From assembly GCA_964480865.1 (NCBI GenBank), contig CAYZRP010000008.1, forward strand, positions 9,080-73,079: a stretch of 64,000 nt of DNA. Direction: 5' to 3'. The stretch is from an uncultured Anaerolineales bacterium. Its GTDB lineage: Bacteria > Chloroflexota > Anaerolineae > Anaerolineales > UBA6663. Positions 1 to 64,000 of the stretch are shown one piece after another. The first letter of the stretch is position 1. Each line of letters begins with the position of its first letter. Both the position numbers and the translations under genes were made by a program. The notes under the pieces were generated by a model. That model had not been told where the DNA came from. It ran no database searches and was given only the letters and a program-made list of their open reading frames with translations.

Positions 1-1
1 G

Positions 2-1618
2 GCGCCAGCCGAAGCCACTCGCCTCGAGACGAATGACCAGGGCGTGACGCATGAAGTGCGCGTGCCGGTGGCCAAGCTTGCCGTCGGCGACGTGATCGTG
101 GTGCGACCCGGCGACCGCATCGCTATGGACGGCCACGTGCGCGCGGGCGAGTCTGCGGTGGACCAGGCACCGATCACGGGCGAGAGCGTGCCGGTGGCCA
201 AGGCCGTCGGCGACGAAGTCTTCGCGGGCACGCTGAACGGCGAGGGCGCGTTGGAGGTCGAAGTGACGCGCGCCGCTGACGACAGCACCCTGGCGCGCAT
301 CGTCCATCTTGTGGAAGAGGCCGAGACCCAGCGCGCGCCCGCGCAACGGTTTGTCGACCGCTTCGCGAAGACGTACACGCCACTGGTCGTGGTCGTCGCG
401 GCGCTCGTCGCCGTGATTCCACCGTTGTTCTTCGGTCAACCCTTCTGGAACCCAACACCCGACACGCAGGGCTGGTTTTATAGAGCCCTGGAGTTGCTCG
501 TCGTCGCCTGTCCGTGCGCGCTCGTCATCAGCACGCCCGTCACGCTGATCAGCGCGATCGCCAACGGCGCCCGCCATGGGCTGTTGATCAAGGGCGGCGC
601 GCAGCTCGAGACGCTCAGCGCGGTCCGCTCGATCGCGTTCGACAAGACAGGGACGCTCACGCTCGGTCAACCGCGCCTCACGAAGGTGCGCTCGATCAAC
701 TGCCAGCTGGATGGCGCCGATGCGCTCGACGGCCAGGTCTGCTCTTCCTGTCAAGATCTGCTGGCCCTGGCCTCGGCCGTCGAGCGCCGCAGTGAACATC
801 CCCTCGCCCGCGCGGTCGTCAACGGCGCCGCCGATCGGTCAGTGGAGGATCGCTATCCGGCGGCCGACACGGTCACGGCCCTGGTCGGCCGCGGCGTGTC
901 GGGCGCCGTCCAGGGGCGATCCATCCTGGTCGGCAGCCACGCGTTCTTCGATAAGGGGGTTCCGCATGCGCCGACACACTGCGCCGAGATCGCCGACGCC
1001 TCCACGCGAGGTCAGACGTCGCTTCTCGTCAGCGTCGATCAGGCGTACGCCGGCTACCTGTGCGTGGCCGACGCTGTGCGCGACGACAGCCGCGCCGCTC
1101 TCACGGCGCTCAAGCGCGTCGGAATCGACCGGCTCGTGATGCTCACCGGCGACAGCCAGGGCGCGGCGCGCGTGATCGGCGCCGACCTGGGCATCGACGA
1201 CGTCCGCGCGGAGCTGCTCCCCGAAGACAAGGCGGCGGTCATCCGCGAGCTCAAAGGCGAGCACGGCCCGGTGGCCATGGTCGGCGACGGCATCAACGAC
1301 GCCGTTGCCCTGGCCACCGCCGACGTTGGCATTGCCCTGGGCGCCGGCGCGGCTCAGGCCAACGAGGTCGCCGGTGTCACGCTCATGAACGGCGAACTGC
1401 GCCGCCTGCCGGACGCCCTGGCGCTGGCCAGGGCCGCCCTCAATTTGGTCCGCTTCAACGTCGCGCTCAGCATCGCGATCAAGCTGCTCGTTTTCGTGCT
1501 CGTGTTGTTTGGCTACAGCACAATGTGGCTGGCCGTCCTGGCCGATGTCGGTACGACCCTTGTGGTGACGGCCAATGGGATGCGCATGTTGAACTGGCGA
1601 GCGGCGGCGGCGCACTGA
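2..1618 (+). CDS. Heavy-metal translocating P1B-type ATPase, C-terminal part (5' end lies upstream of the window)
   Basis: The frame is open from the window edge; the listed ORF 44..1618 begins at an internal GTG. Motifs: CPC in a TM helix (VVACPCALVISTP), DKTGTLT phosphorylation site, SEHPLA (HP motif), GDGINDAVALA hinge. Confidence 0.9.
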   Translation, partial: APAEATRLETNDQGVTHEVRVPVAKLAVGDVIVVRPGDRIAMDGHVRAGESAVDQAPITGESVPVAKAVGDEVFAGTLNGEGALEVEVTRAADDSTLARIVHLVEEAETQRAPAQRFVDRFAKTYTPLVVVVAALVAVIPPLFFGQPFWNPTPDTQGWFYRALELLVVACPCALVISTPVTLISAIANGARHGLLIKGGAQLETLSAVRSIAFDKTGTLTLGQPRLTKVRSINCQLDGADALDGQVCSSCQDLLALASAVERRSEHPLARAVVNGAADRSVEDRYPAADTVTALVGRGVSGAVQGRSILVGSHAFFDKGVPHAPTHCAEIADASTRGQTSLLVSVDQAYAGYLCVADAVRDDSRAALTALKRVGIDRLVMLTGDSQGAARVIGADLGIDDVRAELLPEDKAAVIRELKGEHGPVAMVGDGINDAVALATADVGIALGAGAAQANEVAGVTLMNGELRRLPDALALARAALNLVRFNVALSIAIKLLVFVLVLFGYSTMWLAVLADVGTTLVVTANGMRMLNWRAAAAH

Positions 1619-1620
1619 AG

Positions 1621-1697
1621 AGCGACGAACGAAGAAGGACGAATGACGAAGGTTGTGTGAGACGACCTTCGTCATTCGTCCTTCGTCGTTCGTCGCT
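1621..1697. repeat. GACGAAN-heptamer hairpin element, copy A
   Basis: Imperfect palindrome agcgacgaacgaagaaggacgaatgacgaaggt ... accttcgtcattcgtccttcgtcgttcgtcgct. It sits 3 nt after the ATPase stop and about 20 nt from the stop of the convergent methyltransferase, so it could act as a bidirectional terminator. Confidence 0.8.
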
Positions 1698-1716
1698 TGT
1701 GACGCTCAGCTGCCTC

Positions 1717-2415
1717 TTACGCGGGTTTCTGCGCCCACAAGGTCCAGAGGAAATCCTCGCCGAAGGTTCCGACGTGCGGATCGCCAGCGCGCATCTGCCG
1801 GACTTCGTCGATCGTCAGGGAGGCCCCCCAGATCGTCCGCAGATCAGCTTCGTTGTAGCCGAGGCCTCCACCCAGGCTGCGGCGCTCATACACCTCGAGG
1901 TCCGAGAATCCGCTGCCGCCCTCGGGCCGGAAGCACACGAGGCCGAACCAGCCGCCCGGCTTGAGCGCCGAGGTCACACGCTCGACGTACTGCAGGCGGC
2001 GGTGCGGGGCCATGTGATGGAAACACCCCGAGTCGTACACCAGGTCGAACGATCCCGGTGTGATCGGCGTCTCGAGGGCCGACTCGCAACGCAGCTCGAC
2101 CTTGACGTTTGCGGCTTTCACACGTTCGGCCGCCCAGCCGATCGCCTGCTCAGAGAAGTCGACGGCGACGACGTCGAGGCCAAGCCGTGCCAGGAAGACC
2201 GCGTTGCGACCGTTGCCGCAGCCGTATTCGAGCGCCCTGCCCTGTGGCAACCGACTGAGCTCGCCTCGTTCGACAAGGCCCTCATCGGGCCACTCGACGA
2301 AGAATGGACATGGTTTGGCGCGATCCTGATAGAACTCGTCCCACCACTCGCCCCCGCGCGAGGTTAGCAGCTCATCGAGCGCGCGGTACAGATCGGGTTG
2401 ACTTGTGATCAGCAT
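1717..2415 (-). CDS. Class I SAM-dependent methyltransferase
   Basis: 232-aa ORF with SAM-binding motif I (ALEYGCGNGRNAVFLARLG), then DVVAVDFS and an LKPGG motif. Confidence 0.8.
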   Translation of the reverse strand: MLITSQPDLYRALDELLTSRGGEWWDEFYQDRAKPCPFFVEWPDEGLVERGELSRLPQGRALEYGCGNGRNAVFLARLGLDVVAVDFSEQAIGWAAERVKAANVKVELRCESALETPITPGSFDLVYDSGCFHHMAPHRRLQYVERVTSALKPGGWFGLVCFRPEGGSGFSDLEVYERRSLGGGLGYNEADLRTIWGASLTIDEVRQMRAGDPHVGTFGEDFLWTLWAQKPA

Positions 2416-2436
2416 GGCCTGCGCTTTCGCAGTGAC

Positions 2437-4071
2437 TCAGACGCCGGTCTGCGCCAGGTGCTCGGCTGAGCGATACGCCAGCGCCAGGATCGTCAGCACC
2501 GGATTGAAACCGCCGTTTGTGACGTGAACGGATCCATCCATGACAAACAGGTTTTTGTGGCCGTGCACGCGGCCCCAGTGATCGGTCACCGAGGTGCGCG
2601 GATCGTCGCCCATGCGACAGGTGCCGGCCTGGTGCTGACCGCCGCTGAGATACAGACCGGGCGGCTGGCCCCAGACTCGCACAGCGCCTGACGCGCGCAG
2701 CCACTCTTTGGCACGTTCGAACATGAACGCCGCCGTTCGAACGGTCTCGGGATGCGTCGTCCCCGAGAGCCGCGCCACGGGTTGGCCCCACCGATCGCGA
2801 ACGACGGGGTCGACCGTCACGCGTGCCTCCGGGCTCGGGATCTCCTGCACCGGGCCGGTGAGGCGCATGATGCGTGTGTAGTTCTCGCGCATGAAGCGCT
2901 TGTTGGCTTCACCCCAGCGCGGCAGTTCCGGCGGCAGGTTGCGACTCCAGAAGACGATCGGAAGGTCGATGAACTCGTCGGCAAGCATGCCGCCGCCGAC
3001 CAAACCGGCGTTGCCATGGTTGAACTTCACGGTGGCCGTGGCGATGCCGGGCCCCTGCCCATCGTAGACAACTTCGGACATCAGACCGACCGCGGCCGGG
3101 TAGTAGTGGCCCTGCAGGTGCCGGCCGACCTGATCGTGGCGATTGCCGAGCCCCTGCGGATAACGGGCCGTGCCCGAGTTCAACAACAAACGGGTCGTTT
3201 CGATCGCGCCAGCGGCCAGCACGACGGCTCGCCCGCGCGCCCTGACCGTCTCGCCCGAGTCGCTCACGTAACTGACGCCGTTGACGTGTCCGCGACCGTC
3301 GACCTCGACGCGCGTCACCATCGCCTTCGGGATCAGCGTGCACCGGTGCGTGGCCATGGCGCGCGGCAGGAACGTGTTCTGAGTGCCCGACTTGGCATCG
3401 ACCGCGCAGGTGAAGCCGACGCAGAACTGGCACTGGGTGCAGGCCGGCCGGTCGTTGTAAGGCACTGTATTGATCAGGGCCGGGATGGGCAGCACATCCC
3501 AACCCAGGGCTGCAGCGCCGCCGCGCAGGGCAGTGCCGCGTCGGGTGACGGGCAGCGCCGGCATTGGGAAGCCGCGCGAGCGCGGCCAATGCTTCACGCT
3601 CAGGTCGCCGTCGCCGGCCACGCCCATCTCCCATTCGACGCGCTCATAGTACGGCGCCAGGTCCGCGTACGTGATCGGCCAATCTGCCAGCGAACTGCCG
3701 GCCGGTGTGCCGTAGACGGTGGCCATGCGGAAATCGTCGGGCAAGAAGCGCCAGGCCTGGGCGCCGTAGACGGTCGTGCCGCCGCCGACAGCCGCTGCAT
3801 TGTTTTGATAACCAGGCTCGTGCGGGCGGACGACCCGCTCACGGCCATCGCGTTCAACGACCACGCGCGGATGCGAATCGATCTCGGGGCCGGCGTTGTG
3901 GCCGTAGCGCGAGTAACGTTGGTGGCGCAGATGATCGCGACCATCGCTCCCCGGCGGAAGATGCCCGCCACGTTCGAGCACCAGCACGGACAGCCCCGCC
4001 TCGGCGAGCACTGCGGCGGCCACGCCCCCGCCCGCTCCGGCGCCGACGATGATGATGTCGTAGGTGTTCAT
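2437..4071 (-). CDS. GMC-family FAD-dependent oxidoreductase
   Basis: N-terminal Rossmann motif YDIIIVGAGAGGGVAAAVLAEAGLSVLVLERG. The length (544 aa) and C-terminal GMC-type region (CRMGDDP...VTD..GRVHGHKNLFVMDGS) fit the family. Confidence 0.85.
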   Translation of the reverse strand: MNTYDIIIVGAGAGGGVAAAVLAEAGLSVLVLERGGHLPPGSDGRDHLRHQRYSRYGHNAGPEIDSHPRVVVERDGRERVVRPHEPGYQNNAAAVGGGTTVYGAQAWRFLPDDFRMATVYGTPAGSSLADWPITYADLAPYYERVEWEMGVAGDGDLSVKHWPRSRGFPMPALPVTRRGTALRGGAAALGWDVLPIPALINTVPYNDRPACTQCQFCVGFTCAVDAKSGTQNTFLPRAMATHRCTLIPKAMVTRVEVDGRGHVNGVSYVSDSGETVRARGRAVVLAAGAIETTRLLLNSGTARYPQGLGNRHDQVGRHLQGHYYPAAVGLMSEVVYDGQGPGIATATVKFNHGNAGLVGGGMLADEFIDLPIVFWSRNLPPELPRWGEANKRFMRENYTRIMRLTGPVQEIPSPEARVTVDPVVRDRWGQPVARLSGTTHPETVRTAAFMFERAKEWLRASGAVRVWGQPPGLYLSGGQHQAGTCRMGDDPRTSVTDHWGRVHGHKNLFVMDGSVHVTNGGFNPVLTILALAYRSAEHLAQTGV

Positions 4072-4490
4072 GGTTGGCCCGTGAACCCGATCATGCGCCA
4101 GGCGACGGCATCGCGGTTGCCGCCGTTGCCCGGGTCGGCGTAGAAACCCTCGATCGTGAGCGTCAGAAGTAGTTCGAAGAAAGCGGCCGGGTCGATCGGC
4201 CAGATGGCGTCGACCTGCGAGCGCTCGAGCCGGGAGAGGAGCGCGTCTTGCTCAGCGGCCGGCAGGCTCGCAAAGCTCTCAGTTCCGGCCGAGCGTGCCT
4301 CCTCCTCCAACGCGTCGAGACCGGCGCAGATTTCGCCAAGGCGCGGGCTCAGATCGCCGGCGAGCTGGCCGAGCACATAGGCGCCGGCCCCGGCTTCCCA
4401 ACCGCTCGGGAACTCGTCGGCCGGGATGATGCGATTAAGGACGGCGCGCAGGGTGCTCTGCTGGGCGGATGTGAGGATGTCGGAGGCCAT
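4068..4490 (-). CDS. Gluconate 2-dehydrogenase subunit 3-family small subunit (partner of the GMC oxidoreductase)
   Basis: 4-nt ATGA overlap with the downstream GMC gene. The sequence LRAVLNRIIPADEFPSG...IEGFYADP is typical of this small-subunit family. I chose the start at internal Met45 (MASDIL) of listed ORF 4068..4622, because the upstream 44 aa look non-coding. Confidence 0.6.
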   Translation of the reverse strand: MASDILTSAQQSTLRAVLNRIIPADEFPSGWEAGAGAYVLGQLAGDLSPRLGEICAGLDALEEEARSAGTESFASLPAAEQDALLSRLERSQVDAIWPIDPAAFFELLLTLTIEGFYADPGNGGNRDAVAWRMIGFTGQP

Positions 4491-4809
4491 CCCGCCATTA
4501 TCGTCGAAAGCCGAGCTGCCAGATGGAAGCGGTTGCCTGCGAGTATGCACGCGCGAGTCGTCAGCCGCGAATGACGCAAAGGTCGCGGATGTCGAACAGG
4601 TGGCCAGCGGGAGGTGTGGCATTCCCTTTCGTGCACGTCATCGCCTGGCTCGTTATCTGCGATATCTGCGGCACATGAAGGCCAGCCAGGTCGGGCTCGC
4701 ACATGCGAATGGCCCAGGCCAGCTGCCGAGCCAGCCGCCGATCTCGGCTCTTGACCACGGATGGCGCGGACGGTGTCGCCTGACAACGGGCCGACATACG
4801 TCGAAGGGC

Positions 4810-4862
4810 TTGACAAGCGACCGCCGGTCGCTATATCATCCTGCAAGCGACCGATGGTCGCT
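4810..4862 (+). promoter_or_regulatory. tetR promoter (TTGACA-16-TATATC) with two perfect palindromic operators AGCGACC-N3-GGTCGCT
   Basis: -35 TTGACA at 4810..4815 and -10 TATATC at 4832..4837. Operator 1 (4816..4832, AGCGACCgccGGTCGCT) fills the spacer. Operator 2 (4846..4862, AGCGACCgatGGTCGCT) lies between the -10 and the AGGAG RBS at 4866..4870. Confidence 0.6.
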
Positions 4863-4874
4863 CAGAGGAGCACT

Positions 4875-5468
4875 ATGCCAAAAGGGATCCCCCTCACCGA
4901 TGACGAACAGGGACGCCGCCGCAAGGAGATCTGCGCCGCGTCGGTTCACCTGTTCCTGAACAAGGGCTTCAGCGAGACCTCGATGCGCGAGATCGCGCAA
5001 GCGGCCGGCGTCGGCAAATCGACGCTCTATGACTACTTCCCTTCCAAGGACCATGTCCTGGTGTGGTACGTCGAAGAGGAGATCTCAACCCTGACGGCGA
5101 AGGTGAAGGACATCGCGGCCGAGCCGCTCGGGGCCCAGGCGAGGCTTGAGCGCATGGTCTATGCATACCTCGATTACCTGACGGCCAACGAAGATTTCTT
5201 TACGCGGCTCAGCGCGCAGGTGCAGCGCCTGGCTCAGGACAGCGTCGAGCGCATCCAGCGCAAACGCCACGCCTTGCAGGACGTGATGCGCCAGGTGATT
5301 GATGAAGGCATCCAGGAGGGCTGTTTTCGGCCCGTGGACTCGCTCCTGGCCACGCGCGTCATCCTCTCGGCCCTGACACCCGCGGTTTACGCGACCCGCC
5401 GGACCGGTTCGCGAGCCGAGATGATGCAAGAGGCGTTCGGATTGCTGCTGAACGGATTGCGCACCTGA
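4875..5468 (+). CDS. TetR/AcrR-family transcriptional regulator
   Basis: HTH region FLNKGFSETSMREIAQAAGVGKSTLYDYFPSKD. The start was moved to ATG 4875 (MPKGIPL), which follows an AGGAG RBS; listed ORF 4761 starts inside the promoter. Confidence 0.85.
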   Translation: MPKGIPLTDDEQGRRRKEICAASVHLFLNKGFSETSMREIAQAAGVGKSTLYDYFPSKDHVLVWYVEEEISTLTAKVKDIAAEPLGAQARLERMVYAYLDYLTANEDFFTRLSAQVQRLAQDSVERIQRKRHALQDVMRQVIDEGIQEGCFRPVDSLLATRVILSALTPAVYATRRTGSRAEMMQEAFGLLLNGLRT

Positions 5469-5506
5469 CGCCCGCCGACACAGCACGCTCTTTTTTTCTC
5501 GACCTT

Positions 5507-5523
5507 AGCGACCGGCGTTCGCT
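5507..5523 (+). promoter_or_regulatory. Third operator-like palindrome (AGCGACCggcGTTCGCT), 20 nt upstream of the PEP-utilising enzyme gene
   Basis: Same half-site as the two tetR operators, with one mismatch in the right half. Confidence 0.45.
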
Positions 5524-5542
5524 CACAATCGCGGAGATCATC

Positions 5543-8170
5543 ATGGATCAACCTACCATCCTCCCCCTCAATGACCCACAGGCCACGCTCGAGACCGTCG
5601 GCGGCAAGGGCCAGTCGTTGGCGCGCATGCTGCGCGCAGCGTTGCCGGTTCCCGCGGGCTTCCATGTGACGACTGCGGCATACCGGCAATTCGTGACCGC
5701 GAACGGGCTGCAGGCACGCATTCGCGAGGCGCTGACGGCGGCCGACCCGACCCAGCCGTCCACCCTTGACGCGACCTCGGTTGCGATCGGCACGCTCTTC
5801 CAGCAGGCGGAACTGCCGGCCGATCTGCGCCACGCCATCGTCAACGCTTACGAGCGACTGTGTCAGGCGCCTCCCTCTGGGAAACAGCCGCTGGCTGTTG
5901 CGGTGCGCTCATCGGCCACGGCCGAGGATCTGCCCGATGCCTCCTTTGCGGGGCAGCAGGAGACCTACCTCAACATTCGGGGCGCAGACTCCGTGGTCGC
6001 CGCCGTCCGGCGGTGCTGGGCGTCGCTCTGGACGGCGCGCGCCATCGCCTACCGGCTCAAGAACCACATCGACCAGGAAAGCGTGGCGCTGGCCGTCGTC
6101 GTGCAGGAACTGGTGGCCGCCGAGGCCGCCGGGATTCTGTTCACGGCCAACCCGGTCAACGGCGTCCGCCACGAGCTTGTCATCAACGCAGCCTGGGGAT
6201 TGGGCGAGGCCGTCGTCTCGGGCGTCGTCACGCCGGACACCTACGTCGTCGACAAACGAACGCTGAAGTTGGTGCGCCGCACCGTCGCCGAGAAGTTGGT
6301 CATGACCGTGCGCACGGACGACGGCACACGCGAAGATCCTGTGCCGTCTTCGCGCCGCAAAATGCCGGCGCTGACTGACGACGGGGTCGCGGCTCTGGCC
6401 AGGCTTGGCGCCAGGATCGAAGACTTCTATGGCCGACCGATGGACGTCGAGTGGACGTGGACAGCGCCGTCCGCGGGTGCGCCGGCCGAGTCGGGCTTCG
6501 CGATCGTTCAGGCGCGCCCGATCACGGTGCTGCCGCCCGACTGGACCCTCCCGGACCCCGACGGGATCTACAGCCGGGGCAGCCTGGCCGAACATACGCC
6601 CAGCCCGGTGACGCCGCTCTTCGCCACGTTCGGACTGCGTCTGGCGAACGAGGCCACCACCGGGATGTGGGAACGCCTGATCGGCAAGGATGGCCCGAAG
6701 CTGATGGCCGGCGGCGGCTTCTATACGCCGATCAACGGATTCGTTTTCGGCGGTGTGCGCATGAAGGGCAACGTCGTCCGCATGGTGAAGATGTCGGCTT
6801 CGCAGGCCGGGCCGATGATGAAGGGCAGCGTCCCGCGCTGGCAGGCCGCGCGGCAGCGCTTCGCCGACGTCGTCGACCTGAGCCTGAAGAAGCCCGTGGC
6901 CGAACTCTCATCTGCCGAGCTCCTCGAAGAAGCGGCGGTCGTCTTCTCGGCCGCCAGCCGGTACTTCACCGATATCCAGACCGTCCTGCCGGCGGCCTCG
7001 ATGAGCGAGACGATCCTGACCCGCTTCTACGACGCCTTTGTGAAGCGCAAGCAGGATCCAGCCATCGCGGCCTTCCTGCTGGGCTTTGAGACGACTACGT
7101 CGCGCGCCGAGACAGACCTGTTCGAGCTCGCGGCCTGGCTGAAGAGCGAACCGGAACTGGCCGACTACGTGCTGAGCACACCCACCGACAGGTTGTGGCG
7201 CGAGTTGCAGACGTCGCGCTCCAGCTACAAGGGCCGGGCTGACGTCTGGGATGTCTGGCGCGAGCGCTTCATGAAGCACGTCGCGACCTTCGGGCGCACG
7301 GCCTACGAATTCGACTTCGCGTATCCCACGCCGGCCGAAGCGCCCGCCCCGATGTTGGATGCCCTCAAGGCTTATCTCGGCGGTCAGGCGCAGGATCCGC
7401 AGGCGCGCCGGGCCGCCGCCGTGGAGCGGCGCGAACGGCTGACGCGCGAGGCCCTGGATCGGCTGGGTTGGCCGATCAAGGGCTGGTTCGAGAAGCTGTT
7501 GCGCTGGACCCAGGCCACGGCACCGATGCGCGAGGACAGCATCTTCGATATGGGCATGGGCCACCCGCATGTCCGACGGCTCCTGGGCGAACTGGCCGAG
7601 AGGCTCGTCGCGCACGGCGCCCTGGCCGAACCTGACGAGATCTACTGGCTTCACGAACAGGAACTGCGTGGCCTGATCGCGGCGCTCGAGAGTGGCGAGC
7701 GCCCGATGGACCACAGCCGCCAGATCCTTGAACGCAAGGCCGAGTGGCAGGGCTGGCGCAAGATCACGCCGCCGATCATGCTGCCCGAGAAGAGCGGCTG
7801 GCAGCGCCTGATCCATGGCGGCGAGGCCGAGACGAAAGATGGTCGAACGATCCTCAAGGGGATCGGCACGAGCGTGGGCACCGTGACCGCCCCGGCCCGG
7901 GTGCTCCTCGGGCCCGAGGACTTCGACTCGATGAAGCCCGGTGACGTGCTGGTCGCCGTCACGACTACGCCGGCCTGGACGCCGTTGTTCGCTCTGGCAT
8001 CGGCGGTCGTCACCGACATCGGCGGGCCGTTGAGCCACAGCAGCATCGTGGCGCGCGAGTACGGCATCCCGGCGGTGATGGCCGCTCGCGGCGCGACGCA
8101 GCACATCCGCAACGGCCAGATGCTGACGGTCGACGGCGCCGCCGGCACGGTGAGCGTCGCGTCTGAATGA
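5543..8170 (+). CDS. PEP-utilising enzyme with rifampin-phosphotransferase (RPH)-like architecture
   Basis: 875 aa. N-terminal PPDK_N/ATP-grasp-type region (LETVGGKGQSLARML...VAVRSSATAEDLPDASFAGQQETY). C-terminal swivelling phosphohistidine domain (GDVLVAVTTTPAWTPLF...TDIGGPLSHSSIVAREYGIPAV). The length and N-ATP-grasp / C-His-domain order match RPH rather than PpsA or PPDK. Confidence 0.7.
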   Translation: MDQPTILPLNDPQATLETVGGKGQSLARMLRAALPVPAGFHVTTAAYRQFVTANGLQARIREALTAADPTQPSTLDATSVAIGTLFQQAELPADLRHAIVNAYERLCQAPPSGKQPLAVAVRSSATAEDLPDASFAGQQETYLNIRGADSVVAAVRRCWASLWTARAIAYRLKNHIDQESVALAVVVQELVAAEAAGILFTANPVNGVRHELVINAAWGLGEAVVSGVVTPDTYVVDKRTLKLVRRTVAEKLVMTVRTDDGTREDPVPSSRRKMPALTDDGVAALARLGARIEDFYGRPMDVEWTWTAPSAGAPAESGFAIVQARPITVLPPDWTLPDPDGIYSRGSLAEHTPSPVTPLFATFGLRLANEATTGMWERLIGKDGPKLMAGGGFYTPINGFVFGGVRMKGNVVRMVKMSASQAGPMMKGSVPRWQAARQRFADVVDLSLKKPVAELSSAELLEEAAVVFSAASRYFTDIQTVLPAASMSETILTRFYDAFVKRKQDPAIAAFLLGFETTTSRAETDLFELAAWLKSEPELADYVLSTPTDRLWRELQTSRSSYKGRADVWDVWRERFMKHVATFGRTAYEFDFAYPTPAEAPAPMLDALKAYLGGQAQDPQARRAAAVERRERLTREALDRLGWPIKGWFEKLLRWTQATAPMREDSIFDMGMGHPHVRRLLGELAERLVAHGALAEPDEIYWLHEQELRGLIAALESGERPMDHSRQILERKAEWQGWRKITPPIMLPEKSGWQRLIHGGEAETKDGRTILKGIGTSVGTVTAPARVLLGPEDFDSMKPGDVLVAVTTTPAWTPLFALASAVVTDIGGPLSHSSIVAREYGIPAVMAARGATQHIRNGQMLTVDGAAGTVSVASE

Positions 8171-8191
8171 CGTTTCGGCACGGAGGGGGCG

Positions 8192-9367
8192 ATGCACAAA
8201 CGGGCTCCGACCCTGATCCTCAGCTTCACGTTGCTTGTGGTGATGCTGGGCTACGGCCTGGTCATGCCGATCATGCCGTTCTATATCGAGCACTTCGGCG
8301 CGGGCGGCGCCGAGCTCGGCTGGATGATGTCGACCTATGCCCTGATGCAGCTGGTGTGCGCGCCAGTCTGGGGGCGTCTCTCCGACCGCCACGGACGTAA
8401 GCCGATCCTGGCCATCGGGGTCGCGGGCTATGCGCTCAGCCTGTTGTTCTTCGGACTGGCGACGGAGTTCTGGATGTTGTTCCTGGCGCGCACTCTGTCG
8501 GGCGTGCTCTCCTCGGCGACGATGCCGACAGCCATGGCCTACATCGCCGACTGCCTTCCGGAAGAGGAACGCGGCGGCGGGATGGGCCAGCTGGGGGCCG
8601 CCATGGGCGTTGGCGTCGTGGTTGGCCCTGTGCTCGGAGGATATCTGTCGACGGAGTCGCTGGCCTTGCCCTTCTTTGTCGGATCAGCGCTCGCGGTATT
8701 GGCCTTCGTGTTCGTTATCGTCGCCCTCCCCGGCCTACCACGGCGGAGTCCGCCCGCGCCCGCCGCTCGCGATCGGCTCAGCCTCGCGACCGTCGGCGGG
8801 TTGCTGCGCAGCCCGCTCGGGGCTGCACTGATCCTGATCCTCATCGTGAGCCTGGGGCTGACCAGCTTCCAGGGGATCGCGGGGCTCTACGTCATCGATC
8901 GCTTCGGGTTCGACACACGCGAGGTCGGGAACATGTGGATGGTGATGGGCCTGGCCATGGTGGTCGTCCAGGGCGGGCTGACGGGCCCGCTCACCCGCCG
9001 GCTGGGCGAAGCAGCCCTGATCCGGATCGGATTGGCCGGCGGCGCTGCCGGGTTCATCGCGATGGCGCTGGCGGTGGATGGGGCCACGACCCTCCTGGCG
9101 CTGCTGCTCTTCACCAGCGCACTGGCCCCGGTCGGGCCGGCCCTGAACGCACACGTGTCGACCCTGGCCGGCGAGCGTCAGGGCGCCGTGATGGGCCTGA
9201 ACAGCGCGGCCACCAGCCTCGGGCGTGTGATTGGGCCGCTCTATGCCGGTTATCTCTACGACGTGAACATCGGCCTGCCCTTCCTCAGCGGCGCGCTGAC
9301 GCTGGGTCTGGGGTTGGGGTTCAGCCTGCTATCCGGAAGGGCCGTCGCGCCCAAACCCGGTCAATAA
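8192..9367 (+). CDS. MFS transporter (DHA1 drug:H+ antiporter-like)
   Basis: 391 aa with about 12 predicted TM segments. MFS motif A-like GRLSDRHGRKP. Only 21 nt downstream of the RPH-like gene. Confidence 0.85.
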   Translation: MHKRAPTLILSFTLLVVMLGYGLVMPIMPFYIEHFGAGGAELGWMMSTYALMQLVCAPVWGRLSDRHGRKPILAIGVAGYALSLLFFGLATEFWMLFLARTLSGVLSSATMPTAMAYIADCLPEEERGGGMGQLGAAMGVGVVVGPVLGGYLSTESLALPFFVGSALAVLAFVFVIVALPGLPRRSPPAPAARDRLSLATVGGLLRSPLGAALILILIVSLGLTSFQGIAGLYVIDRFGFDTREVGNMWMVMGLAMVVVQGGLTGPLTRRLGEAALIRIGLAGGAAGFIAMALAVDGATTLLALLLFTSALAPVGPALNAHVSTLAGERQGAVMGLNSAATSLGRVIGPLYAGYLYDVNIGLPFLSGALTLGLGLGFSLLSGRAVAPKPGQ

Positions 9368-9495
9368 CCCCCATATATTGGCAACCCGCCTCGGATCTTG
9401 CTATACCTGGACAGGGCCCGGTCGTCAATCGGTCGTATCGGGACTCTGCGATCCACGATTTTCGCGGGAACGCGCCAGCGCCCTGACTCTCCGAC

Positions 9496-9523
9496 TTGCA
9501 ATCGTTGGCTATGCGCATATAAT
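9496..9523 (+). promoter_or_regulatory. Putative sigma70-type promoter for smc (TTGCAA-16-TATAAT)
   Basis: -35 at 9496..9501 and -10 at 9518..9523, about 75 nt upstream of the smc ATG. Confidence 0.45.
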
Positions 9524-9600
9524 CGCGCTCTGTGTGTTGCGCGTTGTGCGACGCGAATGATGTCAAGTTGCCCAGATAGAGAGAGCAGGTTAGCCCGGAT

Positions 9601-12600
9601 ATGCCGCTGCGCCTCAAACATCTCGAACTCAACGGATACAAGTCCTTCGCCTCGAAGGCCGACTTCATGTTCAGCGAGGGCATCTCGGCCATCGTCGGAC
9701 CGAACGGCTCGGGCAAGTCGAACGTCGTCGACGGCATCCGCTGGGTGCTCGGCGAGCAGTCGTACTCGCTCCTGCGCGGCAAGAAGACCGAGGACATGAT
9801 CTTCGCCGGCTCGGATAAGCGCGCCCGCGCCGGCATGGCCCAGGTCACGCTCACCTTCGACAACTCCGACGGCTGGCTGCCGATCGAGTTCTCCGAAGTC
9901 GCTGTCTCACGTCGTGCCCACCGCGACGGCTCAAACGACTACCTGCTCAACGGCCAAAAGGTCCGGCTCAAGGACATCCACGAGCTCCTCGCCCGCTGCG
10001 GCCTGGCCGAACGCACCTACACGATCATCGGCCAGGGCCTGATCGACAATGCCCTGGCCCTCAAGGCCGAGGAGCGCCGCGCCCTCTTCGAAGAAGCCGC
10101 TGGCATCGGACTGTACCGCGATCGCCGTGAAGACTCGCTGCGCAAGCTCGACGCCACGCAGCGCAATCTTGACCGCGTCCTCGACATCCTCGAGGAGATC
10201 CGCCCGCGGCTGGCCTCGCTCGAACGCCAGGCCAAACGCGCCCGCGACTATCACGTCGTCAAGCGCGAGCTCGACTCTGTGCTGCGCGTCTGGTACGGCT
10301 ATCACTGGCGCCGCGCCCTGGCTGCCGTCGACACCGCCGTCGCCGCCGCCGCTCAGGCCGAGGCCGAGTTGTCCGCGCATCAGGCCCGCCAGGCCGAGTT
10401 CGACGTCCAGGTCGGCGGGCTGCGCGCCCGCGCCCAGGAGTTGCGCCGCGCGCTCACCGACACCCGCGGCGAACTCGACACCGCCCGGGCCGAACGGGAG
10501 TCGCTCGCTCGCGAGTTGGCCGTCGCCGAGGAGCGCGCCCGCTCGCTGGCCGCGCAGCGCGACGCCGCTCAGGCCGAGCTCCCCGCCCTGCAGGCCGAGC
10601 TTGTTGAACAGACCGCGGCCCTCAACGCCGCGCGTGAGGAACTGACCCGCGTCGAGGTCGAGATCGCCCAGGCCCGCAACGACCTCGCCACCGCCGAGGC
10701 CGTCGTCCACAGCGGCGAGTCGGCCCGCGAGACTCTGATCAAACGTGAGCAACAGGCCCGCGCCGTACTGGCCAGCGCCGACCACGAACTCGTGGCGCTG
10801 CGTGCCCGCGCCGGACATCTGCGCGAGCGCCGTCAGGCGCTGAGCGAAACTCATGAGGCTGCCCGCGCCGAGGTCGAGCGCCTGCTCGCTGATGAAGCGA
10901 CTGCCCGCGTCCGTGTGGCCGAGCTGGCCCAGGTCTTCACCGCCCGCCAACAGGCGCGCGTCGCGGCCGAGACGGCCCTGGCCGAGGCTCAAGCCGCGCT
11001 CCGCTCCGCCGAGGCCGCCCAGCTCGCCGCCGCACAGGACGTGATGCGCGCGCATGGTGAGCTCGATCGCCTGCAGGCCCGCCAGGAACTGATGCAGCAG
11101 GCCCGTGCCGAGTTGGCCGGTTTCGCAGCTGGCGCTCGCGCGCTCAAAGCCGCTGAGTTCCCGACCCACGGCGTACTCGGCGACATGGTCGAAGTGCCCG
11201 CCGAATACGAGGCTGCGATCAGCGCCGCGCTCGGCGGCTACGCCGAAGGCCTTGTCGTCGACGATCATCATCACGCCGAAGAGGGCCTGAACGCCCTCGG
11301 CAGCGAACGCGGCCGCGCCGCCCTCCTGCCGATCCGGTCACTCAACGGCACCCACAAGGTCACGGCCCCGAACGCCGACGGCGTGCTGGGCGTGGCCGTG
11401 GACCTGCTGGCCGATCCCGGCCCGCTACGCCCGCTGCTGACCTCGGTCCTTGGCAACACCGTCGTCGTCCGCGACCGCGACGTGGCACGCTCGGTCCTCG
11501 AGGCCGTGCCTTACTACGCAACGGTTGTCACGCTTTCGGGCGAGCTCTTCCACGCGGCTGGCCCGGTCGTCGGTGGCCGTGACGGCGCGCCGAGCGCGCT
11601 CGAAGCCGCCCGCGTACGCCGCGACCTGACCGCCGAGATCGCGTTCTCTGCCGAGGCGTTGTCCTCGGCAGAGGCGCGCTCCACCCAGGCGGTGACCGAG
11701 GTCGCGAACGCCAACGCCGCGCTCAAAGCCGCGCATCAGGCGCTGCGCGAGGCTCAGGACACCGAGCGCCGCGCCGCCGTCACGCGCGACTCGGCCGCGT
11801 TGGACGCCGAGCGCGCTGCCCAGGCCGCTCAGACGCGCCGCCGCGCGCTCGACCAGGCTCTTCAAGAAGCCCAACAACTGACTGCATCGATCGACGCGGC
11901 CGAGACCCAGATCGAGACACAGACCCAGGTGCGCGATGCGGCTCAGGCCGCCAGCGAGGCCGCCGGTCGCGACCTGGCCGGCTTCAAGGCCGAGGACGCC
12001 GGCGCGGCCCTGGCGCGCGCCCGGGCCGCCGCCGCCATCGCCGAGCAGAGCGTGGCCAACGCCCGCGAACGCGCTGCAGATCGGGCGCGCGCCCACGGGG
12101 CCGCCGAGCGCGTCGTGGCCGAACGAGTCGGCCGTTTCGAACGCGCCGAGGCCGAGATCGCCCAGCGCGCCGAAGCCGACGCCGCGGCCCGCGTCCGCGT
12201 GACCGAGCTCGACGACATCATCGCTCGAGCAGCCGCCGCGCTCGAACCGCTGGCCGCTGAACTGTCGACGCTCGAAGGCGACCAGACCCGGCTGGAGGCC
12301 GGCGACGCCGAGTCGCGCGGCACACTCCACGCCGCCGAGAAACACAACACCGACGCCCAACTCGAAGCCGCCCGCAAACAGGCCGAGCTCGACAACCTGC
12401 GCCTGCGCATCGAAGAGGACTTCGGGCTGGTGGAGCTCGAATACACCGACGCCAGCACTGGCCCGACGCCCCTGCCCTTCGAGGCCCTTGTCGACCGGTT
12501 CGAGGCGCTCGACGAACTTCCCGAGGGCATCGAGGAACAGGTCAATCGTCGTCGCAACCAGATGCGCCGGATGGGCGCGATCAACCCCGATGCCGAGCGC

Positions 12601-13221
12601 GAATACACGGAAGTGCGCGACCGCCACGACTTCCTCACCACCCAGGTCGGCGACCTGCAGTCGGCCCAGGCTCAGTTGCGCGACGTGATCACCGAGATGG
12701 ACGGGATCATGGAGCGCGAGTTCAAGAAGACGCTCGAGGAAGTCGGTGGGCACTTCACCCACATCTTCGCCCAGCTCTTCGGCGGCGGTTCGGCCAGGCT
12801 CATGCTGACAGATCCGCTCAACCCGAACACCAGCGGCGTCGACATCTCGTGCAAGCTGCCCGGCAAGAAACCCCAGGGCCTTTCGATGCTCTCGGGCGGC
12901 GAACGCTCGCTGACGGCCTGCGCGCTGGTGTTCGCCCTGCTCAAGGTCTCGCCGACGCCCTTCTGCGTCCTCGATGAAGTCGACGCCATGCTCGATGAGG
13001 CCAACGTCGGCCGCTACCGCGACATGCTCAACGAACTGGCCCAGACGACGCAGTTCATCATCGTCACCCACAACCGCAACACGGTTCAGGTGGCCGACAC
13101 GGTCTACGGCATCACCATGGGTGTCGACTCGGCCAGCCAGATGATCAGCCTCAAGCTCGACGGCGAGCGCATCGCGCAAGCCGGCGAGCGCCGGCCCGAA
13201 TTCGCAGCCATGGCGGCCTGA
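9601..13221 (+). CDS. smc: Chromosome segregation protein SMC
   Basis: 1206 aa. Walker A GPNGSGKSN, long Ala/Glu/Arg-rich coiled coils, a central hinge (GVLGDMVEVPAEYEAAISAALG), signature LSGGERSLTA and Walker B FCVLDEVDAMLD. Confidence 0.95.
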   Translation: MPLRLKHLELNGYKSFASKADFMFSEGISAIVGPNGSGKSNVVDGIRWVLGEQSYSLLRGKKTEDMIFAGSDKRARAGMAQVTLTFDNSDGWLPIEFSEVAVSRRAHRDGSNDYLLNGQKVRLKDIHELLARCGLAERTYTIIGQGLIDNALALKAEERRALFEEAAGIGLYRDRREDSLRKLDATQRNLDRVLDILEEIRPRLASLERQAKRARDYHVVKRELDSVLRVWYGYHWRRALAAVDTAVAAAAQAEAELSAHQARQAEFDVQVGGLRARAQELRRALTDTRGELDTARAERESLARELAVAEERARSLAAQRDAAQAELPALQAELVEQTAALNAAREELTRVEVEIAQARNDLATAEAVVHSGESARETLIKREQQARAVLASADHELVALRARAGHLRERRQALSETHEAARAEVERLLADEATARVRVAELAQVFTARQQARVAAETALAEAQAALRSAEAAQLAAAQDVMRAHGELDRLQARQELMQQARAELAGFAAGARALKAAEFPTHGVLGDMVEVPAEYEAAISAALGGYAEGLVVDDHHHAEEGLNALGSERGRAALLPIRSLNGTHKVTAPNADGVLGVAVDLLADPGPLRPLLTSVLGNTVVVRDRDVARSVLEAVPYYATVVTLSGELFHAAGPVVGGRDGAPSALEAARVRRDLTAEIAFSAEALSSAEARSTQAVTEVANANAALKAAHQALREAQDTERRAAVTRDSAALDAERAAQAAQTRRRALDQALQEAQQLTASIDAAETQIETQTQVRDAAQAASEAAGRDLAGFKAEDAGAALARARAAAAIAEQSVANARERAADRARAHGAAERVVAERVGRFERAEAEIAQRAEADAAARVRVTELDDIIARAAAALEPLAAELSTLEGDQTRLEAGDAESRGTLHAAEKHNTDAQLEAARKQAELDNLRLRIEEDFGLVELEYTDASTGPTPLPFEALVDRFEALDELPEGIEEQVNRRRNQMRRMGAINPDAEREYTEVRDRHDFLTTQVGDLQSAQAQLRDVITEMDGIMEREFKKTLEEVGGHFTHIFAQLFGGGSARLMLTDPLNPNTSGVDISCKLPGKKPQGLSMLSGGERSLTACALVFALLKVSPTPFCVLDEVDAMLDEANVGRYRDMLNELAQTTQFIIVTHNRNTVQVADTVYGITMGVDSASQMISLKLDGERIAQAGERRPEFAAMAA

Positions 13222-13226
13222 TCCTG

Positions 13227-13281
13227 ACCCACAACAAAAGAGCCCGACGTGCCAGGCACGTCGGGCTCTTTTGTTGTGGGT
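13227..13281. terminator. Bidirectional intrinsic terminator between smc and mtnA
   Basis: Perfect 25-bp-arm palindrome ACCCACAACAAAAGAGCCCGACGTG-ccagg-CACGTCGGGCTCTTTTGTTGTGGGT, with U-rich tracts in both orientations. Confidence 0.8.
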
Positions 13282-14348
13282 CAACCCCGCACGAGCGGCG
13301 CCAGAGTCTCCGAAAACGGCGGGCGCGCGATGCCGTGCTCGGTGATGATGGCCGTGATCAGGTCGTGGTCGGTGACGTCGAAAGCCGGGTTGTACGCGGC
13401 CACGTTGTCGGGCGCCATCGGCCGCTCATACCACATGCGCTTCAGCTCATCGGGCTGGCGCAGCTCGATCGGGATCGCAGAGCCATCCGGGCAAGCCAGA
13501 TCGACGGTCGAGGTCGGGGCGCAGATGTAGAACGGGATGTTGAAACGCTTCGCCAGGATCGCGACACCCAGCGTCCCGATCTTGTTGGCCGAGTCGCCGT
13601 TGGCGGCCACGCGGTCGCAGCCGACCAGGACGGCCTGCACCCAGCCGTTCTTCATCACCGTGGCGGCCATGCTGTCGGTGATCAGGGTGACGTCGATGCC
13701 CGCCTGGCTCAACTCATAGACGGTCAGGCGCGCGCCCTGGAGGAGCGGCCGGGTCTCATCGGCGAAGACCTTGAAGCCATAGCCACGCTCATGGCCGAGG
13801 TACATGGCCGCCGTGGCCGTGCCGTACTTCGACGTCGCCAGCTGGCCGGCGTTGCAGTGCGTGAGCAGGCCGTCGCCGGGCTTGAGGAGGCTCAGCGCGT
13901 GCTCGCCGATGGCACGGTTGGTGCGCATGTCGATGGCCTTGATCTCGTGGGCTTCAGCGATCAGGGCACGCTTGACCTCAACCACGCTGGCGCCCGGCAG
14001 CGCGTCCAGACAATGCTGCATCCGATCCAGCGCCCAGAACAGGTTGACGGCCGTCGGGCGCGAGGAGGCCAGGTGCGCCCGGGTTGCCGCGAACGCAGCG
14101 CGAAACCCATCGAGATCCGCGTCGGGGAAGTCGTGCAGCACCGCGCACAGTCCGTAGGCGGCAGCGATGCCGATCGCCGGCGCCCCGCGAACGCGCAGCG
14201 CGTGGATGGCCTCCCAGATCGCGTCAACGTTGCGCAGTCGCAGCATCACGGTCTCGCCCGGTAATCGAGTCTGGTCGATCAGCACGAGCTCGCCGGTGTG
14301 CTCGTCGTAGTCCACGGTTTCGATCTGCAGGATATTGGGTGTGCTCAC
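13281..14348 (-). CDS. mtnA: S-methyl-5-thioribose-1-phosphate isomerase
   Basis: 355 aa, eIF-2B-related family. Matching segments: LRVRGAPAIGIAAAYG, RPTAVNLFWAL and VLVGCDRVAANGDSANKIGT. Confidence 0.9.
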   Translation of the reverse strand: MSTPNILQIETVDYDEHTGELVLIDQTRLPGETVMLRLRNVDAIWEAIHALRVRGAPAIGIAAAYGLCAVLHDFPDADLDGFRAAFAATRAHLASSRPTAVNLFWALDRMQHCLDALPGASVVEVKRALIAEAHEIKAIDMRTNRAIGEHALSLLKPGDGLLTHCNAGQLATSKYGTATAAMYLGHERGYGFKVFADETRPLLQGARLTVYELSQAGIDVTLITDSMAATVMKNGWVQAVLVGCDRVAANGDSANKIGTLGVAILAKRFNIPFYICAPTSTVDLACPDGSAIPIELRQPDELKRMWYERPMAPDNVAAYNPAFDVTDHDLITAIITEHGIARPPFSETLAPLVRG

Positions 14349-14534
14349 CTTGTGTCTCTCCCTTGACCCGGGTAGTATCGCAGATATTGTTCACTCAAGC
14401 CCAACTGGAGTGGGTTGTCGGGTCGGAGTCTGGCGGCTGATTACACGGAGTTCGCCGAGCGGAAGGCTGCATCAGCAATTTGTCCCTCTTCGACAACCAC
14501 GGCCACGACCATTGACCTTGCTGAGGAGATTTCC

Positions 14535-15302
14535 ATGCCTGATATGGATCCATTGCTGTCTGATTTGGTGGCGTTGACATGCCACCTGGGCGAGCCCGAA
14601 CGCGAATACGTGATCATCGGCGAGGGCAACACTTCGGCGCGCATCGATGCCGACACCTATTGGATCAAGGCCAGCGGGCTGCCGCTGGAAGGCATCGGGG
14701 CTGATGGGTTCACGCGGGTCAAAACGCAGGCGATCCTGGATCTGATCGACGGGCCGGATCTCGAGGATGCGGCCATCAAGGCAGCGCTGACGGCCGCCAA
14801 GGTCGACGCCGGTGGGCGCCACCCCTCCATCGAAACGCTCGTGCACGCGCTCGCGATCGCACTGTGCGGAGCCCGGTTCGTGGGTCACACGCACCCCACG
14901 GCTCTCAACGCCATCCTGTGCAGCCGCGACGCACGGGCCGCGCTCAGCGGTCACCTCTGGCCGGAGACGGCGCTGTATCTTGGGCCGGACCCGTTGATCG
15001 TGCCCTACGCCGACCCGGGTGTGCCGTTGGCGCGGGCTGTCAAGCACGAACTCGTCGTTCACCTAGACCGGCACGGCCGCCCGCCGCGGATCTTCTACCT
15101 GCTCAACCACGGCATTTTCGCGCTTGGCACGACGACGACCGAGGTGCGCAACATCACGGCCATGGCCGTCAAGGGCGCCAGAGTGCTTCAGGCCACTTAC
15201 GCGCTGGGCGGCCCGGCTTTCATGACCCAGGCCCAGGTCGACCGCATCTGCACCCGCCCGGACGAAATCGTCCGGCGCAAAGCCGCCAACGCCCAGGACT
15301 GA
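14535..15302 (+). CDS. Class II aldolase/adducin-family protein
   Basis: Motifs GEGNTSARI and FVGHTHPTA (metal-binding His pair). I chose the start at ATG 14535, preceded by GAGGAG; listed ORF 14415 carries a low-complexity N-extension. Confidence 0.75.
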   Translation: MPDMDPLLSDLVALTCHLGEPEREYVIIGEGNTSARIDADTYWIKASGLPLEGIGADGFTRVKTQAILDLIDGPDLEDAAIKAALTAAKVDAGGRHPSIETLVHALAIALCGARFVGHTHPTALNAILCSRDARAALSGHLWPETALYLGPDPLIVPYADPGVPLARAVKHELVVHLDRHGRPPRIFYLLNHGIFALGTTTTEVRNITAMAVKGARVLQATYALGGPAFMTQAQVDRICTRPDEIVRRKAANAQD

Positions 15303-15327
15303 CAGCATCAGGCGTACCAAACGAAAA

Positions 15328-15355
15328 GGCCGCCCGGGCGTTTGCCCGGGCGGCC
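15328..15355. terminator. Bidirectional intrinsic terminator (aldolase / PPIase convergent pair)
   Basis: GGCCGCCCGGGC-gttt-GCCCGGGCGGCC, flanked by AAAA on the 5' side and TTTGTCTTTGTTT on the 3' side. Confidence 0.8.
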
Positions 15356-15387
15356 TTTGTCTTTGTTTGGCTACGTCTTGGCGATCG

Positions 15388-16746
15388 TTACGGCTGAGCC
15401 GTGCCCGTCACCGCTGGGCCAGGCGTCTCAGTCGGGACGACCGGCGCCACCTGCAGATCGAGCGGCACTGTCGGGACCGAGACAACGCGCTCCGACCAGA
15501 TCGGCAGCATCTCGACGAGGGGCGTGCCGTCGTCGCTGATCTTGGCCTGCTGTTCAGAGAGCCAGGTCTGCAGCTGTGCATCGCGCGCCTGCGAGATCTG
15601 GGCAGCCGTCAGCGGGCGCTGGGCACGCTCGAGCACCTGCACGAGGTGCCAGCCGAACTGTGTCTGGAAGGGCTGGCTGACGGTGCCGACCTGTGTTTCG
15701 TAGGCCTTGGCCACGAACGTTGTGTCGAAACCGGAGTAGTTGCCAAACCAGCCCAGGTCGCCGCCCTTGCTGGACGACGCATCCGTGCCGTACTGATCGG
15801 CCAGCATGTCCCAGTCGATGCCGACCTGCAGCATGTCGTACAACTGCTGGGCCGTGGCCTGATCGGCGACGAGGATATGGCGAGCGTGCACCTGCTCCTC
15901 GGTCGTCGGCACTTCGGCGCCCAGGGCCTCATTCAGCTTGGTGCGCAGGATATCGCTCTCGATGAAGTAGCGCAGATCCGCCTCAGACAGCCCGGCGTCG
16001 CGTTTCAGATCGCCCGTAAAACCGGCGACCTGGGTGCCGTAGTCTTCGGTCGACAAAGGCGTCGACGTCGGGAAGGGCGTCTGGGTCGGGAACGGTGTGG
16101 CCGACGGCCCGGCGGTGGCTGTCGCGGTCGGCGTCAGCGTCTGGGTCGGCGTGATCGTCGGCGTCGGCGTCCACCCGGCCACGGTGGTCGGGTTGAGCGT
16201 CGGCGCCACGTAGGTCAGGAACTCGGCCGGGAGATCGGTCGCCGTCGGTGTTTCGGACGGGCGGCCGCCCGGATAGTACCCGAAGTTGTTCTCGAGCCGC
16301 GCCTGGACTTCCTCGGGCGAGGCGGTCAGGCCACGACGCGCGGCCTCCTGGCGGATGAGCTTGTCGTCGATCAGGTTGCTGAGCACCTGTTGGCCGAACG
16401 ACTGCGCATTCGCCGACGACATGCTGTCGACGATCTGTTGCGCCTGCTGTTCGACGTAGACGGCCAGTTCGGGTGACTCGCGCTGCAGGTCACGATAGCG
16501 CCGTAGCGTATCGAGTTGCAGGAAGCGGGTATAGCGGATCGCGCGCTGGAACTCAGACGACGAGATCTGCTCGGTGCCGACCCGCGCCACGGGCTGCGCG
16601 GGCTGGATGACGTTGTAATCGTAAAGCGCCCATCCCAACACCGCCACAAGGGCGACGGCAAAGATGGTGGCTCCGATGATGATGTACCGCTGCGCGATCA
16701 GATCCCGTTCATGGCGCGACAGCGGCCTGCCCGGGACGTTTGTCAT
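15388..16746 (-). CDS. Membrane-anchored parvulin-type peptidyl-prolyl isomerase (PrsA/SurA-like)
   Basis: N-terminal TM helix ([20 protein letters not shown]), a Thr/Pro-rich linker, and a PpiC domain (ARHILV...GGDLGWF...FGWHLVQV). Confidence 0.8.
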
Positions 16747-17075
16747 CTGCGATCCATCTCACGATCGAACGGAAGAAGCGCCAGATGGCGCGCGCGCTTA
16801 ACGGCGTTGGCGATCAGTCGCTGATGGCGGGCCGAGATGCCAGTCTGGCGACGCGGGCGGATCTTGCCCTGATCGGTGACGAACTGACGCAGGAACTCGA
16901 TATTCTTGTACGAGATCTGCGACGGGTCGCTGATGTTGATGTGGCGTTGCTCACGCGGGCCGCGGTTCCCGCGGTACCCACCACCACCACCACCGCCACC
17001 ACCGCCCTCTTCACCCTGGCTGGCGCCACCTTCGTCGGACGGGGCGCGTCGTTCGGGAGTTTGATCCTGGTCCAT
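16743..17075 (-). CDS. rpsR: 30S ribosomal protein S18 with a Gly-rich N-terminal extension
   Basis: S18 core [49 protein letters not shown]-terminal [19 protein letters not shown]. Its stop overlaps the PPIase ATG (ATGA). Confidence 0.9.
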
Positions 17076-17122
17076 AGTGTGTTCCTCAACAGAGAGTATG
17101 TGTCAATGAAAACCCGTCTGGC

Positions 17123-17530
17123 TCAGAACGGGAACTCCTCCGACTCATCGGCGAAGGGGCCCGTGTCGCCAAACGGTTCCGTCGGGCTGGGACGCTGACG
17201 GTCGCCAAGGATCAGCATGCGATCGGCGACGATCTCGGTGCTGAAGTGCTTGCGGCCTTCCTGATCTTCCCAGCGGCGCGTCTGTAGCCGTCCCTCGATA
17301 TAGGCCTGTTGGCCCTTCACAAGGTATTGCTTGCATGTCTCGGCCAGTTTGCCCCAGGCGATGACGTTGAACCATTCGGTCTCTTCGTGGCGCTCGCCAT
17401 CGGGCGAGCTCCAACTGCGCGATGTCGCCATCGTGAAGGAGGTCACGGCCCGCCCGGATGTCGTGTAGCGCATCTCGGGGTCGCGACCCAGGTTTCCGAT
17501 GATCATCACTTTATTGAGACCGCGGCTCAT
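17123..17530 (-). CDS. ssb: Single-stranded DNA-binding protein
   Basis: OB-fold N-terminus MSRGLNKVMIIGNLGRDPEMRYT and acidic tail ending DESEEFPF. Confidence 0.95.
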   Translation of the reverse strand: MSRGLNKVMIIGNLGRDPEMRYTTSGRAVTSFTMATSRSWSSPDGERHEETEWFNVIAWGKLAETCKQYLVKGQQAYIEGRLQTRRWEDQEGRKHFSTEIVADRMLILGDRQRPSPTEPFGDTGPFADESEEFPF

Positions 17531-17565
17531 AACAATATCTCCTGTCTCAAACGGCCAGACGACGC

Positions 17566-17853
17566 TTATTCGTCTGTGCGAAGCACAGCGAAGCGGAGCA
17601 CCTGCTCGGTAAAGCGCAGGCCGCGTTCGATCTCGGCCGTCGCCTTGGGCTCAAGCTGGGCCAGGATGAAGACGTACTGCCCCTCTGTCTGCTTGCGGAT
17701 GGCATACGCCAGGCGGCGTCGGCCCCACAGATCGATCTTGGTGATGGTGCCACCGGATTGGGTGACCCACCCCTTCGTTTTCTCGATCAAGGCAGTCAGA
17801 GACGGCTCATCCAGGTCTGGCTGAGCCACGAGCGCGATTTCGTATTCTCGCAT
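17566..17853 (-). CDS. rpsF: 30S ribosomal protein S6
   Basis: 95 aa. MREYEIALV...WGRRRLAYAI...GQYVF is a typical S6 sequence, and the rpsF-ssb-rpsR order is conserved. Confidence 0.95.
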   Translation of the reverse strand: MREYEIALVAQPDLDEPSLTALIEKTKGWVTQSGGTITKIDLWGRRRLAYAIRKQTEGQYVFILAQLEPKATAEIERGLRFTEQVLRFAVLRTDE

Positions 17854-17953
17854 CGTGAGCTATTCCTTTCTACGGGATATGCCCCTTTGTGTCGGCGAGC
17901 GCCGGCCTACCGGGAGCAGAAAGCGGGTCGGGCAAGGCGCCCAACGGCTGGGG

Positions 17954-17982
17954 ATTGTAGCCCAGGCGAGCCGGGCGGTCAA
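17954..17982 (-). promoter_or_regulatory. Putative rpsF operon promoter (minus strand, TTGACC-17-TACAAT)
   Basis: Read on the minus strand: -35 at 17977..17982 and -10 at 17954..17959. This leaves a leader of about 95 nt before the rpsF ATG. Confidence 0.45.
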
Positions 17983-18072
17983 GGTACGGGAGACGGCGGA
18001 CGGCGGTGCTGGAGAGCCAAATCTCACGAAATCGCGCGATTATCGCCAGAGTCAAACCGTGATGGGCTGACG

Positions 18073-18543
18073 TTAAGAAGCCGTGTCAGAGGATCCGCGG
18101 TCGGCGGTCCGCCGTCCGTGGTCTGACCGCCGGGCATTACGTCGGGCGGCGAGGTCGTAGGCCTCGGCCAGGTAGCGCTGGACGGCCGGGACGGTTTCGT
18201 CGCTGGGGCTGAGGATGCAGAGGAAGTGCTGGGCCGCGTACTCGGGATGCGGCATGAAGACGTCGAGGGCCGAGTAATCGTAGCTCGCCGGATCGGGGCG
18301 CTCCATACCGAACAGATCCGTGAACGTGTTGCGCCCCACTCCGATGTTGAGCCGATAAACGTCAGGTCGATCGAGGCGCGAGTATCTGTCGAACTCCGTG
18401 TCAGCGCTGATCAGCGTGGTGAACGGCAACATGCGCTCGCTGCCGAAGAAGAACATGGTATAGCCAAACGCGAGCGTGGACTCGGCCTCAGGAAACGTGT
18501 TGGTGATGTAGTGCGTGACGGCAGCTTCATCCCACATGTGCAT
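18073..18543 (-). CDS. DUF6194-like hypothetical protein
   Basis: Start at MHMWDE (ATG at 18543). The pattern FFFGSERMLPFTTLISADTEFD..SRLDRPDVYRLNIGV resembles what I recall of the DUF6194 family; this comes from memory only. Confidence 0.5.
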   Translation of the reverse strand: MHMWDEAAVTHYITNTFPEAESTLAFGYTMFFFGSERMLPFTTLISADTEFDRYSRLDRPDVYRLNIGVGRNTFTDLFGMERPDPASYDYSALDVFMPHPEYAAQHFLCILSPSDETVPAVQRYLAEAYDLAARRNARRSDHGRRTADRGSSDTAS

Positions 18544-18562
18544 AGTGTATCGCCTGAGGGTG

Positions 18563-19078
18563 TTACTGATGCGCCACGCTCGAGCCAGCGGCCAACGCGG
18601 CCAGCCCCGCCTCATCGAGACGACAGACGCGGTGGTCGTCGAGCACGCGAGCGCCGAGGCTGTGATAGAGCGCCAGGGCGCGCTCGTTCCAGTCGAGCAC
18701 CATCCATTCGAAGCGCGCGCACTGATGACGGACCGCCACGCCCGCGAGATAGCGCATCAACGCCCGGCCCAGGCCACGACCGCGCTGCGACGGCGCGACA
18801 TAGAGGTCGTCGAGCCAGAGCCCGCGTCGCCCGGTCATCGACCCGAACGTGAAGAAGTAGATCACGTAGCCGACGGCCACATCGTCGACGAGCACAAGCT
18901 CCGCGATCGCGGCCGGCGGATCGGTGAAGAACGCCTCGTAGAGCGTTTCCTCGGTCGCGGCCGTGGTCATCCGCTCGAAGACGGCCATCTCGTTGATGAA
19001 GGCGAGCAGGCGCGGCAGATCGGCTGGCGTGATCGGCCGGGTCTCAGCAAGGCCTTTGCTCCACGCGAGTCGCGCCAT
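18563..19078 (-). CDS. GNAT-family N-acetyltransferase
   Basis: Acetyl-CoA binding motif A: VAPSQRGRGLGRALMRYL. Confidence 0.8.
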   Translation of the reverse strand: MARLAWSKGLAETRPITPADLPRLLAFINEMAVFERMTTAATEETLYEAFFTDPPAAIAELVLVDDVAVGYVIYFFTFGSMTGRRGLWLDDLYVAPSQRGRGLGRALMRYLAGVAVRHQCARFEWMVLDWNERALALYHSLGARVLDDHRVCRLDEAGLAALAAGSSVAHQ

Positions 19079-19081
19079 CGA

Positions 19082-20140
19082 TCAACCGAAGAAGCCCTGC
19101 CGCACGAGCAACTCGCCATTGAGGATCGCGCCGCCTGCCGCGCCGCGGATGGTGTTGTGCGACAGGATCGCCATGCGCAAGGTGAAGAGCGGATCCGGGC
19201 GGATGCGGCCGACGACCGTCGTCATGCCCTTTCCGGCATCGCGGTCGCGGCGTGGCTGCGGCCGATCAGGCTCGGTGCGCACTTCGATGACGCGCTCCGG
19301 CGTCGACGGCAGGCCGCGCACGATCTCGGGCGCCTGGAAGGCCGTGAGCGCTGCCGCCGCCTGTTCGGGCGTGGCCGGCTGCTTGAGCCCGAGCGTGACC
19401 GACACCAGATGGCCGTCGATCACGGGGACGCGGTTGGTGTGTGTCGAGAAGACCGCCGGCAGGAAGTCGATGGCAGACGACTCGCCGTTGAGCGCTCCAA
19501 GCATCTTGCACGGCTCTGTCGCAAACTTCTCTTCCTCGCCGCCGATGTAGGGCACGACATTGTCGAGGATGTCGAGCGAGGCCACGCCCGGGTAGCCGGC
19601 GCCCGAGACGGCCTGCATCGACACCAGCACGCCCTTTTCAACCCCGAACGCGTCGTGCAGGGCGCGTAGCGCGATCGTCACACCCGTCGACGTGCAGTTC
19701 GGGTTGGTGACGATGAAGCCCTTCCAACTGCGATGGCGACGCTGGGCATGGATCAGGGCGGTGTGATCGGGATTGACTTCCGGGATCAGGAGCGGCACGT
19801 CTGGCCACATGCGGTGCGACGACGCGTTCGAGCAGATCGCGACGCCGGCCGCGGCCAGCACCGGCTCGGCTTCCTTCGCGACGTCGGTCGGCAGGGCCGA
19901 GAACGCAAGTTGAGCGTCGAAGCCCGGCGCTGTCGGCAACACCTCGAGGTCGCGCACGTACTCGGGCACACTGCCCGGCAGAACCCAACGCACACCGTCG
20001 CCGTACTTTCCGCCGACGGTCCGGTCCGAACCGGTCAGTGCGGTCACTTCGAACCACGGATGGCCCTCGAGCAGTTGCACGAAACGTTGTCCCACGGCGC
20101 CCGTGGCCCCGAGGATCGCGACCTTGACCTTGTTCGACAT
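19082..20140 (-). CDS. asd: Aspartate-semialdehyde dehydrogenase
   Basis: N-terminal NAD(P) motif KVAILGATGAVGQRF and active-site region NPNCTSTG. Adjacent to lysC. Confidence 0.9.
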   Translation of the reverse strand: MSNKVKVAILGATGAVGQRFVQLLEGHPWFEVTALTGSDRTVGGKYGDGVRWVLPGSVPEYVRDLEVLPTAPGFDAQLAFSALPTDVAKEAEPVLAAAGVAICSNASSHRMWPDVPLLIPEVNPDHTALIHAQRRHRSWKGFIVTNPNCTSTGVTIALRALHDAFGVEKGVLVSMQAVSGAGYPGVASLDILDNVVPYIGGEEEKFATEPCKMLGALNGESSAIDFLPAVFSTHTNRVPVIDGHLVSVTLGLKQPATPEQAAAALTAFQAPEIVRGLPSTPERVIEVRTEPDRPQPRRDRDAGKGMTTVVGRIRPDPLFTLRMAILSHNTIRGAAGGAILNGELLVRQGFFG

Positions 20141-20162
20141 AGCAGCTCCGTTCGTTCTGGCG

Positions 20163-21554
20163 TCAGATGATCAACTTGTGAATGGCCCGCACCGCGTCGT
20201 CGGCCTGCTGGGCCGAGACCACGCAACTGATGCCGCACTCTGAGCCGCCCTGCGCGATAGCGACCACGTTGACGCTCGAAGCGCCCAACGCGCTGAACAT
20301 GCGGCCTGACACGCCTGGCGTGTGCACCATGCCCGCGCCGACGACGGTGATGATCGCCACCGGGTCGGAGGCCGTCACGCCGTCGAGGTCGTCGCCGGCC
20401 AACTCGAGCCTGAACTCGCTCTCGAGCGCCGTGACCACCGAGGCCGACGCCGCATGCGGCACGACGAAGCATATGCTCTGCTCGGACGAGGCCTGCGAGA
20501 TCAACGATACGCTCGTCCGCGTGCGTGCCACAGCCGCGAACAGGCGCGCCGCAATGCCCGGGATGCCGAGCATGCCGCGGCCCTCGAGCGTGATCACGCA
20601 TTGGCCCTTGATCGCGGTCACGGCGCGGATGCCGCCCTCGATCCAGCCCTCGTCATCAAGCACGATGCGCGTGCCGGCCTGCGTGGGCTCAAATGTGTTC
20701 TTGACCCACAGGGCGATGCCGCGCTCGACCACCGGCCGGATCGTCTTGGGATGCAGCACCTTGGCGCCGAAATGCGCGAGCTCCGAGATCTCGCGATACG
20801 TCAGCACCGGGATCGTGCGGGCCAGCGGCTCGACGCGCGGATCGGTCGTCATCACGCCGTTGACGTCGGTCCAGATCCAGACCTCGTCGGCGTCGATCGC
20901 CACGCCGATGATGGCGGCCGAGTAGTCGCTGCCGCCGCGCCCGAGCGTCGTCACGGCGCCACGACGATCCGCGCCGATGAAGCCCGTCAGCACAGGCACC
21001 TCACCCCGATCGAGGATCGGCACCACGCGGATCGCGGCCCGTTCGCGGGTGGCGTCCATGTCGGGCGTGGCGTTCTGGAAGTGCGAGTCGGTCAGCACCA
21101 CCTCGGTGGTCGCGATGGCGCGTGAGGCGATGCCGGCATGTTCGAGGCCGGCGGCGACGAGCGGTGCGCTCATACGCTCGCCGAGCGACGCGATGGCATC
21201 GAGCGCGCGCGGGGTAGCTTCACCAAGCACCGCGATCGCCTGGCACAGGCTGACGAACTGATCCAGGCTATCCGAGATCAGGGCCCGCACGGCGTCGGTG
21301 CCGCCGAAGGCCTGCAGGGCGCGCTCGTGCTTGTCACGCAATGTCTCGGCGGCCGAACGGGCCAGCGACGCGTCGCCCTCAATGGCGGCATTGGCCGAGG
21401 CCAGGAGCGTGTCGGTGACGCCGCTCATCGCCGAGACGATCACGGCCACACGATCGCCCGTGTCACGCGTCGCGCGCACGATCTCGACCAGGTTCTGAAT
21501 GGCTTCGGCGCTTCCCACCGAAGTGCCGCCGAACTTCATCACGATCGTCCTCAT
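20163..21554 (-). CDS. lysC: Aspartate kinase
   Basis: VMKFGGTSVG N-terminus, GRGGSDYSAA, and C-terminal tandem ACT-like regions. 463 aa. Confidence 0.9.
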   Translation of the reverse strand: MRTIVMKFGGTSVGSAEAIQNLVEIVRATRDTGDRVAVIVSAMSGVTDTLLASANAAIEGDASLARSAAETLRDKHERALQAFGGTDAVRALISDSLDQFVSLCQAIAVLGEATPRALDAIASLGERMSAPLVAAGLEHAGIASRAIATTEVVLTDSHFQNATPDMDATRERAAIRVVPILDRGEVPVLTGFIGADRRGAVTTLGRGGSDYSAAIIGVAIDADEVWIWTDVNGVMTTDPRVEPLARTIPVLTYREISELAHFGAKVLHPKTIRPVVERGIALWVKNTFEPTQAGTRIVLDDEGWIEGGIRAVTAIKGQCVITLEGRGMLGIPGIAARLFAAVARTRTSVSLISQASSEQSICFVVPHAASASVVTALESEFRLELAGDDLDGVTASDPVAIITVVGAGMVHTPGVSGRMFSALGASSVNVVAIAQGGSECGISCVVSAQQADDAVRAIHKLII

Positions 21555-21591
21555 CCCCTGCCTCCCGGTCCCCTATCCGTGTCGGGGCCGC

Positions 21592-21628
21592 CACACAAAG
21601 CAAAGCGCGGAGCGTTGGGCTCCGCGCT
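21592..21628 (-). terminator. Intrinsic terminator-like hairpin inside the lysC 5' leader (candidate attenuator)
   Basis: Minus strand: AGCGCGGAGC-ccaac-GCTCCGCGCT followed by TTGCTTTGTGT. It lies about 40 nt upstream of the lysC GGGAGG RBS. Confidence 0.55.
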
Positions 21629-21749
21629 GGTCGTTTTCGTCGCTGGTGAGGCGTCGGTCACCGACAATGCGAAGCCGCAACTAACCCGGCCGGGGTAGTC
21701 ATGGTGCGCATGGTCGTGGTCGTCCGCAAGCCGTCACACATTGGAGGCG

Positions 21750-21778
21750 AGTGTAAGCACAAAGTTGGAAACTGTCAA
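21750..21778 (-). promoter_or_regulatory. Putative lysC promoter (minus strand, TTGACA-17-TACACT)
   Basis: -35 at 21773..21778 and -10 at 21750..21755 on the minus strand. Confidence 0.5.
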
Positions 21779-21786
21779 TGAAGGGA

Positions 21787-21852
21787 GGCGTCAGGCGTCG
21801 GGCGTCGGGCGTCTGTTCACGCAACGCGCCCCAGCCGATAGGTCTGACGCCT
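21787..21852. repeat. (GGCGTCR)x4 heptamer array plus an inverted partner
   Basis: ggcgtca ggcgtcg ggcgtcg ggcgtct at 21787..21814. The inverted copy tctgacgcct at 21843..21852 abuts the ankyrin gene stop. Confidence 0.7.
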
Positions 21853-22519
21853 AGCTCAGCCCCTCCACAAGTTCTTCGTGGCCGGCCTCGCGAGCCAGAT
21901 CCGCGGGGCGTTTGTCGTCGTCGGTCGCGAGGGCGCGATCTGCGCCGTGCCCGAGCAGGAGCCTGATCATGTCGGCCTGGCCATTCTGCGCAGCGGCATG
22001 TAACGGCGTGAACCCGCCCTGTTGCTGGGCATTGACGTCAGCGCCATGCTCGAGCAACAGCCGCGCAACCTCGAGATGTCCGCCGGCGACCGCAGAGTGG
22101 AGCGGCTGCACACGCATGGCGTTGTCGGCTATCTGGCGTGGATCCGCGCCCTGCTCCAGCAGCCAGGCCGCGACCTCGCGCTGGCCGAAGAACGCCGCCA
22201 GGCCGATCGGCGGAAAGCCGTCGCTTGATAAAGCATCCAACAGCTGAGGGTTTTCCCTGAGCGCCTGTTGCACGGCGGGGAGCCGCCCGAGCGCTGCAGC
22301 CGAGAACACGTCAAGCTGAGCGCCCGCCTCAGCCAGCTCATCGGCGATCGAGGACTGACCGTAGTACATGGCCATTCGTACCAGCGGGATGCCCTCTGGA
22401 GTTTGCGTATCGGCGATCGACGAGTCGGCCTCGACCAACCGGCGCACGGCATCCAGGTCCCCGGCCTTCACGGCGTTGATGAGTTGATCAATGGACATCG
22501 TGGACAAGCGTATCGCCAA
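21851..22519 (-). CDS. Ankyrin-repeat protein
   Basis: About 6 ANK repeats, for example TPLHAAAQNGQADMIRLLLGHGAD and QPLHSAVAGGHLEVARLLLEHGADVN. Confidence 0.85.
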   Translation of the reverse strand: MAIRLSTMSIDQLINAVKAGDLDAVRRLVEADSSIADTQTPEGIPLVRMAMYYGQSSIADELAEAGAQLDVFSAAALGRLPAVQQALRENPQLLDALSSDGFPPIGLAAFFGQREVAAWLLEQGADPRQIADNAMRVQPLHSAVAGGHLEVARLLLEHGADVNAQQQGGFTPLHAAAQNGQADMIRLLLGHGADRALATDDDKRPADLAREAGHEELVEGLS

Positions 22520-22529
22520 AACGAAAAAA

Positions 22530-22560
22530 GGTCGGGTCAGGGCTGGGCCCTGACCCGACC
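22530..22560 (-). terminator. Intrinsic terminator after the PucR-family gene
   Basis: GGTCGGGTCAGGGC-tgg-GCCCTGACCCGACC. On the minus strand it is followed by TTTTTTCGTTTT. Confidence 0.8.
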
Positions 22561-22575
22561 TTTTCGGCGAACGAC

Positions 22576-24207
22576 TTACAACGGGCGCCGAGGCTTCGGC
22601 GCGGGGCGCAACATACGCCGGATCTTCAACGCCAGATGCACGGCCAGGCGGGTATCGGGGTTGTTCATATCGATGCCCGCGATCTGGTGGATCCGCTCCA
22701 TCCGATACAGGAGCGAGTTCCGGTGGATGAACAGGCGCTCGGCCGTCTGGCTCAGGTTACCGAGCTTTTCGCAAAAGGCTTCGAGCGTCTCGAGCAGGTC
22801 ACCGGCGCCTTCGTAATCCATCAGCGGGCCGAGCACCTCGCGGCAGAACGCCTCGAGTTCGGGGCTGCGCTCCAGCTGGAAGAGCAGACGATAGACCGAC
22901 AGATCGCCGAAGAACAGCGGCAGCCGTTCGTGCAGACGAACCGCCATCATCAGGGCCTGGGTCGCCTCGCGATGCGAGTCGCGCCAATCCTCGAGTTCGC
23001 CGGCGCTGCGCCCGATGCCACCGTGAGCGACATGGGTCGGGTACTCGGCGGCCGCCGCTGAGCGAACTTCCTCGCCGAGCCTGAGCGCGCGGTCGGGGCG
23101 CTCGCCGTCGGGGACGGCGCAGAAGACCACGACCTCGTCGCCGCGCGGTCGAACCAGGGCGGCGAGGCCAAGCTTGGCCACCGATTGGTTGACCAGGGTC
23201 TCGAGCCGACGGAGGCTCGGGCGTGGATCCTTGCCCTCCCAGCGCCAGACGAGCGCGGCATGCGGCGGCTCGATGTCGTAGCCGATGCGACCCGCCCAAC
23301 GGACCAACTCTTCGAGTGGCAGCGACCCCGTCAGAACAGCATCGAGGAAGTCGCCATGCGCGCGCTTCTCGGCGTCGCTGACGGCCTTGGCCTTGGCCAT
23401 TTCAAGCGCACAGGCCTGCGCGCCGTTTTCGACGACGAGGCTGTCGAGCGAATCGAGCTCACCGGCCAGGCCGATGATCGTCACGAACCCACGCGCCATG
23501 CCCTTCGACACGATCGGGCACACCAAGCGCACGAGGCCACCGGCGAGCGATTGCTCACGCGGCCCGCCCAGCGCCGCCTGCCGCCGATCGCGCAGGCTTT
23601 CGGGGAGGCTGCTGAGCAGACTGAGCGAGTTCAGCACATCGGGCCAGACGTGGCTCAGCCCCGGTGTGGCCGCCTCGGCCAACGGCTTGAGTCGCTTGTC
23701 TTGAATGAGGATGGACTTGCCGGTCTGCTCGGACATGGCGTGCGCGAGTTCCGAGAGGCCGACGCCTTCGAGCAGGAGATGCGAGAGGGTCTGGTAGATC
23801 TGGGCGCCGCGAGTAACGAGGTAGGACTGACGATTGACGATCAGTTCTAGCGCGGCCCGTTGGACGTCGCGCAGCGAGACGTCCGACGGCAACTTGAGGA
23901 TCGGAACGCCGCCGTTCACGGAGGTGACGGCCGCAGGTGTTGCGACGGCCGCGACACCGACCTCGGACCAGGCGACCAGGTCCTTTTTGGTCGGGACACC
24001 GTTCATCAGGACGAAATCGTCGGCCTGGGGGGTGACCCCCGCGCCGGCCATGACCACCCAGCGCACTGGTCGATCGCGCCCGACCCCGGCCGGAAGAACA
24101 TTCCCGCGCGGGAGGATCAGACGGACCAGCTCGCCGAGCGAGATTGTGGAACCCACTGCAACCGCCATCGCCATCGTGAGCCTGTCTCCTCTGCCCGTGG
24201 TCGGCAT
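22576..24207 (-). CDS. PucR-family transcriptional regulator
   Basis: C-terminal PucR-type HTH (NLSQTAERLFIHRNSLLYRMERIHQIAGIDMNNPDTRLAVHLALKI). The start is uncertain: Met83, Met94 and Met96 of listed ORF 22576..24453 give 24207, 24174 and 24168. Confidence 0.75.
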   Translation of the reverse strand: MPTTGRGDRLTMAMAVAVGSTISLGELVRLILPRGNVLPAGVGRDRPVRWVVMAGAGVTPQADDFVLMNGVPTKKDLVAWSEVGVAAVATPAAVTSVNGGVPILKLPSDVSLRDVQRAALELIVNRQSYLVTRGAQIYQTLSHLLLEGVGLSELAHAMSEQTGKSILIQDKRLKPLAEAATPGLSHVWPDVLNSLSLLSSLPESLRDRRQAALGGPREQSLAGGLVRLVCPIVSKGMARGFVTIIGLAGELDSLDSLVVENGAQACALEMAKAKAVSDAEKRAHGDFLDAVLTGSLPLEELVRWAGRIGYDIEPPHAALVWRWEGKDPRPSLRRLETLVNQSVAKLGLAALVRPRGDEVVVFCAVPDGERPDRALRLGEEVRSAAAAEYPTHVAHGGIGRSAGELEDWRDSHREATQALMMAVRLHERLPLFFGDLSVYRLLFQLERSPELEAFCREVLGPLMDYEGAGDLLETLEAFCEKLGNLSQTAERLFIHRNSLLYRMERIHQIAGIDMNNPDTRLAVHLALKIRRMLRPAPKPRRPL

Positions 24208-24441
24208 TATAACCGATTGGGCAACTTGCACAGTCGCTCCGGGCCACGCTTTCGGGCGGTTTGCGCCGGTTCTCCAGTCGAATTGCACCGTATGCAAACG
24301 ATACCGTCTGGCGTGCACGTCTGTGCTCGACCCAACTACGTGGCCCGATCCCTCTCGAGACGGTGTCGCGAACGGCGGGCGAGTGCCAAACTGCACAAAT
24401 TCGTGACTGACGCGTTGGATGGTGTTCCAAGAACCTGAGCC

Positions 24442-24470
24442 TTGAATCGACACCCACCCTCACCTAGAAT
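24442..24470 (+). promoter_or_regulatory. Putative pur operon promoter (TTGAAT-17-TAGAAT)
   Basis: -35 at 24442..24447 and -10 at 24465..24470, about 70 nt upstream of the purL ATG. Confidence 0.45.
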
Positions 24471-24545
24471 CACGGCGCGGCGGCCCGCGTCTTTGTCAGA
24501 CCCACGCCGCGGCCGGAACCCATCGGCGCGTTCGATCGAGGACAC

Positions 24546-27488
24546 ATGACGGAACTCATCCACTGCCTGATTGTCTCGCCCCGCCGTCCGGACGACCCAC
24601 GATCGCGCGGGCTGCTGCACGATGCTCACTCGTTGGGCCTCGAAGCCGTGACCCATATCACGGCATCGGATCTGTATTTCATTGAGGGCCCGCTCACCGC
24701 TCACGACCAGGACAGGCTCGTCTCGTTCCTGTTGAGTGATCCTGTGGCAGAGAAAGCGGAGTGGCGCCGCTTCGATCACCCCGCCCACGCGCCAAAATCC
24801 GCCCAACACATCATTGAAGTCGCGTATCGGCCGGGTGTCACGGATCCTGTGGCCGAGCAGATCGTGCGCGGCGCGCACCAGCTCGGCGTCAACGCCGTAG
24901 CCCGCGCGGCCACTGGGTTGCGCTTCGACGTGCGCTCGAAGACCGGCGACCCTGCATTGCTGCATCAACTCGCGCGCGGCCTGCTCGCGAACGCCGTCAT
25001 CCAGCACTACACGCTGGGCGACATCGTGCCGCACTTCCCGGCCGTCGCCCAGAGCACCGACGCCACCGAGACGATCGCGGTGCGCGGCCTCGACGACGCG
25101 GCGCTGCTCGCGCTTTCGCAGGACAGACGCGCGGCCCTCGACCTCGCCGAGATGCGCGCCATCCAGGCCTATTTCGCGACTGAGGGTCGCGACCCGACCG
25201 ACGTCGAGTTCGAGATGATCGCTCAGACCTGGAGCGAGCATTGCGTGCACAAGACGTTCAAGGCGAGGATCGAGGTGACAGGCGACGAAGGACGAACGAC
25301 GAACGACGAAGGTCGGATGGCCGCACAACCTTCGTCGTCCGTCAGTCGTCCTTCGTCTGTTGACGGTCTCCTCAAGACCTACCTCCGCTCGGCGACCGAG
25401 GCGATCAAGGCGCCGTGGGTGCGGTCGGCGTTCGTCGACAACGCGGGCATCCTCGACTTCGACGACGATTTCGAGGTGTCGTTCAAAGTCGAGACCCACA
25501 ACCATCCGTCCGCGATCGAGCCGTTCGGCGGCGCGAACACGGGGTTAGGCGGCGTCATCCGCGATGTGCTCGGCGTGAGCGCGCGGCCGATCGCGTCGAC
25601 TGACATCCTCTGCTTCGGACCGCAAGACACCGAGCCGGCGACCTTGCCGGGCGGTGTGCTGCACCCGCGCCGCGTGCGCTCGGGCGTGGTGGCCGGCATC
25701 AAGGACTACGGCAACAAGATCGGGCTGCCGACTGTCAATGGCGCCATCTGGTACGACCCCGGCTACACCTCGAATCCGCTGGTGTTTTGTGGCTGTGTCG
25801 GGATCGCGCCCAAGGATAAACATCCACGCACGCCACAATCCGGCGACCGCGTCATCGTCCTCGGTGGTCGGACGGGGCGCGACGGCCTGCGCGGCGCGAC
25901 GTTCTCGTCGATGACCATGGACGCGCAGACCGGCGAGGTCGCCGGCGCATCGGTGCAGATCGGCGACCCGATCGTCGAGAAGGGCCTGATCGAAGTCATC
26001 GTGCGCGCCCGCGACCTCGGGCTGTACCACGCCATCACCGACTGCGGCGCAGGCGGGCTCTCGTCGGCGGTGGGCGAGATGGCGTCGGGCTGCGGCGCCG
26101 ACGTCGACCTGGCGACGGTGCGACTGAAGTACGCGGGCCTCGCGCCCTGGGAGATCTGGCTATCGGAGGCGCAGGAGCGCATGGTGCTGGCCGTGCCGCC
26201 CGACTCGCTCCCAGCCCTGCAATCCATCTGCGCGACGTTCGACGTCGAACTGACGGACATCGGCGTTTTCAATGAGAGCGGCCGGTTGCGCGTGGCGTAC
26301 GGCTCGAAACCCGTGCTCGACCTCGCGAACGATTTCCTGCACGACGGCATCCCGCAGCGCCAACTCAGAGCGACCGTCAACGCCGCGTCACCGCGCGCGG
26401 CGACGACAGGCGTTACCCCTGCGGGCGTCTCCTACGGCCAGTTGCTGCTGCGGCTGCTGCGTGACGCGAACATCGCCACAAAGGCTGATGTCATCCGGGT
26501 CTACGACCATGAGATCCTGGGCGGCACCATCGTCAAGCCGCTGACCGGCGTGCAGCACGACGGTCCGGCGGACGCATCCGTCATCAAGCCAACCGGCACG
26601 GCGGGCACACGCGGCATCGTCCTGAGCAATGGGCTCAATCCGGACTTTGGCAAACTCGATGCGTACCGCATGGCCTGGAGCGTCATCGACGAGGCGATCC
26701 GCAACGCCGTCGCCGTCGGTGCCGATCCGAGCCGCATCGCCATCCTCGACAACTTCTGCTGGGGCGATCCGACCCGGCCGGAGACCCTCGGCAGTCTGCT
26801 CGAAGCCGCGCGTGGTTGCCACGACGCCGCCGTGTTCTATGGCACGCCCTTCATCTCCGGCAAGGACTCGCTCAACAACGAGTACCTGGGCACGGACGGG
26901 AAGCGCCACGCGATCCCGCCGACGCTGCTCATCTCTGCCATCGGCCTGATCGACGACGTCCGTTCCGCCGTCACCAGTGACCTCAAGGCCGCGGGTCATC
27001 ACCTCTTCCTGATCGGCGACACCCGCGACGAACTGGGGGGCGCGCATGTTTGGAAGACTTTGAGAGAGACGCGGGAAGAGGGAGAAGAGAGGGGCGCCGT
27101 GCCGGGGCCGGTGGAAGGGGCCTTGGCGCTCTATCGGGCATTGCACAGTGCGATCACGCAGGGCCTGGTGGCGAGTTGCCATGACCTGAGTGAAGGCGGG
27201 CTGGCGGTAGCGGCAGGTGAGATGTGCATCGGCGGACGGCTGGGGCTGGCGTTGACGCTGCCTGACGGTGAGCCGTTCGTGCAACTGTTCAGCGAGTCGA
27301 ATGGGCGGTTGTTGGTCGAGGTGGCGCCCGCACATCTGGATGCGTTCGTCGCTCTATTCGAGAGCCTGCCTGTGAAACAACTGGGTCTGATCACCGACTC
27401 GGGCCGGTTGACGATCTCAACCCGCGCCGAGGTGATCGTCGATGTGCAGGTGTCGGACATGGTGAAAGCATGGACCAACCCGGCCTGA
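24546..27488 (+). CDS. purL: FGAM synthase subunit PurL with two N-terminal PurS-like domains (PurS-PurS-PurL fusion)
   Basis: 980 aa, versus about 740 for small PurL as I recall it. Residues ~3-75 and ~88-160 each look PurS-like: ...FLLSDPVAEKAEW, and EVAYRPGVTDPVAEQI...LLANAVIQHYTL. PurL core motifs include TWSEHCVHKTF, ETHNHPSAIEPFGGA and SGKDSLNNEY. Confidence 0.9.
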   Translation: MTELIHCLIVSPRRPDDPRSRGLLHDAHSLGLEAVTHITASDLYFIEGPLTAHDQDRLVSFLLSDPVAEKAEWRRFDHPAHAPKSAQHIIEVAYRPGVTDPVAEQIVRGAHQLGVNAVARAATGLRFDVRSKTGDPALLHQLARGLLANAVIQHYTLGDIVPHFPAVAQSTDATETIAVRGLDDAALLALSQDRRAALDLAEMRAIQAYFATEGRDPTDVEFEMIAQTWSEHCVHKTFKARIEVTGDEGRTTNDEGRMAAQPSSSVSRPSSVDGLLKTYLRSATEAIKAPWVRSAFVDNAGILDFDDDFEVSFKVETHNHPSAIEPFGGANTGLGGVIRDVLGVSARPIASTDILCFGPQDTEPATLPGGVLHPRRVRSGVVAGIKDYGNKIGLPTVNGAIWYDPGYTSNPLVFCGCVGIAPKDKHPRTPQSGDRVIVLGGRTGRDGLRGATFSSMTMDAQTGEVAGASVQIGDPIVEKGLIEVIVRARDLGLYHAITDCGAGGLSSAVGEMASGCGADVDLATVRLKYAGLAPWEIWLSEAQERMVLAVPPDSLPALQSICATFDVELTDIGVFNESGRLRVAYGSKPVLDLANDFLHDGIPQRQLRATVNAASPRAATTGVTPAGVSYGQLLLRLLRDANIATKADVIRVYDHEILGGTIVKPLTGVQHDGPADASVIKPTGTAGTRGIVLSNGLNPDFGKLDAYRMAWSVIDEAIRNAVAVGADPSRIAILDNFCWGDPTRPETLGSLLEAARGCHDAAVFYGTPFISGKDSLNNEYLGTDGKRHAIPPTLLISAIGLIDDVRSAVTSDLKAAGHHLFLIGDTRDELGGAHVWKTLRETREEGEERGAVPGPVEGALALYRALHSAITQGLVASCHDLSEGGLAVAAGEMCIGGRLGLALTLPDGEPFVQLFSESNGRLLVEVAPAHLDAFVALFESLPVKQLGLITDSGRLTISTRAEVIVDVQVSDMVKAWTNPA
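25284..25357. repeat. GACGAAN-heptamer hairpin element, copy B, in frame inside purL
   Basis: gacgaaggacgaacgacgaacgacgaaggt-cggatggccgcaca-accttcgtcgtccgtcagtcgtccttcgtc. It is translated as DEGRTTNDEGRMAAQPSSSVSRPSS. The loop core ATGGCCGC.CAACC is shared with copy D. Confidence 0.8.
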
Positions 27489-27982
27489 CGATCCGACACG
27501 CCAGCGAGGACGATGCCGAGATGTGGCTTGCGCTCGCGCGGCGCATCGACGACGAGACACGCTTCATGATGTTCGAGCCCGGCGAACGCGTGACGACTGT
27601 CGAAGAGCAGCGTTCTCGCTTTCGCGCGATGAAGGCGACGGGCAACCAGGTCATGTTCGTGGCCGAGGTCGGTGGCGAACCGGTGGGTTACCTCGGCGCG
27701 ATGGGCGGGCATTTCAACCGGACCCGGCACAAGGTGTACGTCTTCGTCGGCATCCGCGAGGGCTTTCAGGGCCAGGGCATCGGCACGGCACTCTTCACCG
27801 AGTTGGAGGTCTGGGCCCGCAGTTGGGGCGCGCATCGGCTCGAACTGACCGTGATGCCGCACAACGCCGCCGGGCTCGCGCTGTACAAGAAGATGGGCTT
27901 CGACATCGAGGGCACGTCGCGACAGAGTCTTTGCGTCGACGGCGTGTATGTGGACGAGATCATGATGGCCAAGATCCTATGA
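27470..27982 (+). CDS. GNAT-family N-acetyltransferase embedded between purL and purQ
   Basis: Motif A FQGQGIGTALFTELEVWA. The start overlaps the purL 3' end by 19 nt, and the stop overlaps the purQ ATG (ATGA). Confidence 0.8.
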   Translation: MDQPGLTIRHASEDDAEMWLALARRIDDETRFMMFEPGERVTTVEEQRSRFRAMKATGNQVMFVAEVGGEPVGYLGAMGGHFNRTRHKVYVFVGIREGFQGQGIGTALFTELEVWARSWGAHRLELTVMPHNAAGLALYKKMGFDIEGTSRQSLCVDGVYVDEIMMAKIL

Positions 27983-28761
27983 CGACACCGCGCGCCTTGA
28001 TCCTGCACGCTAACGGCACCAACCGGGACGGCGACGTCGCGGAGGCGCTGCGCCTCGCCGGCGCTGAGCCCGAGATCGCGCACCTCAACACCCTGCGACA
28101 AGACGGGCGTCCCTGGGCCCAGTACCAGATGCTCGTGCTGCCGGGCGGCTTCGCCTATGCCGACGCGCTCGGCGCAGGCCGGCTGATGGGCCTCGACCTG
28201 CGCACGTACTTCGCCGACGAGATGGCGGCCTTCATCGAGAGCGGCAAGCCCGTGATCGGGATCTGCAATGGCTTCCAGACTCTTGTCAAAGGTGGCTTTC
28301 TGCCGGGGCTCGATGCCGACCATGGTCGTCCTTATGCGACGTTGACCTTCAACGCCAGCGGGCACTTCGAATGCCGCTGGGTCACGCTGCGAGCGCGCTC
28401 GCGCCACTGTCTGTGGACACGTGGCCTGAGCGAGTTGATCGATTGCCCGATCGCTCACGGAGAAGGCAACTTCACGCTGGCCAACCCATCGCTGCTGGCG
28501 GATCTCAACGTCGACGATCAGATCGCGCTGGTCTATGCGCGACCCGATGGCGGGCCGGCCGACGAGCGCTATCCGGATAACCCGAACGGCTCGATCGCCG
28601 ACATCGCCGGCGTGTGCAATCCGGCCGGCAACGTCCTCGGCCTGATGCCTCACCCGGAGAACCACATCTACTCTCACCAACATCCGCACCACACCCGTGG
28701 CTTTGCGGGTCGCCTCGGCCTGGCGCTGTTCCAGAACGGCGTGAAAGCGACGGGAGCGTAG
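27979..28761 (+). CDS. purQ: FGAM synthase glutamine amidotransferase subunit PurQ
   Basis: Start at MTTPRALILHANGTN within listed ORF 27523..28761. Catalytic GICNGFQ, and a C-terminal HGEGNF...MPHPE triad region. Confidence 0.9.
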   Translation: MTTPRALILHANGTNRDGDVAEALRLAGAEPEIAHLNTLRQDGRPWAQYQMLVLPGGFAYADALGAGRLMGLDLRTYFADEMAAFIESGKPVIGICNGFQTLVKGGFLPGLDADHGRPYATLTFNASGHFECRWVTLRARSRHCLWTRGLSELIDCPIAHGEGNFTLANPSLLADLNVDDQIALVYARPDGGPADERYPDNPNGSIADIAGVCNPAGNVLGLMPHPENHIYSHQHPHHTRGFAGRLGLALFQNGVKATGA

Positions 28762-28809
28762 AGCGTAGAGCGTGGAGCGTGGAGCGTAGAGCGTGGAGCG
28801 TGGAGCGTG
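28754..28809 (+). repeat. Tandem heptamer array (GAGCGTR)x8
   Basis: gagcgta gagcgta gagcgtg gagcgtg gagcgta gagcgtg gagcgtg gagcgtg. The first unit contains the purQ stop TAG (28759..28761). Confidence 0.85.
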
Positions 28810-28829
28810 ATTGAGACGGCGGACGACGA

Positions 28830-28882
28830 GACTACCTGACTACCTGACTACTTGACTACTTGACTAAACGACTAACCGACTA
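28830..28882 (+). repeat. Tandem octamer array (GACTAMYY)x6.5
   Basis: gactacct gactacct gactactt gactactt gactaaac gactaacc gacta. It runs directly into the purC ATG at 28882. Confidence 0.85.
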
Positions 28883-29835
28883 TGTTATCTGTTGAAGAGA
28901 TTACGCAGGCCTTGCCGCTCGCGCTACGCGAGACGCATCTGGGTTTGCCCGGGCGCGGCGAAGGCAAGGTGCGGGAGTGGTACACGTTGCCGAACGGTCG
29001 GCGGTTGATTGTCACGACCGACCGGCTGTCGGCGTTCGACAGGATCCTGGCGGCCGTGCCCTACAAAGGCCAGGTGCTCAACCAACTGTCGGGCTGGTGG
29101 TTCGAGCAGACCCGAGATCTGGTCGACAACCACCTGATCGCCCTCCCCGACCCGAACGCGGCCCTCGTACGGGCCGCGTCTCCCTTTCCGGTCGAGGTGA
29201 TCGTCCGCGGCTACATCACGGGCGTCACGGGCACCGCCCTGTGGCGGCGCTATGAGCTCGGCGAGCGCGAGATCTACGGCCATCGGTTCGGTGAAGGCCT
29301 GCGCAAGAACCAGGCGTTGCCCAAGCCGATCGTTACGCCCACGACGAAGGGCGGAGCCAGCGGCCATGACGAGCGCCTGACCTGCGCCGAGGTGGTCGAG
29401 CAGGGCCTGATCGACGCGACCACCTGGGACGCGATCATGACGGCCGCGCTGGCGGTGTTCAAACGCGGTCAGGCGCTGGCCGCCCAAGCGGGCCTGATCC
29501 TGGTCGACACCAAGTACGAGTTCGGCAGGGCCGCGGATGGGAGCCTGCTGCTCATCGACGAAGTGCATACGCCAGACTCCTCGCGCTACTGGTTGGCCGA
29601 CAGCTATGCCGAGCGACTCGAAGCCGGCCTTGAGCCCGAGAACTACGACAAGGAGTTCGTGCGTCTGGCCTACGCCGCGAAGGGCTATCGCGGCGAAGGC
29701 GAACCGCCCGTGATGGACAACTCGCTCTGGGTCACGGCAGCCCAAAGGTACATCAATATCTACGAACGTCTGACCGGCCTGACGTTTGAGCCTGCACCCT
29801 ATCCAGCTGAAGAAAGGATGGCGCGACTGCCGTGA
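28882..29835 (+). CDS. purC: SAICAR synthetase (long form)
   Basis: 317 aa. Matching segments: GKVREWY, VTTDRLSAFDRIL and LILVDTKYEFG. Confidence 0.9.
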   Translation: MLSVEEITQALPLALRETHLGLPGRGEGKVREWYTLPNGRRLIVTTDRLSAFDRILAAVPYKGQVLNQLSGWWFEQTRDLVDNHLIALPDPNAALVRAASPFPVEVIVRGYITGVTGTALWRRYELGEREIYGHRFGEGLRKNQALPKPIVTPTTKGGASGHDERLTCAEVVEQGLIDATTWDAIMTAALAVFKRGQALAAQAGLILVDTKYEFGRAADGSLLLIDEVHTPDSSRYWLADSYAERLEAGLEPENYDKEFVRLAYAAKGYRGEGEPPVMDNSLWVTAAQRYINIYERLTGLTFEPAPYPAEERMARLP

Positions 29836-29905
29836 ATGGTGAAGCTAACTTCCAGAGGATGGGTTAATCAACTCATCACCCTTCACCTCCTCGCCACAAC
29901 CACCT

Positions 29906-30403
29906 ATGACCCTCGTCGGCATCATCATGGGTTCGCAGTCGGATTGGGAGACGATGCAGCATACGGCGGCGACGCTCGAAGCGCTGGGCGTGCCGCACGA
30001 AGTGAAAGTCGTTTCGGCGCATCGAACCCCTGACCTGCTCTTCGAGTACGCCGGATCCGCCGAGGCACGCGGCCTCGAGGTGATCATCGCCGGCGCCGGC
30101 GGCGCGGCGCACCTGCCCGGGATGTGCGCGGCCAAGACGGCCCTGCCCATCCTCGGCGTACCGGTGCAGTCGAAAACGCTGAATGGCCTTGACTCGCTGC
30201 TCTCGATCGTACAGATGCCGGCCGGTGTGCCCGTCGGGACACTGGCCATCGGGCGCGCCGGCGCGATCAATGCCGCGTTGCTGGCGACCGCCATCGTGGC
30301 CAACACGCATCCCGAGTTCAAGGCGGCGCTCAACGAGTTTCGTCGACGCCAGACGCAGAGCGTGCTGGATCAGCCTGATCCGCGTCGCGGAGCAGCCGCG
30401 TGA
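29906..30403 (+). CDS. purE: N5-CAIR mutase
   Basis: [12 protein letters not shown] and [10 protein letters not shown] motifs. Followed by purK. Confidence 0.92.
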
Positions 30404-31512
30404 TACGTCTGGGCATCGTCGGCGGTGGCCAGCTCGGTCGGATGCTGGCGTTGGCCGCCGCGCCGCTCGGCGTGCGCTGCCGCGTGTTGGAGCCGGGGCA
30501 TGAACCATCGGCGGCTGTAGCGGCCGAGGTCGTGCCGCTCGGCTACGACGATCTTGCGGGCCTCGAAAAGTTGGCTCAGGATGTCGACGTCGTGACGTTC
30601 GAGTTCGAAAACGTCCCGGCCGACTCGGTGGCCTGGCTTGGCGCGCACGTGCCGGTGTACCCAAGTGCGGCCGCACTTGCCACGGCTCAGGATCGGGCCG
30701 AAGAGAAAGCTCTGTTCAGTCGACTCGGGATCCCGATTCCACCGATGAGGCTCGTTTCGTCTGAGGCTGATCTGCACGCCGCGGTCATCGAGATCGGATC
30801 GCCAGCCGTGCTCAAGACGCGCCGGCTGGGTTACGATGGCAAGGGCCAGGTCGTCCTGCGCTCGTCCGACGACGTCGCTGGCGCCTGGGCCGCGATCGGC
30901 GCTGCGCCGGCAATCCTGGAGGCTTTCGTGGCGTTCGATCGCGAGTTATCGATCGTATCGGTTCGCGGCCGCGACGGTGCAATGGCCTTCTACCCAGTAG
31001 CCGAAAATCATCATCGCGATGGCGTCCTGCGCCGGTCTCTGGCGCCAGCGCCCGGCTGGACAAGCGGACTGCAACGTCAGGCCGAGGCGCTCGCCCGAAA
31101 GCTGCTTGATACGCTGGAGTACGTCGGTGTGCTGGCGATCGAACTGTTTCAGATCGGCGACACCCTCATGGCAAACGAGATGGCGCCGCGCGTCCACAAC
31201 TCGGGCCATTGGACCCAGGATGGGGCTGTCACCAGCCAGTTCGAGAACCACGTGCGCGCCGTCCTGGGTTGGCCGTTGGGCGACACGGCCGCCCGCGGTG
31301 CTTGCGCCATGATCAACCTGATCGGCTCGGCGCCATCTCACGCGGATGCGCTCCGGCTGCCCGGAACACATCTTCATCTATACGACAAAGCTCCGCGCCC
31401 CGGCCGCAAGCTGGGGCACATCAACGTCTGTGCGGCCGATGAGGCTGAACGCCAGGACCTCATCGCGCGCATCGAGGCCTTGATCCATCCGACCCCGACG
31501 GAGGAGTCATGA
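30400..31512 (+). CDS. purK: N5-CAIR synthetase
   Basis: ATP-grasp protein: [21 protein letters not shown] and [11 protein letters not shown]. 4-nt overlaps with purE and purF. Confidence 0.9.
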
Positions 31513-32915
31513 CCGATCATCCCCAACATGAATGCGGCGTGCTGGGCATCTACGCGCCGAACGAGGACGTTGCCCGGATGGCGTTCTTCGGTCTGTATGC
31601 CCTGCAGCACAGAGGCCAGGAGGCCGCTGGCCTGGCGGTCAGTGATGGCCACGCCATCCGACTGCACAAAGATGTTGGCCTTGTCTCACAGGTCTTCACG
31701 CCGACCAATCTGGCGCCGATGAGCGGAAACTTCGCCATCGGACACACACGCTATTCGACGACCGGCTCATCGAATGCGCGCAACGCCCAGCCCTACGTCA
31801 TCGAGACCATCCACGGCCCCGTCGGGCTCGCGCACAACGGCAACCTGCTCAACACGGCTGAATTGCGCCGTGGGTTACTGGCTCGAGGCATCGGGCTGCA
31901 GGCCGGATCCGACAGCGAAGTCATGATCATGATGCTGGCCGGCGCCCAGGGAGACACCTGGGTCGACCGCATCCAGGACACGATGCCAAAATGGCGCGGC
32001 GCCTACTGCCTCGCGATCCTGACCAACGACGGCGTCTTTGCCGTGCGCGACCCGTGGGGCTTTCACCCGTTGAGCGTCGGCCGCCTGCCCAATGGCGGCC
32101 ACGTCGTCGCCAGCGAGACCGGCGCGCTGCACACGCTCGGCTGCCAGGCGATCCGCGAGGTCAAGCCGGGTGAGATCGTGGCGCTGACCGACAGCGCGTT
32201 GCGCGTGCGGCAGGCGCTGCCGGCGGAGAAGCAACTCGCGCGCTGCACGTTCGAGCACATCTACTTCTCGCGACCCGACAGTTTCTGGGATGGGCTCAGC
32301 ACGCACCAGGTGCGCCAGCGGCTGGGCGAGGAACTCGCGCGCGAGGCGCCGGCCGACGCCGACGTCGTCATCCCCGTGCCCGACTCGGCCACACCGGCCG
32401 CCATCGGCTACTCTCAGACCAGCGGCATCTCCTACAACGATGGCTTCATCAAGAACCGCTACATCGGCCGGACCTTCATTCAGCCGACGGACTCCCTTCG
32501 CAAGCAAGGCGTCGCGCTGAAGTTCCTGGCGCTCGAGGAGAACCTGCGCGGTCAGCGCGTGATCGTGATCGACGACAGCATCGTTCGCGGCACGACCTCC
32601 GGCCCGCTCGTGCGGTTGCTGCGCGAGGCCGGCGCGCGCGAGGTCCACATGCGCATCACCTGTCCGCCGATCGCGCACCCGTGCTTCATGGGCGTCGACA
32701 TGGGCACTTACAACGAGCTGATCGCCCATCGGCTCACGATCGACGAGATCCGCGATCACATCGACTGCGACAGCCTGCACTATCTCTCGATCAACGGCAT
32801 GATGAACGCGCTCGGTCGGACGGGTGGCTACTGCAACGCCTGCTTCACCGGCGTCTATCCGCTCGACGTCGACCCGAGCCAGACCAAGACCGGGTTCGAA
32901 CGATCGATCGCTTGA
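31509..32915 (+). CDS. purF: Amidophosphoribosyltransferase
   Basis: N-terminal propeptide followed by the nucleophile (HECGVLGIY), HTRYSTTG, and the PRPP loop VIVIDDSIVRGTT. Confidence 0.92.
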   Translation: MTDHPQHECGVLGIYAPNEDVARMAFFGLYALQHRGQEAAGLAVSDGHAIRLHKDVGLVSQVFTPTNLAPMSGNFAIGHTRYSTTGSSNARNAQPYVIETIHGPVGLAHNGNLLNTAELRRGLLARGIGLQAGSDSEVMIMMLAGAQGDTWVDRIQDTMPKWRGAYCLAILTNDGVFAVRDPWGFHPLSVGRLPNGGHVVASETGALHTLGCQAIREVKPGEIVALTDSALRVRQALPAEKQLARCTFEHIYFSRPDSFWDGLSTHQVRQRLGEELAREAPADADVVIPVPDSATPAAIGYSQTSGISYNDGFIKNRYIGRTFIQPTDSLRKQGVALKFLALEENLRGQRVIVIDDSIVRGTTSGPLVRLLREAGAREVHMRITCPPIAHPCFMGVDMGTYNELIAHRLTIDEIRDHIDCDSLHYLSINGMMNALGRTGGYCNACFTGVYPLDVDPSQTKTGFERSIA

Positions 32916-32975
32916 TTGCTGATTGATGATTGCTGATTGAACGCCAATCAGCAATCAGCAATCTTCAATCAGCAA
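32913..32975. repeat. TGATTGC-heptamer hairpin at the purF-purD junction
   Basis: tgattgc tgattga tgattgc tgattga - acgcc - aatcagc aatcagc aatcttc aatcagc aa. The first heptamer contains the purF stop codon. Confidence 0.85.
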
Positions 32976-32989
32976 TTGAATGGGGCCGC

Positions 32990-34298
32990 ATGACCATGAA
33001 CATCCTTCTCGTTGGTTCCGGGGGCCGCGAGCACGCGCTCGCCTGGAAGATGAGCGCTTCGGCGAAACTCGAGCGGCTTTGGGTCGCCCCGGGGAACGCG
33101 GGCACGGCCCGGCTCGGGCCGCATGTCACCAATGTGGCGATCGGCTCCGAAGAAGTGAACGCGCTGGTCGCCTTCGCGGTAGAACAGCGCGTCGAGCTTG
33201 TCGTGATCGGACCGGAGGCGCCGCTGGCCGCCGGCCTGGGCGACGCGTTGCGCGCCGCGGGAATCGCTGTGTTCGGGCCGGATCAGGCCGCGGCCGAGAT
33301 CGAGAGCAGCAAAGCCTTCAGCAAAGACTTCATGGCCCGCCATGGCATCCCGACCGCGCGTTACGGCGTGTTCAAGAGCCACGACGATGCGTTGAAATAC
33401 CTGCTCGGCATCGACTATCCGGTCGTGATCAAGGCCTCAGGCCTGGCGGCCGGCAAGGGCGTGATCGTGCCCGACTGCTCGGACGATGCCGAGGCCGCGC
33501 TCCGGCAGATCATGCTCGACCGCGAGTTCGGGTCGGCCGGCGACGAGGTCATCATCGAAGAACGGCTGACGGGTCCCGAGGTCTCGGTGCTGGCCTTCAG
33601 CGACGGCAATACGGTGCGCGTCATGCCGCCGGCGCAGGATCAAGCGCGGCAGCGATGGTGACACCGGCCTCAACACCGGCGGCATGGGCGCCTACGCCCC
33701 GGCGCCGATCGCCACGAGCGCCTTCCTCGAAGACGTGACGCGCAACGTCCTGCAGCGCGCCGTGGACGGCATGCGCCAGGAGGGCCGCCAGTTTGTCGGT
33801 GTGCTCTACGCGGGCCTGATGTTGACACCGGATGGCCCGCGCGTGTTGGAGTTCAACGCGCGCTTCGGCGATCCCGAGACGCAAGTCATCCTGCCGCTCC
33901 TCGAGACCGATCTGGTCGACGTCCTGGAGGCCTGTGCCCAGGGTCGCCTCGCCGAGATCGACCTCGTCTGGAGGCCAGGCGCGGCGGCCTGTGTCGTTCT
34001 GGCCTCTGAAGGCTATCCGGGCGCCTACCCGAAGGGACGTCCGATCATGGGGCTCGACCACGCGTTCGACGACGCCTACGTATTCCACGCCGGCACTGCC
34101 GAACGCGACGGCGCCGTCGTCACAGCTGGTGGCCGCGTCCTGGCGGTCAGCGGCTGGGGCCACGACATCGCCGCGGCCCTTGCCAACGCGTACACGGCTG
34201 TTTCAGGCGTCTCGTTCGAGGGCATGCACTTTCGGAAGGATATTGGATGGAGGGCGCTCAATCCGGAGGTGGGAAACGGGACGAGGGCGGAAGGTTGA
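32990..34298 (+). pseudogene. purD: Phosphoribosylamine-glycine ligase interrupted by a frameshift at ~33641
   Basis: The N-terminal part (MTMNILLVGSGGREHALAWK...VMPPAQD) is in frame 2 and stops at 33661. The C-terminal part (KRGSDGDTGLNTGGMGAYAPAP...FGDPETQ...) is in frame 0. A single c sits where the His codon of the QDHKR motif should be. Confidence 0.85.
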
Positions 34299-34365
34299 TG
34301 GGTCAGCTCTCCCGCATCGCCTCTCCCACTTCCTTCCAAACACGTCTCTGCGATAATGCACCGCT

Positions 34366-36600
34366 ATGGACCTCTTGCGAAAAACCCTGCCCGGACTGTT
34401 GATCGCCAGCCTGTCGCTGAGCGCCTGCGTCATCGATGAGGCGACGCTACGCGAGTTTGAGAGCCAGATGGCTACCGAGGAGTCAATCGCGGCCACTCAG
34501 GACGCCGCGAGCAACGGCTTCGACGGGCCTGTCGCGACGCGCACGCCGCGCCCCACGCGCGTGCCGGCCGCGCAGACGTCTGGGGAGGCCGGCGGCGGGA
34601 CGTGGACGGTGATGCTCTATCAGGACGCCGATGACGAGGTTCTCGAGGAAGATATCTTCCTGGATCTCAACGAGGCAGAGGTGGTCGGGTCGTCTGAGCG
34701 CGTCACGATCGTGTCGCAGCTCGACCGTTACACCGGCGGCTTCCGCGACGATGGCAACTGGTCCACAGCGCGCCGCTTCGTTCTCGAGCCTGACAACGAC
34801 CTCACGACGTTGACCTCGCCGTACACGGACATTGGCGAAGTCAACATGGCCGACGGCGATACGCTTGTCGACTTCGTGGCCTGGGCAGTCGAGAACCACC
34901 CCGCCGATCACTATGCCCTGATCCTGTCGGACCACGGCATGGGCTGGCCGGGCGGCTGGTCGGACCCCTCCGCCCGTGGCATCGGTGCCGATGACGTCGA
35001 GATCGCGCGCAGCTTTGGCGACCTGCTCTATTTGATGGAACTCGATCGAGCGCTGGGCCGGATCCAGAGCGAGGTCGGCATCCGGCAACTGGATTTCCTC
35101 GGCTTCGACGCCTGTCTGATGGCGCATCTCGAGGTCTTTGCTGCGGTGCAGCCATATGCCCGTTACGCGGTCGCCTCGCAGGAGGTCGAGCCCGGCATCG
35201 GCTGGCCCTATGCCGCGATCCTGGCAGAACTCGAGCAGAACGAGACGGCGACGGGCGCCGACCTGGCGCGCTCGGTCGTCGACAACTACATCGTCAACGA
35301 CCTGCGCATCCGTGACGAAGGCCTGCGTCAGGATTACCTCAACGGCCGGTTGGCCAGCGCCGACGTCGTGGCCGATGCCACGGGCAAGTCGGCCACGATG
35401 ACGGCCGTTGATCTGACCCAGTTGCCGGCCGTGATCAGCGAGCTCGACTCGTTCGCGCAGGTGCTCAACAAGCAGGCGCCGCGGACTGTCGCGCGGGCGC
35501 GCACCTACGCTCAGCCATTTACCAGCATCTTCGGCGAGCAGGTCGCGCCGAGTTACATCGACCTCGCGCACTTCGCGGCCCTGGCTGCGCAGGAGTCCGG
35601 CGATCAGTCGGTCGTCGACGCGGCCCGCGCGCTGCTCGACTCGCTGGGCAGCGCTATCCTGAGCGAGCGCTCAGGCCCGGAACGCCCGGGAGCCTACGGC
35701 ATCTCGATCTACTTCCCGAACTCGGATCTGTACCGCACGAACGTCGGCGGCCCGCGCTCGTACGCGGCCATCGCGTCGCGCTTCGCCGAGACATCACTGT
35801 GGGATGACTTCCTGTATGCGTTCTACACCGGCAAGGACTTGCCCCAGCGCAGCCAGCCTGTGGTGAACGTCGATCCCGCCCAGGTGGTGGCGCCGGCAGC
35901 CGGCAACCTGGCGATGGCGCCGCTGCGCGCGTCGTCCACGACCACGACCGCCGATCGGCCGATCAACTTTACGACCCAGATCACGGGCGACAACCTGGGG
36001 TACATCTATCTCTTCGTCGGGTACTACGACACGGCCCGCAACGCGATCCTGTTCGCCGACCAGGATTTCGTCGAATCGCCGACGTCACGCCAGGTCAACG
36101 GTGTCTCGTTTCCAGATTGGGGCACAAGCCCCGTGACGCTCGATTACGCCTGGGAGCCGACGATCTACCTCATCTCGGATGGCACGAACCAGACATTCGC
36201 TCTGCTCAATCCCGAAACGTACGGCGCCAAAGCTTCCGAGTCGACCTACTCCACCGATGGCATCTACACCTTCCAAGGCGGCGACACCCGCGCGGCACGC
36301 CTGATCTGGGACTCGGAAGGCTATCTGCGCGCGATCTACGGCTTCACGAACGCGGATTTCAGTGGCGCACCGAGCGAGATCACGCCCGACGTCGGCGACA
36401 CCTTCACGATCCTGGACCTGTGGTACGACGTCGCCACTCAGGAGTACACCTACGAGAACGGCGACACGCTTACCTTTGGAAACGAGGTCTGGACCTATTC
36501 GGCAGTATCCGCGCCGGCCGGCACATACAACGTCGGCTTCATCGCCGAGGACCTTGACGGAAACTACACGGAGCAGTACGTGGACATCGAGGTCCAGTAG
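34366..36600 (+). CDS. Clostripain-like (C11 family) cysteine peptidase, predicted lipoprotein
   Basis: Lipobox LSLSAC. WTVMLYQDADDE, ALILSDHGMGW (catalytic His-Gly) and FLGFDACLMA (catalytic Cys) resemble the C11 arrangement. There is a long C-terminal beta-rich region. Confidence 0.7.
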   Translation: MDLLRKTLPGLLIASLSLSACVIDEATLREFESQMATEESIAATQDAASNGFDGPVATRTPRPTRVPAAQTSGEAGGGTWTVMLYQDADDEVLEEDIFLDLNEAEVVGSSERVTIVSQLDRYTGGFRDDGNWSTARRFVLEPDNDLTTLTSPYTDIGEVNMADGDTLVDFVAWAVENHPADHYALILSDHGMGWPGGWSDPSARGIGADDVEIARSFGDLLYLMELDRALGRIQSEVGIRQLDFLGFDACLMAHLEVFAAVQPYARYAVASQEVEPGIGWPYAAILAELEQNETATGADLARSVVDNYIVNDLRIRDEGLRQDYLNGRLASADVVADATGKSATMTAVDLTQLPAVISELDSFAQVLNKQAPRTVARARTYAQPFTSIFGEQVAPSYIDLAHFAALAAQESGDQSVVDAARALLDSLGSAILSERSGPERPGAYGISIYFPNSDLYRTNVGGPRSYAAIASRFAETSLWDDFLYAFYTGKDLPQRSQPVVNVDPAQVVAPAAGNLAMAPLRASSTTTTADRPINFTTQITGDNLGYIYLFVGYYDTARNAILFADQDFVESPTSRQVNGVSFPDWGTSPVTLDYAWEPTIYLISDGTNQTFALLNPETYGAKASESTYSTDGIYTFQGGDTRAARLIWDSEGYLRAIYGFTNADFSGAPSEITPDVGDTFTILDLWYDVATQEYTYENGDTLTFGNEVWTYSAVSAPAGTYNVGFIAEDLDGNYTEQYVDIEVQ

Positions 36601-36752
36601 AAGACAACGGCTGGGGCAACAGACTAAGATCCTGTTCGCATCCAGCGTTCTGAGCGCCGACCAGAGTCGCGCCAAGGAAGCGCGAAGAGGAACCTGTCAG
36701 GGTGTGACCGATTCTCTGGCCGATGCGCGCCTGATCGAGTGCAGTAATTTCT

Positions 36753-37811
36753 ATGACTATCCTCCCCGGTGATCCGAAGAGCGATCAAGCCTCAGCCTAC
36801 GCCGAAGCCGGTGTCTCGATCGACGCCGGTAATCGCGCGGTCGACTTGATGAAAGACGCCGTGCGCGCCACCTACGGCCCAGAAGTGTTGGCCGGCATCG
36901 GCGCGTTCGGCGGCCTGTACGATGCAGGAGCGCTCAAGGCCATGCGACGGCCCGTGCTCGTCGCGTCGACCGACGGCGTCGGTACGAAGGTCAAGCTCGC
37001 GGCCAAGGTCGGCCGCTACGACGGCATCGGCCACGACCTCGTCAACCACTGCATCAACGACATCCTCGTACAGGGCGCTCGGCCGTTGTTCTTCATGGAC
37101 TACGTGGCGACGGCGAAACTCGACCCCGACATGATCGCGGCCGTGGTCCGCGGCCTGGCCGCCGCCTGCTCGGCCGCCGGCATCGCGTTGCTCGGTGGTG
37201 AGACGGCTGAGATGCCCGGCGTCTACGCGCCAGGTGAGTTCGACGTCGCCGGCACGATCATCGGCGCGTTGGAGCGCGACGCCATCTTGCCCCGTCCCAC
37301 GCTCGCTGACGGCGACGTGCTTCTGGGCCTGGCCTCATCGGGGCCACACACCAACGGTTTCTCGCTCATCCGCCGGATCCTGGCGGACGCCGATCTCGAA
37401 GTTCCCCTGCCGGAACTCGGTGGGCAGAGCCTGGCCGACGCGACTCTGGCGCCGCATCGTTCCTATCTGCCGGTGGTCGGGCCCATCCTGAGCGATGACG
37501 AACACCCGATCAAGGCGCTCGCTCACCTCACCGGCGGCGGCCTGATCGAAAACCTGCCACGCGTGCTGCCCGAGGGACTCGGCGCGATCGTTCAGCGCGG
37601 CAGCTGGCCGCTGCTGCCGATCTTCGATCTGTTGCAGCGGCGTGGCGAGGTAGATCCGCTTGAGATGCTGCGTGTCTTCAACTGCGGCATCGGCCTGGTC
37701 GTTGTGTGCGCGGCGAACGATGTGGATGCACTCAAGCAGGCGCTGCCGGAAGAGGCCTTCGTGATCGGCCGACTGGCAGCCGGCGGGCGCGGCGTGACGG
37801 TGGTGGACTGA
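36753..37811 (+). CDS. purM: AIR synthetase
   Basis: YAEAGVSIDAGN, GIGAFGGLYD, STDGVGTK and DYVA motifs. Confidence 0.92.
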   Translation: MTILPGDPKSDQASAYAEAGVSIDAGNRAVDLMKDAVRATYGPEVLAGIGAFGGLYDAGALKAMRRPVLVASTDGVGTKVKLAAKVGRYDGIGHDLVNHCINDILVQGARPLFFMDYVATAKLDPDMIAAVVRGLAAACSAAGIALLGGETAEMPGVYAPGEFDVAGTIIGALERDAILPRPTLADGDVLLGLASSGPHTNGFSLIRRILADADLEVPLPELGGQSLADATLAPHRSYLPVVGPILSDDEHPIKALAHLTGGGLIENLPRVLPEGLGAIVQRGSWPLLPIFDLLQRRGEVDPLEMLRVFNCGIGLVVVCAANDVDALKQALPEEAFVIGRLAAGGRGVTVVD

Positions 37812-37812
37812 C

Positions 37813-38394
37813 ATGGCCCGTCGACTGGTCGTCCTCATCTCGGGCAATGGCAGCAACCTCCAGGCTATCCTGGATGCCTGCACGGCCAACGAACTGAATG
37901 CCGCAGTGGTGGCCGTCATCTCCAACAAGCGCGACGCCTATGGGCTCGAACGAGCCCGTCAGGCCGGGATCCCGGCGATCGCGCGCCCACGACCCCTCAG
38001 CCAGCCGCGCGAGCAGTACGACACCGACCTGGCCGATCTTGTCGCTTCGTACGCGCCAGACTTCGTCGTCCTGGCGGGTTGGATGCGCGTCCTGAGCAAT
38101 GCATTCCTGTCGCGGTTTCCGGGTCAGGTGGTCAACCTGCACCCGGCTCTGCCCGGTTGCTTCCCAGGCACCGATGCCATCGCGCGCGCCTACGATGACC
38201 ACGTCACACAGGGGCTGCGCGAAACAGGCGTGATGGTACACTTCGTGCCGGATGAGGGCGTCGATTCGGGGCCTCTCATCGCCGTTGAGCACGTGCCGAT
38301 CCTATTGGACGACACCCTCGACGCTCTGACGGCGCGGATGCACGCCGTCGAACATCGCCTTCTTGTCGCGGCATTGAAATTGCTGACGCCTTGA
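37813..38394 (+). CDS. purN: GAR formyltransferase
   Basis: LVVLISGNGSNLQAI, VVLAGWMRVL, NLHPALP and HFVPDEGVDSGP motifs. Confidence 0.92.
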   Translation: MARRLVVLISGNGSNLQAILDACTANELNAAVVAVISNKRDAYGLERARQAGIPAIARPRPLSQPREQYDTDLADLVASYAPDFVVLAGWMRVLSNAFLSRFPGQVVNLHPALPGCFPGTDAIARAYDDHVTQGLRETGVMVHFVPDEGVDSGPLIAVEHVPILLDDTLDALTARMHAVEHRLLVAALKLLTP

Positions 38395-38397
38395 ACC

Positions 38398-39741
38398 ATG
38401 CTGACACCTATCTACGTCATCGGTCACCTCAATCCAGACACCGACGCCATCGCCTCTGCCATGGGCTATGCCTGGCTCCTGCGAGAACGCGACGGCGCCA
38501 ATGCGATCGCGGCCCGCGCCGGATCGCTCAATCCGCAGACAGCCTGGGTGCTCAAGACTGTGGGCATCGAGCCGCCGGCGCTCCTGGCAGACGCCTCACC
38601 CCGGTTCGAGCGGATCGCGCGGACGCTTCCGCCGATCCTGCCCGAGCGGCCGCTGCGCGAGGCCTGGGCGGTGGCGGCCGACAGCCGGAGTGCGCCCATC
38701 GTGGACGCAGAGGGGAAGCCGCTCGGGCTGGTCACGGGCTCGAGCGTTTTTCAGTTCCTGTCGCGTCAGATGGATGCCCGGGTGGATCTCGACTCGGTTT
38801 CGGTGGCGCGCCTGCTCTCGGTTGCCGCGCGCGACGCGATCGACACAGCCGTGCCGACCTTCAGCCGGTCGATGCGCGTGCGCGATGGCCGCAGCCGCGT
38901 GCTGCGTGAGGAACGCGACGACTTCATCGTCACGGAAGATGACGGCCGCTACTTCGGCATCTGTCGCTCGCCCGACGTGCTCAATCCGCCCCGGCTCCAG
39001 ATCGTGCTCGTGGATCACAACGAGCCGGGCCAGGCGCTCGGCGCGCTGGATGAGGCCGACCTGCTCGAAGTGCTCGACCACCACCGTCTGGGCAACCCCA
39101 ACACGATTCGGCCGATCCCGTTCACGGTCGAGCCCGTCGGCAGCACTTCGACGCTCGTCGCCGAACGCATCCTGGCCGCCGGTCTGACGCCGCCGCGCAC
39201 CATCGCGGCAGTCCTGCTCGCCGGTGTCTGCTCGGACACGCTCGTATTGCGTTCGCCGACCACGACCGACCGCGACCGGCGCGCTGCCGAACGCCTGGCG
39301 GCGACCGCGTTTGATGGCAAGGTCTCGGAACTGCAGTACGAGGGCGTTTCGGATTTCGGCCAGGCCGTGCTGGCAGCCGGCGCCGCCCTCGCCAACCGCG
39401 ACATCGATTCGATCCTGAGCGCGGACCTCAAGTTGTACGAGGGCCGCGACATGAAGTTCGGAGTCGCTCAGGTTGAAGTCGCCAACCTCGAGGAACTCAG
39501 CAGCCGGTTGCCCGAGATCGCGAGCGGCCTCGAGAAGTCCTGCGCGGCGCGCGGACTGGGCCTGATGATCCTGATGGTCACCGACGTCGTCGACGGCGGC
39601 AGCCGTCTGGTGCTGGCCGGCCAGGTCGAACGCCTCAACGACCTGCCCTATCGACGACTGCCGGATGGAACACTTGACGCTCCCGAGTTGGTCAGTCGCA
39701 AGAAACAACTGCTGCCGGTGTTGTTGGCGTTGTTGGAATAG
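38398..39741 (+). CDS. CBS-domain-containing DHH/DHHA2 phosphoesterase (family II inorganic pyrophosphatase-like)
   Basis: GHLNPDTDAIASAMGYAWLL, VLVDHNE and VLDHHRLG (DHH motifs). A CBS-pair-like insertion of about 125 aa follows the first motif. DHHA2-like C-terminus (DLKLY..FGVAQVEV...MVTDV). Starts 3 nt after purN. Confidence 0.7.
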   Translation: MLTPIYVIGHLNPDTDAIASAMGYAWLLRERDGANAIAARAGSLNPQTAWVLKTVGIEPPALLADASPRFERIARTLPPILPERPLREAWAVAADSRSAPIVDAEGKPLGLVTGSSVFQFLSRQMDARVDLDSVSVARLLSVAARDAIDTAVPTFSRSMRVRDGRSRVLREERDDFIVTEDDGRYFGICRSPDVLNPPRLQIVLVDHNEPGQALGALDEADLLEVLDHHRLGNPNTIRPIPFTVEPVGSTSTLVAERILAAGLTPPRTIAAVLLAGVCSDTLVLRSPTTTDRDRRAAERLAATAFDGKVSELQYEGVSDFGQAVLAAGAALANRDIDSILSADLKLYEGRDMKFGVAQVEVANLEELSSRLPEIASGLEKSCAARGLGLMILMVTDVVDGGSRLVLAGQVERLNDLPYRRLPDGTLDAPELVSRKKQLLPVLLALLE

Positions 39742-39771
39742 CCTGCGACTCGATGTTCTGATCGAACGCAC

Positions 39772-39812
39772 AAGCGGGGCATGACGCTGATGATGAGCGC
39801 CACGCCCCGCTT
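39772..39812 (+). terminator. Terminator-like stem-loop after the pyrophosphatase gene
   Basis: AAGCGGGGC ... GCCCCGCTT with an internal CGCT/AGCG helix, followed by TCGTGTGG. The U tract is weak. Confidence 0.35.
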
Positions 39813-39828
39813 TCGTGTGGTCTGCAGG

Positions 39829-40584
39829 TCAGGCGGCCGGCCCGGGTGACAACGGCAGGTGATAGCGACAGAGCAGGCCGGCGCCACCCGCCGCGAGCAG
39901 GTGCCAGAGGCCGTGCCAGGTCATCGGCGCGTCGGGCCAGCACGGCAGGAGGCCGGCCGAGCTCCCCAGCCACACCGCGCCGCCGATCGCGAAACTGGCC
40001 AGGCCGGCCCAAAGCCATATGCGGCTGCCGCGCGGAGCGGGCGCGCGAGCCTCGAGCCACCCGGCGATGACGACCAGGACGCCAAGCATGACCTGTTGCA
40101 GCGACGGAGCCACGACCATCTGAACGCCTCCGAGGGCCAGGGCGACGGCAGCCGCTGCCGCGATCGGAACCCGTTCGGTCGGCCAGCGTCGCCAGGCCGA
40201 CAGCGAGCCGAACAACACGACAAGCCCGAATGTGCCCATCAGGTCGGCCCAATCGCCGAGGCGGGTCAGTGAGGCGTGGTAGAACGTCGACCCGAAGGCG
40301 GTCACAAGCACAAAGGCTGAGGCAATCCAACGCCGTCGATCACGGCCATCGAAGAGGCCCACCGCGGTGGCGAGGCCCACGGCCAGGAAGCCCAGGTTCG
40401 ATTCGGTCGCGACTGTCTGGCGCACGAACTGCGCGTGGATCGGCTCGCAATAGCAGTTGGCGAACAGGCAGCCGTCGGGCGGCCAGTCGCTCCAGATCTC
40501 GGGGCCCGTGCCGACCCAGCGCAGGCCCGCCCACGCGGCCAGCGCCCCGACGACAACGAGTGCCAGACCAGGGGTTGATTTCAT
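39829..40584 (-). CDS. Integral membrane protein, possibly ceramidase-family
   Basis: About 7 TM segments. The N-terminal segment CYCEPIH..FVRQTVATESNLGFLAVG resembles the ceramidase-family pattern (C.CE...NT.SNL.F) as I recall it. Confidence 0.5.
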   Translation of the reverse strand: MKSTPGLALVVVGALAAWAGLRWVGTGPEIWSDWPPDGCLFANCYCEPIHAQFVRQTVATESNLGFLAVGLATAVGLFDGRDRRRWIASAFVLVTAFGSTFYHASLTRLGDWADLMGTFGLVVLFGSLSAWRRWPTERVPIAAAAAVALALGGVQMVVAPSLQQVMLGVLVVIAGWLEARAPAPRGSRIWLWAGLASFAIGGAVWLGSSAGLLPCWPDAPMTWHGLWHLLAAGGAGLLCRYHLPLSPGPAA

Positions 40585-40650
40585 CTCACGATCGTATCGT
40601 CAACGATCGTTTTTCGGCGTTAGCGGTTGTTTAGCGCGTCTTTCGTCCCC

Positions 40651-40786
40651 AGAAACCGGGAGTGCGAACGGCGCGTCTCGGTCCATGAGAACCGTCATTC
40701 GCACTCCCGGTTTCTTATCGACCTGACGCGCCGTTCGCACTCCCGGTTTCTTATCGACCTGACACGTCGTTCGCACTCCCGGTTTC
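40651..40786. repeat. 27-bp perfect inverted repeat plus a 36-bp tandem array (2.7 copies)
   Basis: AGAAACCGGGAGTGCGAACGGCGCGTC (40651..40677) is the exact reverse complement of 40725..40751. Tandem units lie at 40689..40724, 40725..40760 and 40761..40786, sharing the core TTCGCACTCCCGGTTTC. Confidence 0.85.
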
Positions 40787-40808
40787 GCAAATCAGGTACA
40801 GTTGGCCC

Positions 40809-43445
40809 ATGCGTCGACTGTGGGCACCTCTGCTGGGCGCCGGGCTTGTGGTCGCGATCCTGGCCCCGCTCCTGGGCACCAACCTGATCCTCGCCCGCGG
40901 AGACATGTTCCTGTACTTCTATCCGTACTGGGACGCCCGGGCCGAGGCACTGCGCGCGCTCCGCCTGCCTTTGTGGACACCCGATGTGTTCATGGGCGTG
41001 CCCTTCCTGGCGAACCCTCAGACCGGCGTCCTCTACCCACTCAACTGGCTCGTCGCGCCGTTCAGCGCTCCCGTGGCGGTGAAGATCAGCCTGGGCCTGC
41101 ACGCTCTGCTCGGGTGGCTGGGCATGGCCGGCCTCGCCCGTCGCAGCCTGTCGCTGAGCCGGCCCGCGGCCGTGCTGTCTGCCACGACCTTCGCCCTCGG
41201 CGGGTATCTGCTGGCCCAGGCCGAACACGTCAACCAGTTCCAGGCTCTGGCCTGGTTCCCGTGGCTGTTATGGGCGCTGACCTCGCGCTCGTTGTCAACC
41301 ACCCGACGCCTCTTGCTGACGGGCCTTGTCGTGGCGCTGCAGATTCTGGCCGGTCACACGCAGAGCGTGGTCATCTCGGGACTAGGGGCTGCGCTGTGGG
41401 TCGTGACCGAGCGCGTGGCCGGCACCTCCGGGCGTTGGACGACCCGCCTGGTCGCCGCAGGCCGCGCCCTCCTGCCGTTGATCGGTGCTGCCCTCCTCGC
41501 CGCCCTGCTCGCGGCCGCTCAGTTGGTTCCCACCGCTGAGTTGCAACAACTCTCACTGCGCAGCGGCGGCCTTGAGTGGCGCGACGCCGTGTCGTTCTCG
41601 TTGGATCCGCGCCTGCTCAGCCTCGCACTGCTGCCCGGCTACTCGCGTAGCCTGTTCACGGAGTTCGTGGCCTCGCCCGGATTGATCGCTCTGGGACTCG
41701 CCGTGATCGGGTCTGCTGCCGCCGACCGACGCCGCTGGCCGATCCTGGCCGTCACGCTGGTCGGTCTCGGTTTCGCGTTCGGCGCATACGATCCGGTCTA
41801 CGCCGGGCTGGCCTTCTTCCCGCCCTTCAATCTCTTTCGCGTCCCCGCCCGCTGGCTGTTCCTCTTCGCCGCCGGTGTGGCGCTCCTGGCGGGCCTGGGC
41901 CTGGATGCGTTGAAGGTCAGTTCACGACGCGCCCGATGGGCGGCCGCTGGGGCCGCGGTGGTCATCCTCGCCGGAGTCGCTCTGTCGATCGGCCGGACCC
42001 CGGCCGGTGAGACCGGCCCGATCGGCGCGCCCGCCTGGCTCGACCTCGTCGGCTGGGGTGTGGCCCTGGCCGTGCTGCTTGCCCTGCTCTGGCAAAACAC
42101 CAGCTCGCTCGGATCCTGGCTGGCGTTGTCCGCGGTTGTGCTCGAGATCGGCCTCGGCGCTCGCGCGTTGCCGATCCTCGCCAATCTGACGGCGCCCGAA
42201 GCCTACGCGAGCCTGCGCCCCGCTCTGCTTCAACTGCTGGTTGACCCTGCCCGTTCGACAACCGATGGACCGCCGCCCGGCCGGGTCGTGTCGATGTCGG
42301 CTCTGCAGTTCGACCCCGGCGATCTGGGTGAACTGCGCACCCTCTACGGGCCACAGCTTTCGCCGGCGGGCCTCGAGACCCTGATCGTCGCGACCAAGCA
42401 CAAGGAAGTGCTCTCGCCCAATCTCGCGCTGACCTGGCACGTGCCCAGCGTCGATGGCTTCGACGGCGGCATCTTGCCGACGCGCGCGTACGCCGAGTTC
42501 ACGTCGCTCTTCACCGGCGAGCTCTCGAGCGATGGACGCCTACGCGAGCACGTGACCGCGGCGCCCGATCCGCGCTGGCTGGCGCTCGTCAACGCCCGCT
42601 GGTTGATCGCCGACAAGACCGGCGACGTCTGGCTCGATGGCGTGTACTACGACACGCTGCTCGCCCGACCCCTCGCGCCCGATGAGCGCGTCAACCTCAC
42701 GATTGATCCCGCGTTTCCGGCGGATCGACTTGGCGTGCTTTCGGTCGACGGAGGACGGTTGACGATCACCCGGGGCGAGTCGCGCGCCAACCTCACTTTC
42801 GAGGCCGGCCATAGCCTGCTCGATCTGCCTTTCGCGCCCGAAGCCATCGAGCTCTCCGGGCCTACGACCTTTGAGGCGCTGACCGTCATCGCCACACGTT
42901 CAGGCGCTTTCCAGTCGGTGCCGTTGCGCGCCTACCGGCTGGCGCACAGCGGCGATGTCAAGATCTATGAAGTGCTCGACCGACTGCCACGTGCGTTCGT
43001 GGCCAGGGACGTCGCTCAAGTGGAGACCACAACCGACATCCTCAACCGCATGCGCGACCCGGCCTACTCGCCGACAGACCTGGCCTTCTTGCAGCCTGGT
43101 CTACGCGCACTTCCACAGGCGACGACGGCGCCGTCGTCGGTGCAGTTCAGCGAATATTCGGCGGAGCGGATCGTCTTGAAGGCGATGGGGCCCGGGTTGT
43201 TGGTACTGACCGATGCGGCCTATCCGGGCTGGAAGGCAACGGTCGATGGAGACGAGACGCCGATCGTCACGACCGACGTCGTCTTTCGCGGAGTCGTGCT
43301 CGGGCCGGGTGAGCACGTCGTGGTCTTCACCTTCGCGCCGTCGTCTGTGACGATCGGGCTGACGGTCTCGCTGGCCGCTGTTGCGCTCTGGCTGGTGGTG
43401 GCTGCCGTCGATGGGCGCCGCTCAGTGCCCCGACGTGGCCATTAG
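40809..43445 (+). CDS. YfhO-family polytopic membrane protein
   Basis: 878 aa. N-terminus GDMFLYFYPYW...LPLWTPDVFMGVPFLANPQTGVLYPLNWL and many TM helices are typical of YfhO. Confidence 0.75.
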   Translation: MRRLWAPLLGAGLVVAILAPLLGTNLILARGDMFLYFYPYWDARAEALRALRLPLWTPDVFMGVPFLANPQTGVLYPLNWLVAPFSAPVAVKISLGLHALLGWLGMAGLARRSLSLSRPAAVLSATTFALGGYLLAQAEHVNQFQALAWFPWLLWALTSRSLSTTRRLLLTGLVVALQILAGHTQSVVISGLGAALWVVTERVAGTSGRWTTRLVAAGRALLPLIGAALLAALLAAAQLVPTAELQQLSLRSGGLEWRDAVSFSLDPRLLSLALLPGYSRSLFTEFVASPGLIALGLAVIGSAAADRRRWPILAVTLVGLGFAFGAYDPVYAGLAFFPPFNLFRVPARWLFLFAAGVALLAGLGLDALKVSSRRARWAAAGAAVVILAGVALSIGRTPAGETGPIGAPAWLDLVGWGVALAVLLALLWQNTSSLGSWLALSAVVLEIGLGARALPILANLTAPEAYASLRPALLQLLVDPARSTTDGPPPGRVVSMSALQFDPGDLGELRTLYGPQLSPAGLETLIVATKHKEVLSPNLALTWHVPSVDGFDGGILPTRAYAEFTSLFTGELSSDGRLREHVTAAPDPRWLALVNARWLIADKTGDVWLDGVYYDTLLARPLAPDERVNLTIDPAFPADRLGVLSVDGGRLTITRGESRANLTFEAGHSLLDLPFAPEAIELSGPTTFEALTVIATRSGAFQSVPLRAYRLAHSGDVKIYEVLDRLPRAFVARDVAQVETTTDILNRMRDPAYSPTDLAFLQPGLRALPQATTAPSSVQFSEYSAERIVLKAMGPGLLVLTDAAYPGWKATVDGDETPIVTTDVVFRGVVLGPGEHVVVFTFAPSSVTIGLTVSLAAVALWLVVAAVDGRRSVPRRGH

Positions 43446-43446
43446 T

Positions 43447-45177
43447 CTACTCAGCAACTCGAAGATCGCGAAGCTTCAACTCCAGGCGCCGCTCGCCGTT
43501 CCATTCACCCATCTCGAACGTGTAGGCGAGATCGACAGCCTGCCCGACCTGCAGACGCTGCGCCCAGGAACCAAATCCGAAACCAATCGCCTCGAGCGTC
43601 AGGCCGTTGTCCTGCAGAGTCAGGCGCAGGTGCGAGCCGTCGCTGCCCATCGTGCGCATCGCGCGGACTCGCGCCCGGCGCGTGGCCAGAACCGGTGTGG
43701 GGTTACCGAAGCCGCACGGTTCGAACCGCATGAGCTCCTGTGCTAACGCCGGCGTGAGATCCGAGAAACGGACCTCGGCATCGATGTTCACAGTGGGTCG
43801 CAGATCAAGCCCATCGAGTTCGCGCGCCGCTATGGCACGCAGGCGAGCCTCGAGTTCCGCGAAGTCCTTGGTCGCCACCGTGAAGCCGGCCGCCGCGGCG
43901 TGTCCGCCGTGTTTGATCAGCAGGTCGGCGCACTGGTCGAGGGCGTTGGTGATGTGGAATTCCTTGATGCTGCGGCACGACGCGCGCACCGTGTCGTCCT
44001 CGATGCGCGCCACGATCGACGGCCGATAGAATTCCTCGGTCAGGCGCGAAGCCGCCAACCCGACGATGCCATGACGGAAGTCCGAATGAGCGGCAAACAG
44101 CAGACGCGCCTCAGGATCGCGAGCCAGGGCCAGTTCGCGCGCGCGGAGATGGGTCTCGCGCGTGAGCGCCTGCCGCTCGCGGTTCTGCACCTCGAGTTGC
44201 TGGGCCAGATACCCGGCGCGGTAGATGTCAGCCGTCGTCATCAACTCATACGCGTCCAGCGCCGACTCGAGCCGGCCGGCTGCATTGAGACGCGGCCCGA
44301 TGACGAAGCCAATCGTGCCAGCATCCACTTTGCCAGGCTTGATGCCGGCGCTCAGGAACAGCGAGCGCAGGCCTTCGCGTCGGATCCGGTCCGGGGGTCG
44401 GTTCATCACCTGCAGGCCCTGGCGCACAAGCACCCGGTTCTCGCCGGCTAGGGGCGCGAGGTCGGCGACCGACCCGAGCGCAACAAGATCCAGCACATCG
44501 GATCCCATGATCGGCGATGAACCGCCTGCCTTCGCCGCAGCGGCCCGCACAAGGCCCTGCGCCAGTTTGTAGGCGATGCCCACGCCGGCCAGCATCTTCT
44601 CGGGGTAGAGGTCGCCTGGCTGCTTGGGATTAATCAACGCGAACGCCCGCGGAAGTTCATCGCCCGGCATGTGATGGTCGGTGATGATCAGGTCGATGCC
44701 GAGCTCGCGCGCCGTTTCGGCTTCGGCCACGGAGCGGATGCCGCAGTCGACCGTCAGCACGACCTTGGCGCCTTGTCCGGCCAGCGTGCGCAGCGCTTCG
44801 TGGTTGAGGCCGTAGCCTTCTTCTTCACGATGCGGAATGTACGGACGCACATCCGCGCCCAGCGCGGAGAGCACCTGCACCATCAGGGCCGTGGCCGTGA
44901 CACCGTCGACGTCGTAGTCGCCGTAGACCACGACGGTCTCGCGCTGCGCGATCGCGCGGTCCAGTCGCTCCATCGACTCGGGCAGGCCCGTGAGCGACAG
45001 CGGATCTGTGCTGGCATTGGCTTCGCCGGCGAGAAAAGCCTCAGCGGCGACACGCGTCGTCAGGCCACGTTGCGCCAGCACACGGGCGATGATGGGGGCG
45101 AACTCACTGAGCGCCGCACTCACCGCCGGATCGGGCTCCGGCGCCATATTCCATTTCTTGCTGAGAGGTCCAGGCAT
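43447..45177 (-). CDS. recJ: Single-stranded-DNA-specific exonuclease RecJ
   Basis: DHH motifs (VVYGDYDVDGVT, LTVDCG, IITDHH) and DHHA1 (GGHAAAAGF). Confidence 0.92.
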   Translation of the reverse strand: MPGPLSKKWNMAPEPDPAVSAALSEFAPIIARVLAQRGLTTRVAAEAFLAGEANASTDPLSLTGLPESMERLDRAIAQRETVVVYGDYDVDGVTATALMVQVLSALGADVRPYIPHREEEGYGLNHEALRTLAGQGAKVVLTVDCGIRSVAEAETARELGIDLIITDHHMPGDELPRAFALINPKQPGDLYPEKMLAGVGIAYKLAQGLVRAAAAKAGGSSPIMGSDVLDLVALGSVADLAPLAGENRVLVRQGLQVMNRPPDRIRREGLRSLFLSAGIKPGKVDAGTIGFVIGPRLNAAGRLESALDAYELMTTADIYRAGYLAQQLEVQNRERQALTRETHLRARELALARDPEARLLFAAHSDFRHGIVGLAASRLTEEFYRPSIVARIEDDTVRASCRSIKEFHITNALDQCADLLIKHGGHAAAAGFTVATKDFAELEARLRAIAARELDGLDLRPTVNIDAEVRFSDLTPALAQELMRFEPCGFGNPTPVLATRRARVRAMRTMGSDGSHLRLTLQDNGLTLEAIGFGFGSWAQRLQVGQAVDLAYTFEMGEWNGERRLELKLRDLRVAE

Positions 45178-45255
45178 TGGGCTAGTGTACCGACAGGGCG
45201 CACAAAAGAAAAGCTCGAAGAGTCCTCGTCGATCCGCGCGAGCCAGAAACGAAAA

Positions 45256-45277
45256 CAGCCCGCCTTGCGGCGGGCTG
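45256..45277 (-). terminator. Intrinsic terminator after the DUF4870 gene
   Basis: CAGCCCGCC-ttgc-GGCGGGCTG, followed on the minus strand by TTTTCGTTTCTGG. Confidence 0.75.
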
Positions 45278-45297
45278 TCAGTGAGCGAGACCGAGGC

Positions 45298-45639
45298 TCA
45301 GGCCCAGCCCTGGTTCTTCACGAAGTCGGTGATCACCGGGATCGTGACGGCCTTGCCCTGATAGGCCTGGACGCCGAGATAGATCATGTAGAACCAGACC
45401 ACCACCGGCACGCAGGCGCCGATGAGCGTGAAGCTCAAGACGGTGCCGACCACGGCGTTCACCGCGCCCAACACCAGGGCCTGCATATTGTGGGACTTGA
45501 TAAAGGGCCGGTTCTTCTTATCCTCCATCACGAGGATGATGATCGGGACGAGCGGGCTGAGGACGTAGGCCAACAACGACCAAAGCTTGTCGTCGCTGCT
45601 GGGCTCAGCCGACGGATCCATCGAAGGCATACTGGTCAT
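45298..45639 (-). CDS. DUF4870-like small membrane protein
   Basis: 113 aa starting at MTSMPSMDP, preceded by an AAGGAG RBS. KLWSLLAYVLSPLVPIIIL...KNRPFIKSHNMQAL fits the family. The remainder of listed ORF 45298..46206 looks spurious. Confidence 0.7.
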   Translation of the reverse strand: MTSMPSMDPSAEPSSDDKLWSLLAYVLSPLVPIIILVMEDKKNRPFIKSHNMQALVLGAVNAVVGTVLSFTLIGACVPVVVWFYMIYLGVQAYQGKAVTIPVITDFVKNQGWA

Positions 45640-45864
45640 GTGAAAGGCTCCTTTACAGAAATGAGGACAATGGGGGAATTTTACGGCATTCGCTGTGAAG
45701 CGCAAGTTAAATAGGCCCAAAAATTCCCCACAAAATGGCCTATATTGGCTTCGCCGGTCCTCATGCTGTGTCTGGTGGATTCTACCGCCCTCGGCCCAGG
45801 ATCCGCCCTGTCGACGGCCCCGGCGACCTGATCGTCTTCCAGAGCATCTTCTATAATGGCCCCC

Positions 45865-46785
45865 ATGACGTCCATCGTGTTCATGGGCACCCCCGACTTC
45901 GCCGTGCCCAGCCTGCGCGCATTGGCCGATCGATACGCCGTGATCGGTGTGGTGACTCAGCCCGACCGGCCCGCCGGTCGCGGGCGCCAGCTGGTCGCAC
46001 CCCCCGTCAAAATGGCGGCGATCGAGCTGGGCATTCCGGTCATCCAACCCGCCCGCCTGCGCGAACCAGAGGCCATGCAGCAGCTCCAGGCCTGGGCTCC
46101 GGACCTGATCGTCGTCGCAGCCTTTGGTCAGCTCCTCAAGCCCGCAGTGCTCGACCTCCCGCGCTTTGGCTGCATCAACATCCACGCGTCGCTGTTGCCG
46201 CGCCATCGGGGCGCAGCCCCGATCTCGGCCGCAATCCTGGCCGGCGATGAGGAGACGGGCGTCACGATCATGCGCATGGATATCGGGCTTGACACCGGCC
46301 CGATGCTCAGCACCCGGGCCATCCCGATCGCGCCGACCGACACGACGGCTTCACTTGCCACACGCCTGAGCGAGGTCGGCGCTGAACTGCTGCTCGATAC
46401 CCTGCCCGGCTATCTCGCCGGCGAGATCGTGGCGCGCCCTCAACCGGCAGAAGGCGCGACGTACGCGCCGCAGTTGAAGAAGGAAGACGGCCACCTGGAC
46501 TTCTCGGAGAACGCCGAAGAGCTCGCTCGACGCGTTCGCGCCTTTTCGCCGTGGCCCGGTGCCTTCTGTTTCTGGCAGGGGCAACCCCTGAAAGTGCTCG
46601 AGGCCCGACCGATCAGTGGCCGCGGTGTCCCCGGCGCTGTGAGCGGCGGCCTCGATGGTCCGGCGTTGACCTGCGCAGACGGTCAGCTTCTCCTCCTCAC
46701 GGTTCAGCCGGCTGGCAAACGCCCGATGTCGGCGATCGACTTCGCGCGCGGGTCGCGTCATTTCGTAGGCAGTCAGGTGACATGA
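45865..46785 (+). CDS. fmt: Methionyl-tRNA formyltransferase
   Basis: IVFMGTPDFAVPSL, NIHASLLPRHRGAAPI. I prefer the start at ATG 45865; the ATG at 45856 lies inside a TATAAT box. Confidence 0.9.
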   Translation: MTSIVFMGTPDFAVPSLRALADRYAVIGVVTQPDRPAGRGRQLVAPPVKMAAIELGIPVIQPARLREPEAMQQLQAWAPDLIVVAAFGQLLKPAVLDLPRFGCINIHASLLPRHRGAAPISAAILAGDEETGVTIMRMDIGLDTGPMLSTRAIPIAPTDTTASLATRLSEVGAELLLDTLPGYLAGEIVARPQPAEGATYAPQLKKEDGHLDFSENAEELARRVRAFSPWPGAFCFWQGQPLKVLEARPISGRGVPGAVSGGLDGPALTCADGQLLLLTVQPAGKRPMSAIDFARGSRHFVGSQVT

Positions 46786-47807
46786 AAGCCCTCATCGTCG
46801 GCGGCGGCGCGATCGGCACGTTGGCCGCGACGGCACTGGCCACCGGCGGCCACGAGGTGCTGGCGCTCGCCCGCCCCGCGACGGCGTCGGCGCTTTCACA
46901 ATCCGGCTACCGCCTCAACGGTCCACAGGGTGAGCAACTGGCCAGGCCGACGCTTGTCACGAGCGATTGGTCGACCGCGCTGCGGGCCGGCCCCGACGTC
47001 GTTGTGGTCGCTGTCAAGTCTTACGACACCGCCGGCCTGCTGAACGAAATGCGCCCGGCGCTCAACGTGGCACCGCCCACCGTTCTCTGTCTTCAGAACG
47101 GGGTCGACAATGAAGCCGCGTTGGCCAAGGTCCTCGGTGTGGATCGAGTCGTGGCCGGCACGGTCACAACAGCCGTCGGATCGCGCGGACCGGGCGATGC
47201 GATCATCGAGCGCGCTCGAGGGGTCGGCCTCGCAGAAGGTCATTCGCTCAGTGCTGCCCTGGCGGAAGCCTTCACAGCAGCCGGCCATGCGGTCAGGCTC
47301 TATCCCAACGCGTTGTCGATGAAGTGGTCGAAGCTGCTGACCAACCTGATCGGCAACGCGACCGCTGCGTTGCTCGATTGGCCCGTTGCGCGGATTTACG
47401 GACATCCTGGCGTTTATCGCATCGAGCGACGAATGCTGCGCGAGGCCCTGGCCGTCATGCGCGCCAGCGCGTTGCCGGTCGTCGATCTGCCCGGAGTCTC
47501 GGTTCGACTGATCCCATGGGTCGTGGCCATGCCCGATTGGCTCGGTCGGCCGCTCCTGGGTCGGTCAGCGGGCTCAGGTCGCGGCGGCAAGATGCCGTCT
47601 TTCCACGTTGACCTGTATGCCGGTCGCCCACTGACCGAAGTGGCCTGGTTGAACGGCGCCGTGGTGCGTCACGCCGCGCGGGCCAAACTCCATGCGCCCG
47701 TGAACGCCGCGCTCACCGAGGCCTTAAACGCCGCGTCGGCCGGTCAACCCTCTGCGCTGGCGCTTCGTGGAAATCCTGAGGCGTTGGTATCGCGTCTGGC
47801 GATCTGA
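46782..47807 (+). CDS. 2-dehydropantoate 2-reductase-family (ApbA/PanE) oxidoreductase
   Basis: Start MKALIVGGGAIGTLAA, in an ATGA overlap with the fmt stop. VAVKSYD motif. Confidence 0.7.
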   Translation: MKALIVGGGAIGTLAATALATGGHEVLALARPATASALSQSGYRLNGPQGEQLARPTLVTSDWSTALRAGPDVVVVAVKSYDTAGLLNEMRPALNVAPPTVLCLQNGVDNEAALAKVLGVDRVVAGTVTTAVGSRGPGDAIIERARGVGLAEGHSLSAALAEAFTAAGHAVRLYPNALSMKWSKLLTNLIGNATAALLDWPVARIYGHPGVYRIERRMLREALAVMRASALPVVDLPGVSVRLIPWVVAMPDWLGRPLLGRSAGSGRGGKMPSFHVDLYAGRPLTEVAWLNGAVVRHAARAKLHAPVNAALTEALNAASAGQPSALALRGNPEALVSRLAI

Positions 47808-47816
47808 GCGAAGCGA

Positions 47817-48731
47817 TCACCGTTTCACAACGCTGAGTCGCTTCTCAATCCAATCAGCCAGGTCGGCTTCATCGACGATCGACCACGCGTGTGGCATGCG
47901 CATGCCGCCGAGATCCGGCCGGAACCCCTTTCCGTTTGTCACGATCAACTCGGCGTTGGCGTTGCCCATCGCGCGCAACTCCGTCGCCGCATAGACGACG
48001 TCGAGCGCATTCAGGCAGTACAGGTCCGCACCGTAAGCCTGCCAGAAATCCACATCGGGCTCCGTATACAATCGCACCGGTACGTCTTTCAGATGGCGCA
48101 GGTTACCGCCTTGCGGCTCATCGGCTGATACGGCTGAGGCGTTGGCGTAAGCTGCCGGGACCTCGTCAGGCGTTCCACCGAACAGGTCTCGCAGCATCCC
48201 GCAGAGGAACGTGGCCTCTCCCAGGAGCATCGAATCCACCTGGCGGCTGACGATCGAAGCCATGCCGCGATACCACCGCCGCACATCGAGCGGTGGGTCG
48301 ACGGCGAAGAGCGCGCGTGGCCTGATCAAGCCCGCGACGCGGCCCTCAACGGCAGCCTCCCCGTACCGCAGGGCGCCGACGCCGCCGGCGGAGAATCCAC
48401 CCAGGACGAGCCTGTCGGCCGGACTGCCGACCCGTCGAATCGCATCCTGAAGCATCGCGTCAAGCGCTCCGAGATCAACGTCGGTGAGAAAGCCCGAGCC
48501 GCCGGCAACTGCGAGACCGACGATGACGGCGATCCCGCGCGCGGTCAGGCGCTCAGGCAGCAACGATGTCTCCCATTCGTCGATCGTGGCGCCGAAGTGT
48601 GGCAGATACGCGACGAGGCCCAGCGCCCCGCCCTCCGGAAGGTAGGCGCGATAGCGGAAGGTGTGGCTGGTGTTCGGAGGAGCTTCGCAGACCTGGCCGG
48701 GGTGCATGGGCGTCTCCTTGTGCATCAGCAA
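47817..48731 (-). CDS. Alpha/beta hydrolase-fold protein
   Basis: Nucleophile elbow GGFSAGG. No closer assignment is possible. Confidence 0.6.
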   Translation of the reverse strand: MLMHKETPMHPGQVCEAPPNTSHTFRYRAYLPEGGALGLVAYLPHFGATIDEWETSLLPERLTARGIAVIVGLAVAGGSGFLTDVDLGALDAMLQDAIRRVGSPADRLVLGGFSAGGVGALRYGEAAVEGRVAGLIRPRALFAVDPPLDVRRWYRGMASIVSRQVDSMLLGEATFLCGMLRDLFGGTPDEVPAAYANASAVSADEPQGGNLRHLKDVPVRLYTEPDVDFWQAYGADLYCLNALDVVYAATELRAMGNANAELIVTNGKGFRPDLGGMRMPHAWSIVDEADLADWIEKRLSVVKR

Positions 48732-48763
48732 TCGCGGCGTGAGTGCCGCACGATGTTGAAGCG

Positions 48764-50182
48764 TTACTCGCGCTTTGGCAATGGTTGAGGGCGGGTCAGG
48801 ATCTCCGGGCGCAGCACCCGATCGAGGTCGGCTTTCTCCATCAATCCACGTGCCAGCACCAGGTCATAGACGCCGGCTCCCGTCTCATGCGCCTCCATGG
48901 CGATCGCGGTTGCGTTCTCGTAGCCGATGTAAGGGTTGAGGGCGGTCACGATGCCGATCGAGTGCTCGACGCTCGCGCGGAGGTGTTCGCGGTTGGCCGT
49001 GATGCCGACCACGCAGCGGTCCGCCAGAGTCAGGCAGCCGTTGCGCAGATAGATCAGGCTGTTGAACAGGTTGTGGGCGATCACGGGCTCGAAGGCGTTC
49101 AGCTGGAGCTGTCCGGCCTCTGCCGCGAACGTCACGGTGACGTCATTGCCGATCACCTCGAACGCGATCTGGTTGACGACCTCCGGGATCACGGGGTTGA
49201 CCTTGCCGGGCATGATCGACGATCCGGCCTGTACGGCCGGGAGATTGATCTCGCCCAATCCGGCACGCGGCCCGGACGACAGCAGGCGCAGATCGTTGCA
49301 GGTCTTGCTGAGCTTGACGGCCACGCGCTTGAGCACGCCGGACAACTGAACGAAAGCACCGGCGTCTTGCGTGGCCTCGACCAGGTTTCCGGCCGTGATG
49401 AGCGGCACGCCTGTGATCGCGCTGAGATGCGTGCAGACCAGCGCCGCATAGTCCGGCGGCGCGTTGAGCCCGGTGCCGATGGCGGTGGCCCCGAGGTTGA
49501 CTTCCTGAATCAACAGGCCGGCCTCGCGCAGCCGCTCCTCGTCTTCGGCGAGCATCACGGCGTAGGTGCTGAACTCCTGGCCCAACGTCATCGGGACGGC
49601 GTCCTGCAACTGCGTTCGCCCCATCTTGAGCACGTCGGCGAATTCATCGGCCTTTGCCTGAAACGCGCCGCGAAGATAGGCCATGGCCGCACGCAGCCGA
49701 TCGATCTCGAGCCGCAGGGCGATGCGTAACGCCGTCGGATAGACGTCGTTCGTGCTCTGGCTCATATTGACGTGCTCGAGCGGGTGCAGGTGTCGGTACG
49801 CGCCACGCGGGTGCCCGAGCAACTCGAGGCCGCGGTTCGCGATGACCTCGTTGGCGTTCATGTTCGATGAGGTGCCGGCCCCGCCCTGGATGACGTCGAC
49901 GACGAACTGATCGTGAAGCGCCCCGCCCCGAATCTCGACGCAGGCCCTGACGATCGCATCCGCCCGCTCCTCATCGAGCAGGCCCAACTCCTGGTTGGTC
50001 ACGGCGGCCGCCTGCTTGACGCACGCCAGCGCGACGATCAACTCCGGAAGCATGCTGATCGGTTGCCCGGTGATGGGGAAATTCTCGATGGCCCGGAAGG
50101 TATGGATGCCGTAGTAGGCATCGCCTGGCACTTCGCGTTCGCCCAGCAGGTCATGCTCGATACGGGTGTTCGACTTGGTCAT
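48764..50182 (-). CDS. aspA: Aspartate ammonia-lyase
   Basis: Start at MTKSNTRIEHDLLGEREVPGDAYYGIHTFRAIENF. Fumarate-lyase signature GSSIMPGKVNP. The 86-aa N-extension of listed ORF 48764..50440 looks non-coding. Confidence 0.85.
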   Translation of the reverse strand: MTKSNTRIEHDLLGEREVPGDAYYGIHTFRAIENFPITGQPISMLPELIVALACVKQAAAVTNQELGLLDEERADAIVRACVEIRGGALHDQFVVDVIQGGAGTSSNMNANEVIANRGLELLGHPRGAYRHLHPLEHVNMSQSTNDVYPTALRIALRLEIDRLRAAMAYLRGAFQAKADEFADVLKMGRTQLQDAVPMTLGQEFSTYAVMLAEDEERLREAGLLIQEVNLGATAIGTGLNAPPDYAALVCTHLSAITGVPLITAGNLVEATQDAGAFVQLSGVLKRVAVKLSKTCNDLRLLSSGPRAGLGEINLPAVQAGSSIMPGKVNPVIPEVVNQIAFEVIGNDVTVTFAAEAGQLQLNAFEPVIAHNLFNSLIYLRNGCLTLADRCVVGITANREHLRASVEHSIGIVTALNPYIGYENATAIAMEAHETGAGVYDLVLARGLMEKADLDRVLRPEILTRPQPLPKRE

Positions 50183-50515
50183 GGCGCGTCTCCGTCGTGA
50201 TCGTACCATGCCGACCGACGTCGACCCAGATCGCAACCCGTGCTGCCGAACAGACAGGCACGACTGGATACCATTGCTCCATCCAGACGCCGCAAGACGG
50301 GGGCACTGCCAACGCCGGTGGTCAAGTCTCGATCTGAGTGGTACTGTCCGGTTATTGACCCTACCCGACCCGGCCCGCATAATGCCAGTTCGAACCTTGG
50401 TATTATGGTTAGTCGGGTCCGGCCCGCCGACATCTGACACCGACGCTTCCGTGCCAGCAGGTGCGGAGAGGCTGAACGTGGTCGATCGGCCGCCACATTG
50501 GGAACCCAGCCCCTC

Positions 50516-56995
<6,480 letters not shown>

Positions 56996-57026
56996 ACCAC
57001 GCAGTTTTGTCGATCCCAAACGCCGA

Positions 57027-57055
57027 TTGATAAAACGGTCGGCGCCCGTTATAAT
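57027..57055 (+). promoter_or_regulatory. Putative tRNA-Pro promoter (TTGATA-17-TATAAT)
   Basis: -35 at 57027..57032 and -10 at 57050..57055, about 14 nt before the mature tRNA 5' end. Confidence 0.55.
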
Positions 57056-57069
57056 AGCGGAGTCTGTTT

Positions 57070-57518
<449 letters not shown>

Positions 57519-57542
57519 CCAGGGTGATCAAGCAACAAACGA

Positions 57543-57567
57543 ACAGCCGACGCAGTGTCGGCTGTTG
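57543..57567 (-). terminator. Intrinsic terminator after the SGNH hydrolase gene
   Basis: AACAGCCGAC-gcagt-GTCGGCTGTT, followed on the minus strand by CGTTTGTTGCTT. Confidence 0.7.
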
Positions 57568-57602
57568 GGTTCATCGATTGTCTGCCCAACCACGATCCGC
57601 GA

Positions 57603-58724
57603 TCACGGCCCTTCGATCACAGCGGCACGAATCTCGGCATCGGTTAAGGGCGCCAGCCCAAGAGCCCACTGTGCATTCATGCGATCGATGTGGACTCTGG
57701 CGAACAACGCGCTGATGGCCGTCCCCGGATGCATGTAGGCATCATCGACAAAACCGTTTGTCGGGCCGCCGCCGCGATGGCGAATATCTACCGACAGGCC
57801 GTCGATCAGGATGAAGTCACCCTGCCGCCGGCTGTCGATCTCGGCTTTCAGCGCGGCATTGAAGTCCCACCAGGCGATCCCATCCGCCTGAAGCGCCACC
57901 CTGACGCGCTCGTTGACGTAGGCGAAGGCGTCCGCCACCCGCTTCTGACCAGTGGGATCGGGCATTGCGCTACGTCCGGGTTCCGGCACGAGATCCAGAT
58001 ACAAATAATCCTGAATACTGGCGACGATCAGTCTTCCGGGCGCCACCGCGTTGATCTGGCGGGCCGCCGAGATGATGTTGTCCGCGATGGTATCAAGCGG
58101 ACCGCGCCCGATCGGCACACCGGCATAGATTTGAAGTGAGAGATTGTTCGCGTTGAAGTCATTGATGCCGATCTGCATCAAGACATGCGTGACCTCTCCG
58201 CTTCGTAACTGAGCCACGACACCTGGAACCTGAGCGGAGAGCGCATCGCCAGAGGTCGCTCCAGAGCGCGCCCAGTCGAACTCATAGCCAGTGCGTCGGC
58301 TGCCGCCCCAGGCTCCCCAATCGCCGAGCTGCAAATGGCGTTCGTGGGCCAACACCTCTACCCAGTTCCAGGCCGGCCGAGCATTTTCGGGCGCCTGGTA
58401 CTCATCCTGGGTGCTGTCGCCGACGATGGCGATGCGCAACGCTTGCGGCGTCGGGCCCGGGAGCGGCGTCGGGCCCGGGAGCGGCGTCGGGGTGGGCGAG
58501 ACCACCGTCGAGCCAGCAGCTTTCAGGAGCGCCGATAGATATAGCGTGTTCCCCGAGGATCCGCTTTGAGCGGCTGCCTGCAAAGGGGCGACACCAACGA
58601 TGGCGATCAGCATCGATGCCAGCACGATTCGTATCAAGGAGGAACGCGTCCACCATCCCCCCGTCTGACTCAATCTGACGATTGACCTACGCTGCTGGAC
58701 CTCGATCGATCCATGAACCGCCAT
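57603..58724 (-). CDS. Secreted SGNH/GDSL-family hydrolase
   Basis: Signal/TM segment, a (PLPGPT) repeat linker, block I IAIVGDSTQDEY, and SGNH-like later blocks. Confidence 0.7.
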   Translation of the reverse strand: MAVHGSIEVQQRRSIVRLSQTGGWWTRSSLIRIVLASMLIAIVGVAPLQAAAQSGSSGNTLYLSALLKAAGSTVVSPTPTPLPGPTPLPGPTPQALRIAIVGDSTQDEYQAPENARPAWNWVEVLAHERHLQLGDWGAWGGSRRTGYEFDWARSGATSGDALSAQVPGVVAQLRSGEVTHVLMQIGINDFNANNLSLQIYAGVPIGRGPLDTIADNIISAARQINAVAPGRLIVASIQDYLYLDLVPEPGRSAMPDPTGQKRVADAFAYVNERVRVALQADGIAWWDFNAALKAEIDSRRQGDFILIDGLSVDIRHRGGGPTNGFVDDAYMHPGTAISALFARVHIDRMNAQWALGLAPLTDAEIRAAVIEGP

Positions 58725-58741
58725 TGTGCCTCTTTCTCGCG

Positions 58742-59599
58742 CTATCCCGTGGCGACCAACCTGTTGTCGATGCGCCCGATGCCGTCAATCTCACACGTGA
58801 CAACATCGCCGGGCTTGAGGAATTCCGGGGGTGTACGCGCGAACCCCACACCGCTGGGTGTGCCGGTCGAAATGATATCGCCCGGCAGCAAGGTCATGCC
58901 CTTGGACAGCCACTCGATCATGGCCGGGATGTCGAAAATGAAGTCGGCCGTCGTCGACTCCTGCTTGAGCACGCCGTTGACCTTGCAGCGCAGAGTCAGC
59001 GCATGCGGATCGGGGATCTCGTCGGCCGTGACGATCCAGGGGCCCATCGGGCAGGTGTCGTCGAGGCTCTTGCCTCTGAAGAACTGGCCGCCGTGCGCGT
59101 TCTGGATGTCGCGCGCCGAGACGTCGTTGATGATCGTGTAGCCGAAGACGTGGTCGAGCGCCTGATCGCGCGAGATGTTCTTGGCACGCTTGCCGATGAC
59201 GACCGCAAGTTCGACCTCCCAGTCGTACTGGGTCGTCAACGCGAAATCGAGATGCAAGTCACTGGTCGGCCCGGTGACGGCTGTGGTCGCCTTGGTGAAG
59301 ATCACGGGCACTGTCGGCATGACCACTGGCAGGTTCTTGGCCCGCAGGCTCTCTGCGGCGTGCTCGGCATAGTTCATGCCCAGGCACAAGATATTGCGGC
59401 GTGGCTCCCCGATCGGCGCCAGCAGACGCAGACCGGCCAGGGCGATCGGCGGCGCGGTGTTCGCGCGGGCCCGCTCGAGCCCGGACGGTCCGAGCGCGAT
59501 CAGGTCGGTCATCGACAGCCCGGGGATCGGCGTAACAGTATCGCCCTCAACACGACCGAGTTGACGCCCGCCGGCCGCCGCGTATGTGATGAAGCGCAT
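58742..59599 (-). CDS. Fumarylacetoacetate hydrolase (FAH)-family protein
   Basis: CLGMNYAEH, the pair WEVELAVVIGK / INDVSARD, and DIISTGTPSGVG are typical of the FAH fold. Confidence 0.85.
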   Translation of the reverse strand: MRFITYAAAGGRQLGRVEGDTVTPIPGLSMTDLIALGPSGLERARANTAPPIALAGLRLLAPIGEPRRNILCLGMNYAEHAAESLRAKNLPVVMPTVPVIFTKATTAVTGPTSDLHLDFALTTQYDWEVELAVVIGKRAKNISRDQALDHVFGYTIINDVSARDIQNAHGGQFFRGKSLDDTCPMGPWIVTADEIPDPHALTLRCKVNGVLKQESTTADFIFDIPAMIEWLSKGMTLLPGDIISTGTPSGVGFARTPPEFLKPGDVVTCEIDGIGRIDNRLVATG

Positions 59600-59620
59600 G
59601 GTTTCTCCTTAGGTCATCTC

Positions 59621-59679
59621 GACGAAGAACGAATGACGAACGACGAATGCTCATTCGTCGCCGTCATTCGTCTTTCGAC
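59621..59679. repeat. GACGAAN-heptamer hairpin element, copy C (short form)
   Basis: gacgaagaacgaatgacgaacgacgaatg-ct-cattcgtcgccgtcattcgtctttcgac. It lies in the divergent spacer between the FAH gene and the methyltransferase-like gene. Confidence 0.75.
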
Positions 59680-59684
59680 CTCGC

Positions 59685-60512
59685 ATGTTACCATGCTCCA
59701 TCGTGCGACGACCTTCAGCGCGGCCCATCGGCCAACCCACGCGCGGCAAGACTGCGCCAAACAGACTGCGCAAGACCGATATCTTCCTCGCGCTGGCATT
59801 TCCAGAGTTCGTCCGGCACCTGCCCGGGCTCTACATCGACCTGGGTTACGGGGCGTATCCCGTCACCTCCGTCGAAACCCTGGTCCGGCTGCGAGCGTTC
59901 AACCCGGAACTTCGGGTGGTGGGCGTTGAGATCGATCCGGAGCGGGTTGCCGCCGCCCTGCCCGACCGCCAACCCGGGCTCGACTTTCGCCTGGGCGGCT
60001 TCAACCTGCCGCTCGAGCCCGGCGAGCGCGCGGCCGTCGTGAGGGCCTTCAACGTCTTGCGGCAGTACCCGGAATCCGACGTTCCTGGGGCGCTTCAAGC
60101 GCTCGCGGAGGGCATGACCGAGCACGCCCTGCTCATCGAAGGCACTTCAAGCCCCACCGGGCAACTGATGACCTTCAACCTCTTCCAGCAACACGCCAGG
60201 CGCCTCGAGACGCTCGGGCTCGTCCTGGCTCCCAGCCTTCATCGTGATTTCGCGCCGCGGCAGTTGCAGCCCGTGCTGCCGAAGAATTACATCCACCATG
60301 CTGCGCCCGACGGCGCGATTGACGCCTTCTTTGGCACGTGGACGAAAGCCTGGTCCGCAGCACGCGCACACGGGCAGGATCTGCGCCAGGTCTTTTCGGC
60401 CTCTGCGCTGCGATTGCGCGATGCCGGCTATGCGCTTGACCCGCGCCCGGCCCTTCTGCGTCGCGGGTTCTTGTGGCTCAAATCGCCGTGGCCGCTGAGA
60501 AACGACGAATGA
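59685..60512 (+). CDS. Putative class I methyltransferase-like protein
   Basis: YIDLGYGAYP...VVGVEID resembles SAM motif I and post-I. The start is uncertain. The last three codons and the stop lie inside repeat copy D. Confidence 0.5.
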   Translation: MLPCSIVRRPSARPIGQPTRGKTAPNRLRKTDIFLALAFPEFVRHLPGLYIDLGYGAYPVTSVETLVRLRAFNPELRVVGVEIDPERVAAALPDRQPGLDFRLGGFNLPLEPGERAAVVRAFNVLRQYPESDVPGALQALAEGMTEHALLIEGTSSPTGQLMTFNLFQQHARRLETLGLVLAPSLHRDFAPRQLQPVLPKNYIHHAAPDGAIDAFFGTWTKAWSAARAHGQDLRQVFSASALRLRDAGYALDPRPALLRRGFLWLKSPWPLRNDE

Positions 60513-60570
60513 CGAATGACGAAGGTTGAATGGCCGCCCAACCTTCGTCATTCGTCCATCGTCATTCGTC
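60501..60570. repeat. GACGAAN-heptamer hairpin element, copy D
   Basis: aacgacgaatgacgaatgacgaaggt-tgaatggccgccca-accttcgtcattcgtccatcgtcattcgtc, between convergent genes. Confidence 0.8.
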
Positions 60571-60579
60571 ATGCATTCA

Positions 60580-62358
60580 TTACTGCTCCAGCTTCCAGTT
60601 CTGCACGTCCCAGGTCATGGAGCCCCAGGTGCTCACAGTGTAGCCCGAGAGCCTGGAAGAGAAACCGTAGCCGTCCTGAAAAACGTATAGGTACAGTTGC
60701 GGAAGCTCGTCCTGCACCAGTTTGCCCAGTTCGCAGTAGGCCTGTTTGCGGGTGGCCTGATCGAAGGTGCCGCCGGCGGTGGCGATGAGCGTGTCGGCCT
60801 CAGGGCTCACCCAGCGGAAATAGTTGTCGCCGTCCGGGTTGTCGGGTCCGGGAATGCTTGAGGTGAGGAAGTAGGCCGCCACTTCCTGCTGCGGCTCGAT
60901 CGTGAAGCTGCGATCATAGATGAGCATGTCGAAGTCGCCGGTCTTGCGCGGCGACCCGTCGCCGTAGCTGCCGAAGATGATCGAAAAGTCATAATTGACG
61001 ATGTTGACTTCGATACCGACTTCCTTCCATTGCTCGACCAACCACTCTTCGGTCAACTGGAGCGGATCGTAGTTGGTATAGCCCTGCAACTCCAGGGTCA
61101 TGCGCGTGCCGTCCGGGGCGTTCGGGGCACCTTGAGCGACGCGAACACCGTCTGGGCCCACGACCCAGCCGGCTTCATCGAGCAGGCGCCTGGCCTTCTC
61201 GATGTCGAAGGTCTGCTGACGGGGCAGATCGCATTCGTACCATCCATACGCAAACGGGTTCGTCGAGTGGATCACGCCCTGATCGCCGAGGACGTCGTCG
61301 ACCAGCGTGTCGTAATCGACGGCATAGGCCATCGCCTGCCGCACGCGCAGATCGCCGAGGATCGGGTGTGGCTGGCCGGGGCCGGCATCACCGTCACCCG
61401 GAGCACTGAGATTGAAGTCGATGGCCAGGTTCCAGACGCCGGGCACCAACACCTGTTTGGCGACACCGGCCATGCGTAGGTCGTACGTCTCCTGATCGGC
61501 GCCGGGCCAGAGCTGCACGTGAGCGTCGCCCTGCTGCATGAGGGCCTCCTGTGCAGCTTCATCCGGGATGATGCTAAAGATGATGCGGTCGAGAGACGGC
61601 TTGCCGGCCTCGTAGTAATTCGGATTGCGGTCGAGCGTGATGCTCTCTCCGGCGCGCCATTCGCTGACAACGAACGGCCCGGCACCAACGGGTTGTGTGT
61701 TCCACTCCCAATTGAGCATGTCGCCGGGATCACCGGTGGCGTGCTTGGGGAAGATCCCGGCCGAGAACTGACCGAGGTAATCGGGATAGGGCGCCGCGTA
61801 AGTGACGACGGCCGTCAAGGCATCGGGCGTCTCGATCGACGTGATCTCGGCGAACCCACCGGTCTGCGCGAGTGCGCCACTGTCCGGGTTCGAGATCGTC
61901 TGCCAGGTGTGGACGATGTCTTCCGACGTGATCGGCTCGCCGTCGGACCACTTCAGGTCGGGCTTGAGGTGCCAGGTGACCGTCAGCAGATCCTCCGACA
62001 GCCCACCGTTGTCGGCCCCGGGGAGTTCCGTCGCAAGCGCCGGCTGGTACTGGCCATCCGGGTCGACGTAGGTCAGGCCGGTGCCGCTTGTCGCGTCGGC
62101 CACCTGGCGCACGATGGCGGCATCGCCGAGGTAGCGATTGAGCGTGGTGGGCTCTTCGGGGATGATCAACACGATCTGCCCGCCCGCTCCCGCAGGCGCT
62201 TCACCACTGGTGGGCGCCGCGGTCGGCTGATCGACACTGCCGGCGGTTGGCTGATCGGCCGGGGCTGTCGCCTGCGGCGCTGCTGGCGTTGTGCAGGCCG
62301 CCAGCAACAGGCTCAGCCCCAGGCCGACCCGCGTCAATGTGCGCTGAGTAGGGGTCAT
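60580..62358 (-). CDS. ABC transporter substrate-binding lipoprotein (family 5, peptide/nickel type)
   Basis: Lipobox LLLAAC, 592 aa, SBP_bac_5-like sequence. Followed by two Opp/Dpp-type permeases. Confidence 0.85.
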   Translation of the reverse strand: MTPTQRTLTRVGLGLSLLLAACTTPAAPQATAPADQPTAGSVDQPTAAPTSGEAPAGAGGQIVLIIPEEPTTLNRYLGDAAIVRQVADATSGTGLTYVDPDGQYQPALATELPGADNGGLSEDLLTVTWHLKPDLKWSDGEPITSEDIVHTWQTISNPDSGALAQTGGFAEITSIETPDALTAVVTYAAPYPDYLGQFSAGIFPKHATGDPGDMLNWEWNTQPVGAGPFVVSEWRAGESITLDRNPNYYEAGKPSLDRIIFSIIPDEAAQEALMQQGDAHVQLWPGADQETYDLRMAGVAKQVLVPGVWNLAIDFNLSAPGDGDAGPGQPHPILGDLRVRQAMAYAVDYDTLVDDVLGDQGVIHSTNPFAYGWYECDLPRQQTFDIEKARRLLDEAGWVVGPDGVRVAQGAPNAPDGTRMTLELQGYTNYDPLQLTEEWLVEQWKEVGIEVNIVNYDFSIIFGSYGDGSPRKTGDFDMLIYDRSFTIEPQQEVAAYFLTSSIPGPDNPDGDNYFRWVSPEADTLIATAGGTFDQATRKQAYCELGKLVQDELPQLYLYVFQDGYGFSSRLSGYTVSTWGSMTWDVQNWKLEQ

Positions 62359-62406
62359 TGTCTCTCCTCCTGTGACACAGGCAACGAGGGGATCTCGTCG
62401 CCGACC

Positions 62407-63333
62407 TCAACCCTTGGCGCCACGGACCAGGTACGGATCCAGCCCGTCGCGCAAACCATCGCCGATGTAATTCACGGTCATCGCAGCCAGGAAGATCAGG
62501 ACACCCGGGAAGATCGCGAGCCACGGCGCGCGGAAAATGTGCTGCTGCGCTTCTTCCAGGATGTTGCCCCAACTCGCCGTCGGCGGCTGGATGCCAAAGC
62601 CGAGGTAGCTCAGGCCCGACTCGGTGATGATGGCAAACGCCATCTGCAACGTGCCGTTGACCAGGATCGGCCCGAAGCAGTTCGGCAGGATATGGCCGAG
62701 GATGATCCGGGCATCGCTGGCGCCGAGCGCGCGCGCCGCCGTCACAAAGTCCCGCTCACGCAGCACGAGCACGAGACCGCGCACAAGCCGCGCCGTGTAC
62801 ATCCATGACAGCGCGCCGATCACGACGATCACGACCATGACACTGTTCTTGAGCTGCGGGTACGGCAGCTCGCGGAGCAAGGCACTGATCAGGATCAGCA
62901 CGAAGGTCGTCGGGAATGTGAGGAACGCGTCAGTGACGCGCATCAGGATGTTGTCGACCCAGCCGCCGTAGTAGCCGCCGGCCGCGCCGATGGCGGTGCC
63001 GATCCCGAGCGTCAACAGCGTCGATAAAAGACCGACGCTAAGCGAGATCTGGCCGCCATACTGCAACCGCGCCAGCAGGTCACGCCCACGGCTGTCGGTG
63101 CCGAGCCAGTGCGCGGCCGAGGGCGCCTGAAGCTTGTCGGCCGGTGCCTGGTCGTTGGGATCGTAAGGGTTGAGCGGAGCGAGCAACGCGCCCAGGAACA
63201 GGCCGACCAGGACGACGAGCGAGATCACGGCAAGTTTGTGGCGGACAAAGCGTCGCCAGACCTGTCCGACCATACTCTCGGGCAACACCGTCGCGCTTTG
63301 CACAGGCTCGCGCTGCAGGGCGGCGTCAGTCAT
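62407..63333 (-). CDS. ABC transporter permease (OppC/DppC-like)
   Basis: BPD_transp_1-type EAA loop (ARALGASDARIILGHILPN). The start at MTDAALQ overlaps the upstream permease stop by 8 nt. Confidence 0.85.
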   Translation of the reverse strand: MTDAALQREPVQSATVLPESMVGQVWRRFVRHKLAVISLVVLVGLFLGALLAPLNPYDPNDQAPADKLQAPSAAHWLGTDSRGRDLLARLQYGGQISLSVGLLSTLLTLGIGTAIGAAGGYYGGWVDNILMRVTDAFLTFPTTFVLILISALLRELPYPQLKNSVMVVIVVIGALSWMYTARLVRGLVLVLRERDFVTAARALGASDARIILGHILPNCFGPILVNGTLQMAFAIITESGLSYLGFGIQPPTASWGNILEEAQQHIFRAPWLAIFPGVLIFLAAMTVNYIGDGLRDGLDPYLVRGAKG

Positions 63334-64000
63334 AGCGCACCCGTGGGTCGAGCAGACCATAGAGCAGGTCGGCCGCGAGGTTGAACGCCACGATGAGCAC
63401 CGCGTTGATCATCACCACAGCCTGCAGCACCGGATAGTCACGGCCGCGGGCCGCGTCCCAGAAGAGCCGGCCCATACCGGGCCAGGAGAAGATGTTCTCC
63501 ACGAACAACGCGCCGCTGAACACCGAGGGCAGATCGAGCGCCAGCATCGTCACGAGCGGCAACAATGCGTTGCGCGCGGCATGCTTGAAGAGCACGGCGC
63601 TCTCGCGCAGGCCCTTGGCGCGCCCGGTGCGGATGTAGTCTTCGTTGAGGATGTCGCGCATACTCGAGCGCAGGAAGCGCGAGTACCAGGCCACGTATCC
63701 GGCACTGAGGGCGACGGTCGGCAGGACAAGATGCCAGAGCAGGTCAGGCAGGTCGCGCTCTGCCCCGACCGTGCCCATGCCGCCCGCCGGAAACAAGGGA
63801 TCGCCCGTGAACGGGTTCTTCAACCAGATGTAAAAGACCAGGATGAGGATCAGGCCGAGCCAGAACGTCGGCACCGACTGGCCCGCGAAACTCAAAGTCG
63901 TGAGGGCGTGATCGAACCACGAGTACGGCTTGCTCGCGGCCAGAATCCCGGCCGGCACCGCGAGGGCCAGCATCAGCACGAAGGCCGCACTGACCAGCAG
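63326..64000 (-). CDS. ABC transporter permease (OppB/DppB-like), 5' end beyond the window
   Basis: EAA loop region YIRTGRAKGLRESAVLFKHAARNALLP. The frame is open to the window edge. Confidence 0.85.
   Translation of the reverse strand: MLVSAAFVLMLALAVPAGILAASKPYSWFDHALTTLSFAGQSVPTFWLGLILILVFYIWLKNPFTGDPLFPAGGMGTVGAERDLPDLLWHLVLPTVALSAGYVAWYSRFLRSSMRDILNEDYIRTGRAKGLRESAVLFKHAARNALLPLVTMLALDLPSVFSGALFVENIFSWPGMGRLFWDAARGRDYPVLQAVVMINAVLIVAFNLAADLLYGLLDPRVRYD

Follow-up and report, generated by a model that had tools for sequence, protein, structure and literature searches.

GACGAAN heptamer palindromes reside at gene ends in an Anaerolineae genome and in one congener

Palindromes built from tandem GACGAAN heptamers are present in hundreds of copies in the draft genome of an uncultured member of the Anaerolineae (Chloroflexota; here G000) and in one congener (G003), where they lie at gene ends and are inherited at fixed sites. 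Their arms change by point changes and by gain or loss of units, both mirrored in the opposite arm, and a stem of ~35 bp is retained throughout. GACGAAN is a new, well-defined family, but its kind—convergent pairs of heptamer arrays—has already been published for Xanthomonas and cyanobacteria, and the best reading is that the elements are the Anaerolineae counterpart of those repeats. Judging from sequence comparison, we favor with moderate confidence an explanation in which they would be site-resident RNA hairpins that serve in termination or in 3'-end protection, and that form by slippage of heptamers together with symmetrization of the palindrome. The original prediction concerned four copies in a window—the whole 64,000-nt stretch that was analyzed—which lies in a genome of 7.2 Mb with 65% GC in 289 contigs.

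A genome-wide scan of G000 returned 181 two-armed GACGAAN elements and 148 further one-armed GACGAAN tracts of at least three units; the dispersed family of heptamer-built hairpins is thus real. The canonical form, ~74 nt long, can be written (GACGAAN)x4 - core - (NTTCGTC)x4. Two core hairpins recur among the 181 two-armed copies: an 18-nt core, GTTGAATGGCCATTCAAC, in 82 of them, and a 15-nt core, GTTGTCTCACACAAC, in 34; the former is a perfect dyad around GGCC, the latter is non-palindromic and is found in both orientations. Genome-wide, the arms follow the order GACGAAN...NTTCGTC without exception, and the reverse order never occurs. Runs of N in the G000 assembly, at C66:27851-27953 and C19:12630-12736, coincide exactly with sites of GACGAA elements in G003; assembly gaps are a probable consequence of long heptamer palindromes, so this census would be an undercount.

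In a search of the whole window, Rfam matched only a tRNA at the gathering score and offered no family for the elements, and around the fourth window copy it gave only chance matches to miRNA hairpins, which scored 17.6 bits where the cut-offs are 69 and 100. An exact-pattern search of viral contigs returned no copy, and in the literature we found no paper describing a GACGAAN-type family, or such repeats, in Anaerolineae. The suggestion that this is not a described family is true of GACGAAN itself; it is not true of the kind, since inverted pairs of heptamer arrays have been published for Xanthomonas (PMC4692102).

Within the window, the motif GACGAANGACGAA (up to one mismatch) occurs 21 times, with 0.49 expected and none of 100 shuffles reaching 21. 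All four predicted copies are present and all four were recovered as inverted repeats, in the gene contexts that had been described for them; copies A, C, and D carry no strand. Copy A (1621..1697) is made of four GACGAAN-type units, a core of the 15-nt type, GGTTGTGTGAGACGACC, and four NTTCGTC units, and sits between the convergent stop codons of genes for a P-type ATPase (1616-1618) and a methyltransferase (1717-1719). Its arms in the inverted-repeat search span 1621-1656 and 1662-1697 (36 nt, 94%), and its RNA fold is predicted at -66.1 kcal/mol (z -11.7); at the orthologous site, G003 has a GACGAA element too, with a different loop. Copy B (25284..25357, plus strand) has four units on either side of the 18-nt GGCC core and is in frame (GDEGRTTNDEGRMAAQPSSSVSRPSSV) within the gene for a fused PurS-PurL, with arms at 25284-25313 and 25328-25357 (30 nt, 90%) and a fold of -50.5 kcal/mol (z -7.1). 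In copy D (60501..60571, or ending at 60570), three units stand to the left of the core GGTTGAATGGCCGCCCAACC and four to its right; the arms of this copy were placed at 60496-60528 and 60539-60571 (33 nt, 85%), and its fold is -40.4 kcal/mol (z -7.3). It lies between convergent genes, a hypothetical gene (TGA at 60510-60512) and an SBP_bac_5 gene (stop at 60580-60582), and the TGA of the hypothetical gene falls within the first units of its left arm. In G003 the orthologous site likewise has a GACGAA element, but one built around the other core type, GGTCGTCACACACAACC. The loop core noted as common to copies B and D, ATGGCCGC(A/C)CAACC, is indeed shared, and is the 18-nt core of the family.

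Copy C (59621..59679) is degenerate, with four left units, a short loop, and about two right units; its arms at 59623-59638 and 59662-59677 measure 16 nt (88%), and its fold is -30.3 kcal/mol (z -4.5). The divergent spacer that it occupies, 85 nt long, separates an FAA-hydrolase gene (minus strand, start 59599) from the hypothetical gene whose TGA lies in copy D (start 59685), and the same site holds GACCGCN-type hairpins in the congeners G003, G001, and G004, and none in G002. Beside it, at 59683-59696, is a small dyad, GCATGTTACCATGC, that overlaps the called start codon at 59685; the dyad is nearly invariant in all five congeners and the remaining divergent spacer is unalignable. It could be an operator, or a piece of the true start context.

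The placement of the elements was assessed with a crude GC3-based gene caller of our own (5199 genes, 81% coverage). Elements lie in convergent (71), tandem, that is co-directional (78), and divergent (6) contexts or inside a called ORF (7), against a background of 474 convergent, 2072 tandem, and 562 divergent spacers (40 nt or longer); convergent spacers are over-represented among their sites, and divergent ones are seldom occupied. The distance from stop codon to element has a median of 18 nt and a mode of 5-9 nt, and at 16 of 220 gene ends the stop codon is within the element. Convergent spacers that hold a heptamer hairpin contain a median of only 17.5 nt of other sequence, compared with a median length of 74 nt for convergent spacers free of hairpins (p = 2e-5). 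When all heptamer families are counted, hairpins are found in 56 convergent and 112 co-directional spacers (spacers up to 600 nt), and so occupy a sizeable share of the gene-end spacers of G000.

In several respects the elements resemble intrinsic terminators: they are stable hairpins just past stop codons that could act both ways, ordinary terminators are found at some of the same sites in relatives, and a T-tract is present on one side of ~15% of elements, compared with 1.9% of the background (of 177 copies, 14 are followed by a T-tract and 13 have an A-tract in front). They differ in that their stems are several times longer than is typical and most copies lack a U-tract, as do all four window copies; since this holds for ~85% of copies, they are not canonical intrinsic terminators. 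An apparent mutual exclusivity between heptamer hairpins and canonical terminators (first 2/48 versus 93/336, odds ratio 0.11, p = 1e-4) was rejected as confounded by spacer length—when a residual spacer of at least 40 nt was required, the counts became 2/6 versus 93/270—and its disappearance shows only that the hairpin fills the spacer. The window also contains hairpins of classic type: those at 13225-13283 and 15318-15365, in convergent spacers, and at 22526-22564, between co-directional genes, have both A-tract and T-tract flanks and look like bidirectional intrinsic terminators, and in a fourth, at 39772-39812 in a convergent spacer, the only tract is a short T-run on one side. Ordinary terminators are therefore in use in this organism beside its heptamer hairpins.

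Comparison with congeners shows how the elements are inherited. The half-site pattern GACGAANGACGAANGACGAAGGTTG occurs 275 times in G000, 124 times in G003, and 0-4 times in three other congeners, and is essentially absent from 36 further relatives. We retrieved 40 copies from G003, of which 28 have syntenic flanks in G000 (75-94% identity); at 24 of these 28 orthologous sites G000 has a GACGAA element, and the remaining four consist of two N-runs and two sites with another small hairpin (AGGCGTC and AGCTGAT type). Among readable sites, with N-runs excluded, 24 of 26 therefore have a GACGAA element, all 26 have some hairpin, and none is empty, from which it follows that the family predates the split of G000 and G003 and is site-resident. 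The elements occupy the same intergenic sites with altered length and sequence—unit numbers, unit "barcodes", and loops all differ between the two genomes. Within the window, the family stands at sites A and D in both genomes, and at sites B and C G003 has a family of GACGGTG/GACCGCN units instead. Such switching of family at orthologous sites, seen at copies B and C and at the loci L123 and L157, together with the presence or absence of a TGATTGC hairpin discussed below, indicates that hairpins are also gained or replaced. One metagenome was scanned for close strains, and the nearest relatives in it were at 75-81% amino-acid identity.

At these positions more distant congeners have, for the most part, ordinary hairpins, terminators among them. 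Flanks of ten G000 elements were searched in G001 and G004, and 15 orthologous spacers at nine sites were read, copy D apart. One spacer, at site 7, has a full GACGAA element. Another, at site 8, is a classic bidirectional terminator with A-tract, hairpin, and T-tract, and the G000 element at that site is followed by TGCTTTTTTG. At site 4 (locus L236), a spacer of G001 (C119:6645-6815) has a stem of a single unit, GGACGAAG...CGTTCGTCC, with the same kind of loop and then T6; in full it reads GAAGGACGAAGG-GTGTCGCACACAC-GCCGTTCGTCC followed by TTTTTT. This one-unit stem may be a proto-element and the terminator ancestral to the heptamer-armed form. The other spacers that were read include several ordinary stable hairpins and a few with little structure. 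Because ordinary hairpins and terminators stand at orthologous sites, and because T-tracts flank the elements far above background, the comparison supports the view that the elements occupy a gene-end hairpin niche.

The two arms of an element evolve together. Within G000, the variable seventh base is Watson-Crick matched between the arms in 277 of 389 outer units, where 118.5 matches are expected. An ungapped alignment of the 34 canonical 74-nt copies covers 35 stem pairs; changes on both sides are seen in 14 of these (69 cells), pairing holds in 96.2% of cells, and all five measures of covariation lie above all 500 shuffles, with controls in which the partner was slid far lower. Orthologues tell the same story: in 13 G000/G003 pairs with 280 stem positions, 18 positions have changed in one arm and 12 in both, and 10 of these 12 are complementary in both genomes, against 0.5 expected if the arms evolved independently. 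Between the two genomes, a marked unit has shifted symmetrically at locus L162, a 5-nt loop has been flipped at L126, and core types have been exchanged at L161 and at copy D. Orthologous stems differ by 7.5% per site, no more than their largely coding flanks (~8-20%; 75-94% identical). On the sense strand, G.U mismatches number 40 and A.C mismatches 25; this excess is weak and suggestive only, so selection at the RNA level is not separable from symmetrization at the DNA level. As a clean natural system, the family lends itself to work on the persistence of long palindromes in bacteria.

A small number of copies are translated. Only two of the 181 are clearly coding, both in frame—copy B in purL and one in a membrane-protein gene—and the other calls inside ORFs, out of seven, fall in over-called 5' extensions. 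Copy B occupies a variable loop after the residues HKTFKA of the fused PurS-PurL, a protein 64-68% identical to proteins of uncultured Anaerolineae/Anaerolineales; the loop has 34 residues in G000 and 12-15 in the shortest of ~60 Anaerolineae homologues, so that copy B is inserted in frame into a conserved protein, in a loop where homologues are shorter. About 26 of these ~60 homologues have loop DNA whose best-fitting period is 7 nt, and several contain obvious hairpins of unrelated units, for example GAGATTG, GACGATA, or GGAATGC; the loop of G003 has a different heptamer hairpin (GACGGTG/GACCGCT units) and that of G001 has none. Heptamer hairpins add peptides to housekeeping enzymes. Copy B has no unit in which N is T, and its left arm is therefore free of TGA. 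The original prediction had pictured a TGA every 7 nt in the intergenic copies: units in which N is T do give a TGA, but they make up only ~29% of outer units genome-wide, and stops in all three frames are seldom found within GACGAAN arms.

STRR is the name given to the heptamer repeats of cyanobacteria. Units of GGGAATC in Xanthomonas and of GGGGA(T/C)T in Nostoc were described by Rehm et al. 2015 (PMC4692102), who also cite a report of a heptanucleotide repeat in Calothrix. In Xanthomonas, 70-75 loci consist of two arrays in convergent orientation, with the G-rich arm first on both strands (PMC4692102). The GACGAAN elements are likewise mostly intergenic and made of tandem 7-nt units, and they share with the Xanthomonas pairs (PMC4692102) the convergent arms with the G-richer one first. 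Unlike the Xanthomonas and Nostoc repeats, they have a conserved small core hairpin between the arms and one free position in the unit that is mirrored in the other arm; their units cannot form G-quadruplexes, their copies lie near stop codons, two are translated, and the host belongs to the Chloroflexota.

Comparison can also be made with REP sequences, whose GTAG- and CGTC-tagged families were treated by Di Nocera et al. 2013 (PMC3733652). Like REP, BIME, and REPIN sequences, the GACGAAN elements are dispersed palindromes, mostly downstream of coding regions, probably transcribed, and sometimes inside genes. The CGTC-tagged REPs, which are without a dedicated transposase (PMC3733652), bear a further likeness—every unit of the GACGAAN element ends in CGTC, and the element itself ends in ...TTCGTC—but they have stems of 8-9 bp, loops of 4-5 nt, and no tandem units (PMC3733652). 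A REP is an imperfect palindrome of 20-40 nt with a GTAG or CGTC tag at its end, whereas the GACGAAN element has ~74 nt and a stem of ~35 bp that grows and shrinks in 7-nt steps. Two Rickettsia palindromic elements (RPEs) have been classed as CGTC REPs (PMC3733652). The purL and membrane-protein copies resemble RPEs as in-frame palindromes that add a peptide in a tolerant loop; however, clearly coding copies number just 2 of 181, the sequences are unrelated, and RPEs are not made of heptamers. The resemblances that were first pointed out, to REP/BIME in placement, to RPEs in translation within purL, and to STRR-type repeats in heptamer construction, are each supported.

One reading of these resemblances, a selfish element, found no support in the comparison. 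On that account the copies would be non-autonomous elements of REPIN or MITE type, transposing as single-stranded hairpins and settling at gene ends because insertion there is tolerated. We consider this unlikely, although it would fit the high copy number and very patchy spread of the half-sites (275 and 124, with 0-4 in three congeners), the sharp differences in other heptamer families between G000 and G003, the clean 57-nt presence or absence of the TGATTGC hairpin, the copies inside purL and a membrane-protein gene, and the different families found at the sites of copies B and C; a lack of dedicated transposase is likewise known from CGTC-tagged REPs (PMC3733652). Across the 181 copies, 164 have no flanking direct repeat of at least 2 nt and the rest have repeats of 2-4 nt, which is chance level; with neither target-site duplications nor conserved flanks, the MITE signature was rejected. 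The REP-RAYT link was rejected as well: GTAG REPs flank RAYT genes and the GACGAAN elements do not, for none of the four Y1-transposase-like (PF01797) loci of G000 (on C25, C150, C15, and C66) has, up to 18 kb away on the same contig, a GACGAA hairpin or one of another heptamer family, and copies flank no such gene. The 34 canonical copies all have different sequences, 24 of the 26 readable G003 sites are orthologous with barcodes largely inherited, and the search of viral contigs was empty. From these results, which for transposases cover the Y1 type, we infer that the elements are neither RAYT-mobilized REPs nor transposase-mobilized MITEs.

If the palindromes do not move, they could still be functionless: slippage with fold-back or template switching might make and symmetrize them wherever they do no harm. 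The excess of period-7 tracts (566, versus 115-163 for other periods), the many unrelated unit families with one architecture and one polarity, the frequent one-armed and decayed copies, and the variation of unit number among orthologues would all be expected of such a by-product, and a slippage hypothesis for heptamers is among the work cited in PMC4692102. Set against these is the strong bias to gene 3' ends with avoidance of divergent spacers, as well as the retention of a hairpin at all 26 readable orthologous sites and at most sites in the distant congeners; the stems, moreover, differ by only 7.5% per site where largely coding flanks differ by ~8-20%. Long perfect palindromes are usually unstable in bacteria, which also tells against this account, and we judge it improbable. 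A third proposal, that a protein—a dimeric regulator or nucleoid protein—reads the palindromic GGCC core and the iterated heptamers, seems to us very improbable. The 18-nt core is a perfect GGCC dyad and the heptamers are repeated like iterons, but it is pairing that is kept and not sequence, as the compensated core variants GTGGAATGGCCATTCCAC, GTTGGATGGCCATCCAAC, and GGTGAATGGCCATTCACC illustrate; a second, non-palindromic 15-nt core exists in both orientations, core types are swapped at orthologous sites, and the location is at gene ends rather than promoters.

The preferred explanation, a gene-end RNA hairpin, can be laid out at two levels. At the DNA level, replication slippage of 7-nt units would generate the arms, in some cases perhaps starting from an ordinary terminator hairpin, and symmetrization would keep them matched, whether by template switching in the quasi-palindrome, by conversion between copies, or by both. 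Template switching in quasi-palindromes is an established process in E. coli genetics. At the RNA level, the structure would act as an ordinary gene-end hairpin for genes entering from either side; its possible effects are termination or pausing of transcription and a block to 3'-to-5' exonucleases. A hairpin within ~15 nt of a stop codon may also hinder terminating ribosomes, an interference that has reportedly been shown for E. coli REPs near stop codons. Many copies cannot have a gene-end function, given the 148 one-armed or decayed tracts and the copies in divergent spacers and in genes. If the elements do prove to be terminators, or barriers at mRNA 3' ends without U-tracts, the prediction of operons and terminators for Anaerolineae, a large class most of whose members are uncultured, would need revision.

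GACGAAN is one member of a wider class. Period-7 tracts in G000 outnumber those of periods 5, 6, 8, 9, and 10 by 3.5-5x, and other heptamer families include GGAGCGT (the largest), GACCGCN, GATTGCT, GGCTATT, ATTGGTT, AGGCGTC, and more; their abundance is patchy across congeners and differs sharply between G000 and G003. Across all families, 147 out of 150 inverted pairs with period 7 have their G-richer arm on the 5' side, each family having one fixed polarity. A palindrome is identical on both strands, so this polarity amounts to a real constraint on structure; the independent families number only about six or seven, which makes its statistical weight modest. Several sources of the polarity were tried and rejected. 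The idea that each arm belongs to one gene and is G-rich on that gene's sense strand is not borne out by one-armed co-directional tracts (41 sense versus 31 antisense), a general property of hairpins in this genome would not suffice, as ordinary hairpins divide only 764 versus 612, and as a general rule stop codons account for neither the polarity nor the existence of the family, with ~29% of outer units giving TGA and GGAGCGT having no stop in either arm.

No current model explains this near-absolute arm polarity. A doubtful but possible account is that a directional DNA process in Anaerolineae, and perhaps in other phyla, writes 7-nt-periodic palindromes from ordinary gene-end hairpins regardless of unit sequence, with the G-richer arm 5', with copying from arm to arm, and with families overwriting one another. 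Should that hold, which we think rather unlikely, GACGAAN would be one output of "palindrome-writing" and neither a transposon nor a classic terminator. Candidates for the process would be fold-back synthesis by a nascent G-rich strand or an unknown enzyme.

The window also provides an example from a sister family. A TGATTGC-unit hairpin at 32913..32976 (no strand) has the same architecture, four left units and a facing inverted arm, and folds at -37.8 kcal/mol; its first TGA is the stop codon (32913-32915) of an amidophosphoribosyltransferase-like gene, and the next gene lies beyond. Compared with G003, whose spacer reads GCTTGATGGCGGTTGGGGGCCGCA, it is a clean 57-nt presence or absence, and no other heptamer hairpin of the window shows gain or loss so clearly. 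A one-armed composite array at 28754-28880 lies at the end of a gene that finishes near 28761: eight GAGCGT(A/G) heptamers (28754-28809), with the TAG of the gene at the array start, are followed by about six 8-nt units of the GACTACCT type. G003 has only a short, different sequence at this site, so the array expanded in the G000 lineage.

Two further features of the window were recorded. At 40651-40751, in the divergent spacer upstream of a gene starting at 40809, there are direct and inverted copies of AGAAACCGGGAGTGCGAACGGCGCGTC (27-29 nt, 86-100%), and G003 has this motif too, in another number and arrangement; it looks like a repeated regulator-binding site or a small repeat unrelated to the heptamers. 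The 2165-aa ORF at 50498-56995 corresponds to a region of ~50 kb in G003 (C27, ~505000-560000) with several diverged paralogues at 64-70% identity; a giant gene family has here undergone lineage-specific expansion.

Follow-up and report, generated by a model that had tools for sequence, protein, structure and literature searches.

The purL gene described here carries, within its reading frame, a 74-bp element (copy B) that consists of an inverted repeat of GACGAAN/NTTCGTC heptamers and can form a hairpin. Our preferred reading, to which we give a probability of about 0.72, is that copy B belongs to a dispersed, genome-specific family of palindromes made of heptamer arrays, and that it arrived in a permissive surface loop of the enzyme and is just translated along with it. 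The host is a member of the Anaerolineae (Chloroflexota) with a G+C content of 66%, and the window, meaning the whole stretch of DNA that was analyzed, is 64 kb long (features in Table 1). The original prediction of a palindromic heptamer element in frame in purL was confirmed by a repeat search, the open reading frame (ORF) and a profile match.

The product of the host ORF scored 587.4 bits against NCBIfam TIGR01736 (cutoff 525.75), which places it in the PurL equivalog, and matched PurL entries of the PDB down to E = 9e-93. Matches to PurS in its N-terminal part (residues 89-157) were weak and below the cutoff; the Pfam domains PurS, FGAR-AT_linker and AIRS/AIRS_C were found on nearly all of the 120 homologs listed (62-100% identical). 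Close relatives of the gene were taken from contigs encoding its homologs, and the best PurL in the genome-contig search had 68% amino acid identity among the matches listed. Copy B is flanked by SEHCVHKTFKA on the N-terminal side and VDGLLKTYL on the C-terminal side and encodes the peptide DEGRTTNDEGRMAAQPSSSVSRPSS, with predicted tryptic peptides TTNDEGR and MAAQPSSSVSR (also given as MAAQPSSSVSRPSSVDGLLK).

Table 1. Features of the window, in window coordinates
Feature	Position	Strand	Description
purL (PurS-linker-PurL fusion)	24546..27488	+	980 aa; without glutaminase domain; from ORF and translation
Copy B	25284..25357		74 bp
Copy B left arm	25284..25313	+	four GACGAAN heptamers, then GT; encodes DEGRTTNDEG
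Copy B centre ("loop")	25314..25327	+	14 nt, CGGATGGCCGCACA
Copy B right arm	25328..25357	+	AC, then four NTTCGTC-type heptamers; encodes PSSSVSRPSS
Net gain, 54 nt/18 aa (RTTNDEGRMAAQPSSSVS)	25293..25346	+	alignment with L001, L204 and L206; placement ambiguous because of repeats
Copy A	1621..1697		33-nt arms, one mismatch; between the 3' ends of P-type ATPase and methyltransferase genes
Copy C	59621..59679		short, degenerate; directly upstream of FAA-hydrolase gene start (59599, - strand)
Copy D	60504..60570		flanked by ORF 59685-60512 and the 3' end of an SBP_bac_5 gene

The repeat search gave copy B two 30-nt arms with 90% complementarity, separated by 14 nt. GACGAAG, GACGAAC, GACGAAC and GACGAAG are the units of the left arm, and CTTCGTC, GTCCGTC, AGTCGTC and CTTCGTC those of the right arm. 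A 29-nt arm pattern with no more than 3 mismatches occurred four times in the window vs. not once in 100 dinucleotide-preserving shuffles. Folded as RNA, the copy B region reached -56.2 kcal/mol (z = -4.9), and none of 200 shuffles was equally stable. At the gathering threshold, Rfam yielded a tRNA (57070-57144) as its sole match in the whole window and nothing at copy B. On visual inspection the hairpins have no T-run after them, and the copies were therefore not taken for intrinsic terminators.

Copy B was predicted to lack all stop triplets, which holds for every frame of the plus strand but not for the minus strand, where one TGA is left. The missing TGA is, moreover, a weak signature of purging, since 7 of the 18 frames of intergenic copies A, C and D are already open and, among the variable spacer positions, a single one made a difference. 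Heptamer spacers fall on codon position 1 only in units 1 and 4 of copy B, and therefore an in-frame TGA is possible only there. Because copy B contains neither a stop nor a frameshift, plain translation is the default reading, in which the insert would form part of PurL. There being nothing to bypass, we dropped the idea that the hairpin is spliced out or skipped by programmed bypass; an intein was ruled out, as 18-25 aa are too short and intein motifs are absent. In the AlphaFold model of PurL, which is of moderate quality (mean pLDDT 76.9), strands at residues 239-246 and 271-273 lie on either side of a coil whose pLDDT is below 50 at residues 250-264. The insert is thus modeled as a disordered coil of low confidence that forms the tip of a beta-hairpin, in agreement with the expected position in a surface loop.

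Alignment of PurL orthologs identified the segment as an indel relative to close relatives, again as predicted. The site holds 39 nt in L001, the nearest other species (85% nucleotide identity), and in L204 and L206 (79%), and 48 nt in L205. Compared with the nearest orthologs that lack the insert, the gene has gained a net 54 nt (18 aa), fewer than the roughly 24 residues first proposed; the repeats leave the precise position of this gain ambiguous. The spacer of about 10 residues first given for other PurL proteins was right, given the form in the large PurL of Salmonella (SEHCRHKIFNADWI) and the shortest Anaerolineae forms (9-13 residues). The ancestral D-G-G...P-P-T-A turn has been replaced by the outermost codons of copy B (DEG...RPSS). 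L002, of the sister lineage, carries a 99-nt palindrome of the GACGGTG type at the same codon. The tree from pairwise identities is ((L001, L002), window), outgroups. The ancestral loop is thus 39 nt long, copy B is a lineage-specific gain and the L002 palindrome is a separate one.

Copy B was also predicted to belong to a dispersed palindrome family, and this was borne out by three intergenic relatives in the window. The family is laid out as (GACGAAN)3-5, a variable centre and (NTTCGTC)3-5. Copy D is the closest relative of copy B, the two having 17 of 20 central bases in common (GGTCGGATGGCCGCACAACC, the centre and adjoining bases), and metagenome contig L151 has a related centre, GGTTGAACGGCCGTTCAACC. 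Per 100 kb, the window has 4.7 GACGAA arrays and other genomes have 0.46, when at least three units are required; dimers with one mismatch per unit were too noisy. Four family copies in 64 kb amount to approximately 10 times the density in 85 other Anaerolineae loci. L006, L027 and L012 likewise show their purL occupants to be enriched in the genome of origin. An apparent GACGGT array at 42747 of the window is ordinary coding sequence (SVDGGRLTI).

The proposal that the element is selfish and mobile found no support. Target-site duplications were absent from the flanks of copies A-D, no transposase was present among the nine annotated ORFs flanking copies A, C and D, no empty/filled polymorphism was found within one species, and the centres of family copies, including those from metagenomes, differ widely. 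It is possible that the copies arose by slippage in situ or by gene conversion.

Nor is copy B a one-off case. Period-7 runs in purL cluster at residues 245-266, 612-631 and 832-852, and strong palindromes occupy the copy B site in 8 of 68 species vs. 0 of 340 control segments. The loop holding copy B and the two other PurL loops are class-wide hot spots for unrelated heptamer palindromes, and the first of them has been filled independently by different ones. Metagenomes contributed at least 120 contigs with the GACGAAN motif, 44 of them clear palindromes; 14 of these lie in long ORFs, and Pfam confirmed the host as a known enzyme for 6 of the 14. Such in-frame palindromes were found in EPSP synthase, isopropylmalate/isocitrate dehydrogenase, glutamate synthase and ABC ATPases. 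Arms are ordered GACGAA..TTCGTC in 56 cases vs. the reverse in 4.

Most likely, copy B is a repeat, either neutral or selfish, that the loop is permissive enough to tolerate, much like a Rickettsia palindromic element (RPE), and it probably has no function in purL. It would persist because it is in frame and free of stops and because some 18 additional polar or disordered residues are presumably harmless in the loop. Its length would be frozen within the gene because slippage by a single 7-nt unit shifts the frame. The least certain step is its arrival: most likely it was copied from a different member of the family, either by template switching or through gene conversion, and classical cut-and-paste transposition is less likely. 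Copying may have been nucleated by the short palindrome of the loop itself, formed by Gly-Gly-Pro-Pro codons (GGN GGN CCN CCN), and by the heptamer likeness of the loop (ancestral GACGGTGGAC vs. element GACGAAGGAC). Against this account, centres that differ so widely are unusual for a transposed unit, and the ancestral loop was already similar to a heptamer array.

A broader conjecture, which we advance tentatively and with the odds against it, is that an active, sequence-directed process in Anaerolineae builds and re-seeds genome-specific heptamer-array palindromes, preferentially where short palindromes already exist. An unknown enzyme or replication mechanism would act on targets that include the self-complementary codons of Gly-Gly-Pro-Pro turns, and the copy resident in a loop would be overwritten now and then by the currently dominant family of the genome. 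If true, this would constitute a major undescribed, class-wide source of recurrent, convergent loop insertions in housekeeping enzymes, PurL, AroA, LeuB/Icd, GltB and ABC ATPases among them.

Spread by a hairpin-specific enzyme is a sub-variant of the preferred reading that differs in the mode of spread only. The family would be a non-autonomous element, REP/RAYT-like or IS200/IS605-like, which an HUH tyrosine transposase acting in trans would insert into hairpins of single-stranded DNA. We regard this as unlikely, even though the strict orientation of the arms, the REP-like dispersal of copies at gene ends, the GACG start and CGTC finish of the elements and the documented existence of intragenic REPs (PMC3733652) are in its favor. 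However, the nine annotated ORFs flanking copies A, C and D offer no transposase gene, and centres and unit numbers vary. Furthermore, the GACG/CGTC ends are paired, whereas CGTC-tagged REPs have an unpaired tag, stems of 8-9 bp and loops of 4-5 nt (PMC3733652).

A quite improbable alternative is an origin in situ, without import, in which the loop would be a hypervariable, low-complexity region and the palindrome would have formed by replication slippage at native heptamer-like codons together with quasipalindrome correction, a form of intrastrand template switching. Already the ancestral turn, GACGGTGGACCGCC, is a palindrome and resembles a heptamer, and the element of L002 has outer arms identical to the ancestral sequence of the region. 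L010, L011, L012 and L026 hold GACGRT arrays at the copy B site beside native GTGACGATTGACGGT codons. These arrays could derive from the native V-T-I-D-G-G codons, and part of the phenomenon may therefore be growth in situ. Heptamer arrays also slip rapidly: between the window and L207, an independent ENA contig with 99.2% nucleotide identity, unit numbers differ for GAGCGTR (8 vs. 5), AGGCGTC (4 vs. 3) and the 8-mer GACTACYT (4 vs. 3), while the length of copy B in purL is unchanged. Moreover, an excess of heptamer simple repeats has been ascribed to polymerase slippage (PMC4692102, PMC4679880). Against an origin in situ stand the likeness of copies B and D in centre and heptamer type, the presence of three other GACGAAN copies at such high local density, and the implausibility of point mutations converting every unit of both arms from GACGGTG to GACGAAS.

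A functional role is very unlikely. A selected stable mRNA or DNA hairpin, serving for instance as a translational pause after the PurS-linker module or as a site for an RNase or regulator, or a role for the peptide would be consistent with the many lineages hit at the same codon and with the fold energy (-56 kcal/mol). Across a clade 70-87% identical in PurL, the two arms also change together (WKLEVG..PTSNFQ vs. QRSEVG..LTSDLR), and this joint change and the same-site recurrence can alternatively be read as selection for the hairpin. However, the nearest species has no element, 60 of 68 species have no strong stem, neither the DNA sequence nor the peptide is conserved, and similar elements are found in further loops of PurL, in other enzymes and between genes. 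The occupant belongs to the repeat family of its own genome, which explains the covariation of the arms without selection.

An assembly artefact, either a chimeric join or a repeat-induced error within purL, can be set aside, since the NCBI-derived window and the independent contig L207 both carry copy B at equal length with one base different inside it, the reading frame is intact and the L002 element was likewise recovered in two independent assemblies, although assemblers do have trouble at this repeat. Logan contigs L208 and L209 contain additional units and an in-frame TGA, but both end inside the element, the signature of a de Bruijn-graph tangle, and were not accepted as a disrupted purL allele.

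To our knowledge, Rickettsia is the only textbook case of palindromic repeats lying in frame in essential genes, with scattered cases among REPs, and an incomplete search of the literature found no description of heptamer palindromes in coding regions of Chloroflexota. RPE-like behavior is now seen in an unrelated, free-living, high-GC class, where the repeats are of another kind (heptamer arrays) and the recurrence is striking: three PurL loops are hit repeatedly by different families, and sister lineages gained different elements at one codon. This amounts to a natural experiment on which positions of a protein tolerate insertions, and suggests a possible route from non-coding repeats to new disordered loops. 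In practice, such elements break assemblies and inflate apparent variation in protein length; where marker genes of Chloroflexota are concerned, they can also lead alignments and phylogenies astray.

Several known systems resemble these elements in part. MITEs and the small dispersed repeats of cyanobacteria, the latter reportedly described by Elhai et al. in 2008 (Genome Res), are likewise small, non-autonomous, hairpin-forming, dispersed and at times in frame in genes. Copies A-D, however, do not have the MITE architecture of terminal inverted repeats with a target-site duplication, or a conserved internal region. Bacterial MITEs and small cyanobacterial repeats are reviewed in PMC10969869. 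REPs and BIMEs (GTAG- or CGTC-tagged) are also short extragenic palindromes at gene ends, and some REPs within ORFs add residues to known proteins; the CGTC class has no dedicated transposase (PMC3733652). The present element, too, ends in CGTC. REPs differ in having stems of 5-13 bp, loops of 2-20 nt and a tetranucleotide tag unpaired at one end (PMC3733652, Table 1), whereas the stems here are 25-33 bp of heptamer units (30-nt arms in copy B) with GACG/CGTC at both ends, mutually paired.

Heptanucleotide simple sequence repeats (SSRs) are known as the STRR of cyanobacteria, GGGAATC and GGGGAYT of Xanthomonas and Nostoc, TAACTGA of Beggiatoaceae and (GATAGRA)n of Chloroflexus (PMC4692102, PMC4679880, PMC6749651). 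The present arrays have the features of this class, namely at least three tandem 7-nt units, polymorphic unit number and over-representation of period 7 (83 runs in 1.55 Mb vs. 34, 24, 14 and 11 at periods 5, 6, 8 and 9). They are also alike in their genome-specific units, rapid change of unit number and proximity to gene ends, and the known SSRs, too, occasionally form inverted pairs (Xanthomonas) or lie within genes. However, known heptanucleotide SSRs are mainly direct intergenic arrays, whereas inverted pairs are the rule here, and 14 of 44 in the metagenome sample lie in frame in conserved enzymes, in recurrent loops.

RPEs are the closest parallel: they too are dispersed palindromic repeats, are found in frame in housekeeping genes at surface loops compatible with the fold, are translated, as is presumed for copy B, and have further copies between genes. 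They were reportedly described by Ogata et al. in 2000 (Science 290:347), and we know of no transposase for them. RPE-4 and RPE-6 are discussed in PMC3733652. RPEs are 100-150 bp long, have family consensus sequences and are confined to Rickettsia, whereas the arms of copy B are tandem 7-nt arrays with variable copy number and centres. We do not claim membership in the RPE family, given a host from the Chloroflexota and an element that spans 74 bp and consists of heptamer arrays. The analogy drawn in the original prediction is apt as to behavior: copy B is a dispersed palindrome, in frame in a conserved protein and absent from its orthologs, as RPEs are.

The inverted repeat within purL, copy B, is best read as a dispersed non-coding repeat that landed in a permissive loop and is translated into a disordered segment with no role in PurL, a reading to which we assign a probability of about 0.7. 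An arm pattern of 29 nt, allowing up to three mismatches, found four matches in the window and none in 100 dinucleotide-preserving shuffles, and RNA folding of the copy B region gave -56.2 kcal/mol (z = -4.9). The relatives of copy B in the window, copies A, C and D, all lie in intergenic contexts. Copies B and D have the same heptamer type and centres identical at 17 of 20 bases (GGTCGGATGGCCGCACAACC vs. GGTTGAATGGCCGCCCAACC), and a metagenome contig (L151) has the related centre GGTTGAACGGCCGTTCAACC; this similarity cannot be due to chance, so that copy B is homologous to the intergenic copies. The window's density of arrays with at least three GACGAA units is 4.7 per 100 kb with copy B left out, compared to 0.46 per 100 kb in 85 other Anaerolineae loci, and the array in L005 (64% PurL identity) indicates that the unit is not limited to the window's lineage. 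The ORF next to copy D takes its TGA stop codon from that copy's first GACGAAT unit and, if the ORF is real, copy D would supply its stop. Three other strong inverted repeats of the window, at 13225-13283, 22526-22564 and 40651-40751, are not built from heptamers.

Repeats and genes discussed in the text (positions in the window unless another locus is named)
Feature	Position	Strand	Structure	Context
Copy A	1621-1697		33-nt arms, one mismatch	between convergent 3' ends of P-type ATPase and methyltransferase genes
Non-heptamer palindrome	13225-13283		perfect; 29-nt arms, 1-nt centre	
(AGGCGTC)4 array	21786-21813; L001 7233-7260; L002 7228-7255			between ankyrin-repeat and aspartate-kinase genes
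Non-heptamer hairpin	22526-22564		18-nt arms	just downstream of ankyrin gene
purL	24546-27488	+	980 aa	contains copy B in frame
Copy B	25284-25357		two 30-nt arms, 14 nt between, 90% complementary; left arm GACGAAG GACGAAC GACGAAC GACGAAG (four GACGAAN heptamers), right arm its mirror image, CTTCGTC GTCCGTC AGTCGTC CTTCGTC	purL
GNAT acetyltransferase ORF	27470-27982			overlaps end of purL, followed by purQ
Tandem (GAGCGTR)8, then 8-mer GACTACYT array	28754-28809, 28830-28882; L207 about 14200-14310			purQ-purC spacer
TGATTGC/CAATCAG palindrome	32915-32976; L204 20415-20478		25-nt arms	purF-purD spacer
Non-heptamer inverted repeats	40651-40751		perfect, 27 nt, 47 nt apart	
Copy C	59621-59679		short, degenerate	just upstream of fumarylacetoacetate-hydrolase gene
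ORF	59685-60512		275 aa, no Pfam match	stop codon at 60510-60512
Copy D	60504-60570			between ORF 59685-60512 and 3' end of solute-binding-protein gene
TTCGTC-type array	L005 1852-1879			distant Anaerolineae MAG

Scored against NCBIfam TIGR01736 (PurL), the host ORF passes the curated cutoff; towards its N-terminus it also has PurS matches, but these are weak and fall below cutoff. Nearly all of the 120 PurL homologues listed (62-100% identity) contain the Pfam PurS, FGAR-AT_linker and AIRS/AIRS_C domains, and those few with a name derive from MAGs of Anaerolineae, Thermoflexales or Chloroflexota. Together, the TIGR01736 score and the domains and sources of these homologues identify the host gene as a PurS-linker-PurL fusion of an Anaerolineae-class bacterium; the G+C content of the host is 66%. 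The GNAT ORF lies between purL and purQ in all close relatives as well (L001, L002, L204-L207).

The original prediction held that the segment is an insertion and not an ancestral loop, and this was borne out when the DNA of the six nearest relatives was compared at the site, the loop between HKTFKA and VDGLLKTYL. An independent ENA assembly (L207; 99.2% purL nucleotide identity to the window) has 93 nt there and carries the same element with one substitution, which rules out a misassembly of purL as far as is possible without reads. The site is shorter in four relatives: 39 nt in L001 (85.4% identity; RIGVTADGGPPTA) and in L204 and L206 (both 79%), and 48 nt in L205 (79%). The remaining relative, L002 (84.1%), has 99 nt and a different palindrome (GACGGTG GACGGCA GACCGCT ... 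AGCGGTC GGTGGTC TACCGTC) with an unrelated centre, present too in a separate Logan assembly. The tree from pairwise identities, ((L001, L002), window) with (L204, L206) and L205 as outgroups, and the lengths at the site indicate that the short state is ancestral. By this comparison, the window lineage gained 54 nt (18 aa). An independent gain of 60 nt in L002 lies at the same codon position, following GAC-Gxx-GGA-C. Two Logan contigs with over 90% identity to purL of the window (L208, ERR14790699; L209, ERR14790739) end within the element, and their last 60 nt hold seven left-arm units plus GACGAATGA, which would be an in-frame stop. The probable cause is a tangle in the assembly graph involving another copy of the family, with a longer or disrupted allele the less favoured explanation.

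At the same site, the large PurL of Salmonella has SEHCRHKIFNADWI, and in the shortest forms from Anaerolineae 9-13 residues separate HKTFKA from VDGLLKTYL. The AlphaFold model of PurL (71-sequence alignment; mean pLDDT 76.9 and pTM 0.78, only moderate overall) has beta-strands at residues 239-246 and 271-273 on either side of a coil, with pLDDT below 50 at residues 250-264. A surface loop had been envisaged, and the model's flanking strands and low-pLDDT coil suggest that the insert forms a floppy beta-hairpin tip. The original prediction also took the lack of GACGAAT units in copy B as a sign of a palindrome tolerated within a coding region. Copy B has no stop in any forward frame and one TGA on the reverse strand. 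This fits tolerance of the element but is no evidence of purging, since 7 of 18 frames in the intergenic copies are open as well (3/6 in A, 3/6 in C and 1/6 in D). With a unit length of 7, not divisible by 3, the spacer base reaches codon position 1 in only one unit of every three. In copy B this happens in units 1 and 4, and unit 4 has G as its spacer in every copy with a GGT centre, leaving a single variable position that had to be other than T.

A lone insertion in purL would be a curiosity like the Rickettsia palindromic elements; the interest lies in how the same enzyme loops have been colonised repeatedly across the class. The slice containing the site spans 39 to 86 residues across the 120 PurL homologues aligned, many of which have peptides with a 7-aa period, such as WKLEVG...SNLQPPTSNFQ or ISNLQSP repeats, that look like translations of other heptamer palindromes. 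DNA of 80 Anaerolineae species representatives, among the matches listed, confirmed palindromes at the site: TGGAAGT/CAACTTC in L004, GAGATTN in L006, TGGTAAT in L027, and GACGRTN and related arrays in L008, L010, L011, L012 and L026. Of 68 species among the matches listed, 8 had strong stems (score of at least 10) there, vs. 0 of 340 length-matched control segments of the same genes. Period-7 tandem runs are over-represented in these Anaerolineae loci (83, vs. 11-34 for periods 5, 6, 8 and 9), and those in purL cluster at aa 245-266, 612-631 and 832-852 (window-PurL coordinates), three loops that vary more in length than any others in the alignment. Heptamer arrays or palindromes were seen in the latter two loops in L004, L005, L006, L012, L013, L049, L053, L061, L076 and L079; L006 has elements at three sites of a single purL gene, and in the window these two loops are not visibly repeat-derived. 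The heptamer type occupying purL is enriched 10-40x in its own neighbouring DNA relative to other genomes (window, L006, L027 and L012): families are particular to each genome, and the purL occupant belongs to the local one.

GACGAAN palindromes also occur in other genes. A metagenome scan with GACGAANGACGAANGACGAAGG returned at least 120 contigs. Among the matches listed, clear palindromes are found in 44 contigs, with very different centres and unequal numbers of arm units, and the order GACGAA...TTCGTC exceeds the reverse by 56 to 4. Fourteen of the 44 (again among the matches listed) lie in ORFs open for at least 240 nt on either side, six of them Pfam-confirmed: EPSP synthase, a class I/II aminotransferase, an isocitrate/isopropylmalate dehydrogenase (two copies in one protein), a glutamate-synthase amidotransferase domain, an ABC-F protein and an ABC ATPase. 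The inserts in these six hosts have a peptide vocabulary in common with the PurL insert (DERxTTNDE...SSFVLRPSS). An NRPS-like ORF (L089) and two other loci (L099 and L112) have two to four heptamer-palindrome-derived segments per protein; the NRPS adenylation region contains ETMNDERGTMNEARQVSSFIVHRSS plus two more segments, and Iso_dh contains two.

Three intergenic tandem arrays differ in unit number between the window and L207 (8 vs. 5 for GAGCGTR, 4 vs. 3 for AGGCGTC and 4 vs. 3 for the GACTACYT 8-mer), whereas the purL element has the same length in both, as expected if slippage is frequent but single-unit changes within genes are lethal frameshifts. The AGGCGTC array keeps its position in three relatives (L001, L002 and L207), with 3-4 units and point differences. 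The same palindrome family occupies the purF-purD spacer in the window and in L204 (79% purL identity); therefore, some elements persist for long or are re-created at the same spot.

Our preferred account of how copies spread is that a short palindrome already in place receives a copy through template switching or gene conversion. We prefer it because, in DNA, the turn (D/E)-G-G-P-P-(S/T)-A of the ancestral loop is self-complementary (GGN GGN CCN CCN), and because the ancestral GACGGTGGAC is similar to GACGAAGGAC of the element. In addition, the point of entry is the same nucleotide for two different families, no target-site duplication was found at the element, and centres differ among copies. 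Spread by a hairpin-specific HUH or RAYT-like enzyme, which the fixed arm orientation would fit, is a serious alternative. Purely local growth by slippage may explain some occupants of the site, as GACGRT arrays adjoin native V-T-I-D-G-G codons, but not copy B, whose centre is common to copy D. A selected hairpin is least likely: replacement by the family resident in each genome accounts for the arm co-variation across the clade with 70-87% PurL identity, neither the nearest species nor most others have the element, and the same elements occupy other loops, other genes and intergenic spacers.

Copy B is neither a REP, as the short stem and unpaired tag are both absent, nor a MITE, as it has no target-site duplication or conserved core. 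Inverted heptamer arrays within coding regions of Chloroflexota were not described in the literature searched, coverage of which was incomplete. Structurally closest are the heptanucleotide simple repeats, namely STRR, Xanthomonas GGGAATC (occasionally in inverted pairs), Beggiatoaceae TAACTGA and Chloroflexus (GATAGRA)n (PMC4692102, PMC4679880, PMC6749651). In functional behaviour, copy B resembles Rickettsia palindromic elements and intragenic REPs (PMC3733652).
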